Source: Candidatus Hydrogenedentota bacterium
GTDB taxonomy: Bacteria; Hydrogenedentota; Hydrogenedentia; Hydrogenedentales; JAEUWI01
Direction of reading: 5' to 3'
Assembly (NCBI GenBank): GCA_016182605.1
Contig: JACPGE010000056.1
Coordinates: forward strand, 28,964-92,963
Length of the DNA: 64,000 nucleotides
In this document: positions 1-64,000 of the stretch, one piece after another
Layout of the letters: each line of letters starts with the position of its first letter
How positions within the stretch are numbered: position 1 is the stretch's first letter
Made by a program: the position numbers and the translations under genes
Notes under the pieces: model-generated
Told to the model about the DNA's origin: nothing
Database searches by the model: none
The model's input: only the letters and a program-made list of their open reading frames with translations

Positions 1-808
1 GCGCGCAGGAGTGGGTGACGCCGAGGCCCTTCTGGAAGGCGGTCGCGCCCATGCTGGAGGCCATGAGCATCTTGCCGCGCGCGTCCAGGTTGCCGGGCTC
101 CTTGATGCACGTTTCGAGGTTCTGCGCAACCAGCTTGATACCCTGCAGCGCGATGCCGTCGGCCAGGGGATGAAAGCCCTTGGAGAGATAGGCTTCAACA
201 TTGTGGGAGAGGGCGTCCACACCGGTGGAGGCGGTGACGCTCGCCGGCAGCCCCACGGTGAGTTCAGGATCGGAAAGCACCAGGGGCGGCAGCAGCCGGG
301 GCGAAAAGATGATGCGCTTGATGTGGGTCACATCGTCGGAGATAACGCTGGAACGGCCCACTTCGCTGCCCGTGCCCGCGGTGGTCGGCACGGCGATCAT
401 GAACGGGATTTCGCGGTCGACGGGGAGGCCGCCGGGCTTGTCGTCTTCGTAGTCGAAGAGATCGCCGGGATGGTGCACCATGAGCGCGACCACCTTGCCC
501 ACGTCCAGCGCGGCGCCACCGCCGACGATGACGAGGGAGTCCGCATGGTGATCGTGATAGACCTTGACGCCGGCGGAGACTTGCGACTTCACGGGGTTGC
601 CGTAAACACTGGAGAAGGCGCCTGCCATGAGGCCCGCCGCGTTGAGGCTGTCCACGATCTTCTGGAAAAAGGGCAGGGGCGCGACGCCGGTATCGGTGAG
701 GACCAGCGGCCGGCTGAGGCCGCGCGATTTGATGGCGTCTGCCGCAAGCGCGACGGCGCCCGGGCCAAACTTGATGATGGTCGGGTAGTTGTACTGTACG
801 ATAGCCAT
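1..808 (-). CDS. Iron-containing (group III) alcohol dehydrogenase; 3' end lies beyond the window start
   Basis: Reverse-strand translation from the ATG at 806-808 gives MAIVQYNYPTIIKFGPGAV...VIVGGGAALDVGK (GGGSxxD-like Fe-ADH motif), ...AVPTTAGTGSEV. Open to the window edge, so absent from the ORF track. AGGAAA SD ~9 nt upstream. Confidence 0.8.
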   Translation of the reverse strand, partial: MAIVQYNYPTIIKFGPGAVALAADAIKSRGLSRPLVLTDTGVAPLPFFQKIVDSLNAAGLMAGAFSSVYGNPVKSQVSAGVKVYHDHHADSLVIVGGGAALDVGKVVALMVHHPGDLFDYEDDKPGGLPVDREIPFMIAVPTTAGTGSEVGRSSVISDDVTHIKRIIFSPRLLPPLVLSDPELTVGLPASVTASTGVDALSHNVEAYLSKGFHPLADGIALQGIKLVAQNLETCIKEPGNLDARGKMLMASSMGATAFQKGLGVTHSCA

Positions 809-810
809 GG

Positions 811-1674
811 TTATTTTTCCTGGTTTGCGTGGCCGTTGAGCACGAAAGCGTGCAGCCAGTTCTTGAACTCGAGTTCGCGGGTCGTGTCGTCGAGGATGTC
901 GTCGTCGATGCTGTACTGCCAGCGCAGATCCCAGCGAGAGGGCTCCTTCGCGAGCGCGTCCAGCCCCGCGACATAGCCGCGCAGGTCGTCCGCATTCCTG
1001 AAGAAGCCCAGTTTGATCAGTTTTTCATCGCGCGCTTCGATGAGCCGCGCCATTTCATTCAGGTCGTATTCCGTGTGGTATTGCGTGGTCACCATGACGC
1101 CCTTGCCCAGGCGCACTTCCACGGATTGCACGGCGCTCCACGGGTTCCCCGCGAGCACGGTCGCGCCCTCGGGCAGTTGCGTCACATGATCGTCGTGACT
1201 TTCGAACGCGGAGAACACGGGCGGCTTCCCGGCATACATGGGGTGCTTCTTGCCCGCTTCGGTGAGCGCAATGTTGCGCGCGATACCCATCTCGCGGCCC
1301 TTGGGATTGGCCTCCACCACGCCCCCGGCCACGACGCACGCGAGCTGCACCGCCCAGCAACTGCCAAACTGGGGAATGCCGAGTTCGAAGGCCTGCTTGC
1401 ACAGATTTTTGTGGCGCTGCACTTCAGGTTGATCGTGGTAAATGGTGAGATTGCAGCCGGGCCACAGAATGGCGTCGTACTGCTTCAGTTCTTCGTCGCT
1501 GAATGCGTCCGGTGTGTCTTCGTCGCTGCTGAGCCAGGGAAGGACTTCCGCTTCGGGCGCATAGCGCAGCAGGAGATCCTCGAAGAGTTTCCATGCAGGG
1601 CGCATGCCGACTTCGTCAAAGCGCTCGCGGCTCGGCTTGTTGTAGCCGTCAACAATCATCACACGCATCGTCAC
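811..1674 (-). CDS. Class I glutamine amidotransferase-like protein
   Basis: 287 aa. GSCWAVQL nucleophile-elbow-like Cys motif. Its stop abuts the start of the downstream ADH gene, suggesting an operon. Confidence 0.5.
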   Translation of the reverse strand: MTMRVMIVDGYNKPSRERFDEVGMRPAWKLFEDLLLRYAPEAEVLPWLSSDEDTPDAFSDEELKQYDAILWPGCNLTIYHDQPEVQRHKNLCKQAFELGIPQFGSCWAVQLACVVAGGVVEANPKGREMGIARNIALTEAGKKHPMYAGKPPVFSAFESHDDHVTQLPEGATVLAGNPWSAVQSVEVRLGKGVMVTTQYHTEYDLNEMARLIEARDEKLIKLGFFRNADDLRGYVAGLDALAKEPSRWDLRWQYSIDDDILDDTTRELEFKNWLHAFVLNGHANQEK

Positions 1675-2436
1675 TCAGGCCTCCAGGGATGCCAGTATTG
1701 CCGGCAGGTCCGCATAGTTGTCGCAAATCGCATCGGGAACATGGCCATCCAGGTCCCGTTTCTTCACCACCGTAAGGAGCACACCCCGCGCGCCGATGGC
1801 GTGGGGTCCGCCGATGTCGTTGTGCGGGCGATCGCCGATGTGCACAATGTCGGCCAGGCCAATGCCAAAGGCGTCCGCCACGGACTTAAAGATGTCGGGA
1901 TGGGGCTTGCTGCGGCCGGCCTCGTCGCTGAATGCGAAGTGATCGAAGTAGGGCAGCATGCCCTCCTTCGCCAGCAGCTTGCGCAGGTTTTTTCCCGGGC
2001 TGAATATCGTGTCGCTCACAATCGCGATCTTGTACTTGCCATGCAGGGCCTTCAGCGCCTCCAGGGCGCCCGGCGCGGGGTCGGGCGAATAAACCAGTTC
2101 CATGTCCTCGTGCAGCCGCACCAGTTCTTCGAAAACCGCGTCTGGCAAGGTCCGCTTGAGGCCTTCCAGAATGATCTCCAGGCGCTCGCGCACGGAAAGC
2201 GTCACATGCAGGTCGTGCCAGACCTTGCGATAGGCGGCGTCTGCCGTGTCATAGGCCAAATCCACGATGCTGCGCTCGATCGGCGCCACAGCATGGAGCG
2301 CGTCATGAAGGAGCGTGCGCCGCGCAATGGGCTTGGGCGCCTCTCCGGCCGCCGCGCGCTTGGGTTCATCCGTGTCGTCGGCAAAAAGACAATCCCAGAG
2401 GTCAAAGGTGACCGCGCCGATGGGCCTTCCTGGCAT
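1675..2436 (-). CDS. HAD-superfamily hydrolase
   Basis: Start trimmed to the internal ATG (MPGRPIGAVTFDLWDCLF, DxD motif I) preceded by GAGGAAG SD. Motif III-like GDRPHNDI. Track ORF 1675..2646. Confidence 0.7.
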   Translation of the reverse strand: MPGRPIGAVTFDLWDCLFADDTDEPKRAAAGEAPKPIARRTLLHDALHAVAPIERSIVDLAYDTADAAYRKVWHDLHVTLSVRERLEIILEGLKRTLPDAVFEELVRLHEDMELVYSPDPAPGALEALKALHGKYKIAIVSDTIFSPGKNLRKLLAKEGMLPYFDHFAFSDEAGRSKPHPDIFKSVADAFGIGLADIVHIGDRPHNDIGGPHAIGARGVLLTVVKKRDLDGHVPDAICDNYADLPAILASLEA

Positions 2437-2776
2437 GATGTACTTCCTCATGAAGCTGGAGATGATGGGGCAGAGCGTGTGCAACCGGAAACGGCTTGGG
2501 AACGCGTATGGGATTCCAATTCCAGGCTCTTTGATGACGCGTATGCCGGCGAAGCGGCCAAGCGCGCCAAAGTCCCTGTTTCCGGGCGGCAATAGGGTAA
2601 CATATGGCGCATGGATGAACAAAATGATTGTCCGGATCCGCCCCATTTCACGGTTTTATTCGTGTGCAGGGGTGTTCATTCGTAGTAGATCTTTTCGGAT
2701 CCGGATTGGGAATCAGACCACGGATAAACCCGTGTGGACATCTATGGGAATGCCGTAAGCATGGGGTATCGCCGGT

Positions 2777-3679
2777 TTACGCGGACAAGGAAATCGATTT
2801 TTTCATGAGGCCCTGCGGCCCGTGGGCGAGCGCGGTGATTTCGGTGTAGCCATTTTCCAGGAGGTAGTCCCGCGCCGTGCCGATGCCAAAACCCACATCC
2901 TTCACCCCGTGGCTGTCGTCCCCAAAGCACACGGGGATCTGCCGTTCCCGCGCCGCCTCCAGGATCCACGGCGCGGGATAGGGCCGCCCGAATCCCTTGC
3001 GCAATCCGCCCGTGTTGATGTCGAGAATGGCGCCAAACTCCGCCACGGTATCGAGTGTCTCAAAGGCGGCCTTCCGGATCGCGGGCGTGGCAATGCTGTC
3101 CTCGTCCCGGGCATGGCGGCGGACCAGATCGAAGTGCCCTACCACCTCCGGCCGGATCGCGCGCACCATGGCGCCGATATTGCGGTAATATTGAATGCAG
3201 AAGGCCTCGTGGCCGCCGCAACGCCGGATCGCCTCGCCGTACAGATCCAGGGTGTGATCGATGATGATGTCCGCCACGTAATGCACCGAGCCAACGAGGT
3301 ACTCGAAGCCGTACTGCTCTTTGTAGCCCAACATGACCTCTACGTAGCGGTCCGGCGGCACGATCTCGATCTCAAAGCCGCGGAGCAGGTCGATCTTGCC
3401 CGCGTAGCGCGTTTGCAGCTCCCGGCTGTGCACGGCATACGCGGCGAAAAGGGCCTCCAGCCGCGCCACGTCCCAGCCCATCGCGCGCTCTTCCTTGAAG
3501 AGGTACTCTGCTTGTACGCGCGGGGCATGCTCCGTAAGGCCGAATACCGGCATGCCCGCGTCGCACGCCGCCTCCACGATGGCCTCCAGCGTGTCCTGCG
3601 CATGATCGCAATAGCCGGTGCTGTGGCCGCCATGAAGCGAAACCAGCCAGGGCGGCGTGGGGGAGGGGGGAGCGGACAT
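2777..3679 (-). CDS. hisK: Histidinol-phosphatase, PHP family (HisK/HisJ-type)
   Basis: 300 aa. LHGGHSTGYCDHA N-terminal PHP metal-binding motif; PHP-fold His/Asp clusters throughout. Confidence 0.7.
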   Translation of the reverse strand: MSAPPSPTPPWLVSLHGGHSTGYCDHAQDTLEAIVEAACDAGMPVFGLTEHAPRVQAEYLFKEERAMGWDVARLEALFAAYAVHSRELQTRYAGKIDLLRGFEIEIVPPDRYVEVMLGYKEQYGFEYLVGSVHYVADIIIDHTLDLYGEAIRRCGGHEAFCIQYYRNIGAMVRAIRPEVVGHFDLVRRHARDEDSIATPAIRKAAFETLDTVAEFGAILDINTGGLRKGFGRPYPAPWILEAARERQIPVCFGDDSHGVKDVGFGIGTARDYLLENGYTEITALAHGPQGLMKKSISLSA

Positions 3680-3821
3680 GAAACCAGTCTCCAGGGTTGT
3701 GGCGGGCGGAATTGTAGCATCCCAATGTGTCGAGGGGCACGTGCCGGCTGGATCTGCGTCTTAAGATTCATTAGGGTGGTTGCCGTGCGTGTGGCGATCA
3801 ACCTGCAATAGGAGACGGCAA

Positions 3822-4682
3822 ATGCTTGCGTTGAATGGGCTGCTTTCGGTATTGCTGCTCGGTGCGTCCATGGTCACGGGGGACGTGGCCACCCTCGGCG
3901 CCGGTTACAAGTTCACAGAAGGGCCCGTTTGGATGAAGGACGGCACGCTGCTCTTCAGCGACATCCCCGCGGACACGATCTTCAAGGGCAATGGGGAGGT
4001 CTTCCGCAAGCCCTCCGGCATGTCCAATGGCCTGACGCTGGACCGGGAAGGCCGCCTGATTGCCGCAGAGCATCAAACCCGGCGCGTGACGCGTACCGAG
4101 AAGGACGGCACGATCACCGTGCTTGCGGAACGCTTCGAGGGCAAGCGCCTGAACAGCCCCAACGACGTGATTGTGCGCTCGGACGGCGTCCTCTTTTTTA
4201 CCGACCCGCCCTATGGCCTGCCCGGCGGACCGGACGGCCCCAACGCGGAACTGAAATGGTTTGGACTCTTCGCCATACTCCCGGATGGCGCCCTAAAGAT
4301 GTTGAAGAAGGACTTTTTGCGTCCCAACGGCCTGACCCTCTCGCCGGATGAGAAGCTGCTCTATGTCGCGGACACCTCGAAGGGGCACATCCGCGCGTTC
4401 GATCTGGCCAAAGACGGAACGCTATCCGGCGATCGGGTCTTCTGTGAGCTTCCCGGTCCAGACGGGATCAAATGTGACGTGGAGGGCAACGTGTGGGCGA
4501 CGGCCTCCGACGGCGTGCGCGTGGTCAGTCCGCAGGGGGAACTGCTGGAAACGGTGGTCTTCCCCGAAGGGCCGGCCAACTGTGGCTTCGGCGGCCAGGA
4601 CGGGAAGACCCTCTATGTAACCGCTCGCAGCAGTGTATATACGGTGACGACGGCGGTGGCGGGCATTCACCCGGCGCGTTAA
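3822..4682 (+). CDS. SMP-30/gluconolactonase/LRE-family beta-propeller protein, secreted
   Basis: Start at ATG 3822 (MLALNGLLSVLLLGASM signal peptide) with AGGAGA SD 6 nt upstream. EGPVW, SDIP, NGL, FTD, NG repeats typical of the SGL family. Confidence 0.7.
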   Translation: MLALNGLLSVLLLGASMVTGDVATLGAGYKFTEGPVWMKDGTLLFSDIPADTIFKGNGEVFRKPSGMSNGLTLDREGRLIAAEHQTRRVTRTEKDGTITVLAERFEGKRLNSPNDVIVRSDGVLFFTDPPYGLPGGPDGPNAELKWFGLFAILPDGALKMLKKDFLRPNGLTLSPDEKLLYVADTSKGHIRAFDLAKDGTLSGDRVFCELPGPDGIKCDVEGNVWATASDGVRVVSPQGELLETVVFPEGPANCGFGGQDGKTLYVTARSSVYTVTTAVAGIHPAR

Positions 4683-4902
4683 GCCGGGGGGAGGCGCAGG
4701 GAATTCACGGTCTGCGCGGCGCTATGGGGGTTTCTTGCATTATTCGCCCGCAGAATCTACAATTGTGCCCGCTGTCCCTGCGGTGCCCGCGGACAGTTTC
4801 TTTTTTTGTGATACGAGACTATCCCGCAATAGAGCACACTTTCAGACTACCCATAGTATTCGCGGTGCGTTCGCACGGTGTGCGCGGTCGACGGAGGAAA
4901 CC

Positions 4903-6000
4903 ATGATAATCGATTTCGGCGGAGTGAAGGAAGACGTTGTTACCCGGAAAGAGTTCACCATGGCGAAAGCCAAGAAGGTGCTCAAGAACGAAACGATCGC
5001 GGTGATCGGATACGGCGTGCAGGGGCCGGCCCAGGCGCTGAACATGCGCGACAACGGTTTCAATGTGATTGTGGGCTTGCGCGAAGGCTCGAAAGAAAGC
5101 TGGAAGCGCGCCCAGGAAGACGGTTGGAAGAAGGGCGTAAACCTTTTCTCCACCGAAGAAGCGGCCGAACGCGGCACCATCATTCAGTATCTCGTGTCGG
5201 ATGCGGCGCAGAAGAGCTATTGGCCCACGCTGAAGAAGCACCTCAAGGCCGGGGACGCGCTCTACTTTTCCCACGGCTTCTCGGTCACCTACAAGCACCT
5301 TACCAAAGTCATTCCCCCGGCGGATGTGGACGTGATCCTCGTCGCGCCGAAGGGCTCGGGCACTTCGGTGCGCCGCAACTACCTGGCGGGCGTGGGCATC
5401 AACTCCAGCTATGCCGTGGAGCAGGACGCCACAGGCCGGGCGCTGGAACGCTGCCTCGCAGTCGGCATCGCGCTCGGTTCGGGCTACATGTTCCCGACCA
5501 CCTTCAAGAAGGAAGTGTACAGCGATCTGACCGGCGAACGCGGCGTGCTCATGGGCGCGCTCGCGGGCATCATGGAAGCGCAATACGAAGTCTTGCGCAA
5601 GAACGGCCACAGCCCGGCCGAAGCGTTTAACGAAACCGTCGAAGAACTCACCCAGAGCCTGATTCGTCTCGTCGACGAAAACGGCATGGACTGGATGTAC
5701 TCGAACTGCTCGGCCACGGCACAGCGCGGCGCCCTCGATTGGAAGCCGAAGTTCAAGAAGGCGACCCTGCCGGTTTTCAAGGAACTGTACAAGCGCGTCA
5801 AGAGCGGCGACGAGACCAAGCGCGTCTTGAAGTCCACGGGCAGCGCCGACTACAAAGAAAAGCTCGAAGCCGAATTGTCCGAGATGCGCAACTCGGAAAT
5901 GTGGCGTGCCGGCGCGGCTTCCCGCTCCCTGCGCCCGAACGTTCCAGAGAGCCAGCGCATCAAGTCGACCGCCGGCGTCAAGGGCCGCGGCCGCAATTAG
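4903..6000 (+). CDS. ilvC: Ketol-acid reductoisomerase
   Basis: [35 protein letters not shown] Rossmann/KARI signature. GGAGGA SD before ATG 4903. ~30-aa basic C-terminal extension. Alternative start at MAKAKKV (4957). Confidence 0.85.
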   Translation: [365 protein letters not shown]

Positions 6001-6310
6001 TAGGGCTTGATTTCCGCCTTGCGGGGCTGCGCGGAGACGCGTAGCCCCGCGGTTTTGGCTGCTTGCGTTAGGTGCCGGGCTTGTGTCATGCTGGACAGCG
6101 CCGACCATGTAACTGCAATCAGGGCAAGATGATACTTATGGATATGGGCGCCGGCTTCGGCCGCGTTGATGGAGCCAGACTCTCAACAGTGTTGCATGTC
6201 GAGTGTATCTATAGGGGCCGCAAGCTCAGGCTGCCGCGCGTGGTGGCCCCCCAGGCCTTTGCCGGCCGCACAATCGGGATCCCATTCGATTGGTGCCCGA
6301 GGATAGCCCA

Positions 6311-7219
6311 ATGAGCGAGCTGATACCCGGCACGGAGTACGGCCCACTCGACAATCCCAATTTTGAGTTTGCCTGGCGGCGGGGATATCTCGAAGCCCAT
6401 CTGCTCTCCGACTTGGGGAAGAAGCGCCAGAACAATGAAGATGCGTGCATCATGTGCGCCCCGAAGAATCCAGACCTCGCCGTGGAGCGGGGTCTCCTGT
6501 TTTCCGTGGCCGATGGCATGGGTGGCGCTTCCGCGGGGGAGTACGCCAGCCGCATGGCCCTGCTGACGCTGTCGCACGAATACTACGCGCGCCCCTTCGA
6601 AAGCGTGCCCGTTTCCCTGCGCGCCGCCGTCGAGTGCGCCAACGCCAAGATCCATGAAGAGGCCGAAAGCAACCTCGCCTACGCCGGCATGGGCACTACC
6701 GTTTCCGCCGCCGTGGTGCTGGGGGATTGGCTCTACATCGCGCAGGTGGGCGACAGCCGTGTCTACCTCCTCCGCGAACGCTCCGGCATCCACCAGCTCA
6801 CGGACGACCACTCGCTGGTGGAAGAGCAGGTGCGCAGCGGACTGATCAGTCCCGAAGAGGCGAAGAACCACAGTCTCAAGAATCTCATCACCCGCGCGGT
6901 GGGCATCAAGGCGCAGGTCTCCGTGGATCTTTTCTCGTTGCGCATGCAGCAGGGAGACACCCTGCTCATTTGCTCCGACGGCCTCTCCAACATGGTGACC
7001 GACTCGCAGATTTCCACCACGCTCTCGGGCGCGGATTTGAAGGTGGCCACGCATCGCCTGATCGAAAACGCGCTGGACGGCGGCGGCACCGACAACGTGA
7101 CGGCGGTGACCATTCGCGTGGTAGACGCACCCCCCAGGACGGAACAGCAGGGCGGCGCGAAAGAAATCGCCATTCAGAGCAACGGCTTTTTCAGCCGGTT
7201 GCGGAAGCTCTTCTACTGA
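6311..7219 (+). CDS. PP2C-family Ser/Thr protein phosphatase
   Basis: FSVADGMGG, DGLSN, GGTDNVT PP2C motifs. Start at ATG 6311 (track ORF starts at a TTG at 6290). Confidence 0.8.
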   Translation: MSELIPGTEYGPLDNPNFEFAWRRGYLEAHLLSDLGKKRQNNEDACIMCAPKNPDLAVERGLLFSVADGMGGASAGEYASRMALLTLSHEYYARPFESVPVSLRAAVECANAKIHEEAESNLAYAGMGTTVSAAVVLGDWLYIAQVGDSRVYLLRERSGIHQLTDDHSLVEEQVRSGLISPEEAKNHSLKNLITRAVGIKAQVSVDLFSLRMQQGDTLLICSDGLSNMVTDSQISTTLSGADLKVATHRLIENALDGGGTDNVTAVTIRVVDAPPRTEQQGGAKEIAIQSNGFFSRLRKLFY

Positions 7220-7229
7220 CTCGGGAAGC

Positions 7230-7601
7230 TCAGCGGCTCCGCCTGCGCGGTCCGCGCCGTGAAGTCCCCCGCCGCTTCTGTTTGCTCGCATTGCGCCGCG
7301 GCTGATCTTCGGGATCCTTTTCCACCGGAGTCTCCGGCTCCAGGTGGCGCGGAAGCACCGCCTTTGCGTTGGCGTCCTGTATCGAATTCAGCGTGTGGCA
7401 CCGGGGACAAGAGGAAAACTTCTCCGCCTCGTCATCGAGATACACGTACGTGCAGATCGCGCACCGCCAGATGAACTGGTTCTTCACCTCGAAATGACGG
7501 CGCTGTTCCTTCACCTCCATGTAGAGCCACAGCATCGTGGCGCCCGCAAGCAGAATCAGGCTGTACACCAGCATCGCCGTGCCCAGGGATATCTCGATCA
7601 C
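7230..7601 (-). CDS. Small membrane protein with CxxC...CxxC zinc ribbon
   Basis: N-terminal TM helix, CAIC...CPRC ribbon, basic C-tail. 4-nt overlap with the upstream tonB-like gene (coupled). Confidence 0.45.
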   Translation of the reverse strand: MIEISLGTAMLVYSLILLAGATMLWLYMEVKEQRRHFEVKNQFIWRCAICTYVYLDDEAEKFSSCPRCHTLNSIQDANAKAVLPRHLEPETPVEKDPEDQPRRNASKQKRRGTSRRGPRRRSR

Positions 7602-8413
7602 GGCGCCTCCTCCACCGCGCGCAGCACCAGTGTGGCGGTTTCAGGCCGGGTGCGCTCGTCGCCCGGTGGCAGCGGCTCGAAACGGTATTGCAGGAGCGTG
7701 AACTGGATCTCTTCCACTATCCCCTGGGGATCCACCGTGGGGCTGAACGTGTCCACAATCCGCCCGATCGCATTTACCTGGAAAACCACCTCGATCGGCA
7801 GCGGAAGCTCGGCCACATCCCGTGCGTCCAGGATATGCATCGGCGGCGCGAAGAGCAATGCACGCGCCGTGCCGCTACGTTCCCAGTCGATCTCGCCCAC
7901 AATGCCCGCGGCAGGACGAATCTTTGTGGTGTCGTCCGTGTCCGATCCCGGCAGCGTTTCATTCGTCCCGCTCAACCGAAGCTCCGCGAGCCGTTCCCCC
8001 ACGCCTTGCAGGCTGCGCGTGAAGCGCGCCCAACTGTCCAGGGGCTCGCCGTCGTAGATCCGGTCAAAACCAGGCTCGTTGCCCGCGTTGCCAAGCCGCA
8101 GCCGGCGCAACTCGCCAAAGGCCATGGTGGGCAGTTCAATGTCCGGCAGGGTTCCACCCAAGGTCAGGCCCTGTCCCAGCACGGGGAAAAGCGCAGGCAG
8201 GCCGCCCGATTCCGGCGGCGCGAGGGGCGCGGGCTCCCCGGCCGCCGCAACGATATGAAAATCCAGGTATTCCAAATCCCGGCGTGGAAAGTAGATCACA
8301 ATCTTGAAGAGCGTGACCATGGAAAGGTGTAGCAAGAGCGACGCGAGGAGCGCCCCATGTATCAGGGAGGGCCTCCAGCGTGGCCGGAAGCGATGTGTGC
8401 TGGAATTGCTCAT
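7598..8413 (-). CDS. TonB-like protein (N-terminal TM anchor, Pro-rich linker, C-terminal domain), putative
   Basis: Architecture and position immediately downstream of exbB-exbD. No strong sequence motif recognised. Confidence 0.35.
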   Translation of the reverse strand: MSNSSTHRFRPRWRPSLIHGALLASLLLHLSMVTLFKIVIYFPRRDLEYLDFHIVAAAGEPAPLAPPESGGLPALFPVLGQGLTLGGTLPDIELPTMAFGELRRLRLGNAGNEPGFDRIYDGEPLDSWARFTRSLQGVGERLAELRLSGTNETLPGSDTDDTTKIRPAAGIVGEIDWERSGTARALLFAPPMHILDARDVAELPLPIEVVFQVNAIGRIVDTFSPTVDPQGIVEEIQFTLLQYRFEPLPPGDERTRPETATLVLRAVEEAP

Positions 8414-8442
8414 GTTGTTGCGGCCTGCCCGTTGGCCGGGGC

Positions 8443-8880
8443 TCAGGGGCTCTCCGGCTGTTGTGCGGCAATCGAGTAGCTCTGAATGCCCACGGCGTTC
8501 GCGTATCCCATGACCTTGACGAAGCGCTCCACGGGAACACGGCCATCCGAGCGAATTTGCACGGCCGCGCCCGGGTTGGCGCCGTGCAGATCGGTCAGGC
8601 GCCGCACCAATTCCGCCCAGTCCACAATCTCCGCCTCATCCACGTAGATCTTGCCCAAGCCGTCCGGTCCGCCCGGATCGAAAGACAACGTTATGGACAG
8701 GTCTTTCTGTTCGAACTGGGCCGGGCCTTCCGCCTGGGGAACATCAATCGGGATCGATGTGCGCACGGTGAAGGTGGAGGAGAGCATGAAAAACGCAAGC
8801 AACAGCAGCACCACGTCGACCAGCGGCGTCATGTCGAGCCGGGCGGCAACCTTCAGCTTGTTGTTGCGTCTGAATTTCAT
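8443..8880 (-). CDS. exbD: Biopolymer transport protein ExbD/TolR
   Basis: MTPLVDVVLLLLAFFM single TM segment and ExbD-type periplasmic domain. 4-nt overlap with exbB. Confidence 0.8.
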   Translation of the reverse strand: MKFRRNNKLKVAARLDMTPLVDVVLLLLAFFMLSSTFTVRTSIPIDVPQAEGPAQFEQKDLSITLSFDPGGPDGLGKIYVDEAEIVDWAELVRRLTDLHGANPGAAVQIRSDGRVPVERFVKVMGYANAVGIQSYSIAAQQPESP

Positions 8881-9521
8881 CGGCGATCACTATCGTCCTG
8901 GTATTTCGTCAGCAGTTCGACCAGTTCCGAAGCGCTGATCTCCATGTCGTTCACCATGCTTTCCACGCGCGTTACAAAATAATTGTAAAGCACATACACC
9001 GGAATCGCGACGATCAGTCCAAAGGCCGTGGTAAGCAGGGCATTGCCGATGCCGTTCGCAAGGTCGGCCGGGTTCACCTGGCCGGCGCGATTCTTGATCT
9101 CGGAGAAGGCCAGGATCATGCCCTGCACCGTCCCCAGCAGCCCGAGCAGCGGCGCAATATTCGCGCAGGTCGCCAGCGCGGAGAGATAGCGCTCCAACTG
9201 CGGCACTTCCAGATGCCCCGCATTCTCTATGGCCTCGCGCATCTCCGCCTTGCTCTCCTCGTGCTTGAGTATGCCCGCCTTCAGAATGCGCGCCACCGGC
9301 GCATTCGTCTCGTCGCAGAGCTGCACGGCCTGCTGTATCCGGTGCTGCCGCAATACCTGGCGCATGGCTTCCATGAAGTCGCGCGTGTCGATGGTGGCGC
9401 GGCGCAGAAAGAAATACCGCTCGATGGCGATGCCCAGGGCCGCAATACTGCACAGCAGAATCGGCCACATGATGATGCCGCCGTCTTCCATTACATTATA
9501 GGCGTCTTGAAAAGTGCTCAC
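8877..9521 (-). CDS. exbB: MotA/TolQ/ExbB proton-channel protein
   Basis: Three TM helices. PLLGLLGTVQGMIxAF motif typical of ExbB/TolQ. Confidence 0.85.
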   Translation of the reverse strand: MSTFQDAYNVMEDGGIIMWPILLCSIAALGIAIERYFFLRRATIDTRDFMEAMRQVLRQHRIQQAVQLCDETNAPVARILKAGILKHEESKAEMREAIENAGHLEVPQLERYLSALATCANIAPLLGLLGTVQGMILAFSEIKNRAGQVNPADLANGIGNALLTTAFGLIVAIPVYVLYNYFVTRVESMVNDMEISASELVELLTKYQDDSDRR

Positions 9522-9608
9522 GGAATCCGTCCCTGCCCTTTGGCTGCGGCCCCCGATCGGTATGGGCGCGTGTGTGCGCCGCCGGCCGTCGGCCCCGTTT
9601 GCGTGCGG

Positions 9609-10475
9609 TTACTGGCTCACGAGGGTGCCCAGCCCCTCTTTCGTGAAGATCTCGAGCAACAGGCTGTGCGGTACGCGCCCGTCGATGATGTGCGTCTTGC
9701 GCACACCGTAGCCCAGCGCCTTGATGCAGGCCTCCACCTTGGGAATCATGCCGCCCGCTATGATGCCGTCTTGGCGCAGCTTGGCCACCTCCGTGGAGCG
9801 TACCTGATGGATCAGGGTGCCTGGATCGTTCACGTCGCGCAACAGGCCCGGCGTATCGGTGAGGAAAACCAGCTTCTCCGCCCGCAGCGCCGCGGCCACC
9901 TCGCCGGCTGCCGTGTCCGCGTTGATGTTCCAGGTGCCGCCCGTGCCGTCCGTTGCCACCGGCGCGATCACGGGGATCATGCCGGCCTGCGTCAGCACGT
10001 CGACCACTTTCCGGTGCACCCCGGTGATGGCGCCCACGTGCCCGATGTCGGCCCCGTCTTCCGTCTCCAGCTTGCGCGCGAAGAGGAGATTGCCGTCCTT
10101 GCCGCTCAGCCCCACGGCATCCGCGCCCGCAAGATTGAGCAGGCGCACGATGTCCTTGTTGATCCTGCCCGCCAGCACCATTTCCACCACTTCTATGGTC
10201 GCGTCGTCCGTGATGCGCAGCCCCTGCGGTGAAAACTGCGCCTGTATGTCCAGGCGTTTCAGCGTTGCATTGATCGCTGGGCCGCCCCCGTGCACGATGA
10301 CCGGATTCATCCCCACGTATTTCATCAATACGATGTCGTCTGCCGTGCTCTTCCGCAATTCGGGGTCGAGCATCGCCGCGCCGCCATACTTGATCACCAC
10401 CGTCTTACCCACAAAATCGCGGATATATGGCAGGGCCTCAATGAGTGTTTGGGCCTTTGAGATGAATTCCTGCAT
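9609..10475 (-). CDS. argB: Acetylglutamate kinase
   Basis: LIEALPYIRDFVGKTVVIKYGGAAM and VHGGGP amino-acid kinase motifs. 288 aa. Confidence 0.9.
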   Translation of the reverse strand: MQEFISKAQTLIEALPYIRDFVGKTVVIKYGGAAMLDPELRKSTADDIVLMKYVGMNPVIVHGGGPAINATLKRLDIQAQFSPQGLRITDDATIEVVEMVLAGRINKDIVRLLNLAGADAVGLSGKDGNLLFARKLETEDGADIGHVGAITGVHRKVVDVLTQAGMIPVIAPVATDGTGGTWNINADTAAGEVAAALRAEKLVFLTDTPGLLRDVNDPGTLIHQVRSTEVAKLRQDGIIAGGMIPKVEACIKALGYGVRKTHIIDGRVPHSLLLEIFTKEGLGTLVSQ

Positions 10476-10610
10476 GGCGGCTCCTGTTTTTCCTGGCGGA
10501 TCTTAACAGAGCCGTCGCCGGATAGGAAAATTTTCGAACCCAGCCCCATCCGAAAATGGGCAACCGGGTTTATTTTCTCCCGCAAACTACACCCCGAGCG
10601 GGTCTCTGGC

Positions 10611-12242
10611 TCAGGCCGGCCTCGTCGCGGTTCCGGAATGGCGGCGTTTCCAGCGCCGTGCAATGAGTGTAATTGTGGCGCCCGCAACGGCCATCACCAC
10701 CGCGGTGCCCCACAAGAGGTACTGGCGGCGCTGCTCGATATAATCGCCAAACACGCGCCGCACCATGACCTGCTGCACCTGCATGGCCGGGGTGTCTGGC
10801 GCGTCCGCCTGCGTCGCGCGCCAGTATTGGATCATCCCCAATTGTTCGCGCCAGCCAATCGTGCCGTCGCCGTCCTTGTCGAAGCGCTTGTTCATCTCCG
10901 CGATCAGAATCGGGCGCAGTATCTCCACGTCCACCGTTTCGAACTCGCGTATCCGGTAATCGTTGATCGCCTGGCGGATTAGCGGCGTGTCCTCGGGCCG
11001 CACCGCGATGACAGAGAGACCGCAGCCCGCCATCTCGTCCGTGGACTGGGGGCCCCAGCCGATTCGCTGCGGCGGCTGAAACGGGTTGCGCGGATTGGCC
11101 GCCGAATTGTCATATACGAATCGCAACTGGATCTCGGTGCCCCTGGGGAGAAGCACCGGCTCTTCGAAGATGTATTGCTCCTGCCACGCGAAATCCCAAT
11201 CCAATACCCGAATGAGGACCTGCTCCCGGTTATCGGGGAACTTGGCGACCGCCTCAATCTCCTTGCAGATGTAATGCGCATGCGGGTTAATCTTGATCGC
11301 CTCCACATCGCAGGGCACGGTATAGCTGTGTTCCACGACAAAGTTTGCCTCGCCCGCGGGCACCTCCAGCCCTGTGGTCATCCCAAACATGGCCGGAATC
11401 GGCAGGGCAACAAGCTCGCGGGTCGGCGGCTCTTTCGTAAGGAAGAGGCCCATGCGCGACTTCTCCGATTCGGCCTTGCCGCTGGGGTGGAAGTGCGTCT
11501 CGATCACCATGAGGGCATCGTCGGGAATGGCGATGGCCACGCCCTCCGGAAGCCACGTGGGCAGCGCGCCCACGGCATAGCCGCCAATGCGCTCATCGGC
11601 AAAACGTTGCTCCATGCCGCCGAAGCCCGGACCGGCATCCATCGCATCCATGCGCAGGGCCACACCGCTCCGGTCCAGATCGAAAAGACTGTGATGCACC
11701 ACGCTCGGCGCACTCGGTTGAAACTCGATCCCTTTCACCCACGTGCCCTCGGGAAGTTCCGGGATTTGCATGACAAAATTGTGGTAGATATCCGGACCGT
11801 CCGCGGGTACGGGATACGCTTCCGGCATCTCCAGGATGATATCCGGGATGCCAAGGCGCCAGCCCTCCGGAAAGACCGGCGGCACAGGCAAATCGGCGGG
11901 GTTGCCCTCGTTGCGGCCCTGCGCCACCCACGCCGCAATCGTCGCGATCTCATCGGGGCTCAACCCGCGCTCATCGCGCAGCGCTGTATGGCCGCGTTCC
12001 GCCTTCCAGGGCGGCATGAAACCGTTGCCCGTGACTTCCTCGATCAGGCGCGCACGCTTCTTCACGTCGTCGTACGTGAGGAAGTTGAATGGCGTGCCCA
12101 TGCCCGGCCGGTGACATTCCAGACAATGCCGGTTGACGAGCGGGGCAATGTCCTTCGTATAGGTCACCGGCGTGGCAATCTGCGCCCACGCGGCCGGCGC
12201 CGTGGCCAGCGTGGCGATCAGCATTCGGGTCATCGTGGTCAT
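10611..12242 (-). CDS. Fusion protein: planctomycete-type cytochrome c (PSCyt1, CxxCH) + copper type II ascorbate-dependent monooxygenase-like (PHM/DBH-like) domain + C-terminal TM anchor
   Basis: Start trimmed to an ATG (MTTMTRMLIATLATAPAAWA signal peptide) preceded by GGAGAA. NRHCLECH heme motif. VVHHSLF, THFHPSG, NPHAHYI and EMAGCG mirror the CuH (HH..H) / CuM (HxH..M) ligand order. C-terminal hydrophobic helix + RRWKRR. Confidence 0.6.
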   Translation of the reverse strand: MTTMTRMLIATLATAPAAWAQIATPVTYTKDIAPLVNRHCLECHRPGMGTPFNFLTYDDVKKRARLIEEVTGNGFMPPWKAERGHTALRDERGLSPDEIATIAAWVAQGRNEGNPADLPVPPVFPEGWRLGIPDIILEMPEAYPVPADGPDIYHNFVMQIPELPEGTWVKGIEFQPSAPSVVHHSLFDLDRSGVALRMDAMDAGPGFGGMEQRFADERIGGYAVGALPTWLPEGVAIAIPDDALMVIETHFHPSGKAESEKSRMGLFLTKEPPTRELVALPIPAMFGMTTGLEVPAGEANFVVEHSYTVPCDVEAIKINPHAHYICKEIEAVAKFPDNREQVLIRVLDWDFAWQEQYIFEEPVLLPRGTEIQLRFVYDNSAANPRNPFQPPQRIGWGPQSTDEMAGCGLSVIAVRPEDTPLIRQAINDYRIREFETVDVEILRPILIAEMNKRFDKDGDGTIGWREQLGMIQYWRATQADAPDTPAMQVQQVMVRRVFGDYIEQRRQYLLWGTAVVMAVAGATITLIARRWKRRHSGTATRPA

Positions 12243-12898
12243 GGGTTCTCCTTCAACGTTTCCGGCTGCGATGCATCGGGCGCGCCGTCCATAGGGATGA
12301 AGCAGCCAATACACGGCGTCTCGTTTTGCGGCAGGGTCTTGCCCTGAAGCGCGGCCTCGATGGCATCCCGCAGATCGTGCTGCGCCGCCTCATTCCGGTA
12401 TTTGCCAAAATCCACATAGCGGTCGTCGATGCGTCCACGATAATAGATCCGGCCCGCCCGATCCAGCACTACCGCCTCCGGGGTCACAGTTGCCCCCACG
12501 GCGCGCGCACAGGCGTGGACCGGGTCCAGAAGCGCCGCCGGCTGCAACGCATAGTCGCGGGTGTGTGCCCGGATCGCCTCCACACCAACCGCGGGATCGC
12601 TGTACACGCGGTATAGTAGCACCTTCTTTTTCGAGAACGCCTCATGGAGCCGGTTAATCTCCGGGGCATAGCGGTTCACCACGGGGCAGTCCGGGGCGAC
12701 AAAGAGGAGTACCGTAAGCGGGTGATCGGGGCTCGGCACGCAGACCGGCTCGCCCGAAGCACGGTCGAGATGGAGCGGGGCCAGGCTTCCCAGCATCGCC
12801 GCGCCTGCCGCATCGCGGCCTGCGGCCGGGTCTTCTCCGCGTGCCAGCGCGCACACGGAGAGTAGGAGCACTGCGCCAAGCCAAAATCTGCGGTTCAT
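12239..12898 (-). CDS. Secreted thioredoxin-fold (redoxin-like) protein
   Basis: Start at internal ATG (MNRRFWLGAVLLLSVCALA signal peptide). LLFVAPDCPVVNRY active-site-like segment. Stop overlaps the ATG of the downstream cyt c/Cu-monooxygenase gene (ATGA overlap). Confidence 0.4.
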   Translation of the reverse strand: MNRRFWLGAVLLLSVCALARGEDPAAGRDAAGAAMLGSLAPLHLDRASGEPVCVPSPDHPLTVLLFVAPDCPVVNRYAPEINRLHEAFSKKKVLLYRVYSDPAVGVEAIRAHTRDYALQPAALLDPVHACARAVGATVTPEAVVLDRAGRIYYRGRIDDRYVDFGKYRNEAAQHDLRDAIEAALQGKTLPQNETPCIGCFIPMDGAPDASQPETLKENP

Positions 12899-13046
12899 GA
12901 GCACGGTCCTTTCCCGGGGGCCCCACGATGATACCTGAGCCGTCCCTGAATTGGCAGCACTTGCAAAAGCCCGGGCACGGGCGCTAGACTGGACCCATCT
13001 AGGACAGCATGCAACTGCGCCCCGCGGCACTCGGGACACCCGAACG

Positions 13047-13232
13047 ATGGAAGAGTGGTACAGCTTCACCTGTCCCTGCTGCTGGCAGGACGTCTCCATG
13101 CTGCTCGATCTTTCCGCGGGAGGCCAGGCCTACGTGCAGGATTGCGAGGCGTGCTGCAATCCTCTGGACATCAGCTTCGAAGTGGAGAACGGCCACGCCA
13201 CCAACTTCACCGTCTCCGCCGCACAGGAGTAG
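13047..13232 (+). CDS. Cysteine-rich CPxCG-like small zinc-finger protein
   Basis: MEEWYSFTCPCCWQDVSMLLDLSAGGQAYVQDCEACCNPLDISFEV: two Cys pairs, ~61 aa. Start trimmed from track ORF 12951. Confidence 0.45.
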   Translation: MEEWYSFTCPCCWQDVSMLLDLSAGGQAYVQDCEACCNPLDISFEVENGHATNFTVSAAQE

Positions 13233-13348
13233 CCTCCGCGGCGGGACTGTCTGATGGCCCCCTGTCGGCACAGTCGCGCTTCGAATCATTCGCAGGGTCA
13301 GGAAGTACCATCATTGCGCGCTCACGCATTCTCGGAAAACATCGATTT

Positions 13349-13377
13349 TTTGTCGTGCCACACGATTGCGTCCAACG
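13349..13377. repeat. Imperfect 12-5-12 palindrome cacacgattgcg-tccaa-cgcattcgtgtg (copy 1)
   Basis: Lies between the convergent CPxCG gene and the carbonic anhydrase gene. No U-tract follows on either strand. Confidence 0.6.
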
Positions 13378-13457
13378 CATTCGTGTGCCCGTAGCGTGGA
13401 AGATCAGCGTCGACGGCCGGTGATGCTGTGTCATCGGAAAGTCTGGGCCCCCAGTTT

Positions 13458-14084
13458 TCAAGTGGTACTGGGCACATACACCACGAAACTGCCCCGGTTC
13501 CGATCATAGTAGCGCATGTGACGGTGCTCCAGGTCGAAGATCCAGCCGTGGACCTTCGCAATGCCCTCCGCCTCGGCACGTTGAACCGAGGGGTAGGCGC
13601 GCACGTGTTCCAGTTGCAGCAGCACGTTCTCTTCCACCAGCGCGTCGTGCAGCTCTTCACCGCAGAGCCCTTTGTGCTGCACACTGTCGAAGGCGGGCAG
13701 GGCGTGTGTCATCCAGTCCGCCGTGTTGCCGGGGCAGCCGTTCTCCAGCCCCCGCTCCAGCGCGCGCAGACCGCCACAGTCGGTATGACCGCAAACAATA
13801 ATGCGCTTTACCTTCAGCACGTCCAGTGCGTAGTCGATGGCGGCTGCAAGCACCGATTCGCCCGAGCCCGGCGGCGGCACAATGTTCGCGATCACGCGGA
13901 CCACGAAAAGATCGCCCGGGCGCGCCCCCGTGAGGGATTCCGCGAGCACGCGCGAGTCGGAGCAACCAATAAACATGACGTCGGGCGACTGCCCCTCGCG
14001 ACCCAATTGGGCCAGCCGCTCCTTCTCCTGCTCAAAAAAGGCTTCCCTGGACGCACTCGACTCGGCAAGCAATCGCTCGGACAA
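13458..14084 (-). CDS. can: Beta-class carbonic anhydrase
   Basis: CSDSR ... HTDCGG zinc-ligand signatures. 208 aa. Confidence 0.85.
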   Translation of the reverse strand: MSERLLAESSASREAFFEQEKERLAQLGREGQSPDVMFIGCSDSRVLAESLTGARPGDLFVVRVIANIVPPPGSGESVLAAAIDYALDVLKVKRIIVCGHTDCGGLRALERGLENGCPGNTADWMTHALPAFDSVQHKGLCGEELHDALVEENVLLQLEHVRAYPSVQRAEAEGIAKVHGWIFDLEHRHMRYYDRNRGSFVVYVPSTT

Positions 14085-14239
14085 ACTGCAATTCTCCTCT
14101 GCTTCGTTCGGTTGGGCAACACCCCGAGACCCGGTTTTGTTCCCCTGGAGCCCATTCTGGCCGCATTCGACCCACCCAAAGCAAGCGGGCCACCGGGAAG
14201 TCCCGGTGACCCGCCTTGGAGCAGGGAGAGGAATTCAGT

Positions 14240-16255
14240 CTAGTTCTTGGACCGCTTACGCAGGGTCATGGCGCCCGCGGCGCCCAGTGCGCTCATCAGC
14301 ACACCGGCTCCGAAGAGCCCCGTGACCGGCAAGAGGGGGTTGCCTTCCCAGAACGGGCCGAAGTCGCCGGAAGCCGCCACGATGAACTCGGGCTGGCCGC
14401 CGCCCTGGGCAATCACGGCGTTATACGCGCCGAGGTTGTCCAAGCCGTCTTCATTGTAGTCGCCGTCGCCCGCGAAGGGTTCGTCGCCATCCTTCGCCGG
14501 GCCGCCCGTGCCGTAGATCGTCAGGTTCAGCGGATTGATCGTGATCTGCTGCGAGAGGATCGCGGCGCGGTCTGCCTGGAAGTCGGCCAGGAAGGTGCCG
14601 CCAAAGCCGGGAAGCTGGGATTCGATGAAGTTCCACGTCGCGGCATTCGCCGTCGAGATGTCGGCCGCTGCCGTCGGCGTGTAGATCGTGTCGATTTCCG
14701 CCACGCCGTCAAACGCGCCGGAAACCGCCGCCTGCATCTGCGTGCTCAAGCCGAGCAGCGCCGCCGATATCTCCGGCGCGTCCTGCAGGTCCAATGCCGC
14801 TTGCAGCACGTTGTTCACCGCATTCACCTGTGTTGCGCCGCCGTTGATGGCGAAGTTGTTGTTGAAGAAGTTGATGATGAACGCAATGCCTTCCCACGCT
14901 TCTTCAACCGCCGCAACATCCGTCGCGAGATCTTCCAGAATCGCCAGGTTGCCATTGAACTCTTCGAGCACCGTCGCCTTGTCCACGGTCTTGCCTTCCA
15001 CGCCGCCTTCGCACAGCGCGTAGGAGAGCAGCGCAATCTGGAAGGTATCCGGAATGCCGTCCGCATCCGCATCGGCGCCGCCAAGCGCGCCCGCCGCCGC
15101 GGCAAGCTGGGCCTGAAGCGTGTCGTCAAACGAACAGATGTCGAACCACTCGGGTGCGCGCACTTCAATCTCCAGCGAACCCGTGCCGCCGCCGCTGCTT
15201 TCCGCTTCGATAGCGACCGTGCCCGCGCTTACGCCGGTAACCAGGCCGTTTCCATCCACCGTGGCGATGGCATCATCGGCAGAACTCCACGTAAACGTGG
15301 CTTCGGTGTCTTCGGAATCGATGGCGAAGAGTTGCAAGGTATCGCCAATCAAGACGCTTTCCTCGGCGGCCTGCACCGTCACGCCCGAAGGCAGTTCCGG
15401 TGCTACCTGATTCAACGCGGTGCCCGTGATAACAATCGGGCCGAGTTCCAGCGTTGCAAGTCCGCGAGCCTTGATCGTGAAGATGTCGGGATTCGTCGCG
15501 CCAGCAACCGCCTGATCGACCGGAAGCGCCGTGCCGCCATTGCCCACCAATTGAAAGGCCCGCGCCGGCTCGTCGCCGTTCACGCCGTAATAGGTCGTGA
15601 TTTCCCGGGTCGTCGCGTTCCACACCTGGCGGATCTTGATCGTCGTGACCACCTTGCCATCGGTCCAGGCGTCGCCCGCGTCGTCGCCCGCAACCCAAGT
15701 CGACTCGTCGTTCGGCGATTCACTCGGCGCGCCGCCGGCCCCGGCAGAAAAGCTCTGCCCGCGCACTACCCACTGCCGCCCCGCTACAGGCGCCGTCGAA
15801 GGCCACTCGATCCCATAACGGAGCTTGCCGCCGTCCACGGTTGTATTCGCTTCGGTGCCAATGTAGCAATACGTGTTGGAGGTGGACTCCGTAGACGCCG
15901 CCGGGACATCCGGACCTTCGCTCACGCCGCCTTGCTGCGTGCTCGCGTCTGGCACGGTCCACTCCGCGTTCAACTCCCAATCCTGGGTATCATCGAACTG
16001 GATGGCTTGTCCCTGATCGTTCTGGAGGACAACGAAGTTGGTCCCGCCGACCGTTGGACTCACGTTGACGTGATAGGTCCCGTCGCCCAGATCTTCGTCC
16101 AGAATCTGGCCGTCCACAAGCGTATTCCACCCCAGCGGCAAGGATCCTGGCCCTGCCGCCCAGCGGAACTCCCCAGTGTCGGCCTGGGCCCACCCTTGCC
16201 CCAGGAACAGGGCAACGGCAGACAAGCCCGTTGCTATCGTGCGAATGCTTTTCAT
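14240..16255 (-). CDS. Secreted Gly/Ala/Thr-rich protein with bacterial Ig-like (Big_2) domain and C-terminal LPVTG + hydrophobic + RKRSKN sorting-signal-like tail
   Basis: Start at ATG (MKSIRTIATGLSAVALFLGQGWAQA signal peptide). Big_2-like segment VTLQAAEESVLIGDTLQLFAIDS...VTGVSAGTVAIEAE. C-terminus LPVTGLFGAGVLMSALGAAGAMTLRKRSKN. Confidence 0.55.
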   Translation of the reverse strand: MKSIRTIATGLSAVALFLGQGWAQADTGEFRWAAGPGSLPLGWNTLVDGQILDEDLGDGTYHVNVSPTVGGTNFVVLQNDQGQAIQFDDTQDWELNAEWTVPDASTQQGGVSEGPDVPAASTESTSNTYCYIGTEANTTVDGGKLRYGIEWPSTAPVAGRQWVVRGQSFSAGAGGAPSESPNDESTWVAGDDAGDAWTDGKVVTTIKIRQVWNATTREITTYYGVNGDEPARAFQLVGNGGTALPVDQAVAGATNPDIFTIKARGLATLELGPIVITGTALNQVAPELPSGVTVQAAEESVLIGDTLQLFAIDSEDTEATFTWSSADDAIATVDGNGLVTGVSAGTVAIEAESSGGGTGSLEIEVRAPEWFDICSFDDTLQAQLAAAAGALGGADADADGIPDTFQIALLSYALCEGGVEGKTVDKATVLEEFNGNLAILEDLATDVAAVEEAWEGIAFIINFFNNNFAINGGATQVNAVNNVLQAALDLQDAPEISAALLGLSTQMQAAVSGAFDGVAEIDTIYTPTAAADISTANAATWNFIESQLPGFGGTFLADFQADRAAILSQQITINPLNLTIYGTGGPAKDGDEPFAGDGDYNEDGLDNLGAYNAVIAQGGGQPEFIVAASGDFGPFWEGNPLLPVTGLFGAGVLMSALGAAGAMTLRKRSKN

Positions 16256-16439
16256 GCTGAGATCACTCCCCTTAGGTTTTTCAAAAGAACCCATAATGCC
16301 ATTTCCCTACGACGCCCACGAACACTTCAGAAGGCGCCGCGTCTGCAGCCTCAGACGACGTGCACAACTGCCACGTACGAATATACGTGCTTACAAAAGC
16401 AAATTCGGTGCCCGCTATGGATGTGTATGCCTAAGCCAT

Positions 16440-16450
16440 TGGTATATAAT
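16440..16450 (+). promoter_or_regulatory. Extended -10-like element TGgTATATAAT
   Basis: ttggtatataatggg. Strong sigma-70 -10 consensus in a long intergenic region. Weak -35 (tgtgta) 17 nt upstream. Confidence 0.3.
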
Positions 16451-16602
16451 GGGTTGTGTGCGTGGCGCTTGCGGGGCGGGAAAAAAGGTGTGTCAAACCT
16501 GTGTGCTGGGTGTTACACACCTGTAATTCTGCTTGCGTCACGGGTTACAGCTTTTAAGACCGCGCTCCAGGCTGCGCCAAGCCCTGCAGGCCATCTCAAG
16601 TA

Positions 16603-16722
16603 CGGTTTTTCTTCTTAAAGTATTACATAATTTTATTTTTTGAAAATATGTAATCCTTTATTTTAAAATTGGGTCAACTTAAACAATATAGGCGGAAAAA
16701 CTATAAAAACGAAAATGCCTCC
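16603..16722. promoter_or_regulatory. AT-rich (~25% GC) segment with palindrome attacata...tatgtaat in the divergent intergenic region
   Basis: Striking compositional outlier in a 66% GC genome. Lies between the minus-strand secreted-protein gene and the plus-strand DUF1559 operon. Confidence 0.4.
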
Positions 16723-17000
16723 GGCCCACGCTCCGGTGCGCGCCTTGGGATCGTGCGTCTGTGAAAAGTGGAAATGCCACCGCCCAAAAGATTCTACTGG
16801 ACGAAACACCCAATCATTTGTAATACTGAATTCAGCAGCGGAGCTGTGGAGCACACGGCATTTGGGTTTCTGGCCTGAGATGGTGCATACTTGTAACATG
16901 GCGAAGGTGTAGTAGTACGACACACGGGCTGTGGGTCGCCTGCCGGCGTACACGTGCTCACGCGGCGGACGCATCCAAGCGAAATCGAGGCTCTATCGGG

Positions 17001-18068
17001 ATGTTTCGGGAGAGAGCGGGCGTATTTTCCGGGGGGAGAACCGTAACACGGGTGTACCGGGCTGTCGAAGGGCGGCCCGGCGCGTGGTGTGTCCAAGGCT
17101 TTACGCTAATCGAACTGCTCGTCGTGATCGCGATCGTCAGTCTGCTCAGTTCCATTCTTTTGCCGGTGCTGGCCCGCTCGCGCGAGGCGGCCCGGCGCGC
17201 GGTATGCCAGAACAATTTGCGCCAGTTTGGCATCATCTTCAGCCTCTATACCGATGAGAGCAAGGGCAATCTTTATCCGCCCTTGCAGAAGTGGCACCTC
17301 AACGGCACGCCGACGCTGCTGGGGGTGCGCGGCGCGATGCTCTATCCCGAGTATTGGAACACACCGAACATCATCTTGTGTCCCTCAGACTCGCGGATAA
17401 AGGAGTTTGCGGGCGAGTTCGATCAGGATCTGAACAAGGCCGTGCGCGACGCCTTCGAAGCCGGGGCCAGCCCCGATTGCCTGGAAGTCTTGCTTTCCCT
17501 GACGATTTCCTACGCCTACATCGGTTACGCGGTCAAGACTTCGTCGCAACTCAAAGATGTGGTCATGTCCAAGATCAACCTGGCCTTCGAGGAGCAGACC
17601 GACGGCAACGTGCAATTAATCGGCGCGGCGGAGATGGAGGAGCAGGGTTGTCAGCGCCGCTCCTTCGCAGCCTATGGCGCGCTCGGCACCTACGATATCC
17701 CGGCGATACCGGGTATTCAAGACGGGCTTGGGCAGTTGGACGACGATGGCGGCCCCATGCCCGAGGGCTACAAGCTGCTCGCTCAGGGCGTGGAGCGCTT
17801 CTTCATCACCGACATCAACAGCCCCGCCCGCTCCGCCCGGGCGGAGAGCCAGATCCCCGTGATGTTTGACACGTGGGCGCAACAGGTGCCGATCTTCGGC
17901 GGCGTCGCGCGTTTCAATCACGTTCCTGGCGGCTCCAACGTGCTCTACCTGGACGGGCACGTCGAGTTCGTGAATCTGTCCAGCCGTTTCCCCGTGGCCA
18001 ATGCGCCCGCGGGAACCTATGGCCAGGATCTCTCGTTCACCATGGCGCTGACTTCGGGTACGAATTGA
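17001..18068 (+). CDS. DUF1559 / H-X9-DG protein with prepilin-type N-terminal cleavage/methylation domain
   Basis: [43 protein letters not shown] pseudopilin signature. C-terminal DGHVEFVN (H-X9-DG-like). Confidence 0.8.
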
Positions 18069-19999
18069 TGCCCGGCTCTGAAGCAGGTTCCCTTCCTTCA
18101 CGCCCCCTGACGCTGGCCGGAAATACGCCGGAACCCGCCCCGGCGCGTGGCCGTTTGCTCGGCTATTCGCCCGTGGCGATCATCCTGTTGCTGGGCGCCG
18201 CGGGCGCCTATTACACCCATGGCGCACTGCTCGAACAGGATCGGCTCGATCGGCGGATGGACTTCGAGCGCGACGCACGCACCTATTTCCGCGCCTTTGA
18301 ACAGCGCCTGCAATTGCACCTGAATCAAATGGATGCCCTCACCGCCTTCTTCGCCCTCGACGAACTGCCTTCGCCCCGCGCCTACCAGACCTTTGTGGGC
18401 GCCTATCTTGAACGCGCCGCCGGGGTCGAGCTAATCATCTGGTTGCCGCGCGAAAACGCCACCGTCCAGGCGCCCTACGTCATGCCGGCGGCCCATGGAG
18501 CCGCGCTTGAAGGCCGCGATTTCAGCGCCGACCCGGATGTGGCGCGGGCCATGCGCAACGCGGCAGAAAAAGCCCGCCCCTTTTACGTTTCCAACGCAGT
18601 GCTTCTCGGCGGCCTCTCTGCCGGCAACGTGCTCGCCCTGGCGCCCGTGTACCGGGGCAACGCCATTCCCGGATCCGCGGAAGGGCGGGAAGAGGCTTTG
18701 CGGGGCTACATCGCCGCCGTCTTCCGTTTGCAGATCGTGCTCGAGAGCGCACTCGACCTGGCAAAGGAACGCCGAATCGACGCCGCCATCTTCGATCCCT
18801 ATGCCGCGGACGGAATCGGACTCCTCGCCATGCGGCCCGCGCCGTCGCGCCGCGAACCGGTCGCGCCGGAACGATTGCGGCTCGTGCCCTTCTCCCCCGA
18901 TCAGGACAGCATCGATATCGATCTTGGCACGCGCCGCTGGAGTTTCGTGTGCACCGCGACACCGGAATACCTGAAGGCCCGCCCGACCAAGCGCCCCCTC
19001 TTCGGCGCCGCCGCCGCCATGGGCTTCGCGGTGCTGGTCGCGCTTTACGCCGTACTCGACATCGATCGCCGCCACCGTGTGGAACGCATCGTGGCGGTGC
19101 GCACCGCCGAATTGCGCGGCATCAACGTGCGTCTGCGCGAGGAAATTGGCGAGCGCAAGCGCTTTGAGCAGGAGTGCGACGAATTGATGCGCCTCGTGGA
19201 AAGCTCCAACGTCCAGCTCCACGCGCTGAACCACCGTCTCGCGCGCAGCAACGAAGATCTCCAGGACTTCGCCTATGTGGCCTCCCACGATCTCCAGGAG
19301 CCGCTGCGGAAGATTCGCGTTTTCGCCGGCCGCCTCCGCCAGCGCTACGAACACCTCTTCGACGAGCGCGGCGCCGAGTACGTGGACTTGATAGAAAGCG
19401 TTGCCGGGCGCATGCAGGCGCTCATCAGCGACCTGCTCAAACTTTCCCGCATCACCACGCACGGCGAGCCCTTTCGCAGGGTCGACTTGAATACGGTTCT
19501 GGAACAAGTGCTCTCCGATCTCGCCGTCCGGCTCGACGAATCGGCCGCCCAAATCGATGTTGCGCCCCTTCCGCTTATCGAGGCCGACCCCATGCAGATG
19601 CACCAGCTCTTTCTCAATCTCTTGAACAATGCCCTGAAATACCGTGCCGCTGGCCGGGCACCGCGTATTGTGGTGGCTACCGCCCCGGAAAACGGAAATT
19701 CCGGGCACGAAAATGGCTATATTTGTCTGGACGTACAGGACAACGGCATGGGCATTGAACCCGAAAACCTGGAAAAAATTTTCACCCTCTTCCATCGTGT
19801 CACCGAGAGCGCGGAACACGAAGGAGCCGGGGTAGGATTGGCCGTGTGCCGGAGAATCGTGGAGCGGCATGGAGGTAGCATCACCGTGCAGAGTGTGCCC
19901 GGTGCGGGCGCCTGCTTCCGCATCGCCCTCCCCTCCCGGCACGGCGCCGCAGAGGCGGCCGCCCCCGATGCCACGCGAACAGACTGGATATCGCCCTGA
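18068..19999 (+). CDS. Sensor histidine kinase with periplasmic CHASE-like domain
   Basis: Start at ATG 18068, overlapping the stop of the DUF1559 gene (TGATG). Two TM segments flank a ~250-aa periplasmic domain. HisKA H-box FAYVASHDLQEPLRKI. HATPase_c N/G boxes (NLLNNALKY, DNGMGI, GAGVGLAVCRRIVERHGG). Confidence 0.8.
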   Translation: MPGSEAGSLPSRPLTLAGNTPEPAPARGRLLGYSPVAIILLLGAAGAYYTHGALLEQDRLDRRMDFERDARTYFRAFEQRLQLHLNQMDALTAFFALDELPSPRAYQTFVGAYLERAAGVELIIWLPRENATVQAPYVMPAAHGAALEGRDFSADPDVARAMRNAAEKARPFYVSNAVLLGGLSAGNVLALAPVYRGNAIPGSAEGREEALRGYIAAVFRLQIVLESALDLAKERRIDAAIFDPYAADGIGLLAMRPAPSRREPVAPERLRLVPFSPDQDSIDIDLGTRRWSFVCTATPEYLKARPTKRPLFGAAAAMGFAVLVALYAVLDIDRRHRVERIVAVRTAELRGINVRLREEIGERKRFEQECDELMRLVESSNVQLHALNHRLARSNEDLQDFAYVASHDLQEPLRKIRVFAGRLRQRYEHLFDERGAEYVDLIESVAGRMQALISDLLKLSRITTHGEPFRRVDLNTVLEQVLSDLAVRLDESAAQIDVAPLPLIEADPMQMHQLFLNLLNNALKYRAAGRAPRIVVATAPENGNSGHENGYICLDVQDNGMGIEPENLEKIFTLFHRVTESAEHEGAGVGLAVCRRIVERHGGSITVQSVPGAGACFRIALPSRHGAAEAAAPDATRTDWISP

Positions 20000-20015
20000 A
20001 GCAAAGGAAGACACC

Positions 20016-21752
20016 ATGGCAGAGCGCCCCATTCGAATATTATTGATAGACGACGACCGGGCAGACTATGTCTTGACGCGCGACTACCTCGAAGAGAGTT
20101 TGGCCGGCAGGGTGCATCTCACCTGGAAAAGCTCCTACGAGGAAGGGCTTCAGGCGGCGCAACAGCTTTCCAGCGACCTCATCCTCATGGACTACCGGCT
20201 CGGCGAGCGCGATGGGCTGGCCCTCTTGCAGGAACTGCGGACGCTCCACATCACTACCCCCACAGTCATGCTCACGGCGGTGGGCGAGCGCGCCGTGGAT
20301 GAGCAGGCGCTGGAGGCGGGCGCCGCAGACTACTTGACCAAGGGCGATCTCACGCCCGCCATGCTCGAGCGCACCATTCGTTACACCCTCGCGCGGCACC
20401 AGCTCAAGCTCGAGGCGGAGCGCAGCCGGAACGACCTCCTTTCCATACTCGACCTGTTGCGCATCGGCACTGCCATGACCGATGAACAGGGGCTGCTTAC
20501 CTTCGCCAGCGAAGCCGTCGAGGGCCTGACCGGCAAACGGCGCAAGGTACTCCTCGGAAAGCCCTGGTACGATGCGCTTCCTCTCAATGGCCACGACAAG
20601 GCCGCGCTTATGGATTCCATGCACCAGCCCGCCGCACAGCGGAGCCGCCTCCCCGTGCACTGGGAATCGGCCCGGGGCACGCCCTATTGGCTGGAAATCG
20701 ACGTGCAGGACGATCCGCGCAATCCACACCGGCACATCTTCAGCATCTACGACGTGAGCAACGTGCACGGCCTGCGCAGGCTCCTGGACAAGAAGGCGCA
20801 CTTCGCCGATCTCATCGGCAAGTGCGACATGATGCAGCGCATCTACCAGCAGATCCAGGACCTCGCCGCCTTCGACACCACCGTCATGATCGAAGGCGAC
20901 ACCGGCACCGGCAAGGAACTCGTCGCGCGTGCCGTGCACTACACCAGCCACCGCAAAGACAAGCCCTTCATCGCGGTGAACTGCGCCGGCCTCACCGATT
21001 CCCTGCTCGCGAGCCAGCTCTTCGGCCACCGCCGGGGTGCCTTCACCGGCGCAGTGGACGATCACAAGGGCTTTTTCGAAGCGGCCGAGGGCGGCACGAT
21101 ATTTCTCGACGAGATTGCGGATGTGCCGCCCAACGTGCAAACCTCGCTGTTGCGCGTATTGCAGGAACGGGAGATCGTGCGCGTGGGGGATTCCACGCCC
21201 CGGAAAATCAATGTGCGCGTGCTCACGGCGACCAACCGCGATCTCAGCCGCGAAGTCATGGCAGAGCGCTTCCGCGCGGACCTGCTTTACCGCATTCGCG
21301 TCGCCCGCATTACCCTGCCGCCCCTGCGTCAGCGTCGCGAAGACATTCCCATGCTGATCGATTGGTTCCTGAGAAACTTCGAAGCCTCGTCACAAAAACG
21401 CGTGAACGGTGTGGACCAACGCGCCCTGACCGCCATCATGGACTATCCCTGGCCGGGCAACGTGCGCGAGTTGCAGCACGCCATCGAAGCGGCCGCCATC
21501 CGCTGCCGGGGGACCCAGATTACGCCCGAAGACCTCCCGCCCGAGATTACCGGAGCGCCGGTCATCCTCAACATCGTAAACCACGGCGGGGACTACCAGC
21601 TTCGGGAGCACGAGCGCATTATCGAGGCCATCAACAATGCCGGCGGCAACCGCGCGAAGGCCGCGCGGCACCTCGGAATCAGCCGCACGACACTGTACAG
21701 AAAACTCGCGGAGTTGAAAGGCAATCCGGCGCTGCCCGTGGGCGACTACTGA
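20016..21752 (+). CDS. Sigma-54-dependent response regulator (NtrC family: REC + PAS-like + AAA+ sigma-54 interaction + Fis HTH)
   Basis: ATG 20016 (MAERPIRILLIDDD) with AAGGAAG SD. GDTGTGKELVARAVH Walker A, GAFTGA, FLDEIADV Walker B. C-terminal AARHLGISRTTLYRKL HTH. Confidence 0.85.
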   Translation: MAERPIRILLIDDDRADYVLTRDYLEESLAGRVHLTWKSSYEEGLQAAQQLSSDLILMDYRLGERDGLALLQELRTLHITTPTVMLTAVGERAVDEQALEAGAADYLTKGDLTPAMLERTIRYTLARHQLKLEAERSRNDLLSILDLLRIGTAMTDEQGLLTFASEAVEGLTGKRRKVLLGKPWYDALPLNGHDKAALMDSMHQPAAQRSRLPVHWESARGTPYWLEIDVQDDPRNPHRHIFSIYDVSNVHGLRRLLDKKAHFADLIGKCDMMQRIYQQIQDLAAFDTTVMIEGDTGTGKELVARAVHYTSHRKDKPFIAVNCAGLTDSLLASQLFGHRRGAFTGAVDDHKGFFEAAEGGTIFLDEIADVPPNVQTSLLRVLQEREIVRVGDSTPRKINVRVLTATNRDLSREVMAERFRADLLYRIRVARITLPPLRQRREDIPMLIDWFLRNFEASSQKRVNGVDQRALTAIMDYPWPGNVRELQHAIEAAAIRCRGTQITPEDLPPEITGAPVILNIVNHGGDYQLREHERIIEAINNAGGNRAKAARHLGISRTTLYRKLAELKGNPALPVGDY

Positions 21753-21842
21753 GCAACTGAACCAGGGTCGATATCGATTGCAGGGTCAGCAAGGGTCTAT
21801 CCGCCTCCCGCTGTCCTTTCCGTCCATGCTTCCCCCAAGCGC

Positions 21843-23324
21843 TCAGGCAATGATCTCCCGGATGGGCTCCGCACCCTCGACCCCAACCAGCTTCTCATCC
21901 AGGCCGTTGTAAAAATAACTGAGGCCGTTCGGATCCAAACCCATTTGTTGAAGCACCGTCGCGTGGAGATGTTTCACATGATACGGCTTCTCTACGGCCT
22001 CGCTGCCAAGCTCGTCCGTCTGCCCGATACTCATGCCGCCCTTGATCCCGCCGCCCGCCATCCACATCGTGAAGCCCGCCGAGTTGTGATCGCGGCCCGT
22101 GCCCTTCTCGTATTCCGCCGTCGGCTGCCGCCCAAACTCGCCCCCCCAGATGATCAGCGTCTCGTCGAGCAGGCCCCGCTGCTTCAGATCCTTGATCAGC
22201 CCTGCAATCGGCCGATCCGTGTTCCCCGCATGGTAATCGTGATTCGTCTTCAGATCGCCGTGGGCATCCCAGTTGTCGTCGTTGTGGGCGCCGCCGGAAT
22301 AGATCTGAATAAAGCGCACGCCCCGCTCCACCAGCCGGCGCGCAAGCAGGCACTTGCGCCCGAAATCCTCCGTGCGTTCCTGGTCGATGCCGTAGAGACG
22401 CTTTATGTGTTCGGGCTCGTCGTCGATGTTCACCGTCTCCGGCGCGGTCATCTGCATGCGGTAGGCCAGCTCATAATTCGCGATGCGCGCCGCCAGATCC
22501 GTGTTGTCCACGCGCGTGGCCAGGTGGCCCTCATTGAAATGCCGCAGGTGATCCAGCAGCACGCGCTGTTCCGCCGCGCTCATCTCCGCATGCGAACGCA
22601 GGTTGAGGATCGGCGATCCCTTCGGCTTGAAGACCGTCGCCTCATAGCTCGCCGGCATGAAGCCGCTGCTCCAGTTTTTCGCGCCGCTGATCGGGCCCCC
22701 GGTCTTGTCCAGCATCACCACATAGCCGGGCAGATCCTCGTTCACCGTCCCCAGGCCATAATTCACCCACGATCCCAGCGACGGGCTGCCGCTGAGGATC
22801 CGGCCAGAGTTCATCATCAGCATGGCCGAACCGTGAATGGGGGAATCTGCCGTCATGGATTTGAGGAACGCAATATCGTCAACACAGGTGGAAAGATGCG
22901 GGAAAAGCTCCGAGACCCACTGTCCGGACTGTCCGTACTGCTTGAAACTCCACTTGGGGCCGACGATGCGCCCTTCATTCTTCTTGCCGCCGCGCCCGAA
23001 GGTCTTCACCTCCACCGTCTTTCCGTCCAGCCGGTAGAGTTCCGGCTTGTAGTCAAAGGTGTCCACGTGGCTCGGTCCGCCGTACATGAAGAGAAAGATA
23101 ACGCTCTTCGCCACCGGCGGGAGATGACCGGCCCGGGGGGCAAGCGGATTCTTGAACGGGGTGAGGCCGTCCGCGCAGACCGTTTGCGATCCGAAGAAGC
23201 GGTCTTCTGCCAGCAGGCCCGTGAGCGCGAGCGAGGTAAAGCCGCCGCCCACGGTGCGCAGGAACTCCCGGCGCGTGCGGCCGCAGAACGTGTTCTTCGG
23301 TTTAGGGGTGTTGTTGGAAGCCAT
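21843..23324 (-). CDS. DUF1501 (sulfatase-like fold) protein with Tat signal
   Basis: RREFLRTVGGGFTSLALTG twin-arginine signal. FMYGGPSHVDTFDYKP and GGEFGRQP, typical of DUF1501. Confidence 0.85.
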   Translation of the reverse strand: MASNNTPKPKNTFCGRTRREFLRTVGGGFTSLALTGLLAEDRFFGSQTVCADGLTPFKNPLAPRAGHLPPVAKSVIFLFMYGGPSHVDTFDYKPELYRLDGKTVEVKTFGRGGKKNEGRIVGPKWSFKQYGQSGQWVSELFPHLSTCVDDIAFLKSMTADSPIHGSAMLMMNSGRILSGSPSLGSWVNYGLGTVNEDLPGYVVMLDKTGGPISGAKNWSSGFMPASYEATVFKPKGSPILNLRSHAEMSAAEQRVLLDHLRHFNEGHLATRVDNTDLAARIANYELAYRMQMTAPETVNIDDEPEHIKRLYGIDQERTEDFGRKCLLARRLVERGVRFIQIYSGGAHNDDNWDAHGDLKTNHDYHAGNTDRPIAGLIKDLKQRGLLDETLIIWGGEFGRQPTAEYEKGTGRDHNSAGFTMWMAGGGIKGGMSIGQTDELGSEAVEKPYHVKHLHATVLQQMGLDPNGLSYFYNGLDEKLVGVEGAEPIREIIA

Positions 23325-23339
23325 GGTGCATCACTCCGT

Positions 23340-26279
23340 TCAATCCAGAAACACAAATTCGTTCAGGTTCAACGCCAGCAGGCAAAAACGCTCCAGTGCC
23401 GTCTCCGCGTCAAGTTGGTGCTGCTGTGCCAACTCCGAGATGAGTTGCAGCCCCCGCGCCGTCTCCTCCGGGCGCGGCGCGCGGCCCGTCGCAAGATGCA
23501 GGCCCCGCGTAACACACGCTTCCGTGTCGCTGCCCGCTTCCGCACGCAGGCGCTGCGCAAATTGCGCGGCCTCTTTGAAGATAAACTCGCTGTTGATCAT
23601 GTTGAGCGCTTGGCCCGGTTGTGTGGTGACGAAGCGCACAGGACACGTGTCGTCCGTGTCCGCCAGGTCGTAGTCGGCCAGCAGCGGCATGAGGAGCGAC
23701 CGCTTCACATGTATGTACAGACTCCGCCGCGTGTATTCCTCGGGCGGCGAGTCCTTCCAGACCGAGCCCGGCATGGACGACGTAGCAAGCACTTCGGCGG
23801 GCATGGGCGGATAGACACTCGGGCCGCCCATCTTGAGATTGATCGATCCGTTCACCGCCAGGATGGAATCGCGCAATTCCTCCGCTGTCAGCCGCCGCAT
23901 GTTGAAGCGCCAGAAGAGGTGGTTCATCGGATCCTTTTCCAGGCCCGCGCTGTTGCCCTCCGCGCTCATCTGGTAGGTGCTCGAAAGCATCATCAACCGG
24001 TGCATATCCTTGATGCGCCAGCCGCCCGCAACGAACTCCGTTGCGATCCAGTCCAGGAGTTCCGGGTGCGTGGGCTGGATGCCCATTCGCCCGAAATTGT
24101 TGCTTGATCGCACAATGCCGCGGCCAAAATGATATTGCCAGATCCGGTTCGCCATGACGCGCGCCGTCAAGGGATTCTCCGCGCTGGCAAGCCACGACGC
24201 CAGCACACGGCGTCGGCCCGTCGTGGGTGCGCCCGGTTTGGGCTCCGGGATCACCGGTTCTGGCGGATTCAATATTTCCGGGTAGCCCGGGGTCACTTCC
24301 GATCCCGGCACATGCGGGTTGCCGCGCACCAGCATATGCGTCGCACGCGGCACGCCCCCCGTCTCCTGTACCGCCGTGGCCCAGCGCCCTTCCACCGCGA
24401 TCGCCTCGGCCTCGGCCAGGAGCCGCGCATTCTTCTTGTAATTGAAATACCACTCTGCCCCCATCAGTTGCCGGGCCTCGTCCCGAATCGTCTTGTCCAG
24501 ATCGGCTGGAGGAACTGCGTCTCGCGCCACGCTCAGCGCCCGCTCCGGCATATCCGATCCGCTCCAATACAGTTCCAGCACCGGCATCTCGGAGCGGTTG
24601 ATATATTCCAGGCGGAATGCGCGCAGCCCTTCGCCGAGCGTTATCATCGCCGTGGATTCCGGCAATGTCGCGGTGTCCGCCTCAACGGCAAGTTGCCCGT
24701 CAATGCTCAGGCGTGCCGCCGCCGTGGCGCGCAGGCGGAACGTATATTCGCCGGATCGCGGCGTTTGCAACTGACCCGCGTACACCAGCCCAATCGCGTC
24801 GTCGCGGCTCGCCGGGCCCAGCGTCACGAAGTTGCGCGGCAAGCCGCCCGTGGCCTCCGGCTTGAAGCCGCTGAAGTCGGGGATCGCGTCCCACGTGTTG
24901 CGGTAGAACTCGTAGCGCAGATTCGAAAGCCCCGATTGCATTGCTGCGCCACCGGCAGCGTTGCCCGAATGCGCGTCACGTTGGAGAATGAACGCCTCGC
25001 GCAGGGCGAACTGCTCCGCGCGCAGGGCCTCCAGTTTCTCGTTCTTCGCCCGCATCGCCGCATCGAAACCCGCCTGCTCTTCTGGAGTGAGAATGCTGGA
25101 GAGCACGGAGTTCGCATCGTTGCGCTTCATCTCCGTGAGGTTGTTGAAGAACGCCAGGAAGCGGTAGTAGTCACGCTGGGGAATTGGGTCGATCTTGTGA
25201 TCGTGGCAGCGCGCGCAGCCCATCGTGGTGCCCAGAAAAACCTGCCCCGCGGTATCCACCACATTGTCCAGCACATCGTATCGCGCCAGTTCCGGGTCCG
25301 CAGGCTCATCATCCCAGATGCCCAGCCGGTGGAAGCCCGTCGCCGTGATCGTATCCGGCGTCACCGTGTCCAGTTCGTCGCCCGCTATCTGCTCGCGGAT
25401 AAACTGATCGTAGGGCATGTCCTGATTGAACGCGTTCACCACATAGTCGCGGTAGCGCCACATGTACGGCTTCTCGCCATCGCGCTCATACCCGTTGGTT
25501 TCGGCATAACCCACGAGATCCAGCCAGTGACGCCCCCACTTCTCGCCGTAGTGCGGCGAAGCCAGCAACTGCTCGACAAGTTGGGCATAGGCGTCGGGCC
25601 GCGCGTCGTTCACAAACGCCTCCACTTGTTCCGGAGTGGGGGGGAGCCCAAGGAGATCGTAGTAGACTCTGCGCACGAGCGCACCACGGCTCGCAGGGGG
25701 CGCCGGCGTGAGGCCGGCCTTTTCCAGGCCATGCAGTACAAACGCATCCACGGGATTGCGCACCCATCCCGCGTCTTGCACCTCGGGCACTGCGGGGCGC
25801 TTCACCGGCTGGTAGGCCCAATACTGGCGCGTTAGTTCGTTGATCTCGTTGAGGGCAGGCTCGGCCGGCGCCGCGGGCACGCCCTCCTCGTCATACGGCG
25901 CGCCAAGAAGCACCCACTGCGTGAGCAGGGCAATCTGGTCATCGGGCAGCTTTCCCGCTGGCGGCATTTCGTGGTGCTCGTCCTTGTGACTCAGCATCGC
26001 GAGCAGCACACTGGCATCAGGATCGTCAAAATCGACCGCCGGACCGCGCGCGGCGCCCTTGATCAGCCCGGCCCGTGTCGTAAGCGTGAAATCCCCCTTG
26101 ACCTTCTCGCCGCCGCCATGGCACTTGAAGCAGTGCTCCGCCAGGATCGGTTTGATGGAGTCCCGGTAGAAAACGAGGGGGTCTTCCTGCGCCGAGGCCG
26201 CGCCTCCAGCCATGGCAATGGAGATTAGCAACGCTCCAAACAGGCCCTTACTTACTGCCACCCGCAAACTGCCCATCAA
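23340..26279 (-). CDS. PSCyt1/PSCyt2/PSD1 (DUF1549/DUF1553) planctomycete cytochrome-c-domain protein
   Basis: N-terminal signal peptide. AEHCFKCHGGGEKVKG heme motif (PSCyt1). Central ARCHDHKIDP (DUF1549-like). Canonical partner of the downstream DUF1501 gene. Confidence 0.85.
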   Translation of the reverse strand: MMGSLRVAVSKGLFGALLISIAMAGGAASAQEDPLVFYRDSIKPILAEHCFKCHGGGEKVKGDFTLTTRAGLIKGAARGPAVDFDDPDASVLLAMLSHKDEHHEMPPAGKLPDDQIALLTQWVLLGAPYDEEGVPAAPAEPALNEINELTRQYWAYQPVKRPAVPEVQDAGWVRNPVDAFVLHGLEKAGLTPAPPASRGALVRRVYYDLLGLPPTPEQVEAFVNDARPDAYAQLVEQLLASPHYGEKWGRHWLDLVGYAETNGYERDGEKPYMWRYRDYVVNAFNQDMPYDQFIREQIAGDELDTVTPDTITATGFHRLGIWDDEPADPELARYDVLDNVVDTAGQVFLGTTMGCARCHDHKIDPIPQRDYYRFLAFFNNLTEMKRNDANSVLSSILTPEEQAGFDAAMRAKNEKLEALRAEQFALREAFILQRDAHSGNAAGGAAMQSGLSNLRYEFYRNTWDAIPDFSGFKPEATGGLPRNFVTLGPASRDDAIGLVYAGQLQTPRSGEYTFRLRATAAARLSIDGQLAVEADTATLPESTAMITLGEGLRAFRLEYINRSEMPVLELYWSGSDMPERALSVARDAVPPADLDKTIRDEARQLMGAEWYFNYKKNARLLAEAEAIAVEGRWATAVQETGGVPRATHMLVRGNPHVPGSEVTPGYPEILNPPEPVIPEPKPGAPTTGRRRVLASWLASAENPLTARVMANRIWQYHFGRGIVRSSNNFGRMGIQPTHPELLDWIATEFVAGGWRIKDMHRLMMLSSTYQMSAEGNSAGLEKDPMNHLFWRFNMRRLTAEELRDSILAVNGSINLKMGGPSVYPPMPAEVLATSSMPGSVWKDSPPEEYTRRSLYIHVKRSLLMPLLADYDLADTDDTCPVRFVTTQPGQALNMINSEFIFKEAAQFAQRLRAEAGSDTEACVTRGLHLATGRAPRPEETARGLQLISELAQQHQLDAETALERFCLLALNLNEFVFLD

Positions 26280-26404
26280 ACACGGTCTCCCGGTAATGCA
26301 CCCGTTCCTTAGTATGCCCGAGCCAGCACCGATTCACAAACTGAGACCAGGGTTTACTCCATCCCTCCCCTCAGTTACCATGGGGCTACGAAGGAGACCC
26401 CCCC

Positions 26405-27625
26405 ATGCTCAACGATACCTCGCTCCGGGCTTGCACCCAATACGTGCTCGACCAGACCCGCCACGTCATCGAAACCATCGGCGTGCGCCCGCCCGGAAGC
26501 GCTGCCGAACGCAAGTCGCAGGAGTACATACGCGAGGAGTTGCGGGCCAGCTGTGACACCGAGCCCTTCCTGGAGGAGTTCCCCGTGGCCCCGAAGGCCT
26601 TCATGAGCTTCCAGCCGATCATGGGCGCCCTGCTGCTCGGGGCCATGGTGGCCTATTGGTTTTATCCTGCGACGGCGTTCTTATTGAGTACGCTGGCGCT
26701 CTTCGTCTACTTGACCGAATTCGTCCAGTACCGTGAAATGCTCGATGTCTTCTTTCCCAAACAGATCTCGTGCAACGTGGGCGCGTACCAGCGGCCCGCC
26801 GGGGAAGTGAAGCGGCGCTTCATCATCAACGCCCATCCAGACGGCGCATACGAATGGCGCTATCACTACCACTGGCCGAAGCAGTTCAAGTTCATCATCC
26901 TCTATTCTCTGGCGTCCAGCGCGTTTGTCTTCGCCACCAATGTGGCCGCCATTAAGAACGACTGGAGTGGGGGATACCAGGGGGTCTGGCTTGTCGTGGG
27001 GCTGCTGCAACTCCTGTGTGTCCCGGCTCTCATCAGCGCCTTCTTCTACACCAACTTCAAGGTCACCGTGCCGGGCGCCAACGACAACCTTTCCGGCTGC
27101 TTTATTGCCTTGGGGGTCTTGAAGCATATGCGTGAGGCCGGCGTGCAGTTGCAGCACACGGAACTCGGCGTGCTCATCACCGGCTCGGAAGAAGCCGCCC
27201 TGCGCGGCGCCAAGGCCTTCGCGCGCAAACACCCCCGCGACTTCGACGATGTGGAAACCATCTTCATCACGCTCGACACCTTCCGCGATCTCGAGCATTT
27301 CATGGTCGTGGGCCGTGACCTGAATGCGTTGGTGAGGCACGATCGGGCGGTGTGCGAACTGCTGCAGAACGCGGGAGACGCAGCCGGACACCCCTTGCCC
27401 CTGGGCAAGATCCCCCTCGGCGCCTCCGATGCCGCGGCCTTCACGCAGGGCGGTTACCGCGCCGCCGCCCTCGCCGCCATGGACCCCGCGCCCGCCGACT
27501 TCTACCACACCCGCCGCGACAACTGGGACAACATGAATCCGGAATGTATCCGCGCCTGTGTCGAAGTGGTGGTGGAGGCCATCCGCCAATACGATGAAAA
27601 AGGCTTGCCCTTCACGGTGGTCTGA
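26405..27625 (+). CDS. M28-family zinc metallopeptidase, membrane-associated
   Basis: Several TM helices, then GANDNLSGCF and TGSEE M28 metal-ligand motifs. AAGGAGA SD upstream. Confidence 0.65.
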   Translation: MLNDTSLRACTQYVLDQTRHVIETIGVRPPGSAAERKSQEYIREELRASCDTEPFLEEFPVAPKAFMSFQPIMGALLLGAMVAYWFYPATAFLLSTLALFVYLTEFVQYREMLDVFFPKQISCNVGAYQRPAGEVKRRFIINAHPDGAYEWRYHYHWPKQFKFIILYSLASSAFVFATNVAAIKNDWSGGYQGVWLVVGLLQLLCVPALISAFFYTNFKVTVPGANDNLSGCFIALGVLKHMREAGVQLQHTELGVLITGSEEAALRGAKAFARKHPRDFDDVETIFITLDTFRDLEHFMVVGRDLNALVRHDRAVCELLQNAGDAAGHPLPLGKIPLGASDAAAFTQGGYRAAALAAMDPAPADFYHTRRDNWDNMNPECIRACVEVVVEAIRQYDEKGLPFTVV

Positions 27626-27637
27626 GAGAGGCGGTGC

Positions 27638-28240
27638 TTACGGGTTCTTATACACCGCCGCTTCCGGGTCGCCGCCAGCCTCTACAAAGGCGAGCAAGTC
27701 CAGAATCTCCGCCGCCGTAAACGTGGACAACAGGCTCGTCGGCATCGCCGAGAGCGGGGCCTTGCGCAAGGCTTCAATCTCCGATCGCGGAATGACAAGC
27801 GGCTCTTCGGAATAGAAGACCGCATCCCGGATCGTGATCGCGTCTTTCCCTTCTTCGACGAGAAAGCCGGTGACGGCCGTGTAATCCGATTTCATCACCA
27901 GATAGGCCGTGTACTCCGGGTCGATTTTCAGAGAGGGTTCCAGAATCTGGCGCAAGAGTTCCACGCCCTTGAACTTCTCCTGCACCTTCGACAAATCGGG
28001 GCCAATGGGAAATCCCTCACCCTTCAGCAGGTGGCACTTCGTACAGCCGGTCTCCTGAAAGATCTTGCGGCCCGCCTCGAAATGGCGCGGCCTCTGGTCC
28101 TGCTTCAGCACGGGTTCCAGATCGGCAACGGTCCACAGCTTCACGAATTTACGTTCCGGGGTGGCGGCGGGAGCCTCAGTTGGAGCAACCAGTTGTGACA
28201 TCACACAGATTCCAGCAATTACGATCTGCGACATGAACAT
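27638..28240 (-). CDS. Secreted PVC-type heme-binding (CxxCH) cytochrome c domain protein
   Basis: Start at ATG (MFMSQIVIAGICVMSQLVAPTEAPAA signal peptide). GCTKCHLLKGEGFPIGPDLSKV. Homologous to the C-terminal domain of the 46247..49798 protein (ANCHVFGTVGKGGGPDLSTV). Confidence 0.65.
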   Translation of the reverse strand: MFMSQIVIAGICVMSQLVAPTEAPAATPERKFVKLWTVADLEPVLKQDQRPRHFEAGRKIFQETGCTKCHLLKGEGFPIGPDLSKVQEKFKGVELLRQILEPSLKIDPEYTAYLVMKSDYTAVTGFLVEEGKDAITIRDAVFYSEEPLVIPRSEIEALRKAPLSAMPTSLLSTFTAAEILDLLAFVEAGGDPEAAVYKNP

Positions 28241-28390
28241 AGGTTGAAGGCCTCTTGCGGGGGCAGGCAGATTGCCACCAAGGGGAATAAGGGGCGGCCG
28301 GTGGAAATCCGCCAAAGGGCCCGCCGCGCAACGATGGGGCAGTATAGCCGGTGCATGGGGCAGAACGCCAAAGCGCAGGTGTGCCTTTAA

Positions 28391-28420
28391 GTAGGCCTTC
28401 GCTCGCCGAGCGCAGGCATT
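28391..28420. repeat. REP-like palindromic element copy upstream of the RAYT gene
   Basis: gtaggccttcgctcgccgagcgcaggcatt; near-identical to the arm sequence repeated in the 29252..29661 array. Confidence 0.6.
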
Positions 28421-28551
28421 GGCACATATTTCGATTCGGCAGCTTCAGGGGGAAGACATCGAGGATTTAACTGGTGCCTCCGAATCAGACATTGTATCCT
28501 GTGAAATAGAATGTGCGACGTTAGAATACAGGTGTCCGGGACGGCGTTGTT

Positions 28552-29169
28552 ATGAATTCACACGACACAAATTCCTTTTATCGCATGCGATTGCCACATT
28601 GGGAAGTGGGGAGGGGTATCTATTTCGTCACAATGCATGTCTTCGGATCGCTGCCTGTCCAGGTAATGGATGAACTGCGAACGCTGTCTGCCCAGTCGCA
28701 GCATACGGACGAACCCACACAGTGGCATCTTCGCCGGCTGGCGTTCCGCGCCATGGAAAATGCACTCGATCACGATCGCGCGATCGACTATCTCATTCGT
28801 CCGGCTATTGCGGAGTTATGCATGGAGGCAATTCGAAGCCGGGAACAACGTGATATCTGGCACGTAGAGGAATATGTGCTCATGCCGAACCACCTCCACC
28901 TGTTGATTCAACTCAAGTCTGGCAGTCTGAAACCCGTAATGGAATCGTTCAAGCGTTGGACGTCACGGCGTGCTCTGCCTCTGATCGAATTGCACCGCTC
29001 ATTTTGGCAACAGGAATGGTTCGATCATTGGTCCCGAAGTCCCGAGCAGGACGAACGGATACGAGCCTATATTCGCAACAATCCTGTGAAAGCCCGCCTC
29101 GTGAAAGATTATCGGGACTGGCCATACGGATCATGGAACGATCCGGGATTGAACAAGAATTCGCCTTAG
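28552..29169 (+). CDS. REP-associated tyrosine transposase (RAYT; IS200/IS605 Y1 HUH family)
   Basis: RLPHWEVGRGIYFVTMHV N-terminus. HuH motif LMPNHLHLL. C-terminal catalytic-Tyr region (YIRNNPVKARL). Flanked by REP hairpins on both sides. Confidence 0.8.
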   Translation: MNSHDTNSFYRMRLPHWEVGRGIYFVTMHVFGSLPVQVMDELRTLSAQSQHTDEPTQWHLRRLAFRAMENALDHDRAIDYLIRPAIAELCMEAIRSREQRDIWHVEEYVLMPNHLHLLIQLKSGSLKPVMESFKRWTSRRALPLIELHRSFWQQEWFDHWSRSPEQDERIRAYIRNNPVKARLVKDYRDWPYGSWNDPGLNKNSP

Positions 29170-29251
29170 CGGCATACACGAAATAGGAAGAGGCGATGCC
29201 GGGTGCCAAGTTGCTTGAACCCAGATTGAGTTTTGTGAGTAAAAGCGGAAA

Positions 29252-29661
29252 TCACGTCGCTCGGCGAGCGGCGTGCTACTTCTAGATTGCACGGAACGTG
29301 GCGAAGAAGAAAAGTAGGCCTTCGCTCGCCGAGCGTAGGCATTCCACGTTCCGGCAAGTCCCGTGGCGTGCTGGCACCACTCCGAGTCTGATCCGACCCG
29401 CATCCTCCAATCACGTCGCTCGGCGAGCGGCGTGCTACTCTTAGATTGCACGGCGCGTGGCGAAGAGGAAAAAGTAGGCCTTCGCTCGTCGAGCGTAGGC
29501 ATTTCGCGTTCCGGCAAGTCCCGTGGCGTGCTGGCGCCACTCCGAGTCTGATCCGACCCGCATCCTCCAATCACGTCGCTCGGCGAGCGGCGTGGTACTC
29601 TTAGATTGCACGGAACGTGGCGAAGAAGAAAAGTAGGCCTTCGCTCGCCGAGCGTAGGCAT
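29252..29661. repeat. Tandem array (~160 bp x ~2.6) of REP/BIME-like palindromic units
   Basis: Unit starts (tcacgtcgctcggcgagcggcgtg...) at 29252, 29411 and 29571. Each unit holds inverted repeats cgctcggcgagcg / cgctcgccgagcg and cggaacgtgg / ccacgttccg. Track ORFs 29131..29661 and 29166..29570 here are repeat artefacts. Confidence 0.85.
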
Positions 29662-29844
29662 TAAACCCCTCCTCGCATCACCCCGCGCTTAACCAAGCCG
29701 ACCTCAAACCGACGAGCGCCGTCAAGGCGCTCGAATTTTCCCTCCCATCGGGTGTACTGTTTAAACAGGCCGTGGCGCCTCCCCAAGAGAGGAATTTCAT
29801 GCCGCCACGGCGAGGACGCTTCTCACACCATAAAGGGAACTTCC

Positions 29845-30264
29845 ATGACTACCCCAATCCGTTCCACCATTGCCGCGCTCGTGCTGCTGTTGACACTCGG
29901 CCTCAGCGCCTGCAACCAACAAAAGACCGTACCCGCAGAAGAGACCGTCGCGCCCGCGGGCGATTCCACGGAAACCCGGGCCACCCAGTTTGTGGACCTC
30001 CTGGCGGCAAAGAATTTCTCCGCCGCGGTCGCCCAGTTTGACGCCACGATGACGGCGGCCCTCCCGGAAGCCACCCTCGCCACCACTTGGGCCCAGGTGG
30101 AGCAACAGGCCGGTGCCTTCCAGCGCAGCACCGGAACGCGGGCCGCCGCGGAACAGGGCTATGACGTGGTCTACGTCACCTGCCAGTTCGAGCGGGCCTC
30201 CCTGAACGCGAAAGTGGTCTACGACAAGGAAGGGAAGATCGCGGGACTCTTCTTCCAGCCGTAA
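29845..30264 (+). CDS. Lipoprotein (lipobox LGLSAC), function unknown
   Basis: ATG 29845 (MTTPIRSTIAALVLLLTLGLSAC) with AAGGGA SD. 139 aa. Confidence 0.55.
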   Translation: MTTPIRSTIAALVLLLTLGLSACNQQKTVPAEETVAPAGDSTETRATQFVDLLAAKNFSAAVAQFDATMTAALPEATLATTWAQVEQQAGAFQRSTGTRAAAEQGYDVVYVTCQFERASLNAKVVYDKEGKIAGLFFQP

Positions 30265-30297
30265 ATCCAGCGCCGGGGGAGCGCGTTTTGCGCACGC

Positions 30298-31413
30298 TCA
30301 GGGGTGGGTTTGCATCCACAATTCGTAGCCGCCATATCCCATTGCCACAGCGGCGAGGCCAGCGAGGACGGCCAGGGTGATCTTCACCCAGCTCCAAGGC
30401 CGTTCTCCCTGCACCTCGCCCGTGCGTCCGTTCACCACGAATCGGAAAACCTTGCCCTTGAAGCGGTAGGCGCTGATCCAGACCGGCAAGAGCAGATGCT
30501 TGAAGGTGATGCCGCTGTACACGGAATGGGACTCGTGGACGCGCTGTTCATCCCCGCCGATGTCACTGCAAATCGTCGCGTGAATCTCGGGGGCGACCCG
30601 CTCCTTCGCCGCCCCGAAGCCGCCTTCAAGATCGATCTGATAGGACTCCGCCTTGAAGCCGCTCAGGTAATGATCCTGGTAGGGCTGCAAATCGTCGAGG
30701 TCCCACGGTTCCAGTGCCTCTGTCTTTTCGCGCGGCAACGAGGCGCTTGCCAGGATCAGGATATCGTCGAAAGTGTTGCGCACCGTGCCGCTGGCAGGAT
30801 ACCACCGCGTGTGCCGGACCTGCCGCGATTTCTGCACCGATTTCCCATTCACCTGCTCGGTGTAGTGTTCCGTTACCCAGTAGTGCTCGCCGCGCTGGCC
30901 CGTGTACTGGGTGGTCGCGTGGCAGTCGTAGGTCCAGTAGGGAATGTAGATCCCCTGCAACTGCCCGTCCCGTTGCGCGCGCGCCGTCAGGGCGCTCGGC
31001 GCGAACCACAGGCTGGCCAGCCAATTCGAAAACGACCGCCCGGCGGCCGCGCGTTCCACCTTGAAGGGCAGCAGGGCCTTCGGCTTGATCACGCGCGTGC
31101 TCACACCGGCCTGCACGTGGGGCGTGCCGCAGAAGGGGCACGTGTCCGCCTTCACATGGGGATCCAGCGTCGACGCCGCGCCGCAACCGCCGCAGCGCAC
31201 CGTGATGCGCTCCACCGTGTCTTCCGCTGCGCCCGCCGCAGCCAAGGCCGCATGGAAGTCCAGTTCCTGGACAGGCGCATCCAGCACCGGCACGGGATTG
31301 CTGTGTCCGCAATAGGCACAGTCCAACTGCGCCGTGCCTGGCGTATAGGTCAGCGAGGCGCCACACTGCGCGCACTCGAACTGTTTGTCCGTTGATACCG
31401 TTTCTTCCGGCAT
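30298..31413 (-). CDS. Double zinc-ribbon protein with C-terminal TM helix (YdjG/YdjH-like partner of SPFH protein)
   Basis: Start trimmed to ATG (MPEETVSTDKQFECAQCGASL...CAYCG ; RCGGCGAAS...CPFCG). C-terminal WVKITLAVLAGLAAVAMGYG TM. The Arg-rich N-terminal 107 aa of the track ORF are spurious. Confidence 0.55.
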   Translation of the reverse strand: MPEETVSTDKQFECAQCGASLTYTPGTAQLDCAYCGHSNPVPVLDAPVQELDFHAALAAAGAAEDTVERITVRCGGCGAASTLDPHVKADTCPFCGTPHVQAGVSTRVIKPKALLPFKVERAAAGRSFSNWLASLWFAPSALTARAQRDGQLQGIYIPYWTYDCHATTQYTGQRGEHYWVTEHYTEQVNGKSVQKSRQVRHTRWYPASGTVRNTFDDILILASASLPREKTEALEPWDLDDLQPYQDHYLSGFKAESYQIDLEGGFGAAKERVAPEIHATICSDIGGDEQRVHESHSVYSGITFKHLLLPVWISAYRFKGKVFRFVVNGRTGEVQGERPWSWVKITLAVLAGLAAVAMGYGGYELWMQTHP

Positions 31414-31450
31414 GGCCTTCCCCTGAGCGTGGCAGCGCGCCCCGCTGTGG

Positions 31451-32551
31451 CTACGACGGCGGCAAGGGTGGCGGCACCGCTCCAAAGAGCGGGGCAAGCG
31501 CGGGCGCATGCGCGGCCGCCGTCCAATCCGCCATGCCCTGGGTCCACACCAGCGTCTCCGGTTTGAGCGTGCCCTGCTGCACTTGCTGTTGGAGCGCCTC
31601 CAGCGTGTGTGGCCCGGTCTGTTGTCCGCCCATCGCCGCGAAGTAGGCCGGCGCCGCATTGGGGAGTGGGGGAGGGCCGCCCGGCGCCGCCTGGCCCTGG
31701 CCGAAGTTCTGGACCATCTGGTTCGCCATGGCAAAGCCCATGCCCAGGCCGATGCCGCCCGCCGCTTCGCCGCCGGGATTCTTCGCCGCTGCTTCCATGG
31801 CGTTCGCCGCCTGGAACTGGGCGTACTGTTGCAGGTTGCCCACCACGCCCATGCTGGTGCGCTTGTCCAGCGCCTCCTCCACCGCGGGCGGCAGCGACAC
31901 GTTTTCCACCAGCAGGTTGCTCACGTCCAGGCCATAGGCCACAAAATCGGGATGAAGCCGTTCCGTCGCAAAGCGGCCAAACTCGTCGTAGTTCGCCGCC
32001 ATGTCCAGCGCCGGGATCTTGCTCTCCGCCACCATGTCGGAGAAGCGCGACACAATAAGGTTGCGCAGTTGCTCGCTCACCTCGTCCGCAGTGAACTGGC
32101 CATCGGTGCCCACAATCTCTTTGATGAAGACGGCCGGATCCGCGACACGCACGCAGTAGGTGCCGAACATGCGCAGCCGCAGGGGGCCGAACTCCGCATC
32201 GCGCATCATGATCGGGTTCTGCGTGCCCCACTTCAGGTTGGTGAAGCGCCGCGTGCTTACGAAATAGACCTCCGCCTTGAAGGGGCTCTCAAAGCCGTAC
32301 TTCCACCCCTGTAGGGTGCTCAGGATCGGCAGGTTCTGTGTGTTCAGCGTGTGCGTGCCCGGCGCAAAAACATCCGCGAGCTGGCCCTCGTTGATGAAGA
32401 CCGCCGCCTGCGACTCCCGCACCACCAGTTGCGCGTTCTGCTTGATCTCGTTCCCGTGCCGCTCAAAGCGGTAGACCATGGTGTCGTTGGAGGGATCGAG
32501 CCACTCCACAATATCGATGAACTCGCCCCGGATTTTGTCCCACAAGCCCAT
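31451..32551 (-). CDS. SPFH/band-7 domain protein (COG4260-like) with C-terminal GYF-like (DUF4339) domain
   Basis: MGLWDKIRGEFIDIVEW N-terminus typical of the YdjI/COG4260 family. C-terminal LVWTQGMADWTAAAHAPAL. GGGAGAA SD. Confidence 0.7.
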   Translation of the reverse strand: MGLWDKIRGEFIDIVEWLDPSNDTMVYRFERHGNEIKQNAQLVVRESQAAVFINEGQLADVFAPGTHTLNTQNLPILSTLQGWKYGFESPFKAEVYFVSTRRFTNLKWGTQNPIMMRDAEFGPLRLRMFGTYCVRVADPAVFIKEIVGTDGQFTADEVSEQLRNLIVSRFSDMVAESKIPALDMAANYDEFGRFATERLHPDFVAYGLDVSNLLVENVSLPPAVEEALDKRTSMGVVGNLQQYAQFQAANAMEAAAKNPGGEAAGGIGLGMGFAMANQMVQNFGQGQAAPGGPPPLPNAAPAYFAAMGGQQTGPHTLEALQQQVQQGTLKPETLVWTQGMADWTAAAHAPALAPLFGAVPPPLPPS

Positions 32552-32923
32552 GGCCCATTCTCCCGCATGGTAGTCGACGGCGTTGGTCGGCGCAGCGTCG
32601 AGACGCGTGTTGAAGCGCTCAGTCTAGCGCAAGCACCAGACACAATACACGCCGGACGGAAAAATATTCGAGGCGGATGGGCCGGGAAGCCAGGGGATTC
32701 AGGCGTTGTGTATCTGGGTCAATGGATGACAGCATTTGAGGATCCAAAAGCGGTGCAGGCAGAAGTCCCCGTGCCACGTGATTCCGCCACGCGGATTCAT
32801 GTGCCCGTCGCAGCATGATCGCGGGCTTCAGTACCGGCTGCTTGTGCGCGGTCTTGCCTGGCCGGGGTCCTTGCCGCTTGCTCAAAGTTGGAGACGGTCC
32901 GTTTTCGTTTTCCTGGCAACAGG

Positions 32924-32950
32924 CACACGAATGCGTTGGACGCAATCGCG
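32924..32950. repeat. Imperfect 12-5-12 palindrome cacacgaatgcg-ttgga-cgcaatcgcg; second copy (inverted) of the motif at 13349..13377
   Basis: Shares the 27-nt core cgattgcgtccaacgcattcgtgtgcc (reverse complement) with 13351..13377. Intergenic, downstream of the dtxR-like gene. Confidence 0.6.
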
Positions 32951-33127
32951 ATACACCCGGATAACCGTACCGGAAGCCACCCAGCGGTACAGCCCCCATT
33001 CGCATGCGAAGCGTACGTAGCGACGGCCCAAGAGGGCTGTCCCCGCCGGCGCCACAGACCCCGGCCCCGCAGCACCATCCTGCACCGGCGAGGGGCTGTC
33101 CCCGTCATGGGACGATTCCCAGCCACG

Positions 33128-33808
33128 CTACCCCGCCACCAGCTCCACAAAGATCTGGCTGGCGACCGTCTGCCCCAGGGCGTACTGCTCCTGGCCGTTG
33201 GCGGGATGAAGCCGCACGTGGATCGGGCCGTCGAAGGGGCCCTTGTCCACCACGTGGATCTGGCTGCCGGGCACAATCCCCAGGCCCGCCACATAGCGCA
33301 ACAACTCGGGGTCCGCATCGCGCACACGCCGCACCACCCCGGACTGGCCCGCCTCGAGCTTGAGCAGGCACATCAGGTCAGAGACCGGAAAACTCCCGTC
33401 CTTCTGGGGGATGGGATCGCCGTGGGGATCGAACTGCGGATTGCCGAGCACATGCGCCATGCGGTCGGCCAAGTGGGGGGAGACCACATGCTCCAGCCGC
33501 TCCGCTTCCCGGTCCACCTCGTCCCACGACATGCCCAGCGCCTGCTGGAGGAACAGCTCAATGAGCCGGTGATGCCGGATTACCTCCACGGCAATCTTCT
33601 CGCCGTGCGGCGTCAACTCCACCCCGTGGTGCTTCTTGTACCGCACGAGGTGGGGCTTCATCAGGTCCAGCTTCTTCAGCATCTGCGTCACCGAGGCCGG
33701 GGCGACCTGAAGCCGCGCCGCGAGCGCCGATGTGGAAACCGGCGACTCTTTCTCCTGAAGGGTGTAGATGGCTTTGAGGTAGTCTTCAATGGATTCAGAG
33801 AGTATCAA
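33128..33808 (-). CDS. DtxR/MntR-family metal-dependent transcriptional repressor with C-terminal FeoA-like domain
   Basis: MILSESIEDYLKAIYTL N-terminus, HTH, metal-site His/Glu residues. C-terminal SH3-like segment (GQSGVVRRV). TTG start. Confidence 0.85.
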   Translation of the reverse strand: MILSESIEDYLKAIYTLQEKESPVSTSALAARLQVAPASVTQMLKKLDLMKPHLVRYKKHHGVELTPHGEKIAVEVIRHHRLIELFLQQALGMSWDEVDREAERLEHVVSPHLADRMAHVLGNPQFDPHGDPIPQKDGSFPVSDLMCLLKLEAGQSGVVRRVRDADPELLRYVAGLGIVPGSQIHVVDKGPFDGPIHVRLHPANGQEQYALGQTVASQIFVELVAG

Positions 33809-33831
33809 GAGAGACCGCTTTCACGTGATTT

Positions 33832-33858
33832 TTAGGTTCTCCCTAATAGGTACCCTAA
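33832..33858. promoter_or_regulatory. Candidate DtxR-family operator (TTAGG-N5-CCTAA palindrome followed by TAGGTACCCTAA), 25-50 nt upstream of the repressor gene
   Basis: tttaggttctccctaataggtaccctaatt. Half-sites resemble the TWAGGTTAGSCTAACCTWA iron box. Confidence 0.35.
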
Positions 33859-34291
33859 TTCCAAGTTTAATTCAAGTGAAATCGGAGCCCCGATCCGGCG
33901 CCTTTACCCGGCGACCATGGGGTGCATCGGCGGTCGCGCTGCGTTGCGTGGCGGCTTCACCCGTTATGGGCGCTTGTTGCGCCACGGGATCCGTTTTGGC
34001 GAGACGAGGGGGGCGAGTCTGGAATCTATGGAAAAAGATGCCCCGCGCCGGAAGCATCGCAGGCCGCGCCGAGGGGGGCGATCTTGAGAAAGTGCGTTGG
34101 CAATGCTATAACACGGAATCCCTGTCTGCGCATTGGACGGGCTCCGCGGGTGCGGTGCCCGGAAGGCGCGCTTATGGGCTGGCATAAACATCCTCGATCC
34201 CTGCGGGCTGGCTGGGGAAAGCTGCGGATTCGCAGTATTCGGTGCAGTCCGCCACTGCGGGGTCGAATCACGTGAAACGAAGGAGTTGGGA

Positions 34292-35536
34292 ATGAATACG
34301 ATATCTGGGGATAAGGTAGCAGCGGCGGCCAAGGCGGCCATGGAAGCCAATGAGGGGCTCTTGCGGCTCGCGCCCACGTGGGTGCCGCGTTCCTTCCTGC
34401 AGCCGGGCCGGCGTTTGAAGCTGCATCCCGACCATTACTACGCGCTCGGCAAACACCGTGGCGGCATCGACGAACGCTGGTTCGGCTCCACGACGGCGGC
34501 GGACAACGAAGGCGCGCCGCCCGACGAAGGCCTGAGCTACGTGGTGCAGGATGGCCAGCGCTTCACGTTGCGCGAGGCCATCGAACACCTCCAGGCCGAC
34601 ATCATCGGCGCCGGGATCTGGAACACCTACAAGAAGTGGCCGGTCTACAGCAAGTTCTTCGACAACATGGGGCCCATTCCCCACCACATGCACCAGAACC
34701 AGGCGCAGGCGAAGGCCGTGGGCCGCGAAGGCAAGCCGGAAGCCTACTACTTCCCGCCGCAGATGAACGCCATCGGCAACAACTTCCCCTATACCTTCAT
34801 GGGGCTCGAGCCGGGCACCTCGAAGGAGCAGATCCGCAAGTGCCTCGAACTGTGGAACTCCGGCGACAACGGCATCCTCGATCTGAGCAAGGCCTACCGC
34901 CTGAAGCCGGGAACGGGCTGGCTCATCCCCCCGTGCGTGCTCCACGCGCCGGGCTCCCTCGTCACCTATGAACCCCAATGGGGCAGTGACGTCTTCGCGA
35001 TGTACCAGTCGCTCGTGGAAGGCCGCGATGTGCCGTGGGAACTTCTGGTGAAGGACGTGCCGGACGCGAAGAAGCAGGACATCGATTTCATCGTGGATCT
35101 CCTGGACTGGGAAAAGAACGTGGACGAGAACTTCAAGGACCACAACTACCTGGAGCCCATGTTGGACGGCAACTCGTCGAGCGAAGGCTATGAAGACAAG
35201 TGGGTGGTCTATGGTGAGGTGGACGGCCAGCAGTTGTTCAGCGCGAAGGAACTGACTGTGCAACCGGGCGCGAAGGTGACCCTGAAAGACAAGGGCGCCT
35301 CCAGCATGATCACCGTGCAGGGCCGGGGCCGTATTGGAAAGCTCACGCTGGAATCGCCCACGATGATCCGCTTCGGCGAAATGACGGAAGACGAGGTCTA
35401 CATCTCGGCAAAGGCCGCGGCGAACGGTGTGGAAATCGAAAACCTCGCGTCGGAATGTCCGCTGGTTATTCTGCGCTACTTCGGCCCGGGCGTGAATCCC
35501 CAAGCGCCGCATGTGGGCGATCGCAAAAAAGGTTGA
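34292..35536 (+). CDS. Cupin-type sugar isomerase-like protein, possibly class I mannose-6-phosphate isomerase family
   Basis: ATG 34292 with AGGAG SD. ERWFGSTT, IPHHMHQNQAQAK...GKPE and VLHAPG resemble PMI-I zinc-ligand regions (ELWMG, QxH, HKPE, H). Heads a sugar-catabolic operon. Weak call. Confidence 0.4.
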   Translation: MNTISGDKVAAAAKAAMEANEGLLRLAPTWVPRSFLQPGRRLKLHPDHYYALGKHRGGIDERWFGSTTAADNEGAPPDEGLSYVVQDGQRFTLREAIEHLQADIIGAGIWNTYKKWPVYSKFFDNMGPIPHHMHQNQAQAKAVGREGKPEAYYFPPQMNAIGNNFPYTFMGLEPGTSKEQIRKCLELWNSGDNGILDLSKAYRLKPGTGWLIPPCVLHAPGSLVTYEPQWGSDVFAMYQSLVEGRDVPWELLVKDVPDAKKQDIDFIVDLLDWEKNVDENFKDHNYLEPMLDGNSSSEGYEDKWVVYGEVDGQQLFSAKELTVQPGAKVTLKDKGASSMITVQGRGRIGKLTLESPTMIRFGEMTEDEVYISAKAAANGVEIENLASECPLVILRYFGPGVNPQAPHVGDRKKG

Positions 35537-35639
35537 TGCATCCGGGCGGGACTTCGGTCCCGCCCTTTTCTTAACGACACGTATAGCGGGTGCCGGGCGC
35601 CATTGGGGTAGCGGGCACGCGGGAGAGAAAGGGACTGAC

Positions 35640-36539
35640 ATGAAGAAGATTTCCATTGGAAGCTGGGCCTACTCGATTGGACCCTACCAGGACTGCCCGA
35701 TTCCCTGGAGCGATGTGCTCCGCGAACTGAAGGGGCTCGGTTTTGACGGCGTGGAAGTGGGGGGCTTCTCGATTCACCCGAGTCCGGAGAACCACCCGAC
35801 GAAGGAAGATCGCGCACGCGTGAAGGAAGAGGCCGCGGCTATTGGGCTGGGTTTCTCGGCCTTCGTACCCAATCTGTGGGCGGAAAAGCTTATCAACACG
35901 GAGGACACCTCGGTCTACGTGGCGAAATTCAAGGAAGGCCTTCAATTCGCCGTGGACATTGGTACGAAGGGGGTGCGCGTCGATGCCGTGCAGCCCCCGA
36001 CCATATTTGATGAGGTGGACTATGACACGGCGAAGAACCGTATCGTGAAGACCTGGAAGGAATGCGCCAAGCTCGCGGCGGACCAGGGCTGCTACGTGAC
36101 GTGGGAATTCGAACCGGGCTTCGCCTTCAACAAGCCGTCGGACATCGAGCGGATTGTGGATGAAGTGAACGAGGACAACTTCGGCGTCATGTTTGACACC
36201 TGCCACGCGGAGATGGTGGCCGGCGTGGGCGCGCGTCAGCCGGGCGAAAAGGAAGTGCTGCCGGGCGGCTGCCTCGAATTCGCAAAGCGGATGAAGGGCA
36301 AGATCAACCACATCCACCTCATCGATTCGGACGGCACCCTGCACCACGATGAAACCAGCAGCCACCCGCCCTTCGGCGACGGCTACCTGGACTTCGACGC
36401 CATTGTGCCCGTGCTGCTCGATGCGGGCGTTGCGCACGACTGGTGGACCATCGATCTGTGCTTCTGGCCCGACGCGTGGAAGGTCACGGAACGCTGCAAG
36501 AAGTCCATCGATGAACTGAACAAGAAGTTCTGCAGCTAA
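35640..36539 (+). CDS. Sugar phosphate isomerase/epimerase (xylose isomerase-like TIM barrel)
   Basis: ATG 35640 (MKKISIGSWAY). Conserved E/H/D metal ligands (WEFEPG, DTCH, HIHLID). Track ORF starts upstream at 35511. Confidence 0.8.
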   Translation: MKKISIGSWAYSIGPYQDCPIPWSDVLRELKGLGFDGVEVGGFSIHPSPENHPTKEDRARVKEEAAAIGLGFSAFVPNLWAEKLINTEDTSVYVAKFKEGLQFAVDIGTKGVRVDAVQPPTIFDEVDYDTAKNRIVKTWKECAKLAADQGCYVTWEFEPGFAFNKPSDIERIVDEVNEDNFGVMFDTCHAEMVAGVGARQPGEKEVLPGGCLEFAKRMKGKINHIHLIDSDGTLHHDETSSHPPFGDGYLDFDAIVPVLLDAGVAHDWWTIDLCFWPDAWKVTERCKKSIDELNKKFCS

Positions 36540-36566
36540 GCGCACAACGGAAAGAGGAGGCTATCC

Positions 36567-37712
36567 ATGCCCTCGAAGAAACTGAATATCGGCATGATTG
36601 GCTACGGCTTCATGGGCCGGGCGCATTCGAATGCCTTCCGAAAAGTAAACAACTTCTTTGACCTCGAATACCAACCGGTGATGAAGGCGGCCTGCGCCCG
36701 CAACCCGGAAAAGCTCCAGGCCTTTGCGGACAATTGGGGCTGGGAGAGTATCGAGACCGACTGGCGCAAGCTCGTGGACCGCGATGACATCGATTGCGTC
36801 GACATCGGCAGCCCGAACGACACGCACTATGACATTGTCATGGCCTGCGCCGAACGCGGCAAAATGGTGCTCTGCGAAAAGCCCCTCGCGATGAACGCGG
36901 AGCAGGGCGAGAAGATGGTCGTCGCCGTGGAAAAGGCGGGCGTGGCCAACATGGTGTGGTACAACTACCGCCGTGTGCCCGCCATCTCCCTCGCGAAACA
37001 GTTGATCGACGAAGGCCGCATCGGCCGCGTCTTCCACTACCGCGCGCTGTACTTGCAGGACTGGACCATCAGCCCGGAACTGCCCCAGGGCGGCGCCGGG
37101 TTGTGGCGGCTCGACGCGGCCGTCGCCGGGAGCGGGGTGACGGGCGATCTGCTCGCCCACTCCATCGACACGGCCATGTGGCTCATCGGCGGCATCGACA
37201 AAGTGAGTGCCACGACCGAGACCTTCATCAAGGAGCGTCAGCACCAGCTTTCCGGCACAAAGCAGGAAGTGACGATTGACGACGCATGTGCTTTCCTCGC
37301 GCGCTTCGACAACGGCGCGGTCTCGACCTTCGAGTCCACCCGCTACGCACGCGGCCGCAAGAACTTCAACACCTTTGAAGTCAACGGCGCCGACGGCTCG
37401 CTCTACTTCAACCTCGAAGACCCGCACCGGCTCCAGTTCTTCGACAACAAGCACGAGTCGCATATTCACGGCTGGCAGTCGATACACGTCACGGACTTCG
37501 AACACCCCTACATGGACAAGTACTGGGTGCCCGGAACGACCATCGGGTACGAACACACTTTCGTGAACTGCCTGGCGGACTTCCTCAAGAGCCTCGAAGC
37601 CGGCCAAGCCCCCGTGCGCCCCAACCTGCGCGACGGCCAGGAAACGCAGCTCGTCTGCGACGCGGTCCTCAAATCGGCCAAGACCGGAAGCTGGGAAAGC
37701 TGCAAGGCCTGA
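36567..37712 (+). CDS. Gfo/Idh/MocA-family NAD(P)-dependent oxidoreductase
   Basis: [19 protein letters not shown] Rossmann N-terminus. EKPLA motif. Confidence 0.85.
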
Positions 37713-37741
37713 GCGCGGTTGATCGAGATCATGTGTTTGAA

Positions 37742-37772
37742 AGCGGGAACCTTCGGGTTCCCGCTTTCGTTA
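37742..37772 (+). terminator. Perfect hairpin agcgggaacc-UUCG-ggttcccgct + U-rich tail, 30 nt after the Gfo/Idh/MocA gene. Also the left copy of a 24-bp direct repeat bounding the low-GC island
   Basis: 10-bp GC-rich stem with ttcg loop, followed by ttcgtta. Confidence 0.6.
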
Positions 37773-37849
37773 TAGGTCGCCACAAAGAGTACATGCAGCC
37801 CCAAGGGGACGGTACCCGGGAGTGATCACGCTCCACACGTTGAAACTGT

Positions 37850-38055
37850 CCCCCTTTCGAAGGGGGGTAGGGGGGATGTAAAGATTTCACTCGTTGCCAA
37901 GGTCCTCCTTGGCAATGCCGTCCCCGGGGCTCCGCCCCAATCCGGGTTCGTGTGGGTTTAGGGGAATCGACATCGAGCGGAGGTCGGGCTTCGGGTGTCG
38001 CGAAGAGTAAGCGGAGCTTCGAAGACGGCGTTCCCAAGGAGGACCTTGGAGAACG
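37850..38055. other. Hairpin-rich inverted-repeat element at the left edge of the low-GC island
   Basis: ccccctttcgaagggggg (37850-37867). ttgccaaggtcctccttggcaa (37894-37915) and its reverse-complement partner cgttcccaaggaggaccttggagaacg (38029-38055), with ~35-nt extended complementarity. Confidence 0.5.
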
Positions 38056-38164
38056 AGGGGAAAGGCAGTACAAGTCATTGGTATAAGGCGGGCATTGTGC
38101 TAGGATACCCACACTTGGCGGGCAGGACGTCCGGGTTAGGGCCTGCCGATCTTTACAGGGAGGT

Positions 38165-38431
38165 ATGTTGAGTGCCATAGGAGACCAGCCAATATGGACC
38201 ACGCCACTGGCTCTCGCGGCCTTGGGCGCCTTTGTTTTTGGCTCGAAGCCAAGTGTGTACACGCTACGGCGAGCACCTATGCGTTACTACGGAGGTCCGT
38301 CGGAACGAGAATTAAGGGCCATCGCAGAGACGTACTTGGCGCAAAAGCTATTTTGCTCCACTTCGGCGATTTTTGTTCTTGCTTTACCTGAGGTAAGGTA
38401 CGGAGATTCGCAAGATGGAGCCTATGTTTAA
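38165..38431 (+). CDS. Small hydrophobic hypothetical protein (88 aa) immediately upstream of the protease gene
   Basis: ATG start. Two hydrophobic stretches. Sits in low-GC DNA. Weak SD spacing. Confidence 0.25.
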   Translation: MLSAIGDQPIWTTPLALAALGAFVFGSKPSVYTLRRAPMRYYGGPSERELRAIAETYLAQKLFCSTSAIFVLALPEVRYGDSQDGAYV

Positions 38432-38455
38432 GTGGAATGACGCGGAGACAGCTAA

Positions 38456-39337
38456 ATGTTTACGAAAGCAATTGAGAATGCAGCAGGCTTCACTCGAGCC
38501 ATCCATTCGATTAGTCGCAACTACGGGTCAACTGTGATCCAGCCCGGGGCGGCTACTCTCTTCTTCGTGAACGCCGATGGTTGGGCGCTGACTTGTGGCC
38601 ATGTTGTCAGGCAACTCCTCGCTTCGGATAAAATCATGGCAAATCGTCAGGCATTCGCGAACGAACTGAACGATCAGCGTGGGGAGAAGAAGGAAAGGGT
38701 ACTGCTACGGGAGTTGGAAAAGAAGTACAATTGCTCCAAGAACGAAATTTTCGAACAGCGCAACTCCTTCGTGAATTGTGTCGACGGAACAATTGATGCC
38801 GAGTGGAAAAGTCACTCCTGTTTGGACATTGCCCTTATCCATTTCCGCAACTTTTCACAATTGCATTGCGATTCTTTCCCAACGTTTGCTGCCAATGGGG
38901 ATGGCCTGAAACAGGGTAAGTTCCTCTGCCGACTCGGTTTTCCTTTCGCGGAGTTCTCGAACTATGCCTACGATGACATCGCGGACACAATCAATTGGAC
39001 AGACATGGGCCAGCAGTACACGCCTTGTTTTCCAATTGAGGGTATGGTAACACGCTACGTGCGCCACGCGGACCAAATTAATTGCTTCGAGATGAGCACG
39101 CCGGGTCTACGAGGTCAAAGCGGCGGACCAGCATTTGACACCGATGGTGTCATTTGGGGAATGCAATTCGCGACGAATCACTTAGACCTGGATTTTGACG
39201 TGAACCAGGAAGTTCTACGCTGTGGATCGAAAAAACGTGTGACAAGTAATGCATTCCTGCATGTTGGTCTTTGCATACATGTTAACGCTTTGAAATCTTT
39301 CATGAAGGAGCATGGAGTACATTTCCAGGAAGCATGA
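38456..39337 (+). CDS. Trypsin-like (S1/chymotrypsin-fold) serine peptidase
   Basis: Catalytic His LTCGHV and Ser GQSGGPAFD (GDSGGP-like). Low GC. 293 aa. Confidence 0.7.
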   Translation: MFTKAIENAAGFTRAIHSISRNYGSTVIQPGAATLFFVNADGWALTCGHVVRQLLASDKIMANRQAFANELNDQRGEKKERVLLRELEKKYNCSKNEIFEQRNSFVNCVDGTIDAEWKSHSCLDIALIHFRNFSQLHCDSFPTFAANGDGLKQGKFLCRLGFPFAEFSNYAYDDIADTINWTDMGQQYTPCFPIEGMVTRYVRHADQINCFEMSTPGLRGQSGGPAFDTDGVIWGMQFATNHLDLDFDVNQEVLRCGSKKRVTSNAFLHVGLCIHVNALKSFMKEHGVHFQEA

Positions 39338-39478
39338 CCTTCCGATGGTATCCGCTCTAACCATCAGGTCGGGTGTAGGGATGGCTTTGGTGGGATATAA
39401 TATCTGCGCATTAGGACAACGAACGTGTTCGGGGATCTGCGGTGAAGGATGCAGCGGCAGTGCGAAGGGCGAGATTGC

Positions 39479-39795
39479 ATGGGTCATGTGCTTTATTCCG
39501 AAGATAACCTGAACATCCTGACGCGGAACATTGGGGATGAGTCGGTGGACCTTGTCTACCTGGACCCACCGTTTAAGAGTGACCAGAACCACAACGTGCT
39601 GTTCAAGGAGATGAACGCGCGCAACCCATGCAACTGGATGCCGCCACTGCGGGCTTCTTCGAATCCAAGACCTGGAAACGCAAATACCCTAAACTCCAAC
39701 TTCTCCGAATCGCCGACCTCCTCGCCGAAAAGAAGATTGACATGCCCCCCGTCCGTCAGGTCGGCGCCACCTTCAAGAAAGCGCCGAAGGCCTAG
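39479..39795 (+). pseudogene. Decayed DNA N6/N4 methyltransferase (intact N-terminus through motif IV DPPF, then frameshift/deletion)
   Basis: MGHVLYSEDNLNILTRNIGDESVDLVYLDPPFKSDQNHNVLFKE, then the frame degenerates. A second-frame remnant follows (...FFESKTWKRKYPKLQLLRIADLLAEKKIDMPP). Confidence 0.45.
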
Positions 39796-39960
39796 GCGAA
39801 AGCACATGAGACGGGGGAATTGCCGCTGGGGGATTAAAGGGGTTGAAACTGGCCACGTGGAAGTACTTGGGTTTGCTTGTAGCCCGTGCCCGATGTCGTT
39901 GTGCAAATGCTTGCCTGAACTTTAATCCTTTTTCCGTCTAGAAGTAGGAGGAACTTTTCA

Positions 39961-41283
39961 ATGGAGTTGCTAGGTGGAGCTAATACCAAGTTGATTCTTG
40001 TCCATTGGGAACCACATGCCTATGCTCGTTTCCCCGCAACCCGTGACCATCAGCTACTTCTTGATATCCTCATGGCGAGTCTGATGTATCGCGAGGTTCT
40101 AATCAAGGATACGGACCTTATCTTGAATGAACGAGTGATCAGCGTGCTTCGAGAACCAAAGATGTTTGACACCTTCACAAAGCTTCTGGAGTTGGGTTTC
40201 GTGAAGATATTATTACGAAAAGTTGAGGATCATGCGCATTCGGGCCTGGATCCTGTCACGGCCCCTTTGACCTTTAGAGCGCACAATATTCGATCCTTCT
40301 ATGCTGATGACTGGAAGCTGTTGGACCATCGCCGCAAATTCTACGCGGCTGTAGACCAAGTGCTCTTAAGATGTCCGAACGCAACAGAATCGGTCACCGC
40401 ATGGCCCCATGACCGCAATCCATTCGCACAGTGGTTCGGGGAGTTACTCGGAAACTGGCAGGAGGTCTCCACGATCCCTGAATTTCGCGGCATCGACGGC
40501 GATGTTGCTAAGCTCCTGAAGAAATTCTGTCACGAGGACGGTGCATGGCTAGACTTCCTAAGCAAACAAAGTCCTGCTCTTGTTAAGCCTGGCGATGACG
40601 ATAGGCTCTTCTTGCGCTCTCAGGTGTCCCGTTGCCTTCACGCGCTTGGAGGTGAACACCCTGGAATAGAAAACCTCATGCAATCCGTGTTCCATGGGCT
40701 TTATTGTTATACACATGAGGCTTCCGGCACCTTCCATGATGGTATTATTGTAGAGCCGCCTCGCTCGGGGGTGGGGCCTCTGCCAATGTTGGGGGGAACT
40801 TCTCAACGACTGCACTTACTTCCTGCAGGTTCTACAAGCATGGAGATCACCCCGGACCTTGTGGACGCCGTTCATAACACGAGACGGAGCAATTCCGGCG
40901 CTTTCGAGGATCTACAATTCCGATTACGGGGCGTGAGCGCTGGCACGGCGCAAGAGACTGCGGTGCACAAGGCATTGGCTCAGGTAGTTGCTGAGTTTGC
41001 GGAAAACATTGAGAAGCTTAGACGCCCAAATGGCTATAGTCCAATCTTTAGTCTCACATGGAATGTCCTGGGATTGGAGGGTGTCGCACTGGCCTTGGGC
41101 TTTGGACCGCTCCAGTCGATTGGTTTGACAACAGCAACTGGGCTTATGTCTATGGCCCCATCTGCTTTGGAATTGTACAGATCACGCTCGAGTGCGGCGT
41201 CAGTCGCCAGGGAAATCAAGACGACGGTTTGCCGATTTCGCGGTTCGCATTTAGAGATTCCAAGTGCAATTGGATGGCGCTAA
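39961..41283 (+). CDS. Hypothetical 440-aa protein with no recognisable motif (island cargo)
   Basis: AGGAGG SD ~9 nt upstream of ATG 39961. Low GC. No motif recognised. Hydrophobic/amphipathic C-terminal region (IFSLTWNVLGLEGVALALGFGPLQSIGLTTATGLMSMAP). Confidence 0.6.
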   Translation: MELLGGANTKLILVHWEPHAYARFPATRDHQLLLDILMASLMYREVLIKDTDLILNERVISVLREPKMFDTFTKLLELGFVKILLRKVEDHAHSGLDPVTAPLTFRAHNIRSFYADDWKLLDHRRKFYAAVDQVLLRCPNATESVTAWPHDRNPFAQWFGELLGNWQEVSTIPEFRGIDGDVAKLLKKFCHEDGAWLDFLSKQSPALVKPGDDDRLFLRSQVSRCLHALGGEHPGIENLMQSVFHGLYCYTHEASGTFHDGIIVEPPRSGVGPLPMLGGTSQRLHLLPAGSTSMEITPDLVDAVHNTRRSNSGAFEDLQFRLRGVSAGTAQETAVHKALAQVVAEFAENIEKLRRPNGYSPIFSLTWNVLGLEGVALALGFGPLQSIGLTTATGLMSMAPSALELYRSRSSAASVAREIKTTVCRFRGSHLEIPSAIGWR

Positions 41284-41460
41284 GTCTCCGATTCGCCCCC
41301 AGGTTCGAGTGTCTTGAAAACTGTCCTCGCCGGAAGGAAGGGTGAAATAAGAATCTTGAATTGCGAATAGGGAATTGTGAAGTGGAGAGAGCAGATTGAA
41401 GGGTGAATGAAGAAGGGTGAAGTTGGGAATTGGGGCGACCAGCAAAAGGGACGAACGATG

Positions 41461-41811
41461 CTTATTCCACCACAGACTATCGAGCAATTCGGACCGGGGA
41501 TTGACCTTTCGGATCAGCCGGGGGGGCGATGTCAGATCCGGCGGCGGATTTTGTGTATGCGCGGAATGCGGTGACGCTGACCTATGACCTGGCGGGCTTC
41601 TCGGGGGTGGGTGATGCTTTCGCTCCGGGCGATTGAGCATGGGGACGAGCCCCATGCGCCGCCCGCGGCGCCGTTTGGAGTGGATGGCAATTTTGACGGG
41701 GTGGCGGTGAGTGTGGACGGAGCGGCGTGGTATGAGATTCAGGGGCTGCGGGACCTGCGTTCGGATACGATATGTCACTGTCACCGGCGGCTCCACTCCC
41801 CTGGGGTTTAA
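41461..41811 (+). pseudogene. High-GC gene remnant (frameshifted fragments) inside the island
   Basis: MSDPAADFVYARNAVTLTYDLAGFSGVGDAFAPGD* followed in another frame by ...IEHGDEPHAPPAAPFGVDGNFDGVAVSVDGAAWYEIQG.... Host-like GC. Confidence 0.3.
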
Positions 41812-41845
41812 GTCGGGAACCTTCGGGTTCCCGCTTTGTCCTTTC
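41812..41845 (+). terminator. Hairpin cgggaacc-UUCG-ggttcccg + U-rich tail. Right copy of the 24-bp direct repeat
   Basis: Identical over cgggaaccttcgggttcccgcttt to 37744..37767. Confidence 0.55.
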
Positions 41846-41895
41846 ATGACGTATACTATCAGCAGATTGGGCCCATGACCCACAGGGAGTTACGC

Positions 41896-42312
41896 ATGGT
41901 AGACGATATAAGATGGAAGCAGCGATTCGAAAGTTTTGATCGTGCATTTGTGCTTCTGCGGGAGGTCTGCGACGCTGGGATTGCGTCCTTGAATCAGTTG
42001 GAGAAAGAAGGCGCGGCGCGCCGCCTTAAGGTGGCCTTCGAACTGGGCTGGAAAACCATGCGAGACTATTTACAGGAGGGTGGCATTGTCATTTCACCCG
42101 TGACGCCGCGCAACGTCATTAAGGAAGCTTTTTCCGCGAAACTGTTACCCGATGCGCAGGTGTGGATTGACATGATGCTGCACCGGAACCTCTTGTCGCA
42201 TACGTATGATTTCAAGGTGGTCGAGGACGTACTGGCGGCCGTGGAGTCCAATTATTTAAACGCTCTGGACGCACTGCACGAGCGCTTCCTCCTGGAGCGG
42301 GCCGATGGCTGA
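41896..42312 (+). CDS. HEPN-domain nucleotidyltransferase substrate-binding protein (HI0074/HepT-like toxin)
   Basis: Start at ATG 41896 (MVDDIRWKQRFESFDRAFVLL) with AGGGAG SD. HEPN-like motif near C-terminus (HRNLLSHTYD, Rx4-6H type). Confidence 0.7.
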   Translation: MVDDIRWKQRFESFDRAFVLLREVCDAGIASLNQLEKEGAARRLKVAFELGWKTMRDYLQEGGIVISPVTPRNVIKEAFSAKLLPDAQVWIDMMLHRNLLSHTYDFKVVEDVLAAVESNYLNALDALHERFLLERADG

Positions 42313-42631
42313 TTGCGGACTCGCACCAAACGAACTTGCACTCCTCTCGGAGGTATTTGCCAATGTCCAGGGCCTTAAAGAGGTTGTGCTCTACGGTTCT
42401 CGGGCCAAGGGAACCCAGCGTCCGGAGTCGGATGTTGATCTCGCATTGATCGGGGTAGACGACGACTTGGAGGCGGAGCGTGTCGCCGATGCGTTGGAAG
42501 AATTGCCGCTGCCCTATAGATTCGACGTGAAGGCCTATGCTCGAATCGGTTATGCGCCATTACGGGATCATATCGAACGGGTCGGGGTTCGTATTTACTG
42601 GCGCGGGGAAAGTGCTCTCCAGATCTCGTAA
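42305..42631 (+). CDS. Minimal nucleotidyltransferase (MNT/MntA-like antitoxin)
   Basis: GSRAKGTQRPESDVDL (GSx9-13DxD pol-beta NTase motif). 8-nt overlap with the HEPN gene. Confidence 0.8.
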   Translation: MADCGLAPNELALLSEVFANVQGLKEVVLYGSRAKGTQRPESDVDLALIGVDDDLEAERVADALEELPLPYRFDVKAYARIGYAPLRDHIERVGVRIYWRGESALQIS

Positions 42632-42749
42632 CGCTCGTTGGCACGTAATGCAGACTATTGGATGCGCCTTCTATATATTCCAACTGCGGAACTTGGGAAC
42701 GGGAATAGATCCCTTGGGGTGTTTAACTTTCCTTTCTTGAAACTTTGCA

Positions 42750-42931
42750 GTACCACGGGGACTGTACCTTGCCGCTGTACAAAACCCACACGGGCAGGAG
42801 CGGCTTCAACGGCAAGGGACCGTACCCAGGCGTGTGGTGCGCATCCTTGTGTCCCGGGTACAGTCCCTGCCGGTGCGGGCTGGTGTTGCAGGGTAGACAA
42901 TATGATATCCGGCAGGTACAGTCCCCTTGGG
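42750..42931. promoter_or_regulatory. Four copies of decamer GGGAC(T/C)GTAC / GTACAGTCCC (2 forward, 2 reverse) in the 5' region of the GH2 gene
   Basis: ggggactgtacc (42757), gggaccgtaccc (42815), gggtacagtccc (42855), aggtacagtcccc (42914). Confidence 0.35.
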
Positions 42932-43008
42932 GGTGTTTGCCTGCGCGTCCCGCTGGAGATTTGTCCCGCGTTTGGCGCACCATAGGGGTTCAACTGGGGA
43001 GATTCTAT

Positions 43009-45255
43009 ATGTTGATACGCAGCCGATTTCTGGCAATGGTGCTCGTGGGAATGCTTACAACGCACGCCGCGGGTGCGTGGGAACCCGTGAAGGGGCAGAT
43101 GCTCTCGAAGTTTGCCGGAGAGGTGACGCCGGACACCGTTTGGGCGGAGTATCCGCGGCCGCAGATGCAGCGGGAGGCGTGGCAGAATTTGAACGGCCTG
43201 TGGGACTACGCTATTCGCCCGAAAGACGAGGCGGTGCCCGCCACCTTCAACGGCCAAATACTCGTGCCCTTTGCCGTGGAGTCGGCCCTATCTGGCGTGA
43301 AGCAGCCGGTAGGTGCGGAGAAGCGCCTGTGGTACAAGCGCAGCTTCACGATTCCGGCAGCGTGGGCGGGACAGCGCGTTTTACTGAACTTTGGCGCGGT
43401 GGATTGGGAGGCGACGGTGTGGGTGAATGGCCAGCAGTTGGGGAGCCATCGCGGCGGTTACGATGTCTTTTCCATGGACATTACGGACGCGCTGAAGCCG
43501 GAAGGCGACCAGGAAATCGTGGTGGGGGTGTGGGACCCGACGGACACCCAGTGGCAGCCGCGTGGCAAGCAGGTGGACAAGCCGGAGGGCATCTGGTACA
43601 CGGCGGTGACGGGCATCTGGCAGACGGTCTGGCTGGAGCCGGTGGCGCCCACGCGTGTGTCGGGCATGAAGCTCGTGCCGGATATTGACGCGTCGGTATT
43701 GAATGCGACGGTCTCCGTCGTGGGGGCGCAGGCGGGCGATCAGGTGGAACTGCGCGCGACCTTGGGCGGCGTGGAAGTGGGGAAGGTCTCGGGCGTTGCC
43801 GGCACGGCTATGGCACTGCCGGTGCCGGATGCGAAGTTGTGGTCGCCGGACACACCCACGCTCTACGACTTGGAGGTGAAGTTGCTGCGGGGCGCCCAGG
43901 CCGTGGACACGGTGAAGAGTTATTTCGGCATGCGCAAGATTGCGCTCGCAAAGGATGACGCGGGCGTCAACCGCCTCTTCCTCAACAATGCGCCCCTCTT
44001 TCAGTTTGGCCCCCTCGATCAGGGGTGGTGGCCGGACGGCCTCTACACGGCGCCCTCCGACGCGGCGCTGCGCTATGACGTGGAGATGACGCGCAAGCTG
44101 GGCTTCAATATGGCGCGCAAGCACGTGAAGGTGGAGCCCGCGCGCTGGTATTACCATTGCGATCAGCTCGGCTTGCTCGTGTGGCAGGACATGCCCAGCG
44201 GCGACGCCTACATCGGTGTGAACGATCCCGACATCACGCGCGGCCCTGAGTCCAAGGGCAACTTCTATACCGAGTGGGGCGCGATTATGCACCAGTTGCA
44301 GAACCACCCTTCCATTGTGATGTGGGTGCCCTTCAACGAAGGCTGGGGACAGTTCGACGTGGCGGAGGTGACGGCCTGGACCAAAGAGCGTGATCCCAGC
44401 CGGCTGGTGAATCAGACGAGTGGCTGGGCGGATCGGGGCGGCAGCGACGTGCACGACATGCACATGTATCCCGGCCCGGGCATGTTTCCCCTGGAGGACG
44501 GCCGGGCCTCGGTGCTTGGGGAGTTTGGCGGGCTCGGCTGGCCCGTGCCGGATCACCTGTGGTGGGACAAGCGGAACTGGGGCTACCGCACCTACGAAAG
44601 CCAGGATGAATTGCGGCAGAACTACGCCACGCTCATTGCGGGCCTGCGTCCGCTCATCGGTGAAGGCCTGGCGGCCGCGGTGTACACGCAAACCACCGAC
44701 GTGGAAGGCGAAGTGAACGGACTGATGACCTACGACCGCGCAGTGGTAAAGATGGAGGCGGACTGGCTGGCCACGGTGAACGCGACGGTCTATGGACCGG
44801 CGCCCAAGCTGGTGGAGGTGGTGCCCACTTCGAAGGTGGCCGCGCAGGTGTGGCGCTATACCGAGGAGAAGCCGGGGCCGGGCTGGCGCGAGGCGAAGTT
44901 TAAGGATAGAGAGTGGAAGACGGGCGAAGGCGTCTTTGGCAGTGCCGGCACGCCCGGCGCCGAAGTGCGCACGGAATGGAAATCGGGCACGATTTGGCTC
45001 CGCCGCGAATTCACTTGGCCGGAGCAACCTGGCAAGGCCGTGTATCTTCGCGCGCACCACGACGAGGACGCAGACGTGTACATCAACGGTGAGACGGCGG
45101 CGCGATTGCGGGGCTATACGACGGACTATCAGTTGTACCCCATGGGTCCCGACGCCGCGAAGTCCTTGAAGGGTGGAAAGAACACGATTGCCGTTCGCTG
45201 TGAGAACAAAGGCGGCGGACAATGCATTGACGTGGGCATCGTGATGGAGGAGTGA
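43009..45255 (+). CDS. Glycoside hydrolase family 2 protein (beta-galactosidase/beta-mannosidase-like), secreted
   Basis: ATG 43009 (MLIRSRFLAMVLVGMLTTHAAGA signal peptide) with GGGGAG SD. GH2 sugar-binding N-domain. Catalytic acid/base region VMWVPFNEGWGQ. Confidence 0.75.
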   Translation: MLIRSRFLAMVLVGMLTTHAAGAWEPVKGQMLSKFAGEVTPDTVWAEYPRPQMQREAWQNLNGLWDYAIRPKDEAVPATFNGQILVPFAVESALSGVKQPVGAEKRLWYKRSFTIPAAWAGQRVLLNFGAVDWEATVWVNGQQLGSHRGGYDVFSMDITDALKPEGDQEIVVGVWDPTDTQWQPRGKQVDKPEGIWYTAVTGIWQTVWLEPVAPTRVSGMKLVPDIDASVLNATVSVVGAQAGDQVELRATLGGVEVGKVSGVAGTAMALPVPDAKLWSPDTPTLYDLEVKLLRGAQAVDTVKSYFGMRKIALAKDDAGVNRLFLNNAPLFQFGPLDQGWWPDGLYTAPSDAALRYDVEMTRKLGFNMARKHVKVEPARWYYHCDQLGLLVWQDMPSGDAYIGVNDPDITRGPESKGNFYTEWGAIMHQLQNHPSIVMWVPFNEGWGQFDVAEVTAWTKERDPSRLVNQTSGWADRGGSDVHDMHMYPGPGMFPLEDGRASVLGEFGGLGWPVPDHLWWDKRNWGYRTYESQDELRQNYATLIAGLRPLIGEGLAAAVYTQTTDVEGEVNGLMTYDRAVVKMEADWLATVNATVYGPAPKLVEVVPTSKVAAQVWRYTEEKPGPGWREAKFKDREWKTGEGVFGSAGTPGAEVRTEWKSGTIWLRREFTWPEQPGKAVYLRAHHDEDADVYINGETAARLRGYTTDYQLYPMGPDAAKSLKGGKNTIAVRCENKGGGQCIDVGIVMEE

Positions 45256-45309
45256 GGAAGAAGTCCCAAAGGCGGCCTTTGCGCCTGCTTGGATCTTGCG
45301 GCGCTTTGA

Positions 45310-46095
45310 TCAGGGAATGCGCTTGAGAAATCCCGTCGGATTGAAGGTCAGGAAGAAGGACTCCCGGGCGCGGTCGCTGATGAACTCTGGATGGTTGGCG
45401 AGGAAGTCGGCAATGGCCTCGTAGGCGCCCGGGATGGGGCCGTAGTCGAGACCATGCCAGCAGTGAGAATCTTCGATGATGAAGTAGCTGCCGGGCGAAA
45501 CCAGGGGGGCGTACGCGTTCAACACGTTGATCGTGTTGTCGTAGGTGTGCGCGCTGTCCTCGATGATCAGTACGGTGTCGCCCTCTTGAATGGATGCGCG
45601 CACCGTGTCGATGGCAGCGCATGCGTCACTCGTGATCAACTGTATCCGCGGGTGGGCGCGCGCTGTGCCTGTAAACGTATCGTGCTGGATATCCACGGCG
45701 AGGACAATGCCCTTGCCGATACGATCGAGCAGGTGGGCAAGGGCGAGGGCGGAACCGCCGTAAGCATTGCCGATTTCCACGATCACGTCGGGTTTCAATT
45801 CCCAGATCAGCTCCTGATAGACCCAAAAATCCAGGGGGTTCTTCAGCGTTTGGATGCCGAAGTAGGAGGTGTGATCTGCGACCCGGGTCTGGAGGAGGCG
45901 GATGATGGCCTTGGCGGACAGGGTCAAATTGTGCTCCATCGGGGGCACTTCACCCACCAGATGCGTCTCCAGTTGGGTGTCTTGATGAATGGTCATTGGG
46001 ATCCCGCAACACGCCAGGGTGCCCGCGCCGCCACGCAGCACAGCGCTCATGCTGCCGCACGCAGTGCAGCGGTAGACTTGGAGTCGTTCAGACAC
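45310..46095 (-). CDS. Desulforedoxin-domain + CmcI-like class I SAM-dependent methyltransferase fusion
   Basis: GTG start. N-terminus VYRCTACGSMSAVLRGGAGTLACCGIPM matches the desulforedoxin CxxCG...CC fold. Remainder resembles the CmcI/rhamnosyl O-methyltransferase family (ELKPDVIVEIGNAYGGSAL). Confidence 0.5.
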   Translation of the reverse strand: MSERLQVYRCTACGSMSAVLRGGAGTLACCGIPMTIHQDTQLETHLVGEVPPMEHNLTLSAKAIIRLLQTRVADHTSYFGIQTLKNPLDFWVYQELIWELKPDVIVEIGNAYGGSALALAHLLDRIGKGIVLAVDIQHDTFTGTARAHPRIQLITSDACAAIDTVRASIQEGDTVLIIEDSAHTYDNTINVLNAYAPLVSPGSYFIIEDSHCWHGLDYGPIPGAYEAIADFLANHPEFISDRARESFFLTFNPTGFLKRIP

Positions 46096-46193
46096 GGGCA
46101 GGGCCCCCTTTGGGTAATGCGGGAAGTATACGCGCGCGACTATAGAAAGTAAACGGCGAAACGGCCCTTGGGTCTGTCACGAGCGTCCTGAAG

Positions 46194-46231
46194 CAAAAAA
46201 ACGCCGCCGATGGGCTGGGCCACCGGCGGCG
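46194..46231 (-). terminator. Rho-independent terminator for the giant dehydrogenase gene
   Basis: cgccgccg/cggcggcg 8-bp GC stem followed on the minus strand by a T7 run (plus-strand A-run at 46195-46201). Confidence 0.6.
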
Positions 46232-46246
46232 TTGGTGAGGACGGGG

Positions 46247-49200
46247 TTACTTGGCGTCGGCGCCCGCTTCGAGGAACTTGATGAGGTTGACGAGTTCCCC
46301 GAGATTCATGGTGTTCAAGAGGCCCTCGGGCATCGTGGAGCCTTCAATATTTTTTCGCGTGACGATCTCGCTCTTCATGATGTCCATCCGCTGCCCATTG
46401 ACGTCGATGAGACTGAGGGACTCATCATTCTCGCCCACGGCCATGCCGGTGTAGATCGAGAAATCCTTCGTCTCGACCTCCACACCCACGTACTGATCGG
46501 AGACCGTCTTCGAGGGATACATGATGGACTCGAGGATGTCGCGGCGGCGGAAGCGCGCGGTGACCGTCGAGAGATCGGGGCCGCCACCTTTGCCCACGGT
46601 GCCGAAGACGTGGCAATTGGCGCATTTGGCGCGGATGAAGACATTGCGTCCTTCCCGCGTGCCGCCGGGGCGGTAGGCCATGGGATCATATTCGAGGTAC
46701 TCGGCCAATTCCTGGAAGCTCATCTGAGCGAGGTCGGAGTTGACCTCCTGGCGCTGGCCTTCGAGTTCGGCGATCAGCTTGAGCGCCTCTTCCTGGCGTT
46801 TGGCGAGTGCTTCTGCTTTGCGGGCCAGGGCGGCCGTCTTTTCCTCTTCCGGATAGCTTTCCAGTGCGGACTCCCAGAGGTTGTTGATGTAGCCTTCCAT
46901 GGAGGCGCCGCCACCGAGATCGCGGCCGCGGTCAAACCACGCGGCGAGCCGATCGCGTTGCTCCTTGTTCCACCCCTCCTTGAGCGCGCGCAAGGCGTAG
47001 ACGGTGTGAATCTCTTCTTCCTGCGTCTTCCCCTGGGTGAGCAGGGCGAGCATGGGATTGATGGCTTCGGGGGTCTGGGTGTAGGCAAGCATCAACTGGA
47101 GTTCGCGGTTGAGTCTCCAGTCCGCATTGGGGAAGTGGGGGAGGAGACGCTGACCGGCTTTCTTTGCCAATGCGGCATAGCCGTCGCCTCCGGTGACATC
47201 GCGGATGAAGGCCAATTGCAGAAGGCGCAGGTAGTCGAGGAGCAGTTCAGGGGCGAGGCTTGCCGCGCCGATTTCGTCCAGCTTTGCAAAGATGGCGTCG
47301 CTGTGGGCTGCGGCCTTCTGGGTGTGGACGAGCGCGAGCAGCCCTTCCAGCGTGCCGTGGGGGCGCACCGCGATGTTGTCCGCAAGCACAGCATCGGCCC
47401 AAATATCGCGGTAGACCCGCTCCAGTGTGTTGCGCGCGGCATAGCGCACGAAGCGGTCGTTGTGGTTCAGGTTGGCCAGAAGATTTTGCAGGAGGGGCGA
47501 GTCCGCGGCGGCCCGGGTCGATTCATTCAACCCCGCGCGCAAGAGGGATTCAGCCGCGCGGCGTGCCACCGTGGGCGCCGTGTCCAGCAGGGAATCCGTG
47601 AGCGTTTCACACACTTCGGTGAAGGGGTGCAGCCCCAGGAGATACACGGCCTGGGCGCGGAGATACTCATCGCCGTCGGCGGCAAGATTGATCAACATAT
47701 CCAGGGAGGGTTGCGGGCCATAAACCTGGAGGGCTTCCAGCGCGCGAAGGCGCTGTGCGGAGGGCAGCGTGGGATTGCCGGCGGCCCCGGTGAGGGCGCC
47801 TTCCCAGCCGTCGCCCAGTTTGGCCTTCAGCGCGCGCAGGGACGCCTTGCCCCAGGCGGAGCGGGGCATGGGCTGCGTGAGGATGGCGTCGAGATCGCTG
47901 GCGGGCGTTTTGACGGCGCCGCCCGTGTAGGTGACTTTGAACATGCCGCCGTAGGTGCCGCGGCCGCCGATGGTGAAATAAAGGAGGCCGTCGGGGCCCA
48001 CGTCGAGGTCGGTTACGTTGAGGGGTTCGCCCACCAGGAAGTCGACCGACTTCCCGGCGTAGGTGGCGCCGCTTTCCTTCGGGAAGACGACACGGATGCG
48101 GCCGCGAGACCAATCGCCCATGAAGAAGGCGCCGTTATAGTTTTCGGGGTAGACATGGTGTTCATAGAAGCGCGTGCCCACGGGCGATCCCCGGCCGACA
48201 TCATCGAGGGCGGGCAAGGTGTCGAAATAATAGTTGGGCATTTTGGTGGAACCGGTGCGCCAGCCGTAGTCGCCGCCGGGCACGGCATGCACCACGCGGA
48301 CAGGGCGGTACCAGGGGAGGCCGACGTCCCACTCCATGTCGGAGTCGAAGGTAAACGCTTCACCGGCCGCATTGATGTCAAAATCGTAGGCATTGCGGTA
48401 GCCGCCGGTAAACTGTTCGAGGGATTTGAAATCGGGGGAGAGGCGGTTCAGTGTGCCGCCCGGGGCCAGGATGTGCGTGGCATGTCCGCGGGGATCGACA
48501 TAACGGGGAAGGAGGTGGTCTTCCTGAAGACCGCGTGACGGCGAATCCGGCTCGAGCTTCATGGCTGGCGAAGAGTGGTTGCCGTACATGATGTAGTAAT
48601 AGCCGTCGGGGCCGATCTCTATGGCGTGCGGCGCGTGCTCGCCCATGCCGCCACTGTTCGCATCGACAATGGACTTCACTTCGTCCACGTTGTCGTCCAG
48701 ATCGTTGTCGGTCAGCAGATAGACGCCGGGGCCCTCAGGACCCTCGGACTGAACAAGGATGCGATGGTCGTCGATGTAGTGAACCCCCATGACCTGGGAG
48801 ATCTTGTCGCTGAGGGGCTTTTTGCCATCGTATATGCCGTCGCCGTTTTCGTCGAGAAGGACAACGAGCGGTCCGCCCTCCACCGCGACGATGGGGCGGC
48901 CCTTATAATCAAAGGTCATGTTGATGGGCGAACCGAGGAGTTCGTTTGAGGCAACCTCGACTACCTGGAAGCCATCCGGAACACGAAATCGCTCGCCTTT
49001 AAAGGACATTTTTTCCTTTCGAGCTTCGAAGTCTTCCATGAGGGGTTCGGCGGCGACGGCGGCCTGGGGCGCGGGCGTTTCCGCGACCGGCGCGGCCTCC
49101 GGGGCAGGCACCGGGGCGGGAGCAGGTGCCGGCGCCGCTGCGGGCGCCGGGTGTTCCTTGATGAGGATGTCCTTGAAGAAGACATTCATGCCGGGGCCCA

Positions 49201-49798
49201 CGTGCAACTGGAGGGCGATATAACCGTCCTTCGCGCCTTCGGGATCGACGAGGTCGAGCACCGTCTTGCCGTTGAGGAGCATCGTGAGGTGATCGCCCTG
49301 GGCCGTAATCACGTACTCGTTCCAGTCGCCCTGCTTGGCGGTGGCGAAGATCTCCGCGCGCTGTTCCTCGGTGAGGGCGTTCCAGTAGGGGAGAATGCCG
49401 CGTTTCTTCTCTTCATAGAGCATGCCGAAATAGGTTTTCTCGGCGACGTCGGCCTGGTAACCGGCGGCGGCGTAGTCGGGCAATTTTTCACTGCGGAACT
49501 GGATACCGCTGTTGCCATTCTCAAGCTTGACGGAGACCTTCAGGATGAAGTCGCTGTAGGTCTTGTCCGCGAAGAGAAAGGTGTTGCTTTTGATCTCGAC
49601 ATCCTTGGTGGAGCCCACAATGAGGCCGTCTTCCACGCGCCAGAGCTTGGGGTTGCCGCTCCAGCCACTGAGATTCTCGCCGTTGAAGAGGGGGGTGAAG
49701 CCTTCCTCCGCGGCGAAGGAGTTCATCGAGCAGGCCAGCGCGAGGAGCGCGGCCATCCAGGGGAAGCGGCGGACAGGCCGCTGAGACACAGAATTCAT
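46247..49798 (-). CDS. Multidomain 'membrane-bound dehydrogenase' protein: DUF1080 (LamG-like) + glucose/sorbosone-dehydrogenase-like beta-propeller + HEAT repeats + C-terminal PVC-type cytochrome c
   Basis: Start at ATG (MNSVSQRPVRRFPWMAALLALACSM) with AAGGAGAGG SD. FTPLFNGENLSGW (DUF1080). C-terminal KCANCHVFGTVGKGGGPDLSTV heme site. Confidence 0.8.
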   Translation of the reverse strand: MNSVSQRPVRRFPWMAALLALACSMNSFAAEEGFTPLFNGENLSGWSGNPKLWRVEDGLIVGSTKDVEIKSNTFLFADKTYSDFILKVSVKLENGNSGIQFRSEKLPDYAAAGYQADVAEKTYFGMLYEEKKRGILPYWNALTEEQRAEIFATAKQGDWNEYVITAQGDHLTMLLNGKTVLDLVDPEGAKDGYIALQLHVGPGMNVFFKDILIKEHPAPAAAPAPAPAPVPAPEAAPVAETPAPQAAVAAEPLMEDFEARKEKMSFKGERFRVPDGFQVVEVASNELLGSPINMTFDYKGRPIVAVEGGPLVVLLDENGDGIYDGKKPLSDKISQVMGVHYIDDHRILVQSEGPEGPGVYLLTDNDLDDNVDEVKSIVDANSGGMGEHAPHAIEIGPDGYYYIMYGNHSSPAMKLEPDSPSRGLQEDHLLPRYVDPRGHATHILAPGGTLNRLSPDFKSLEQFTGGYRNAYDFDINAAGEAFTFDSDMEWDVGLPWYRPVRVVHAVPGGDYGWRTGSTKMPNYYFDTLPALDDVGRGSPVGTRFYEHHVYPENYNGAFFMGDWSRGRIRVVFPKESGATYAGKSVDFLVGEPLNVTDLDVGPDGLLYFTIGGRGTYGGMFKVTYTGGAVKTPASDLDAILTQPMPRSAWGKASLRALKAKLGDGWEGALTGAAGNPTLPSAQRLRALEALQVYGPQPSLDMLINLAADGDEYLRAQAVYLLGLHPFTEVCETLTDSLLDTAPTVARRAAESLLRAGLNESTRAAADSPLLQNLLANLNHNDRFVRYAARNTLERVYRDIWADAVLADNIAVRPHGTLEGLLALVHTQKAAAHSDAIFAKLDEIGAASLAPELLLDYLRLLQLAFIRDVTGGDGYAALAKKAGQRLLPHFPNADWRLNRELQLMLAYTQTPEAINPMLALLTQGKTQEEEIHTVYALRALKEGWNKEQRDRLAAWFDRGRDLGGGASMEGYINNLWESALESYPEEEKTAALARKAEALAKRQEEALKLIAELEGQRQEVNSDLAQMSFQELAEYLEYDPMAYRPGGTREGRNVFIRAKCANCHVFGTVGKGGGPDLSTVTARFRRRDILESIMYPSKTVSDQYVGVEVETKDFSIYTGMAVGENDESLSLIDVNGQRMDIMKSEIVTRKNIEGSTMPEGLLNTMNLGELVNLIKFLEAGADAK

Positions 49799-49994
49799 GT
49801 TCCTCTCCTTTAAAAGACACAACGGTTGCACGGCCAAGAATAAGGTAGGGTGAAAGAGGACCTTTCCGAAAACACCCGAGCCAGCAGTAAAGCATATTTG
49901 CGCCAGAATTCCAAGTTTTTGGGGGTGCAAACAGGCAGAGTGGCGGGATCATGCTGGAATGGTGCGGCGGGCGCGGGGGCAGCTTGTGGAAGGG

Positions 49995-52900
49995 TTATTC
50001 CAGGTCAATCTCGACGGCAGTGGTCTCGCCGTCCAGCAGGGTCACGGGCCTGCTCAGGTATCGGGTGTCTTCGGGCCACTGGCCAGTACGCCCGAAACGC
50101 TCCGGGTCGGAGGTCGTGAAAACCATGAGTGTGAACTCACCCGCGCTCAGGTATTGGATGGGTGTCTCGGGCAGGTTGTCGGTAAAGAACTCGGCGTCCG
50201 AATACGCCAAAACACCAATTTCTGCCGCGTCCATGGCCAAGGGGTCGGGAGGGACGGCGGCTGTGTTGAGGAGAAAAATAAAGGGGCTGACGCCGAACGG
50301 TAGTCCGGTAATTCGGAGATCCAGTATCGCATTTGCATTCGGGAGTGTCACCGTGGTGGTCTGATCCTGTTCAAGCAGGATCTGCCGGTGTATGCTGCGG
50401 CGAAGGCCGTTGTGATCGTATCCAGCCGTCAGTGTTGCTTCCCCGGCGGGCAGTTCACCCAGTCGAAAACCATCTTGCACCGGCAGGACGCGCTGAAACG
50501 GAATTGTCTCGGTCCCGGCGCTCGTTTCGACGATCAATTGCAGTTGCAGCGCATCGGCGGACTGAATTCCAGCGGGTAGTGTGCCCAGTAGCGTGGCGGA
50601 GGATGTGGGGAAGTTGATATCTTGACTGTTCGTGCCGGCCTGGAGGGTGAGCGGGCAATCTACTTCGCGGAAATAGTCTCCCTCCTGGATACGGGCGGTA
50701 AGTTTGCCGGGACCCGTTGGGAGTGCTTCCAGATGATAGGCGCCGGATTCGTCCGTGGAGGCCGTGGGAGCGTTGCTCTCCGCAGGCAGTCTGTCAGGGC
50801 GATACTCGATGGAGCCGGTTGCCGAGCGTCCGCCGATGCGGACCGTGCCAGTGAGTTGGGCATCGCCCCTGAGACTACTCAAAGTGAAATTTGCCCTGCT
50901 AGTCTTGCCCACCTCGACTGCCACCGTATGATGGGTCACTCCGTACAAGGCGGTCTCCATGTCAAGTCCTGTGGGCAGGACAATGGAGGCTTCGCCTTCT
51001 GGCACACCTTCGAATTTGAAGTGTCCTTCTGCATCGGTCTCGGCCATGGTATCGAGGTTGTGTGCGTCAGGCAGGTAGACGTGAATGGCCACGGTCTTTC
51101 CCGCAACAGGGGCGCCGTCGGCGGTGACCTGGCCAGTGATTGTGCCGCCGGCGGGTAAGACAATGGTCCATTCCCCGTTAGTTTCCACGGGGACTTTCGT
51201 CCAGACATGATCCGGGGCGCGTATAACAAGCACATCCGATTCCAGTGGCAGCGATTCTATTTCGAACCGCCCCTCGCTATCGGTGATGGCAATGGGGTTC
51301 AAGCTGTGCGTATCGAGGCGGAATTCTGCCCGGGCGACCGGGACATTGCGGGTATCCACAACGGTTCCACGAAGGGGTGTCTTAGGCTGCAAAGCCAGGA
51401 TAATTTCCTGCCCAATGAGGCTGGGTGAAATCGATTCGTGGGCGACGCGATTCTGCCTGGTGACGGTCAGAGTTCCGGAGGCCCCTTTCTCCAGGTATAA
51501 GGTGTACAGCCCACTTTGGCTGCTTCCTCCTTGTCTCGAAATCTCGTTGATGACGGGGTGGTATTCAAAGCTATAGTCGAAGCTACTAGCCAAGTTTCCC
51601 GAGCCCCCCTCCACGACGCGCAGCGCATAGGCCTGGCGCCTGATCGCAATGAGTTCCAGGTTTTGGGCGCCGGCTACCGTTTGAACGATATCGATCCGGC
51701 AGGCAGGATCGGAAGAGGTGATATTGTATTCATCCGGAGCAAAGACGTTGAGCCGGAATTCCCCTTTCGGGCCGCTAAGGGTTTGTGCGATGAAACCCAA
51801 TTCGACCACCGTTGGTATGTTCGCAAGCGTTGCCTGAAGTTGCATCCCGGGAACCGGAATGCCTCGTTCGTCAACGACCCGTCCAGTCACCGATTCCGCT
51901 GTAGCCAAGGCGCGTACGCTCCAATCGCGCTGTTCACCATCGGCCAATACTAGTTCGGATTCTTCCAGGCGCAACGTGTATTGCCGTTCTGCATCGGAGG
52001 GGGCATCGAAGGTGCCTGCCTCCACGTGATAGGCCGCCCCGGGCAACATGTCGAAGGCGTAGCGGCCATGGGTGTCGACCGCCGCAGTCCAGTCTTGATC
52101 AGTATTCGGCAGGCTGAGGCGCACACTGCAATCGCTGACCGGTTCCCCCACATGATCCAGAAGTTGCCCAGTTACGGAGGCGGGCATCCCGAGCGGCAGA
52201 TCGACGTACAGCGTTTCTCCGGGCCGCGAATCGATACGCACCATCGGGCTGATCAGATGCGCGCGCTCGTCGAACGCGCAGAGCAGGATGGAGGCGTTTT
52301 CTTCCAGTTCGAAACGTCCGGTGTGGGCAGGTTGCTCGTCGCTTGCATTGGGGTTGGGAATTTCCCGAACGCCCCGGCTCCGGTGACCGGATTTCAGGCC
52401 GTCGTGGTTTATATGAAAACGAATGGTGGCATTTCCCGCCCAAGGCTGCCCCGCGGAATCGAGAACAGCAGTGTGGATGATGGTGCTTCCAGTCGCGGGT
52501 TCTGCCGCGGGCGCCGATGCCGGCACGGCTGGGGCAGCTTGCGGCGCGGCGGCTGGCGAGTTGCTCGTGACGGTAGGAATTTGAGGCCGGGCAGGGTGGT
52601 GCGGCGCGTTCCAGGTGAGTGCGAAGAGGACCAAGAGCGCGCTACACCCCGCCAGGATTGGTTTCAGGGTCAACATTGCTGCAATGCTGGCGAAGATACC
52701 CCCGGAGGCAGGGATCAACGCCCCAGACAGGGCAAGTCTGCCAATGGAAGCCGTAAGTGCGGGCGGAGCGGCCTCCGCCATCGGAGAGGCCAGCGCGGCC
52801 TGCAGAACTGCCAGCGGTACGAGTACGCCACGTTTGCCCAGAATGCGCCGGGTATTTTCGATAGCTTTCTGGGTGCGCAGCGAGACCGCCTGGCGTGTGA

Positions 52901-53348
52901 CACCGAGCGATGCGGCGATCTCGGCCTGGCTTCGGCCTTCGAGGAAATGGGCGACGATGACGCGGCGCTCGGCCTCCGGCAGTGCGGCGATGGCAGCATC
53001 CACGTGGGTGAAGATATCCTCCCAATTCTGGGCGCCCTCTTTGGGAAGGGACTCCGCATAACGGGTATCGCGTGCAGTACGGCGCTGGGCATGCCGGATC
53101 TGGTTCTTGGCGTGGTTCACGGCAACGCGGTGAAGCCAGGCGCCGACGTGGGACTTCGGAGGGTGCCGGGTCTGGGCGAGGGTAATGAAACTCTGCTGGG
53201 CCACGTCTTCGGCGTCGTGCGTATTGCCAAGAATGCGGTGAGCCGCGGCGAAGACCAGGCGGGCATAGCGGTGGGCCAATTCCTGAAAGGCTTCGGCATC
53301 GCGGTGCTGCTGCCAGCGTTGCAGGAGGTGAAAATCGGAATCGCTCAC
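49995..53348 (-). CDS. ECF sigma-70 factor fused to TM segment and ~850-aa extracytoplasmic carboxypeptidase-regulatory-like repeat domain
   Basis: N-terminal sigma regions 2 and 4 (FQELAHRYARLVFAAAHRIL...DAEDVAQQSF ; RSQAEIAASLGVTRQAVSLRTQKA). Hydrophobic segment. Repeated ~90-aa beta-sandwich modules. Confidence 0.7.
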   Translation of the reverse strand: MSDSDFHLLQRWQQHRDAEAFQELAHRYARLVFAAAHRILGNTHDAEDVAQQSFITLAQTRHPPKSHVGAWLHRVAVNHAKNQIRHAQRRTARDTRYAESLPKEGAQNWEDIFTHVDAAIAALPEAERRVIVAHFLEGRSQAEIAASLGVTRQAVSLRTQKAIENTRRILGKRGVLVPLAVLQAALASPMAEAAPPALTASIGRLALSGALIPASGGIFASIAAMLTLKPILAGCSALLVLFALTWNAPHHPARPQIPTVTSNSPAAAPQAAPAVPASAPAAEPATGSTIIHTAVLDSAGQPWAGNATIRFHINHDGLKSGHRSRGVREIPNPNASDEQPAHTGRFELEENASILLCAFDERAHLISPMVRIDSRPGETLYVDLPLGMPASVTGQLLDHVGEPVSDCSVRLSLPNTDQDWTAAVDTHGRYAFDMLPGAAYHVEAGTFDAPSDAERQYTLRLEESELVLADGEQRDWSVRALATAESVTGRVVDERGIPVPGMQLQATLANIPTVVELGFIAQTLSGPKGEFRLNVFAPDEYNITSSDPACRIDIVQTVAGAQNLELIAIRRQAYALRVVEGGSGNLASSFDYSFEYHPVINEISRQGGSSQSGLYTLYLEKGASGTLTVTRQNRVAHESISPSLIGQEIILALQPKTPLRGTVVDTRNVPVARAEFRLDTHSLNPIAITDSEGRFEIESLPLESDVLVIRAPDHVWTKVPVETNGEWTIVLPAGGTITGQVTADGAPVAGKTVAIHVYLPDAHNLDTMAETDAEGHFKFEGVPEGEASIVLPTGLDMETALYGVTHHTVAVEVGKTSRANFTLSSLRGDAQLTGTVRIGGRSATGSIEYRPDRLPAESNAPTASTDESGAYHLEALPTGPGKLTARIQEGDYFREVDCPLTLQAGTNSQDINFPTSSATLLGTLPAGIQSADALQLQLIVETSAGTETIPFQRVLPVQDGFRLGELPAGEATLTAGYDHNGLRRSIHRQILLEQDQTTTVTLPNANAILDLRITGLPFGVSPFIFLLNTAAVPPDPLAMDAAEIGVLAYSDAEFFTDNLPETPIQYLSAGEFTLMVFTTSDPERFGRTGQWPEDTRYLSRPVTLLDGETTAVEIDLE

Positions 53349-53510
53349 GGTGTGCTCCAGTGTCTCAAGCAGGTGAAGTTTAGCCTATAGACACCGCGGA
53401 ACGGGAAGTGGCAAGCGCAACTTGGGCAGCATGGCTGGTGGAAGGAGAAATGAGGACGAGGATGAGGATGCCGCGATAGCGCGGGAAGCGCCTGGGAAAG
53501 CGGCGTGCGG

Positions 53511-54482
53511 TCAGGTGGCTTCGACGATCTTCTTGACCAGGTCTTTCCGGATGGGGAAGGTGCGGTTGTTGTAGTGGATGTAATAGAACGGCTCTTTGTC
53601 TTCGACCTTGTCGGCGGGCTGGGAGACGCCGCTGTGGAAGTAGACGAGGTACTTGTCCTTCTCGCGGGGCGCGGGAAGCTTCACCCGGGATTTCTTTTTC
53701 ACCAGGCCATCTATCACGGGGAGATCGCCCGGCTTGAAGGCCACGCCGGTGCGGTATTCTTTCTCAAAACGAATCACCCTTTGGATGTAGTCCTGGGTTT
53801 CGCGATAGGGCGGCACGCCGCCATGTTCTTTTACCGCGTTGGGGCCGGCATTGTAAGCGGCCAGGGCGAGCTTGGTGTCGTTGTTGAAAATTTCGAGCAT
53901 CTTGCCCAGGTACTGGGTGCCGCCCGCAATGTTCTGAACCGGATCATAGATATCCGTGACGCCCATTTCCTCCGCGGTCTCGGGCATCAGTTGCATCAGG
54001 CCAGAAGCCCCAACGGGCGACTGTGCCCGGACCTGGAAATTGCTCTCGGCCTTGATGACGGCGTAGACGAGGCTTTCCTTGACGCCGTAGTGGCGGGAAT
54101 AGTGGCTGATCGTGTCGGCCATACCCGAGGTATTGGCGGGGGAGATGGGGGTGGACTTGGACTTGGTCTTGAACTTGGAGGGGACATCGATGGCGTCGAG
54201 CTTCAGTTCAACGTAGCCTTTTTTCTCGCGGTATTTCTTGGGGCGGTTGGTGAAAACCTTGGCGCCGTCTTCGTCCAGGAAGGTGTGAATGCCGGCGTTC
54301 TGCATGCGCATGGCGGCGAGACGCTTCTTCACTTCGATGCGCTTGATCTCCGCCGGGGAGAGTTCTTCCTCTTCGGCGAAGGCGGGGGAGGCCACGAGGG
54401 CCGCAAAAACGGCCAGGCAGCAGGCAAGAAGTAGGGTTCGGTGGAGCCTAAAGTTAACCAAGAGCAAGGTGTGATGCCTCAT
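53511..54482 (-). CDS. Lytic transglycosylase (SLT domain)
   Basis: Signal peptide. AVIKAESNF...SPVGASGLMQLMP...AYNAG SLT catalytic motifs. Confidence 0.8.
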   Translation of the reverse strand: MRHHTLLLVNFRLHRTLLLACCLAVFAALVASPAFAEEEELSPAEIKRIEVKKRLAAMRMQNAGIHTFLDEDGAKVFTNRPKKYREKKGYVELKLDAIDVPSKFKTKSKSTPISPANTSGMADTISHYSRHYGVKESLVYAVIKAESNFQVRAQSPVGASGLMQLMPETAEEMGVTDIYDPVQNIAGGTQYLGKMLEIFNNDTKLALAAYNAGPNAVKEHGGVPPYRETQDYIQRVIRFEKEYRTGVAFKPGDLPVIDGLVKKKSRVKLPAPREKDKYLVYFHSGVSQPADKVEDKEPFYYIHYNNRTFPIRKDLVKKIVEAT

Positions 54483-54718
54483 TCCATTGTTCGCTGGTAT
54501 GCATTATAGCTCAACGTGCGCGAATGCGCCACTAAAGATTGGCATATTTTACAGTTTCGTGTCAAGAAAATAGTTGTGGCCAGAATGGCCTCCGGCCCCA
54601 CGGCGCGCCACACAGTATGGTCAGATTTCGCGATTGCTCCCGCGGGAGACTTGCGCGAAAGCGCTGCAAATGATAACGTGCGCCAGAACCTGCGGTCGCA
54701 GCATAAGGGCAAAGAAAG

Positions 54719-55186
54719 ATGACTACAGCGGAACGGCTTATTTCACGGATCTTGAAGGACAATCAGACGTTGGCAACTGCCGAATCGTGTACGGGCGGCT
54801 TGCTGGCCGCGACGATTACAGAAGTGCCTGGAGTTTCCCCGGTCTTCCTGGGCGGCGTGGTGGCCTACTCGAATACAATCAAGGAGGAGGTGCTGGAGGT
54901 GCGTCCGGATACCCTGGATTCCTTTGGTGCGGTGAGCGAAGAGGTGGTGGAAGAGATGGTGCGGGGGGTGTGCCGGAAATTCAACGCGCATTTGGGCATT
55001 GCCACGACGGGCGTGGCCGGGCCGACGGGCGGCACGAAGGAGAAGCCGGTGGGGAAGGTTTTTGTGGCGACTCAGGTGGGCAATGAAGTATTTATTACGA
55101 CCAATCTTTTTGGGGGCAGCCGGACGCACGTCCGTCAGCGGACCGTGGAACAGGGGCTTGGCCAACTGTTGAGGATGTTGAGTTAG
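54719..55186 (+). CDS. pncC: CinA C-terminal domain protein / NMN amidohydrolase (PncC)
   Basis: LATAESCTGGLLAATIT hallmark. 155 aa. Stop abuts the dnaE start. Confidence 0.85.
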   Translation: MTTAERLISRILKDNQTLATAESCTGGLLAATITEVPGVSPVFLGGVVAYSNTIKEEVLEVRPDTLDSFGAVSEEVVEEMVRGVCRKFNAHLGIATTGVAGPTGGTKEKPVGKVFVATQVGNEVFITTNLFGGSRTHVRQRTVEQGLGQLLRMLS

Positions 55187-58100
55187 ATGGCGTCGAATTT
55201 TGTTCATCTTCACGTTCACTCCGACTACAGCATTCTGGACGGGGCGTGCAAGGTCTACGAGCTGCTGGACCGCTGCAAGAAATATGGGATGGAGGCGTGC
55301 GCGCTGACGGACCACGGCAACCTCTTTGGCGCGGTGGAGTTTTATCAGGCGGCGAAGGCAAAGGGGATCAAGCCGATCATCGGTTCGGAGTTGTACGTTG
55401 CGCCGGGAAGCCGGGATGACAAGGCGCAGAAGTACTTCGGATCCTTCAACAACCATTTCCTGCTTTTGTGCGAGAACGTGACCGGCTATCACAACCTGTG
55501 CAAGCTGAGCACGGCGGGCTACCTGGAAGGCTATTACTACAAGCCGCGGGTGGATGACACCCTGCTAGCCAAACACCACGAGGGGCTCATCGCGACCACC
55601 TCGTGCCTCGCGGGGCGCATTCCGCAGGCCCTGCTGAACGACGATCGGGATCGCGCGCGGGAAGAACTGCTGAAGTACATCGAGATCTTCGGCAAGGAAA
55701 ATTTCCTGGTCGAGCTGATGTCCCATCACATGGCGGAGCAGGACAAGGTAAATCCGATCCTGCAGGAATTGGCCGAGGATCATGGTCTGATGGTGGTGGC
55801 GACGAATGACTGCCACTACATCGACAGGTCGGATGCGGAGGCCCACGAGGCGCTGCTGTGCATTCAGACCGGCACCACCCTGGAAGACGAAAAACGCTTC
55901 AAGTTTCCCGGGCCGGAATTTTACTTTTGCAGTCCGGAGGAGATGGCGGAGAAGTTTGCCCATATTCCGGAGGCGGTGACGAATACGGTGAAGGTGGCGG
56001 AGCGCTGCAACCTGGAGATTCCGCTGGGCGAGAGCCTCATTCCCGAGTATATGCCCGAAGGCGGCTATAAGGCGGGGGAGACCCCCTTCAGCTACGTGCG
56101 GGAACTGGTTCTGACGGGACTGGAAGAGCGCTGGAATCCGGTGCCCGAGGCCTACCGGGAACGCGCGGAGTTTGAGCTGGGCGTTATCGACCGGATGAAC
56201 TTCGTCGATTACTTCCTGGTAGTTTGGGATTTGATCAATTTCGCAAACCAGGAAGGAATTCCGGTCGGTCCCGGACGTGGATCGGGCGCCGGCAGCATTG
56301 TGGCCTATGCGCTGAAGATTACGAACATCGATCCCATGCGCTACGGGCTGCTTTTCGAACGCTTCCTGAACCCCGATCGCGTTTCCATGCCCGACTTCGA
56401 CATCGACTTTTGCTACAACCGCCGCGAAGAGATGATCGAGTACGCCTACAAGAAGTACGGCAAGAACAATGTGAGCCAGATCATCACCTTCGGGCGCATG
56501 CTCGCCAAAAACGTGGTACGCAACGTGGGCCGGGTGCTGGGCATGAGCTACAGCGACGTGGACCGTATTGCGAAGCTGATTCCCGATGAACTGAAGATCA
56601 AGTTGAGCGACGCGGTGGAGAAGGAGCCCGCGCTGAAGGCGATCATCGCCGAAGATCCGCAGGTGCGCAAGCTCTGGGCCCTGGCGGAGCGCCTGGAAGG
56701 CACGATCGGGAACTGCGGCACCCACGCTGCGGGCGTGGTGATTTGCGATCACGATCTCACCGATCACGTGGCGCTTTACAAGGCCGCGGGTTCCGAGACG
56801 ATTGCCACGCAGGTGGAAATGAAGTGCGTGGAAGAGGTGGGGCTCCTGAAGATGGACTTCCTCGGGCTGCGCACGCTTACCGTGGTGCACGAGGCGGTGC
56901 GCCTGATCCGCGAGGGCCGCGGAGTCTCCATCGACATCAACAATCTCGAATGCGATGATGAAAAGACCTACGCGCTGCTGCGTTCTGGCCAAACCTCCGG
57001 GGTGTTCCAGTTGGAAAGCTCGGGGATGCGCGATCTCGCGAAGCGGATCGGGTTGCAGAGCCTGGAGGAGATGAGCGCACTTGTGGCGCTGTTCCGTCCG
57101 GGCCCCATGCAGTTCATCGATCAATATATTCAGGGCAAGTTTCAGCCGGATTCGATTCAATACGATCACCCGGTGGTGAAGCCGATCCTGGAAGAGACCT
57201 ATGGTATCGCGGTCTACCAGGAACAGGTAATGCAGCTCGTGCAGGCCTGCGCTGGCTTCTCCCTGGGCCAGGCCGACATCGTGCGCCGCGCCATGGGCAA
57301 GAAGAAGAAAGACTTGCTCGACAAACAGAAAGCCATGTTCGTCGAGGGCTGCGAGAAGAACGGCTTCGAGAAGAAGCTCGCGGAAACGATCTGGGACAAG
57401 ATCGAAACCTTCGCGGGCTACGGCTTCAACAAATCGCACAGTGTGGCGTACGCGTTCGTGGCCTATCAGACGGCCTATCTCAAGGCGAACTACCCCGTTG
57501 AATTCATGTGCGCGCTGCTCACGAGTGAATCGGGCAACCTGGACAAGGTCGCGCTCTATGTGGACGAAAGCCGGCGTATGGGCATCGAGGTGTATCCGCC
57601 CGACGTGAACCACAGCCAGGCCTATTTCGCCGTGGATGGCAACGCCATCCGCTTTGGCATGGGCGCGATCAAGAACGTGGGTGAAGGGCCGACCGGTGCG
57701 CTCGTGAAAGAGCGCGAAGCCAACGGGCCCTTTGCGGACATCTTTGATTTTTGCAGCCGGCTCGACACGCGTCTTGTGAACCGGCGCTGCATTGAAAGCT
57801 TGAACAAGGCGGGATCTTTCCTCAGCACGGGATGGAACCGGCGCCAGGTGGACGCCAGTCTGGACCAGGCGCTCGGTGAAGGCCAGAGCGCCCAGCGGGA
57901 CAAAGACGCGGGCCAGTTCTCCCTCTTCGACCTGGAGGGCATGGAAGACTCGGTGGCGAATCTCCACGAGCGTCCCGACCTTCCCGAATGGCCCCAGCAT
58001 GAAGTGCTGCTTTTTGAGAAAGAGATGCTCGGGCTCTATATCAGCAGCCATCCGCTCGACGATTTCCGGCTGACTCTGCGCCGCTTCAGCACCTTCTCCG

Positions 58101-58705
58101 TGGAGAAGTTCCGCGATTATCAGGAGGGGGAACTGGTCTATCTTGGCGGCATGTTGAGCACGGTGAAGGTGCACGTGACCAAGAAGAACGCGCGCATGGC
58201 CTTTGTGACGCTCGACACCTATGAAGGGCCGGTGGAGATCACCGTCTTCTCGGATACCTTCGAACAAAAGGCCGGACTCTTGCAAACGGATATGATCGTG
58301 ATGATCACGGCGAAGGTCAACTTCCGGAACGATGAACCCGGCCTGCTCGCGCAGGACGTGTTGACCATCGAACAGGCGGAGCGTCAGTTGGCACAGGCGG
58401 TGCACATCCAGGTGCCGGTGGCATGGGGCTCGGGTCCGAAGACACAGCAACTCGCCGAGTTGCTTGGGCGTTACCGAGGGGACTGCGACGTATATCTGCA
58501 TTGCCACACCGCGGACGGCGCCGAGGTGACCGTGCATGCCACCGGCGCGTGTCGCGTGGCCGCGAGCAGGCCCTTGCGCCTCGCCCTGGAAGATATGGTG
58601 GGGGAAGACGCGGTGTGGTTCAGCGCGGGCATGGGCCTGCCGAGCCACCGTCAGCCCAAACCGATCGCCCCGCCCGAGCGCAAGGGGCGCCGGAACGTCG
58701 CGTGA
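55187..58705 (+). CDS. dnaE: DNA polymerase III alpha subunit
   Basis: FVHLHVHSDYSILDGA PHP N-terminus. Polymerase core (GPGRGSGAGS, DFDIDF). OB-fold C-terminus. 1172 aa. Confidence 0.95.
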   Translation: MASNFVHLHVHSDYSILDGACKVYELLDRCKKYGMEACALTDHGNLFGAVEFYQAAKAKGIKPIIGSELYVAPGSRDDKAQKYFGSFNNHFLLLCENVTGYHNLCKLSTAGYLEGYYYKPRVDDTLLAKHHEGLIATTSCLAGRIPQALLNDDRDRAREELLKYIEIFGKENFLVELMSHHMAEQDKVNPILQELAEDHGLMVVATNDCHYIDRSDAEAHEALLCIQTGTTLEDEKRFKFPGPEFYFCSPEEMAEKFAHIPEAVTNTVKVAERCNLEIPLGESLIPEYMPEGGYKAGETPFSYVRELVLTGLEERWNPVPEAYRERAEFELGVIDRMNFVDYFLVVWDLINFANQEGIPVGPGRGSGAGSIVAYALKITNIDPMRYGLLFERFLNPDRVSMPDFDIDFCYNRREEMIEYAYKKYGKNNVSQIITFGRMLAKNVVRNVGRVLGMSYSDVDRIAKLIPDELKIKLSDAVEKEPALKAIIAEDPQVRKLWALAERLEGTIGNCGTHAAGVVICDHDLTDHVALYKAAGSETIATQVEMKCVEEVGLLKMDFLGLRTLTVVHEAVRLIREGRGVSIDINNLECDDEKTYALLRSGQTSGVFQLESSGMRDLAKRIGLQSLEEMSALVALFRPGPMQFIDQYIQGKFQPDSIQYDHPVVKPILEETYGIAVYQEQVMQLVQACAGFSLGQADIVRRAMGKKKKDLLDKQKAMFVEGCEKNGFEKKLAETIWDKIETFAGYGFNKSHSVAYAFVAYQTAYLKANYPVEFMCALLTSESGNLDKVALYVDESRRMGIEVYPPDVNHSQAYFAVDGNAIRFGMGAIKNVGEGPTGALVKEREANGPFADIFDFCSRLDTRLVNRRCIESLNKAGSFLSTGWNRRQVDASLDQALGEGQSAQRDKDAGQFSLFDLEGMEDSVANLHERPDLPEWPQHEVLLFEKEMLGLYISSHPLDDFRLTLRRFSTFSVEKFRDYQEGELVYLGGMLSTVKVHVTKKNARMAFVTLDTYEGPVEITVFSDTFEQKAGLLQTDMIVMITAKVNFRNDEPGLLAQDVLTIEQAERQLAQAVHIQVPVAWGSGPKTQQLAELLGRYRGDCDVYLHCHTADGAEVTVHATGACRVAASRPLRLALEDMVGEDAVWFSAGMGLPSHRQPKPIAPPERKGRRNVA

Positions 58706-58763
58706 GGAGACGGGTATAGGTCATATATTCATATAAGACTTATAGGACCTATTTCGGAGAAGT

Positions 58764-59657
58764 TTAGAAGACAATGCCCAGGATGCCCCAGAGGATGGCA
58801 AACGCAATGCGCAACGCGAAGGCCAGCAAGACGAGGGCGCAGAGGCCCATACCGATCCAGCGGAGCTGAATCCGGTTACGCTGTTCCGGGGGCGCTTCCT
58901 GAAATCGTCGGCGCTCCCGCTCGGTGAAGAGGTGGGCTTCCCGCACGAAGGGATTCTGAGAGGCTTTGACCTTCTCGGTGAACTGTTGCACTTCTTCGCG
59001 GTGGGCAAGTGTGCGCAGGCGTTCGGCAGTTTCGTCTTTCAATTCCGTGGCGCGTTTCTTCAGTTCCTGCACATCGTCCCGTTCCTGCAAGGCCCGGGCG
59101 CGCTCTTTGGCTTCCCGCGCGAGTGCCTCGGCGCGTTCCTTGATCTGCTTGAGCGATTCTTCGCTGCTCAGTTCACTGAGCTTCGAGGCCAGGGCGTCGC
59201 CCGCGGCATGAATCACCGATTCCCTGGAGGGCGGTTCAGAGGTGCCTGCTTCCGGCGTCGTGGCATCCAGGGCGGCCTGTTCCTCTTCGCCGGAGAAGGC
59301 CGATTCCGTGTCCATTTGGGGGAGCAGGCAGTAGGGGCATTCGGCACTGAAACGGTGATACTCCAAATTGCATCGTGCGCACACGGTCTGTTCCGTCGTC
59401 TCCGGGGCCAGGGGCGGGCAGGTCTCCATCCACGCGGCGGCCTGCACGGCGCAATCGGGATGTTTTGCCGCCTCCAAGTAGAGGTAGCGTGCGGTGTCGT
59501 TGGAGCCGCGCTTGTGATAGCAGCGCCCCATGTAGAGGCAGGCCTTTGGCCGGGCTTCCGGCAGGGCCATGAGCGCCTGGAGTATATCCATCGCCTGACC
59601 CGGATAGCCGGAGTCGATGAGCTTCGCGGCGTGTTCGATGCGTTCCTCAATATCCAT
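58764..59657 (-). CDS. TPR-like / zinc-ribbon / coiled-coil protein with C-terminal TM anchor
   Basis: CARC...CPYC ribbon, long charged coiled coil, C-terminal LCALVLLAFALRIAFAILWGILGIVF. Confidence 0.45.
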   Translation of the reverse strand: MDIEERIEHAAKLIDSGYPGQAMDILQALMALPEARPKACLYMGRCYHKRGSNDTARYLYLEAAKHPDCAVQAAAWMETCPPLAPETTEQTVCARCNLEYHRFSAECPYCLLPQMDTESAFSGEEEQAALDATTPEAGTSEPPSRESVIHAAGDALASKLSELSSEESLKQIKERAEALAREAKERARALQERDDVQELKKRATELKDETAERLRTLAHREEVQQFTEKVKASQNPFVREAHLFTERERRRFQEAPPEQRNRIQLRWIGMGLCALVLLAFALRIAFAILWGILGIVF

Positions 59658-59680
59658 AACACCCTATCCTGGCACGGTTT

Positions 59681-61063
59681 TCAGACGAGTTCGACCGCTA
59701 TGCCGGGCTGTTGTATGTGCACACCAGGCAGGCCGGCCTTTTCAAGGGCCTCTTTCAGGGCATGCGCGGCCAGGGGCTCGCCGTGGGAGAGGCAGATACG
59801 CGCACCACAGGATTTGAAGCGCAGGGCGAAATCGATCAGTTCCGCGCGGCCCGCGTGGGCGCTGAATTCGTTCATGATTTTTACATCGGCATTGAGGTCG
59901 TATTCAACGCCGAAGATGCGGATTTGGCGCTGGCGTTCGACGATGCGGCGCCCCAGGGTGTTTTTGGCCTGGAAGCCGATGATGAGAATGGTGTTTTTCG
60001 GATCGCCGCAGTGGTTTTTGATGTGGTGCTGGATGCGGCCGTGCTCGCACATGCCGGCGGCGGAAATAATGATGGCCGGGCCTTTGAGCGAGTTGACGGC
60101 GATGGAGTCCTTCAAGGCGCGGATGTAGCGGATATCGTCGAGGAGGAAGGGGTCGCCCGATTCCTCCATGGTATTGCGGAACTGGCGATCGAAGGACTCG
60201 GTATGAAGGCGGAAGACTTCGGTGATGTTTACCGTGAGGGGACTGTCCACGATGACGGGGATATTCGGGATGGCGTTTTTCATCTGAAGGCGCTTGAGCG
60301 CGTAGACGAGTTCCTGGGCGCGTTCGAGCGCAAAAGCAGGCACAATGATCTTGCCGCCACGCTTCACCGTGGTGTTGATGATTTCTGCCAAGTGGGGCTC
60401 CATCTGGGCCATGGGATCGTGGTCGCGATCGCCGTAGGTGCTTTCCATGAGTACGGAATTGGCCGCGGCGGGCTCCCAGGGATCTTCCAGAATCGACATG
60501 TTTTTCCGGCCGATGTCGCCGGAAAAGATGAAGCGTTTCAGGGCGCCCTTCTCAACGTAGTCCATTTCCACCATGGCGGAGCCGAGAACGTGGCCGGCGT
60601 CGTGAAAGGTGAAGTGGACGTCGTTTCCGAGGGGAAAATGCACATCGTAGGGCACGGAGATGAAGCGCTTCATGATGGCGCGCACGTTGTCCTCATCGTA
60701 GAGGGGCGGCATGAAGGTCATGTTTTTCTTGGAGAGCCATTCGGCGTCGCGCTCCTGAATGCGGGCGCTGTCCAGCAGCATGATGCTGCACAGATCGCGC
60801 GTTGCGGGCGTGGCGTAGACGCAGCCCGTGTAGCCGAATTTTTGAAGCATGGGGAGGAGGCCGCTGTGGTCGATGTGCGCGTGGCTGAGGACGACGGCGT
60901 GGATGGAGTTTACATCGAAATTGAAGTGGCGGTTCTTTTCCCAGGATTCCTGCCGGCGGCCCTGAAAGAGCCCGCAGTCGAGGAGGATGCGCAGGCCGTT
61001 GATCTCGACGATGTGTTTGCTGCCGGTGACTTCGCCGGCGCCGCCAAAAGAGGTTAACTTCAT
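59681..61063 (-). CDS. MBL-fold beta-CASP ribonuclease (RNA-metabolising metallo-beta-lactamase)
   Basis: HAHIDHSG motif 2. Beta-CASP motifs. C-terminal RNA-specificity domain. Confidence 0.8.
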   Translation of the reverse strand: MKLTSFGGAGEVTGSKHIVEINGLRILLDCGLFQGRRQESWEKNRHFNFDVNSIHAVVLSHAHIDHSGLLPMLQKFGYTGCVYATPATRDLCSIMLLDSARIQERDAEWLSKKNMTFMPPLYDEDNVRAIMKRFISVPYDVHFPLGNDVHFTFHDAGHVLGSAMVEMDYVEKGALKRFIFSGDIGRKNMSILEDPWEPAAANSVLMESTYGDRDHDPMAQMEPHLAEIINTTVKRGGKIIVPAFALERAQELVYALKRLQMKNAIPNIPVIVDSPLTVNITEVFRLHTESFDRQFRNTMEESGDPFLLDDIRYIRALKDSIAVNSLKGPAIIISAAGMCEHGRIQHHIKNHCGDPKNTILIIGFQAKNTLGRRIVERQRQIRIFGVEYDLNADVKIMNEFSAHAGRAELIDFALRFKSCGARICLSHGEPLAAHALKEALEKAGLPGVHIQQPGIAVELV

Positions 61064-61638
61064 ACGGAGGCTTCCCTTTCCCGGATCTCGGGTGGATGTT
61101 CGCGAAAGTAGGCGACGCAGCGGTCGATGAGCCGGTCGGGGTCGTCGTCAAAGAGGATGGTCGATCCGGTGTGCTTCTGAATGACGGGGAGAAAGTCGTC
61201 TATGTGATCGGCCACGCCGCCGGTGCCAGTGAGCACACCGATGGGCCGGCCTTCGTCATAGGCGATGGCGAATTCCCCCAGGGTGCCGGAGCGTCCGCCA
61301 ACAATGATCACAATGTCGCAACTGCGCACCCCGATGACTTCGCGGCCCATGAGGCCCGCGCCGGTGTAGATCATGACGTCGATGTGGTCGATGGGGCTGC
61401 CATAGCGCTCGACGTGTTCGCTGATGCCCAGGGCGGGGGAAACGCCAATGGTCAGTCCGCCGGCCTTTTTGCAGCCGATGACGGCCTGGTGGGGGAGTCC
61501 CGGGCAGCCGCCAGTGAGGATGGCGCAGTTATTCCGGGCAATGGCCGCGCCCAGGCGATCACAGCGCGCCAGAAGATCGGGCGCCATGGCCCCGCCCGCG
61601 GATCCCATGACACCTATCTTGATTTTGCTGACGAACAT
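61060..61638 (-). CDS. TIGR00725/LOG-like Rossmann-fold protein
   Basis: IGVMGSAGG...GGCPGL...IVGGRSGTLGEF pattern. 4-nt overlap with the RNase gene. Confidence 0.55.
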   Translation of the reverse strand: MFVSKIKIGVMGSAGGAMAPDLLARCDRLGAAIARNNCAILTGGCPGLPHQAVIGCKKAGGLTIGVSPALGISEHVERYGSPIDHIDVMIYTGAGLMGREVIGVRSCDIVIIVGGRSGTLGEFAIAYDEGRPIGVLTGTGGVADHIDDFLPVIQKHTGSTILFDDDPDRLIDRCVAYFREHPPEIREREASV

Positions 61639-61692
61639 ACGTGCTCCTTCTACTGATGCTCCAAGGTCCGGCGGAAAGTCCAGCGGTTCATG

Positions 61693-63366
61693 TTACGCAA
61701 TAGCGCCACGTTCATCCAGGAGGCTTCGTGCGTGATCGGTGCTGACGCGCGACACGGTGCCATCGAGCAGGCGCGCGATTTCTTCGATGCGCGCTTCTCC
61801 CTCGACGCGGGCCACCTGCGTGATGGTACGCTTTTGGTGAAGCACCTTGCGCACTGTGAAGTGGGTGTCGGCCACTGCGGCGACCTGCGGGATATGGCTA
61901 ATGCAAATCACCTGGTGGGAGTGGGCGAGGCCGCCGAGTTTTACGGCCAGCTTGCGCGCCACTGCGCCGCCCACGCCCGTATCGATCTCGTCGAAGATGA
62001 GGGTGGGTATGCGGTCGGCAGAGGCAAAGACGGTCTTGATGGCCAGCATGATGCGGCTGATCTCGCCGCCGGAGGCCACCTGTTTCAGGGGCTTCATCGC
62101 TTCGCCGCGGTTGGCTGCGAGCATAAAGGCGATTCGGTCCACCCCTGTGGAATTCAGTTCCTGGCGCGTGCGTTCCACTTCAAATTGCGCGCCCTTCATC
62201 TCCAGATCCTGAAGGGCGGCAGTCACCGCTTTTTCCAGTTTGGCGCCCGCTTTCTCGCGTTTCGCCGATAGGGCCTCAGCCCGTTCCATCACTTGCGCGA
62301 GACAGCGCTCGCGCTCTGTGCGCAGGGTCTGGAGGCGTTCATCGCGATTGTCGAATTGGCTGAGTTCGGCTTCGGCCTTATCCCGATAGGCGAGAATATC
62401 GGCCATGGTGGCGCCGTACTTGCGCTTGAGCAGTTGAAACAGGGTGAGGCGGCGGTTCAGGGTCTCAATCTCTTCGGGATCGACTTCGAGGCCTTCCGTG
62501 TACTGGCGGAGATCGGCGGCTACGGCGTCGATGGTATTGCGCGCTTCGCTCAGGAGCACCACGGCGTCCCTGAGCTGCGTGTCATGCTGCTGGATATGGT
62601 CGAGCGCCCGTATGGCGCGGTCGAGCAGGTCGATCGAGGAACCGGATTCGTTCTCGTACAGGGCCAGATACGCCTCTTGGGCGCCCTCAGCGATGCTTTC
62701 CGCATGCGTGACGCGTTGAAGGCGATCGTGGAGGGACTCGGCCTCCTCAATGGTGAAGGCGGCTTCGTCGATTTCATTGACTTCGAAACGCAGAAACTCG
62801 ATGTGGCGCGCGCGCTCCCGGTCGTCGTTTTCCAGGGCGTGGATTTCATGCTCCAGGGCGCGCAGGGCCTGCACCTGGCGCGCCACCTCCTCCACGAGCG
62901 ATTCAAGCTGGCCGTAGGCGTCCAGCAGCGCCAGTTGCCGGTCGGTTTTCAGAAGGGACTGGTGTTCGTGCTGGCCGTGGAGGTCCACCAGTTCATCGCC
63001 GATGGCCGCCAGAACGCCCGCGGGCACGACGACTCCGGAGACAAAGGCTTTGCTGCGTCCATCCGCATTTACGGCGCGGCGGATGATGAGTGCGTCGTCT
63101 TCGAGGGCGAGATCGTGTTCTTCGAGCAGCGCGCGAAGCCGCGGCGCGGGTCTGACGAGCCGGAAGATGGCCTCCACACTGGCGCGTTCGGCGCCTTGAC
63201 GCACGACATCGCTGGAGGCGCGGCCGCCGAGGATGAGCTGCAGTGCGGCGAGCAGGATGGACTTGCCCGCGCCGGTCTCGCCGGTGATGACGTTGAAGCC
63301 GGCGCGGAAATCGATTTCCAGTTCGCTGATGAGGGCGAATTCTTGGACGCGTAACGTTTCAAGCAT
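61693..63366 (-). CDS. recN: DNA repair protein RecN
   Basis: FNVITGETGAGKSIL Walker A. SMC-like coiled coil. C-terminal signature/Walker B. Confidence 0.9.
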   Translation of the reverse strand: MLETLRVQEFALISELEIDFRAGFNVITGETGAGKSILLAALQLILGGRASSDVVRQGAERASVEAIFRLVRPAPRLRALLEEHDLALEDDALIIRRAVNADGRSKAFVSGVVVPAGVLAAIGDELVDLHGQHEHQSLLKTDRQLALLDAYGQLESLVEEVARQVQALRALEHEIHALENDDRERARHIEFLRFEVNEIDEAAFTIEEAESLHDRLQRVTHAESIAEGAQEAYLALYENESGSSIDLLDRAIRALDHIQQHDTQLRDAVVLLSEARNTIDAVAADLRQYTEGLEVDPEEIETLNRRLTLFQLLKRKYGATMADILAYRDKAEAELSQFDNRDERLQTLRTERERCLAQVMERAEALSAKREKAGAKLEKAVTAALQDLEMKGAQFEVERTRQELNSTGVDRIAFMLAANRGEAMKPLKQVASGGEISRIMLAIKTVFASADRIPTLIFDEIDTGVGGAVARKLAVKLGGLAHSHQVICISHIPQVAAVADTHFTVRKVLHQKRTITQVARVEGEARIEEIARLLDGTVSRVSTDHARSLLDERGAIA

Positions 63367-63374
63367 AGGGGCGT

Positions 63375-64000
63375 TCAGGCGCTTCCAGGTGTTTCGATTT
63401 CGACTTGGGGCGGGCCTGGCGCGCGTTCATGGAGATAGGCGACAAACTCCCGATTGCCCGCCGGACCCAACAGGGGAGAGGGTATCACATCCATTTTTTG
63501 AAATCCCAACGATTTTGCGACCGCGGTGACGTTTTCGACAACGGCTTCGTGCACGGCGCTGTCGCGCACCACGCCCCCTTTGCCGACCTGGGCCTTGCCG
63601 GCTTCAAACTGGGGTTTGATCAAGACGGCCCCTTCGCCGCCCGGAGCCAGCAGCGCGGCGAGGGCGGGAAGGATCTTCTCCAGGGAGATGAAGGAGCAAT
63701 CGGCGGTAAAAAACTCGGGCGCCTCGTCGAGCTGGCCGGGGCGGAGGTAACGGACGTTGCAGCGTTCCATGACCACGACGCGGGGGTCTTGGCGCAGGGA
63801 CCAGGCCAACTGGCCATAGCCCACATCCACGGCGTAGACCTTGTGCGCGCCGTGCTGGAGGAGACAATCGGTGAAGCCTCCCGTGGAAGCGCCCGCGTCA
63901 ATACAGACTTTCCCGCTCACGTCCATGGGGAAGGCCTCAAAGGCGGCTTCCAGCTTGTCGCCGCCCCGGCTGACAAATCGCTGTTGCCCTTCGATCCGGA
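63375..64000 (-). CDS. tlyA: TlyA-family rRNA (cytidine-2'-O)-methyltransferase; N-terminus beyond the window end
   Basis: DAGASTGGFTDCLLQHGA FtsJ-like motif. Reading upstream of the track's Met gives ...VSRGGDKLEAAFEAF (TlyA S4-linker motif), so the gene continues past 64000. Confidence 0.8.
   Translation of the reverse strand, partial: RIEGQQRFVSRGGDKLEAAFEAFPMDVSGKVCIDAGASTGGFTDCLLQHGAHKVYAVDVGYGQLAWSLRQDPRVVVMERCNVRYLRPGQLDEAPEFFTADCSFISLEKILPALAALLAPGGEGAVLIKPQFEAGKAQVGKGGVVRDSAVHEAVVENVTAVAKSLGFQKMDVIPSPLLGPAGNREFVAYLHERAPGPPQVEIETPGSA

Follow-up and report, generated by a model that had tools for sequence, protein, structure and literature searches.

The stretch of DNA analysed here, a window of 64,000 nucleotides (64 kb) from a Candidatus Hydrogenedentota metagenome-assembled genome (MAG), very probably carries a REPtron, i.e., a single-copy RAYT gene bracketed by its cognate REP hairpins. 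RAYT proteins (TnpA_REP) are Y1 HUH single-strand-DNA endonucleases/ligases, and the gene is a domesticated single-strand-DNA transposase gene in an ordinary REPtron of known sort. The locus leaves the understanding of REPtrons unchanged and adds a phylum, Candidatus Hydrogenedentota, to those in which RAYT/REP systems are known; a literature search found no paper connecting this phylum with such systems. A sequence-only reading of the same DNA had placed the locus in a PVC lineage, an assignment that has to be given up, as the 100% identical protein in the databases belongs to a Candidatus Hydrogenedentes MAG, which NCBI taxonomy puts in the FCB group. The novelty it saw in an occurrence outside the Proteobacteria is likewise weak, since Di Nocera et al. 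2013 (PMC3733652), who published 24 GTAG families, already described GTAG REPs, REPtrons and reiterated dimers in Planctomycetes (Rhodopirellula baltica) and Verrucomicrobia (Opitutus terrae).

The RAYT gene occupies positions 28552-29169 of the + strand and encodes a protein of 205 aa, in which the motifs RLPHW (residues 13-17) and PNHLHLL (the HUH motif, H114-L-H116), both picked out in the sequence-only reading, are followed by AYIRNNPV with the catalytic tyrosine Y173 in YIRNNP. The Pfam Y1_Tnp model matched with 33.7 bits over residues 86-177, the C-terminal two thirds only, because in this clade strand beta-1 and the HUH motif are separated by a segment of ~50 residues that the model lacks. 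The choice between a RAYT and an IS200-type TnpA, already decided for the RAYT from the letters alone, was borne out by the family models: NCBIfam REP_Tyr_transpos (NF047646) was passed with 84.4 bits against a cut-off of 80, whereas transpos_IS200 (NF033573) failed with 23.6 bits against a cut-off of 55. Among solved structures, the closest relative is E. coli TnpA_REP (4ER8), with HUH and tyrosine aligned in an alignment that is itself weak (query residues 100-196, phmmer E = 1.4e-4, 25 bits); a profile built from 26 homologues gave 44.5 bits on 4ER8 versus 20-27 bits (maximum 26.8) on the IS200/IS605 TnpAs, and thus favours TnpA_REP over the IS608/ISDra2-type enzymes by ~18-25 bits. H114, H116, Y173, N177 and P178 are invariant among the 26 homologues compared, and Y173-IRN-N177-P178 agrees with Y---NP, the signature of class-2 TnpA_REP (PMC6006769). 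By motif comparison alone, the combination NHLH / WQ / YIRNNP, the length of 205 aa and the HUH-to-tyrosine distance of ~58 residues fit class 2, with a signature that resembles subclasses 2.7 and 2.4. The protein is a member of the RAYT branch of the Y1 family and has its catalytic residues intact. The gene occurs once in the 64-kb window, where neither a tnpB or TnpB-like neighbour nor a second transposase copy was found; it sits among genes for an M28 peptidase, a cytochrome c, a DUF3887 lipoprotein, a zinc-ribbon protein and an SPFH protein, and has a G+C content of ~0.52 versus 0.57-0.69 in the flanks. Apart from the identical protein mentioned above, the nearest relatives in a protein search are 66% and 59% identical.

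Around the gene lie seven 27-nt tagged hairpins, six with a GTAG tag and one with GTAC, which are of two types: y, present four times on the + strand, and z, present three times on the - strand. The upstream y REP (28389-28420, + strand, AAGTAG-GCCT-T-CGCTCG-C-CGAGCG-C-AGGC-ATT) contains the REP-like palindrome reported previously, GTAGGCCTTCGCTCGCCGAGCGCAGGC, as its core at 28391-28417, which ends 134 nt before the ATG of the RAYT gene. The downstream copies follow as z no. 1 (29253-29279, -, GTAG-CACG-C-CGCTCG-C-CGAGCG-A-CGTG), y no. 2 (29314-29340, +, no mismatches), z no. 2 (29412-29438, -, no mismatches), y no. 3 (29474-29500, +, one mismatch, a loop C changed to T), z no. 3 (29572-29598, -, one mismatch, the GTAC tag) and y no. 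4 (29633-29659, +, no mismatches), the last being the final element of a tandem array. Each REP is built from the tag and a 23-nt imperfect palindrome with a 4-bp lower stem, a 1x1 mismatch and the apex CGCTCG-C-CGAGCG; the apex is common to y and z, and the lower stems differ by compensatory changes (GCCT/AGGC versus CACG/CGTG). The predicted single-stranded folds of y and z are identical in shape (4-bp lower stem, 1x1 mismatch, 5-bp upper stem and 3-nt loop in the upstream y REP) and range from -8.2 to -8.7 kcal/mol, with -8.4 for the upstream y REP, -8.2 for z no. 1 and -8.7, at a z-score of -2.8, for y no. 2. The upstream y REP (28389-28412) and z no. 1 are inverted relative to each other, with 24-nt arms that are 83% complementary, and this pair brackets the gene; the z-y pair likewise has arms of this length and complementarity, and its fold has a z-score of -3.5. 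Counting was done with the y and z 27-mers at up to three mismatches, and the four y and three z matches compare with none in 100 dinucleotide-preserving shuffles, i.e., they are far beyond chance. The 18-mer cgctcggcgagcggcgtg, earlier proposed for counting, sits within the z REP, which was found three times only, always in the array.

The nine homologues examined (41-66% identity) all share this layout, with GTAG- or GTAC-tagged hairpins in inverted orientation on both sides of the gene in every one of their loci (L104, L105, L106, L107, L109, L110, L117, L118 and L119). The apex CGCTCG-C-CGAGCG recurs in the RAYT flanks of L106, L107 and L118, and tandem or multiple REP doublets also flank homologues in independent assemblies. 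The REPs of these loci are mostly confined to the gene flanks, L105 alone having one extra doublet 2 kb off.

The main competitor of the preferred reading is a REPtron that has no REP family to go with it: its REPs would never have spread in the genome, or would no longer do so, the array would have arisen by duplication on the spot, and the gene might be a passenger that was acquired recently or is decaying. This is a serious possibility, though the less probable one. Such REPtrons have been documented (PMC3733652) in species that lack the corresponding REP family, and the low G+C content of the gene is consistent with a foreign origin. No y or z copy was found outside 28389-29662, in the ~62.7 kb that make up the rest of the window, all seven copies being at the RAYT flanks, and the high-copy intergenic dispersal that is the hallmark of REPs is thus not seen within the window; the confinement of most homologue-locus REPs to the gene flanks points the same way. 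When the full 64 kb were searched for hairpins with any GT[AG][GC] tag, six non-REP matches turned up, within the 3-11 found in shuffles, so a second REP family is absent from the window as well. Against this reading, 64 kb is a small part of a genome of several Mb, the open reading frame is intact with all catalytic residues present, and the short contig of L104, which carries the homologue with 66% identity, has REPs at both ends (one upstream near its start, and one inside which its 3' end breaks), as happens when multi-copy repeats interrupt an assembly. Another MAG of the phylum, moreover, has this REP design in clearly dispersed form.

This last observation came from wider scans. A search of the JGI metagenomes with the y REP returned six matches, which are attributed to chance because none completes the hairpin. 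Genome contigs were scanned with the generalised pattern GTAG-N5-CGCTCGCCGAGCG, which gave at least 103 loci; the source genome is absent among the matches listed, and these matches revealed the same REP design in other phyla. The Hydrogenedentota MAG JACPGD01 has at least 26 dispersed copies on at least 19 contigs, with 4.5 of 5 lower-stem positions paired versus 1.6 of 5 in singleton chance matches, and dispersed copies of the same design were also present, among the matches listed, in MAGs labelled as Thermoguttaceae (CAXXQT01), Planctomycetaceae (JAITQV01, JAIROD01) and Verrucomicrobiota (CAZBEO01). We tentatively suggest, as a somewhat speculative generalisation, a REP design shared across phyla in which the GTAG tag and the 13-nt apex CGCTCG-C-CGAGCG are fixed and the lower stem is free to vary if it pairs. 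Should the dispersed REPs all travel with one clade of RLPHW RAYTs, REPtrons would be crossing between phyla of the FCB and PVC groups, and the apex and loop, not the stem, would be the recognition determinant of that clade. In a tblastn search with the RAYT as query, no RAYT came to light in the 103 listed loci that bear REPs.

The tandem array (29250-29662) has a period of 160 bp and 2.6 copies (TRF score 747, 93% matches, no indels scored), just as the sequence-only reading had described it. Its order on the + strand is z(-), 34 nt, y(+) and 71 nt, so that two REP types alternate in orientation at regular spacing with linkers conserved at 93-97% between units, and the array is BIME-like, as had also been proposed. 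It is the only BIME-like locus in the 64-kb window; BIMEs as a class occur at many loci per genome and bind IHF, DNA gyrase or Pol I. The array is best accounted for if one z-y doublet and its linker were recently duplicated in tandem, either as REPs recombined unequally or by slippage from one REP to another, because the linkers are conserved as well as the REPs and because reiterated dimers are a known REP/BIME arrangement. The description of two nested inverted repeats in each unit holds broadly: every unit has its z and its y hairpin, and the 10-bp inverted repeat CGGAACGTGG / CCACGTTCCG that encloses y no. 2 in unit 1 (29292-29353, +) is present or begun in unit 3, though degraded in unit 2. 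This bracket helix is probably incidental, as it is neither conserved nor compensated between units. A CRISPR reading of the array was rejected, since the entire 160-bp unit is repeated, “spacers” included, and no cas genes are adjacent.

The array might alternatively be kept as a cis-acting RNA or DNA structural element rather than as a substrate of the transposase, with a role as a transcript-end stabiliser, an attenuator, or a gyrase- or IHF-like binding site, as proposed for BIMEs. Stable hairpins directly 3′ of the RAYT open reading frame and 5′ of the DUF3887 gene would suit such a role, and a terminator-like G+C hairpin followed by the T-run AATTTTCCCT (29713-29733, +) comes between the array and the DUF3887 gene, although it is uncertain whether this hairpin is part of the element. 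REPs and BIMEs do play such roles in enterobacteria, according to PMC2817692 and PMC3733652. The cis-acting explanation is nevertheless unlikely: a search of 28200-29900 against Rfam at a permissive E-value gave no match, T-runs are absent from the REP hairpins themselves, and the extra bracket helix is not kept between the units.

It is highly improbable that the locus is an autonomous IS200/IS605 insertion sequence whose y and z hairpins are the left and right subterminal ends, so that the whole y-gene-z unit transposes. The protein does belong to the same superfamily (Pfam Y1_Tnp) and shares with the TnpAs of IS608 and ISDra2 the principle of recognising single-stranded DNA hairpins; the tetranucleotide 5′ of the hairpin is analogous to their guide sequence, the gene between two inverted hairpins is formally like IS200 with its left and right ends, and the G+C content is below that of the surroundings. 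The model and profile scores given above oppose this, as does the presence of a single copy in the window without tnpB. The flanking hairpins, furthermore, belong to one repeated REP family instead of forming a left end and a right end of different structure, both GTAG tags and y/z REP doublets belong with RAYTs, and the protein search, with its nearest relatives 66% and 59% identical, did not find the near-identical recent copies expected of an active insertion sequence. That the 2.6 copies are an artefact of assembly, by repeat expansion or a chimeric join at the REPs, is no less far-fetched. The sequence does come from a MAG, and assemblies of short reads are prone to errors at short repeats. 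The units, however, differ by specific substitutions and a 1-nt indel in the unit alignment, which would not be expected had the same reads been duplicated artificially; the flanks run on without a break into a contig of 253,669 bp; and the independent assemblies of the homologues show similar doublets.

As in the E. coli K-12 REPtron (TnpA_REP = YafM, 4ER8), a Y1 HUH enzyme is combined here with REPs in which an imperfect hairpin, interrupted by an internal mismatch, is preceded on its 5′ side by a GTAG tag, the y and z REPs alternate at regular spacing in a BIME-like manner, and the gene is bracketed by inverted REPs. The differences are that the E. coli protein has 165 aa against 205 aa here, where the RLPHW motif is found at the N-terminus and an insert of ~50 residues precedes the HUH motif, that the REP here is shorter (27 nt, with 4+5 bp stems and a 3-nt loop), and that the host belongs to the Hydrogenedentota, with no dispersed REPs seen in 64 kb. 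The GTAG families of PMC3733652 have a GTAG tag with a stem of 6-13 bp, HH and TT dimers with spacers of 20-100 bp, clusters in which dimers are tandemly reiterated together with flanking DNA, RAYT genes flanked by REPs, and occurrences outside the Proteobacteria, all of which is matched here; the Hydrogenedentota are not among the phyla that it lists. In the REPINs of Pseudomonas fluorescens SBW25 (Bertels and Rainey 2011), as here, an inverted REP doublet can fold into one long hairpin, and the RAYT, which is single-copy in our window, is flanked by repeats. The SBW25 RAYT, of group 3 (= subclass 2.5), has the motifs DH[LF]H / WQ / YI[VI]ANP in place of NHLH / WQ / YIRNNP, and SBW25 has hundreds of REPINs compared to the seven REPs, all local, in 64 kb here.

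By analogy with E. coli TnpA_REP (PMC3479197, PMC8266576), the RAYT would bind REPs that have folded on single-stranded DNA, such as that of a replication fork, and would read the GTAG tag together with unpaired features such as the loop and the mismatch. It would then cleave and rejoin the single strand beside the hairpin, and in this way could duplicate or relocate REPs and REP doublets in trans. The y/z variants, the GTAG and GTAC tag variants and the covariation of the lower stem across relatives make up a compact natural set, from which the loop, the mismatch and the tag emerge as candidate determinants of recognition by this RAYT clade. For the annotation of the region, the open reading frames called within 29131-29661, e.g., that of 176 aa on the - strand spanning this whole interval, are very likely spurious repeat artefacts, as had been suspected from the sequence alone, because they have no Pfam match and are composed of repeat sequence.

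The gene at 28552-29169 (+ strand) encodes a protein of 205 aa with the N-terminus MNSHDTNSFYRMRLPHWEV, which contains PNHLHLL and AYIRNNPV. The sequence-only reading had identified it as a REP-associated tyrosine transposase (RAYT), and this is borne out: the protein scores 33.7 bits against Pfam Y1_Tnp and 84.4 bits against the NCBIfam equivalog REP_Tyr_transpos, passing the cut-off of 80, whereas the NCBIfam equivalog for IS200/IS605 gives 23.6 bits, below its cut-off of 55. Among solved structures the best match is E. coli TnpA_REP (4ER8; single-sequence search, E = 1.4e-4), with HLH aligned opposite HMH and AYIRNNPV opposite DYIYINPV. With a profile of 26 homologues (194-213 aa, a range in which the RAYT is of typical length), 4ER8 reached 44.5 bits and the IS200/IS605 TnpA structures 2EC2, 2F4F and 2XM3 reached 20-27 bits. 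The catalytic residues are intact; H114, H116, Y173, N177 and P178 are invariant in the alignment of these homologues. Its Y---NP motif matches the signature given for class 2 (TnpA_REP) enzymes, and the motifs NHLH, WQ and YIRNNP, with ~58 residues from HUH to Tyr, resemble by motif comparison those of subclasses 2.7 and 2.4 (PMC6006769). The window holds one copy of the gene (tblastn), and public databases already list the protein, by automatic annotation, as a transposase/RayT.

The gene is accompanied by tagged hairpins of two types. The y-type REPs (GTAG GCCT T CGCTCG C CGAGCG T AGGC, + strand) start at 28391, 29314, 29474 and 29633, and the z-type REPs (GTAG CACG C CGCTCG C CGAGCG A CGTG, − strand) lie at 29253-29279, 29412-29438 and 29572-29598, giving the + strand order y(+) – RAYT – z(-) y(+) z(-) y(+) z(-) y(+). 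The first y REP is the upstream palindrome noticed in the sequence-only reading (28391-28417, + strand), its end separated from the RAYT ATG by 134 nt, and inverted REPs with 24-nt arms (83% complementary) bracket the gene. Neither the y nor the z pattern was matched in 100 dinucleotide-preserving shuffles. Together with their conserved flanks, the two types have the common form AAGTAG-N5-CGCTCGCCGAGCG-N5-ATT, and as single-stranded DNA they share a predicted shape, i.e., a 4-bp lower stem, a 1x1 mismatch (T·T for y, C·A for z), a 5-bp upper stem and a 3-nt loop, with predicted fold energies of -8.2 to -8.7 kcal/mol. All 4/4 lower-stem pairs differ between y and z with complementarity kept, which is a compensatory change inside one locus. 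The third y REP has a loop C changed to T, and the third z REP has the tag GTAC for GTAG.

The tandem array of 160 bp x 2.6 proposed downstream of the gene was recovered by Tandem Repeats Finder as the sole array reported (29250-29662, period 160, 2.6 copies, 93% matches). In it z and y alternate, with 34 nt between inward-facing tags and 71 nt between hairpin bodies. Because the linkers are conserved to the same degree as the REPs, and the units differ by few substitutions and one 1-nt indel, the array points to a recent tandem duplication of a REP doublet plus linker rather than to independent insertions; the most likely mechanism is slippage or unequal recombination between REPs. A 10-bp inverted repeat around the y REP in unit 1 is degraded without compensation in unit 2 and was therefore given no weight. 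No Pfam match was obtained for the ORF at 29131-29661 (− strand) within the array; it consists of repeat sequence and is thus very likely a spurious call. A cis-regulatory role of the array, e.g., in stabilising transcript ends, is possible and non-exclusive. An Rfam search matched no family. Directly after the array, at 29713-29733, there is a terminator-like, G+C-rich hairpin, CGAGCGCCGTCAAGGCGCTCG then AATTTTCCCT, with a T-run; its CGAGCG/CGCTCG arms are in common with the REP apex.

The genomic context was compared for nine homologues of 41-66% identity (loci L104, L105, L106, L107, L109, L110, L117, L118 and L119), and the arrangement is conserved: GTAG- or GTAC-tagged hairpins flank both sides of the gene in 9/9 loci, mostly as doublets with the tags pointing outward. 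This conserved linkage of gene and REPs is the strongest evidence for the hairpins as cognate sites of the enzyme. In L104, the locus of the closest homologue (66%), the y lower stem is the same as in the window, GTAGGCCTTCGCTCG-AT-GAGCGCAGGC, and a z-like hairpin lies downstream. The window apex CGCTCG-C-CGAGCG is present with different lower stems in L106, L107 and L118, and the apices in L109, L110, L117 and L119 are unlike it. L104 is a Logan contig of 993 bp with two upstream y-type REPs, at 24 and 111, close to the contig start; its 3′ end breaks within the downstream z-like REP, which suggests that multiple copies of the REP exist in that organism and disrupted short-read assembly.

The homologue P0080 and its REPs (L109 3461-10170) are situated between an SMC/SbcC-like JetC-type gene and MksE/JetB and DUF3375 genes, a position that looks like the inside of a Wadjet-type defence operon. 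The homologue P0054 (L110 9379-11376) is inserted between the isoprenoid-pathway genes ispF (YgbB) and ispD, both on the − strand, and the RAYT ORF there is overlapped at its 3′ end by REPs. Further genes of a mobile or defence type adjoin the homologues in L119 (a 540-aa RVT_1 reverse transcriptase, 8222-9844), and in L105 (10887-11532) and L110 (16319-17025), which have nucleotidyltransferase and HepT/HEPN toxin-antitoxin pairs.

The weak point of the case is high-copy dispersal, as the 64-kb window is without REP copies beyond the RAYT locus. The core CGCTCGSCGAGCG (≤1 mismatch) was found in the seven REPs and in one non-palindromic near-match at 20197, and nowhere else in the window. Scanning the window for GT[AG][GC]-tagged hairpins gave six further sites, a number within the 3-11 found in shuffles; no other short dispersed family emerged when the full 64 kb were searched for repeats, and scanning metagenomes for the y REP returned chance matches only. 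The claim that the RAYT and its REPs are a “system” remains incomplete on the evidence of the 64-kb window. RAYT genes flanked by GTAG REPs are known as “REPtrons”, and examples that lack a matching REP family have been described (PMC3733652), so that a locus without seen dispersal stays in the family.

Species-representative genomes were scanned with GTAG-N5-CGCTCGCCGAGCG, which gave at least 103 loci (e.g., L021 4296-4408, L052 3177-3290 and L050 7363-7419). Among the matches listed, the repeat is dispersed, often as doublets, in MAGs that represent at least three phyla: the Hydrogenedentota MAG JACPGD01 (at least 26 copies on 19 contigs), CAXXQT01 (Thermoguttaceae, Planctomycetota; at least 23), CAZBEO01 (Verrucomicrobiota; at least nine), and JAITQV01 and JAIROD01 (both Planctomycetaceae, Planctomycetota; at least seven and at least six). 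The five bases on either side of the apex lay outside the search pattern. Again among the matches listed, the lower stem is assembly-specific and complementary in each of these five assemblies, and pairing between the flanking bases amounts to 4.5-4.7 of 5 positions for JACPGD01, JAITQV01 and CAZBEO01 and to 1.6 of 5 for 38 singleton (chance) matches; the score of CAXXQT01 is low solely through a 1-nt bulge. This pairing is between-genome covariation for the predicted hairpin. No RAYT was found by tblastn among the at least 103 REP-bearing loci listed. The cross-phylum design, a fixed apex with a covarying lower stem, is the sole mildly novel thread.

A published catalogue of GTAG-tagged REPs spans 8 phyla and >80 species; Planctomycetes (R. 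baltica), Verrucomicrobia (O. terrae), Cyanobacteria and Chloroflexi are among the phyla, and the arrangements recorded include HH and TT dimers spaced by 20-100 bp as well as clusters in which dimers are reiterated in tandem (PMC3733652). Genes like tnpA_REP are encoded by >25% of species (PMC6006769). The locus is a well-formed REPtron of this already described type and extends the range to an additional phylum; a literature search found no paper connecting RAYTs and Hydrogenedentota. By analogy with work on TnpA_REP of E. coli, S. maltophilia and Marinomonas (PMC3479197; PMC8266576), the RAYT would bind REPs folded in single-stranded DNA strand-specifically, using the GTAG tag and the unpaired features, and would cleave and then rejoin the DNA beside the hairpin; REPs and REP doublets may spread in this way, as has been proposed.

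A 253,669-bp contig of a Candidatus Hydrogenedentes MAG carries the annotation of a protein identical to the RAYT. Candidatus Hydrogenedentota belongs to the FCB group in the NCBI taxonomy, and the earlier assignment to a PVC lineage was therefore wrong. The adjoining genes are ordinary chromosomal ones, encoding an M28 peptidase (26405-27625, +), a cytochrome c protein (27638-28315, −), a DUF3887 lipoprotein (29845-30264, +), a zinc-ribbon protein and an SPFH/Band-7 protein; no tnpB is among these neighbours. The G+C content of the RAYT gene and its 5′ leader (28400-29300) is ~0.51-0.54 (gene ~0.52) and that of the surroundings 0.57-0.69, a difference that would fit a horizontally acquired REPtron. 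Elsewhere in the window, at 37732-37767 and 41802-41837, are two perfect-palindrome copies, AAAGCGGGAACC-TTCG-GGTTCCCGCTTT, 86% identical over 36 nt, which look like a shared, possibly bidirectional intrinsic terminator unrelated to the REPs.
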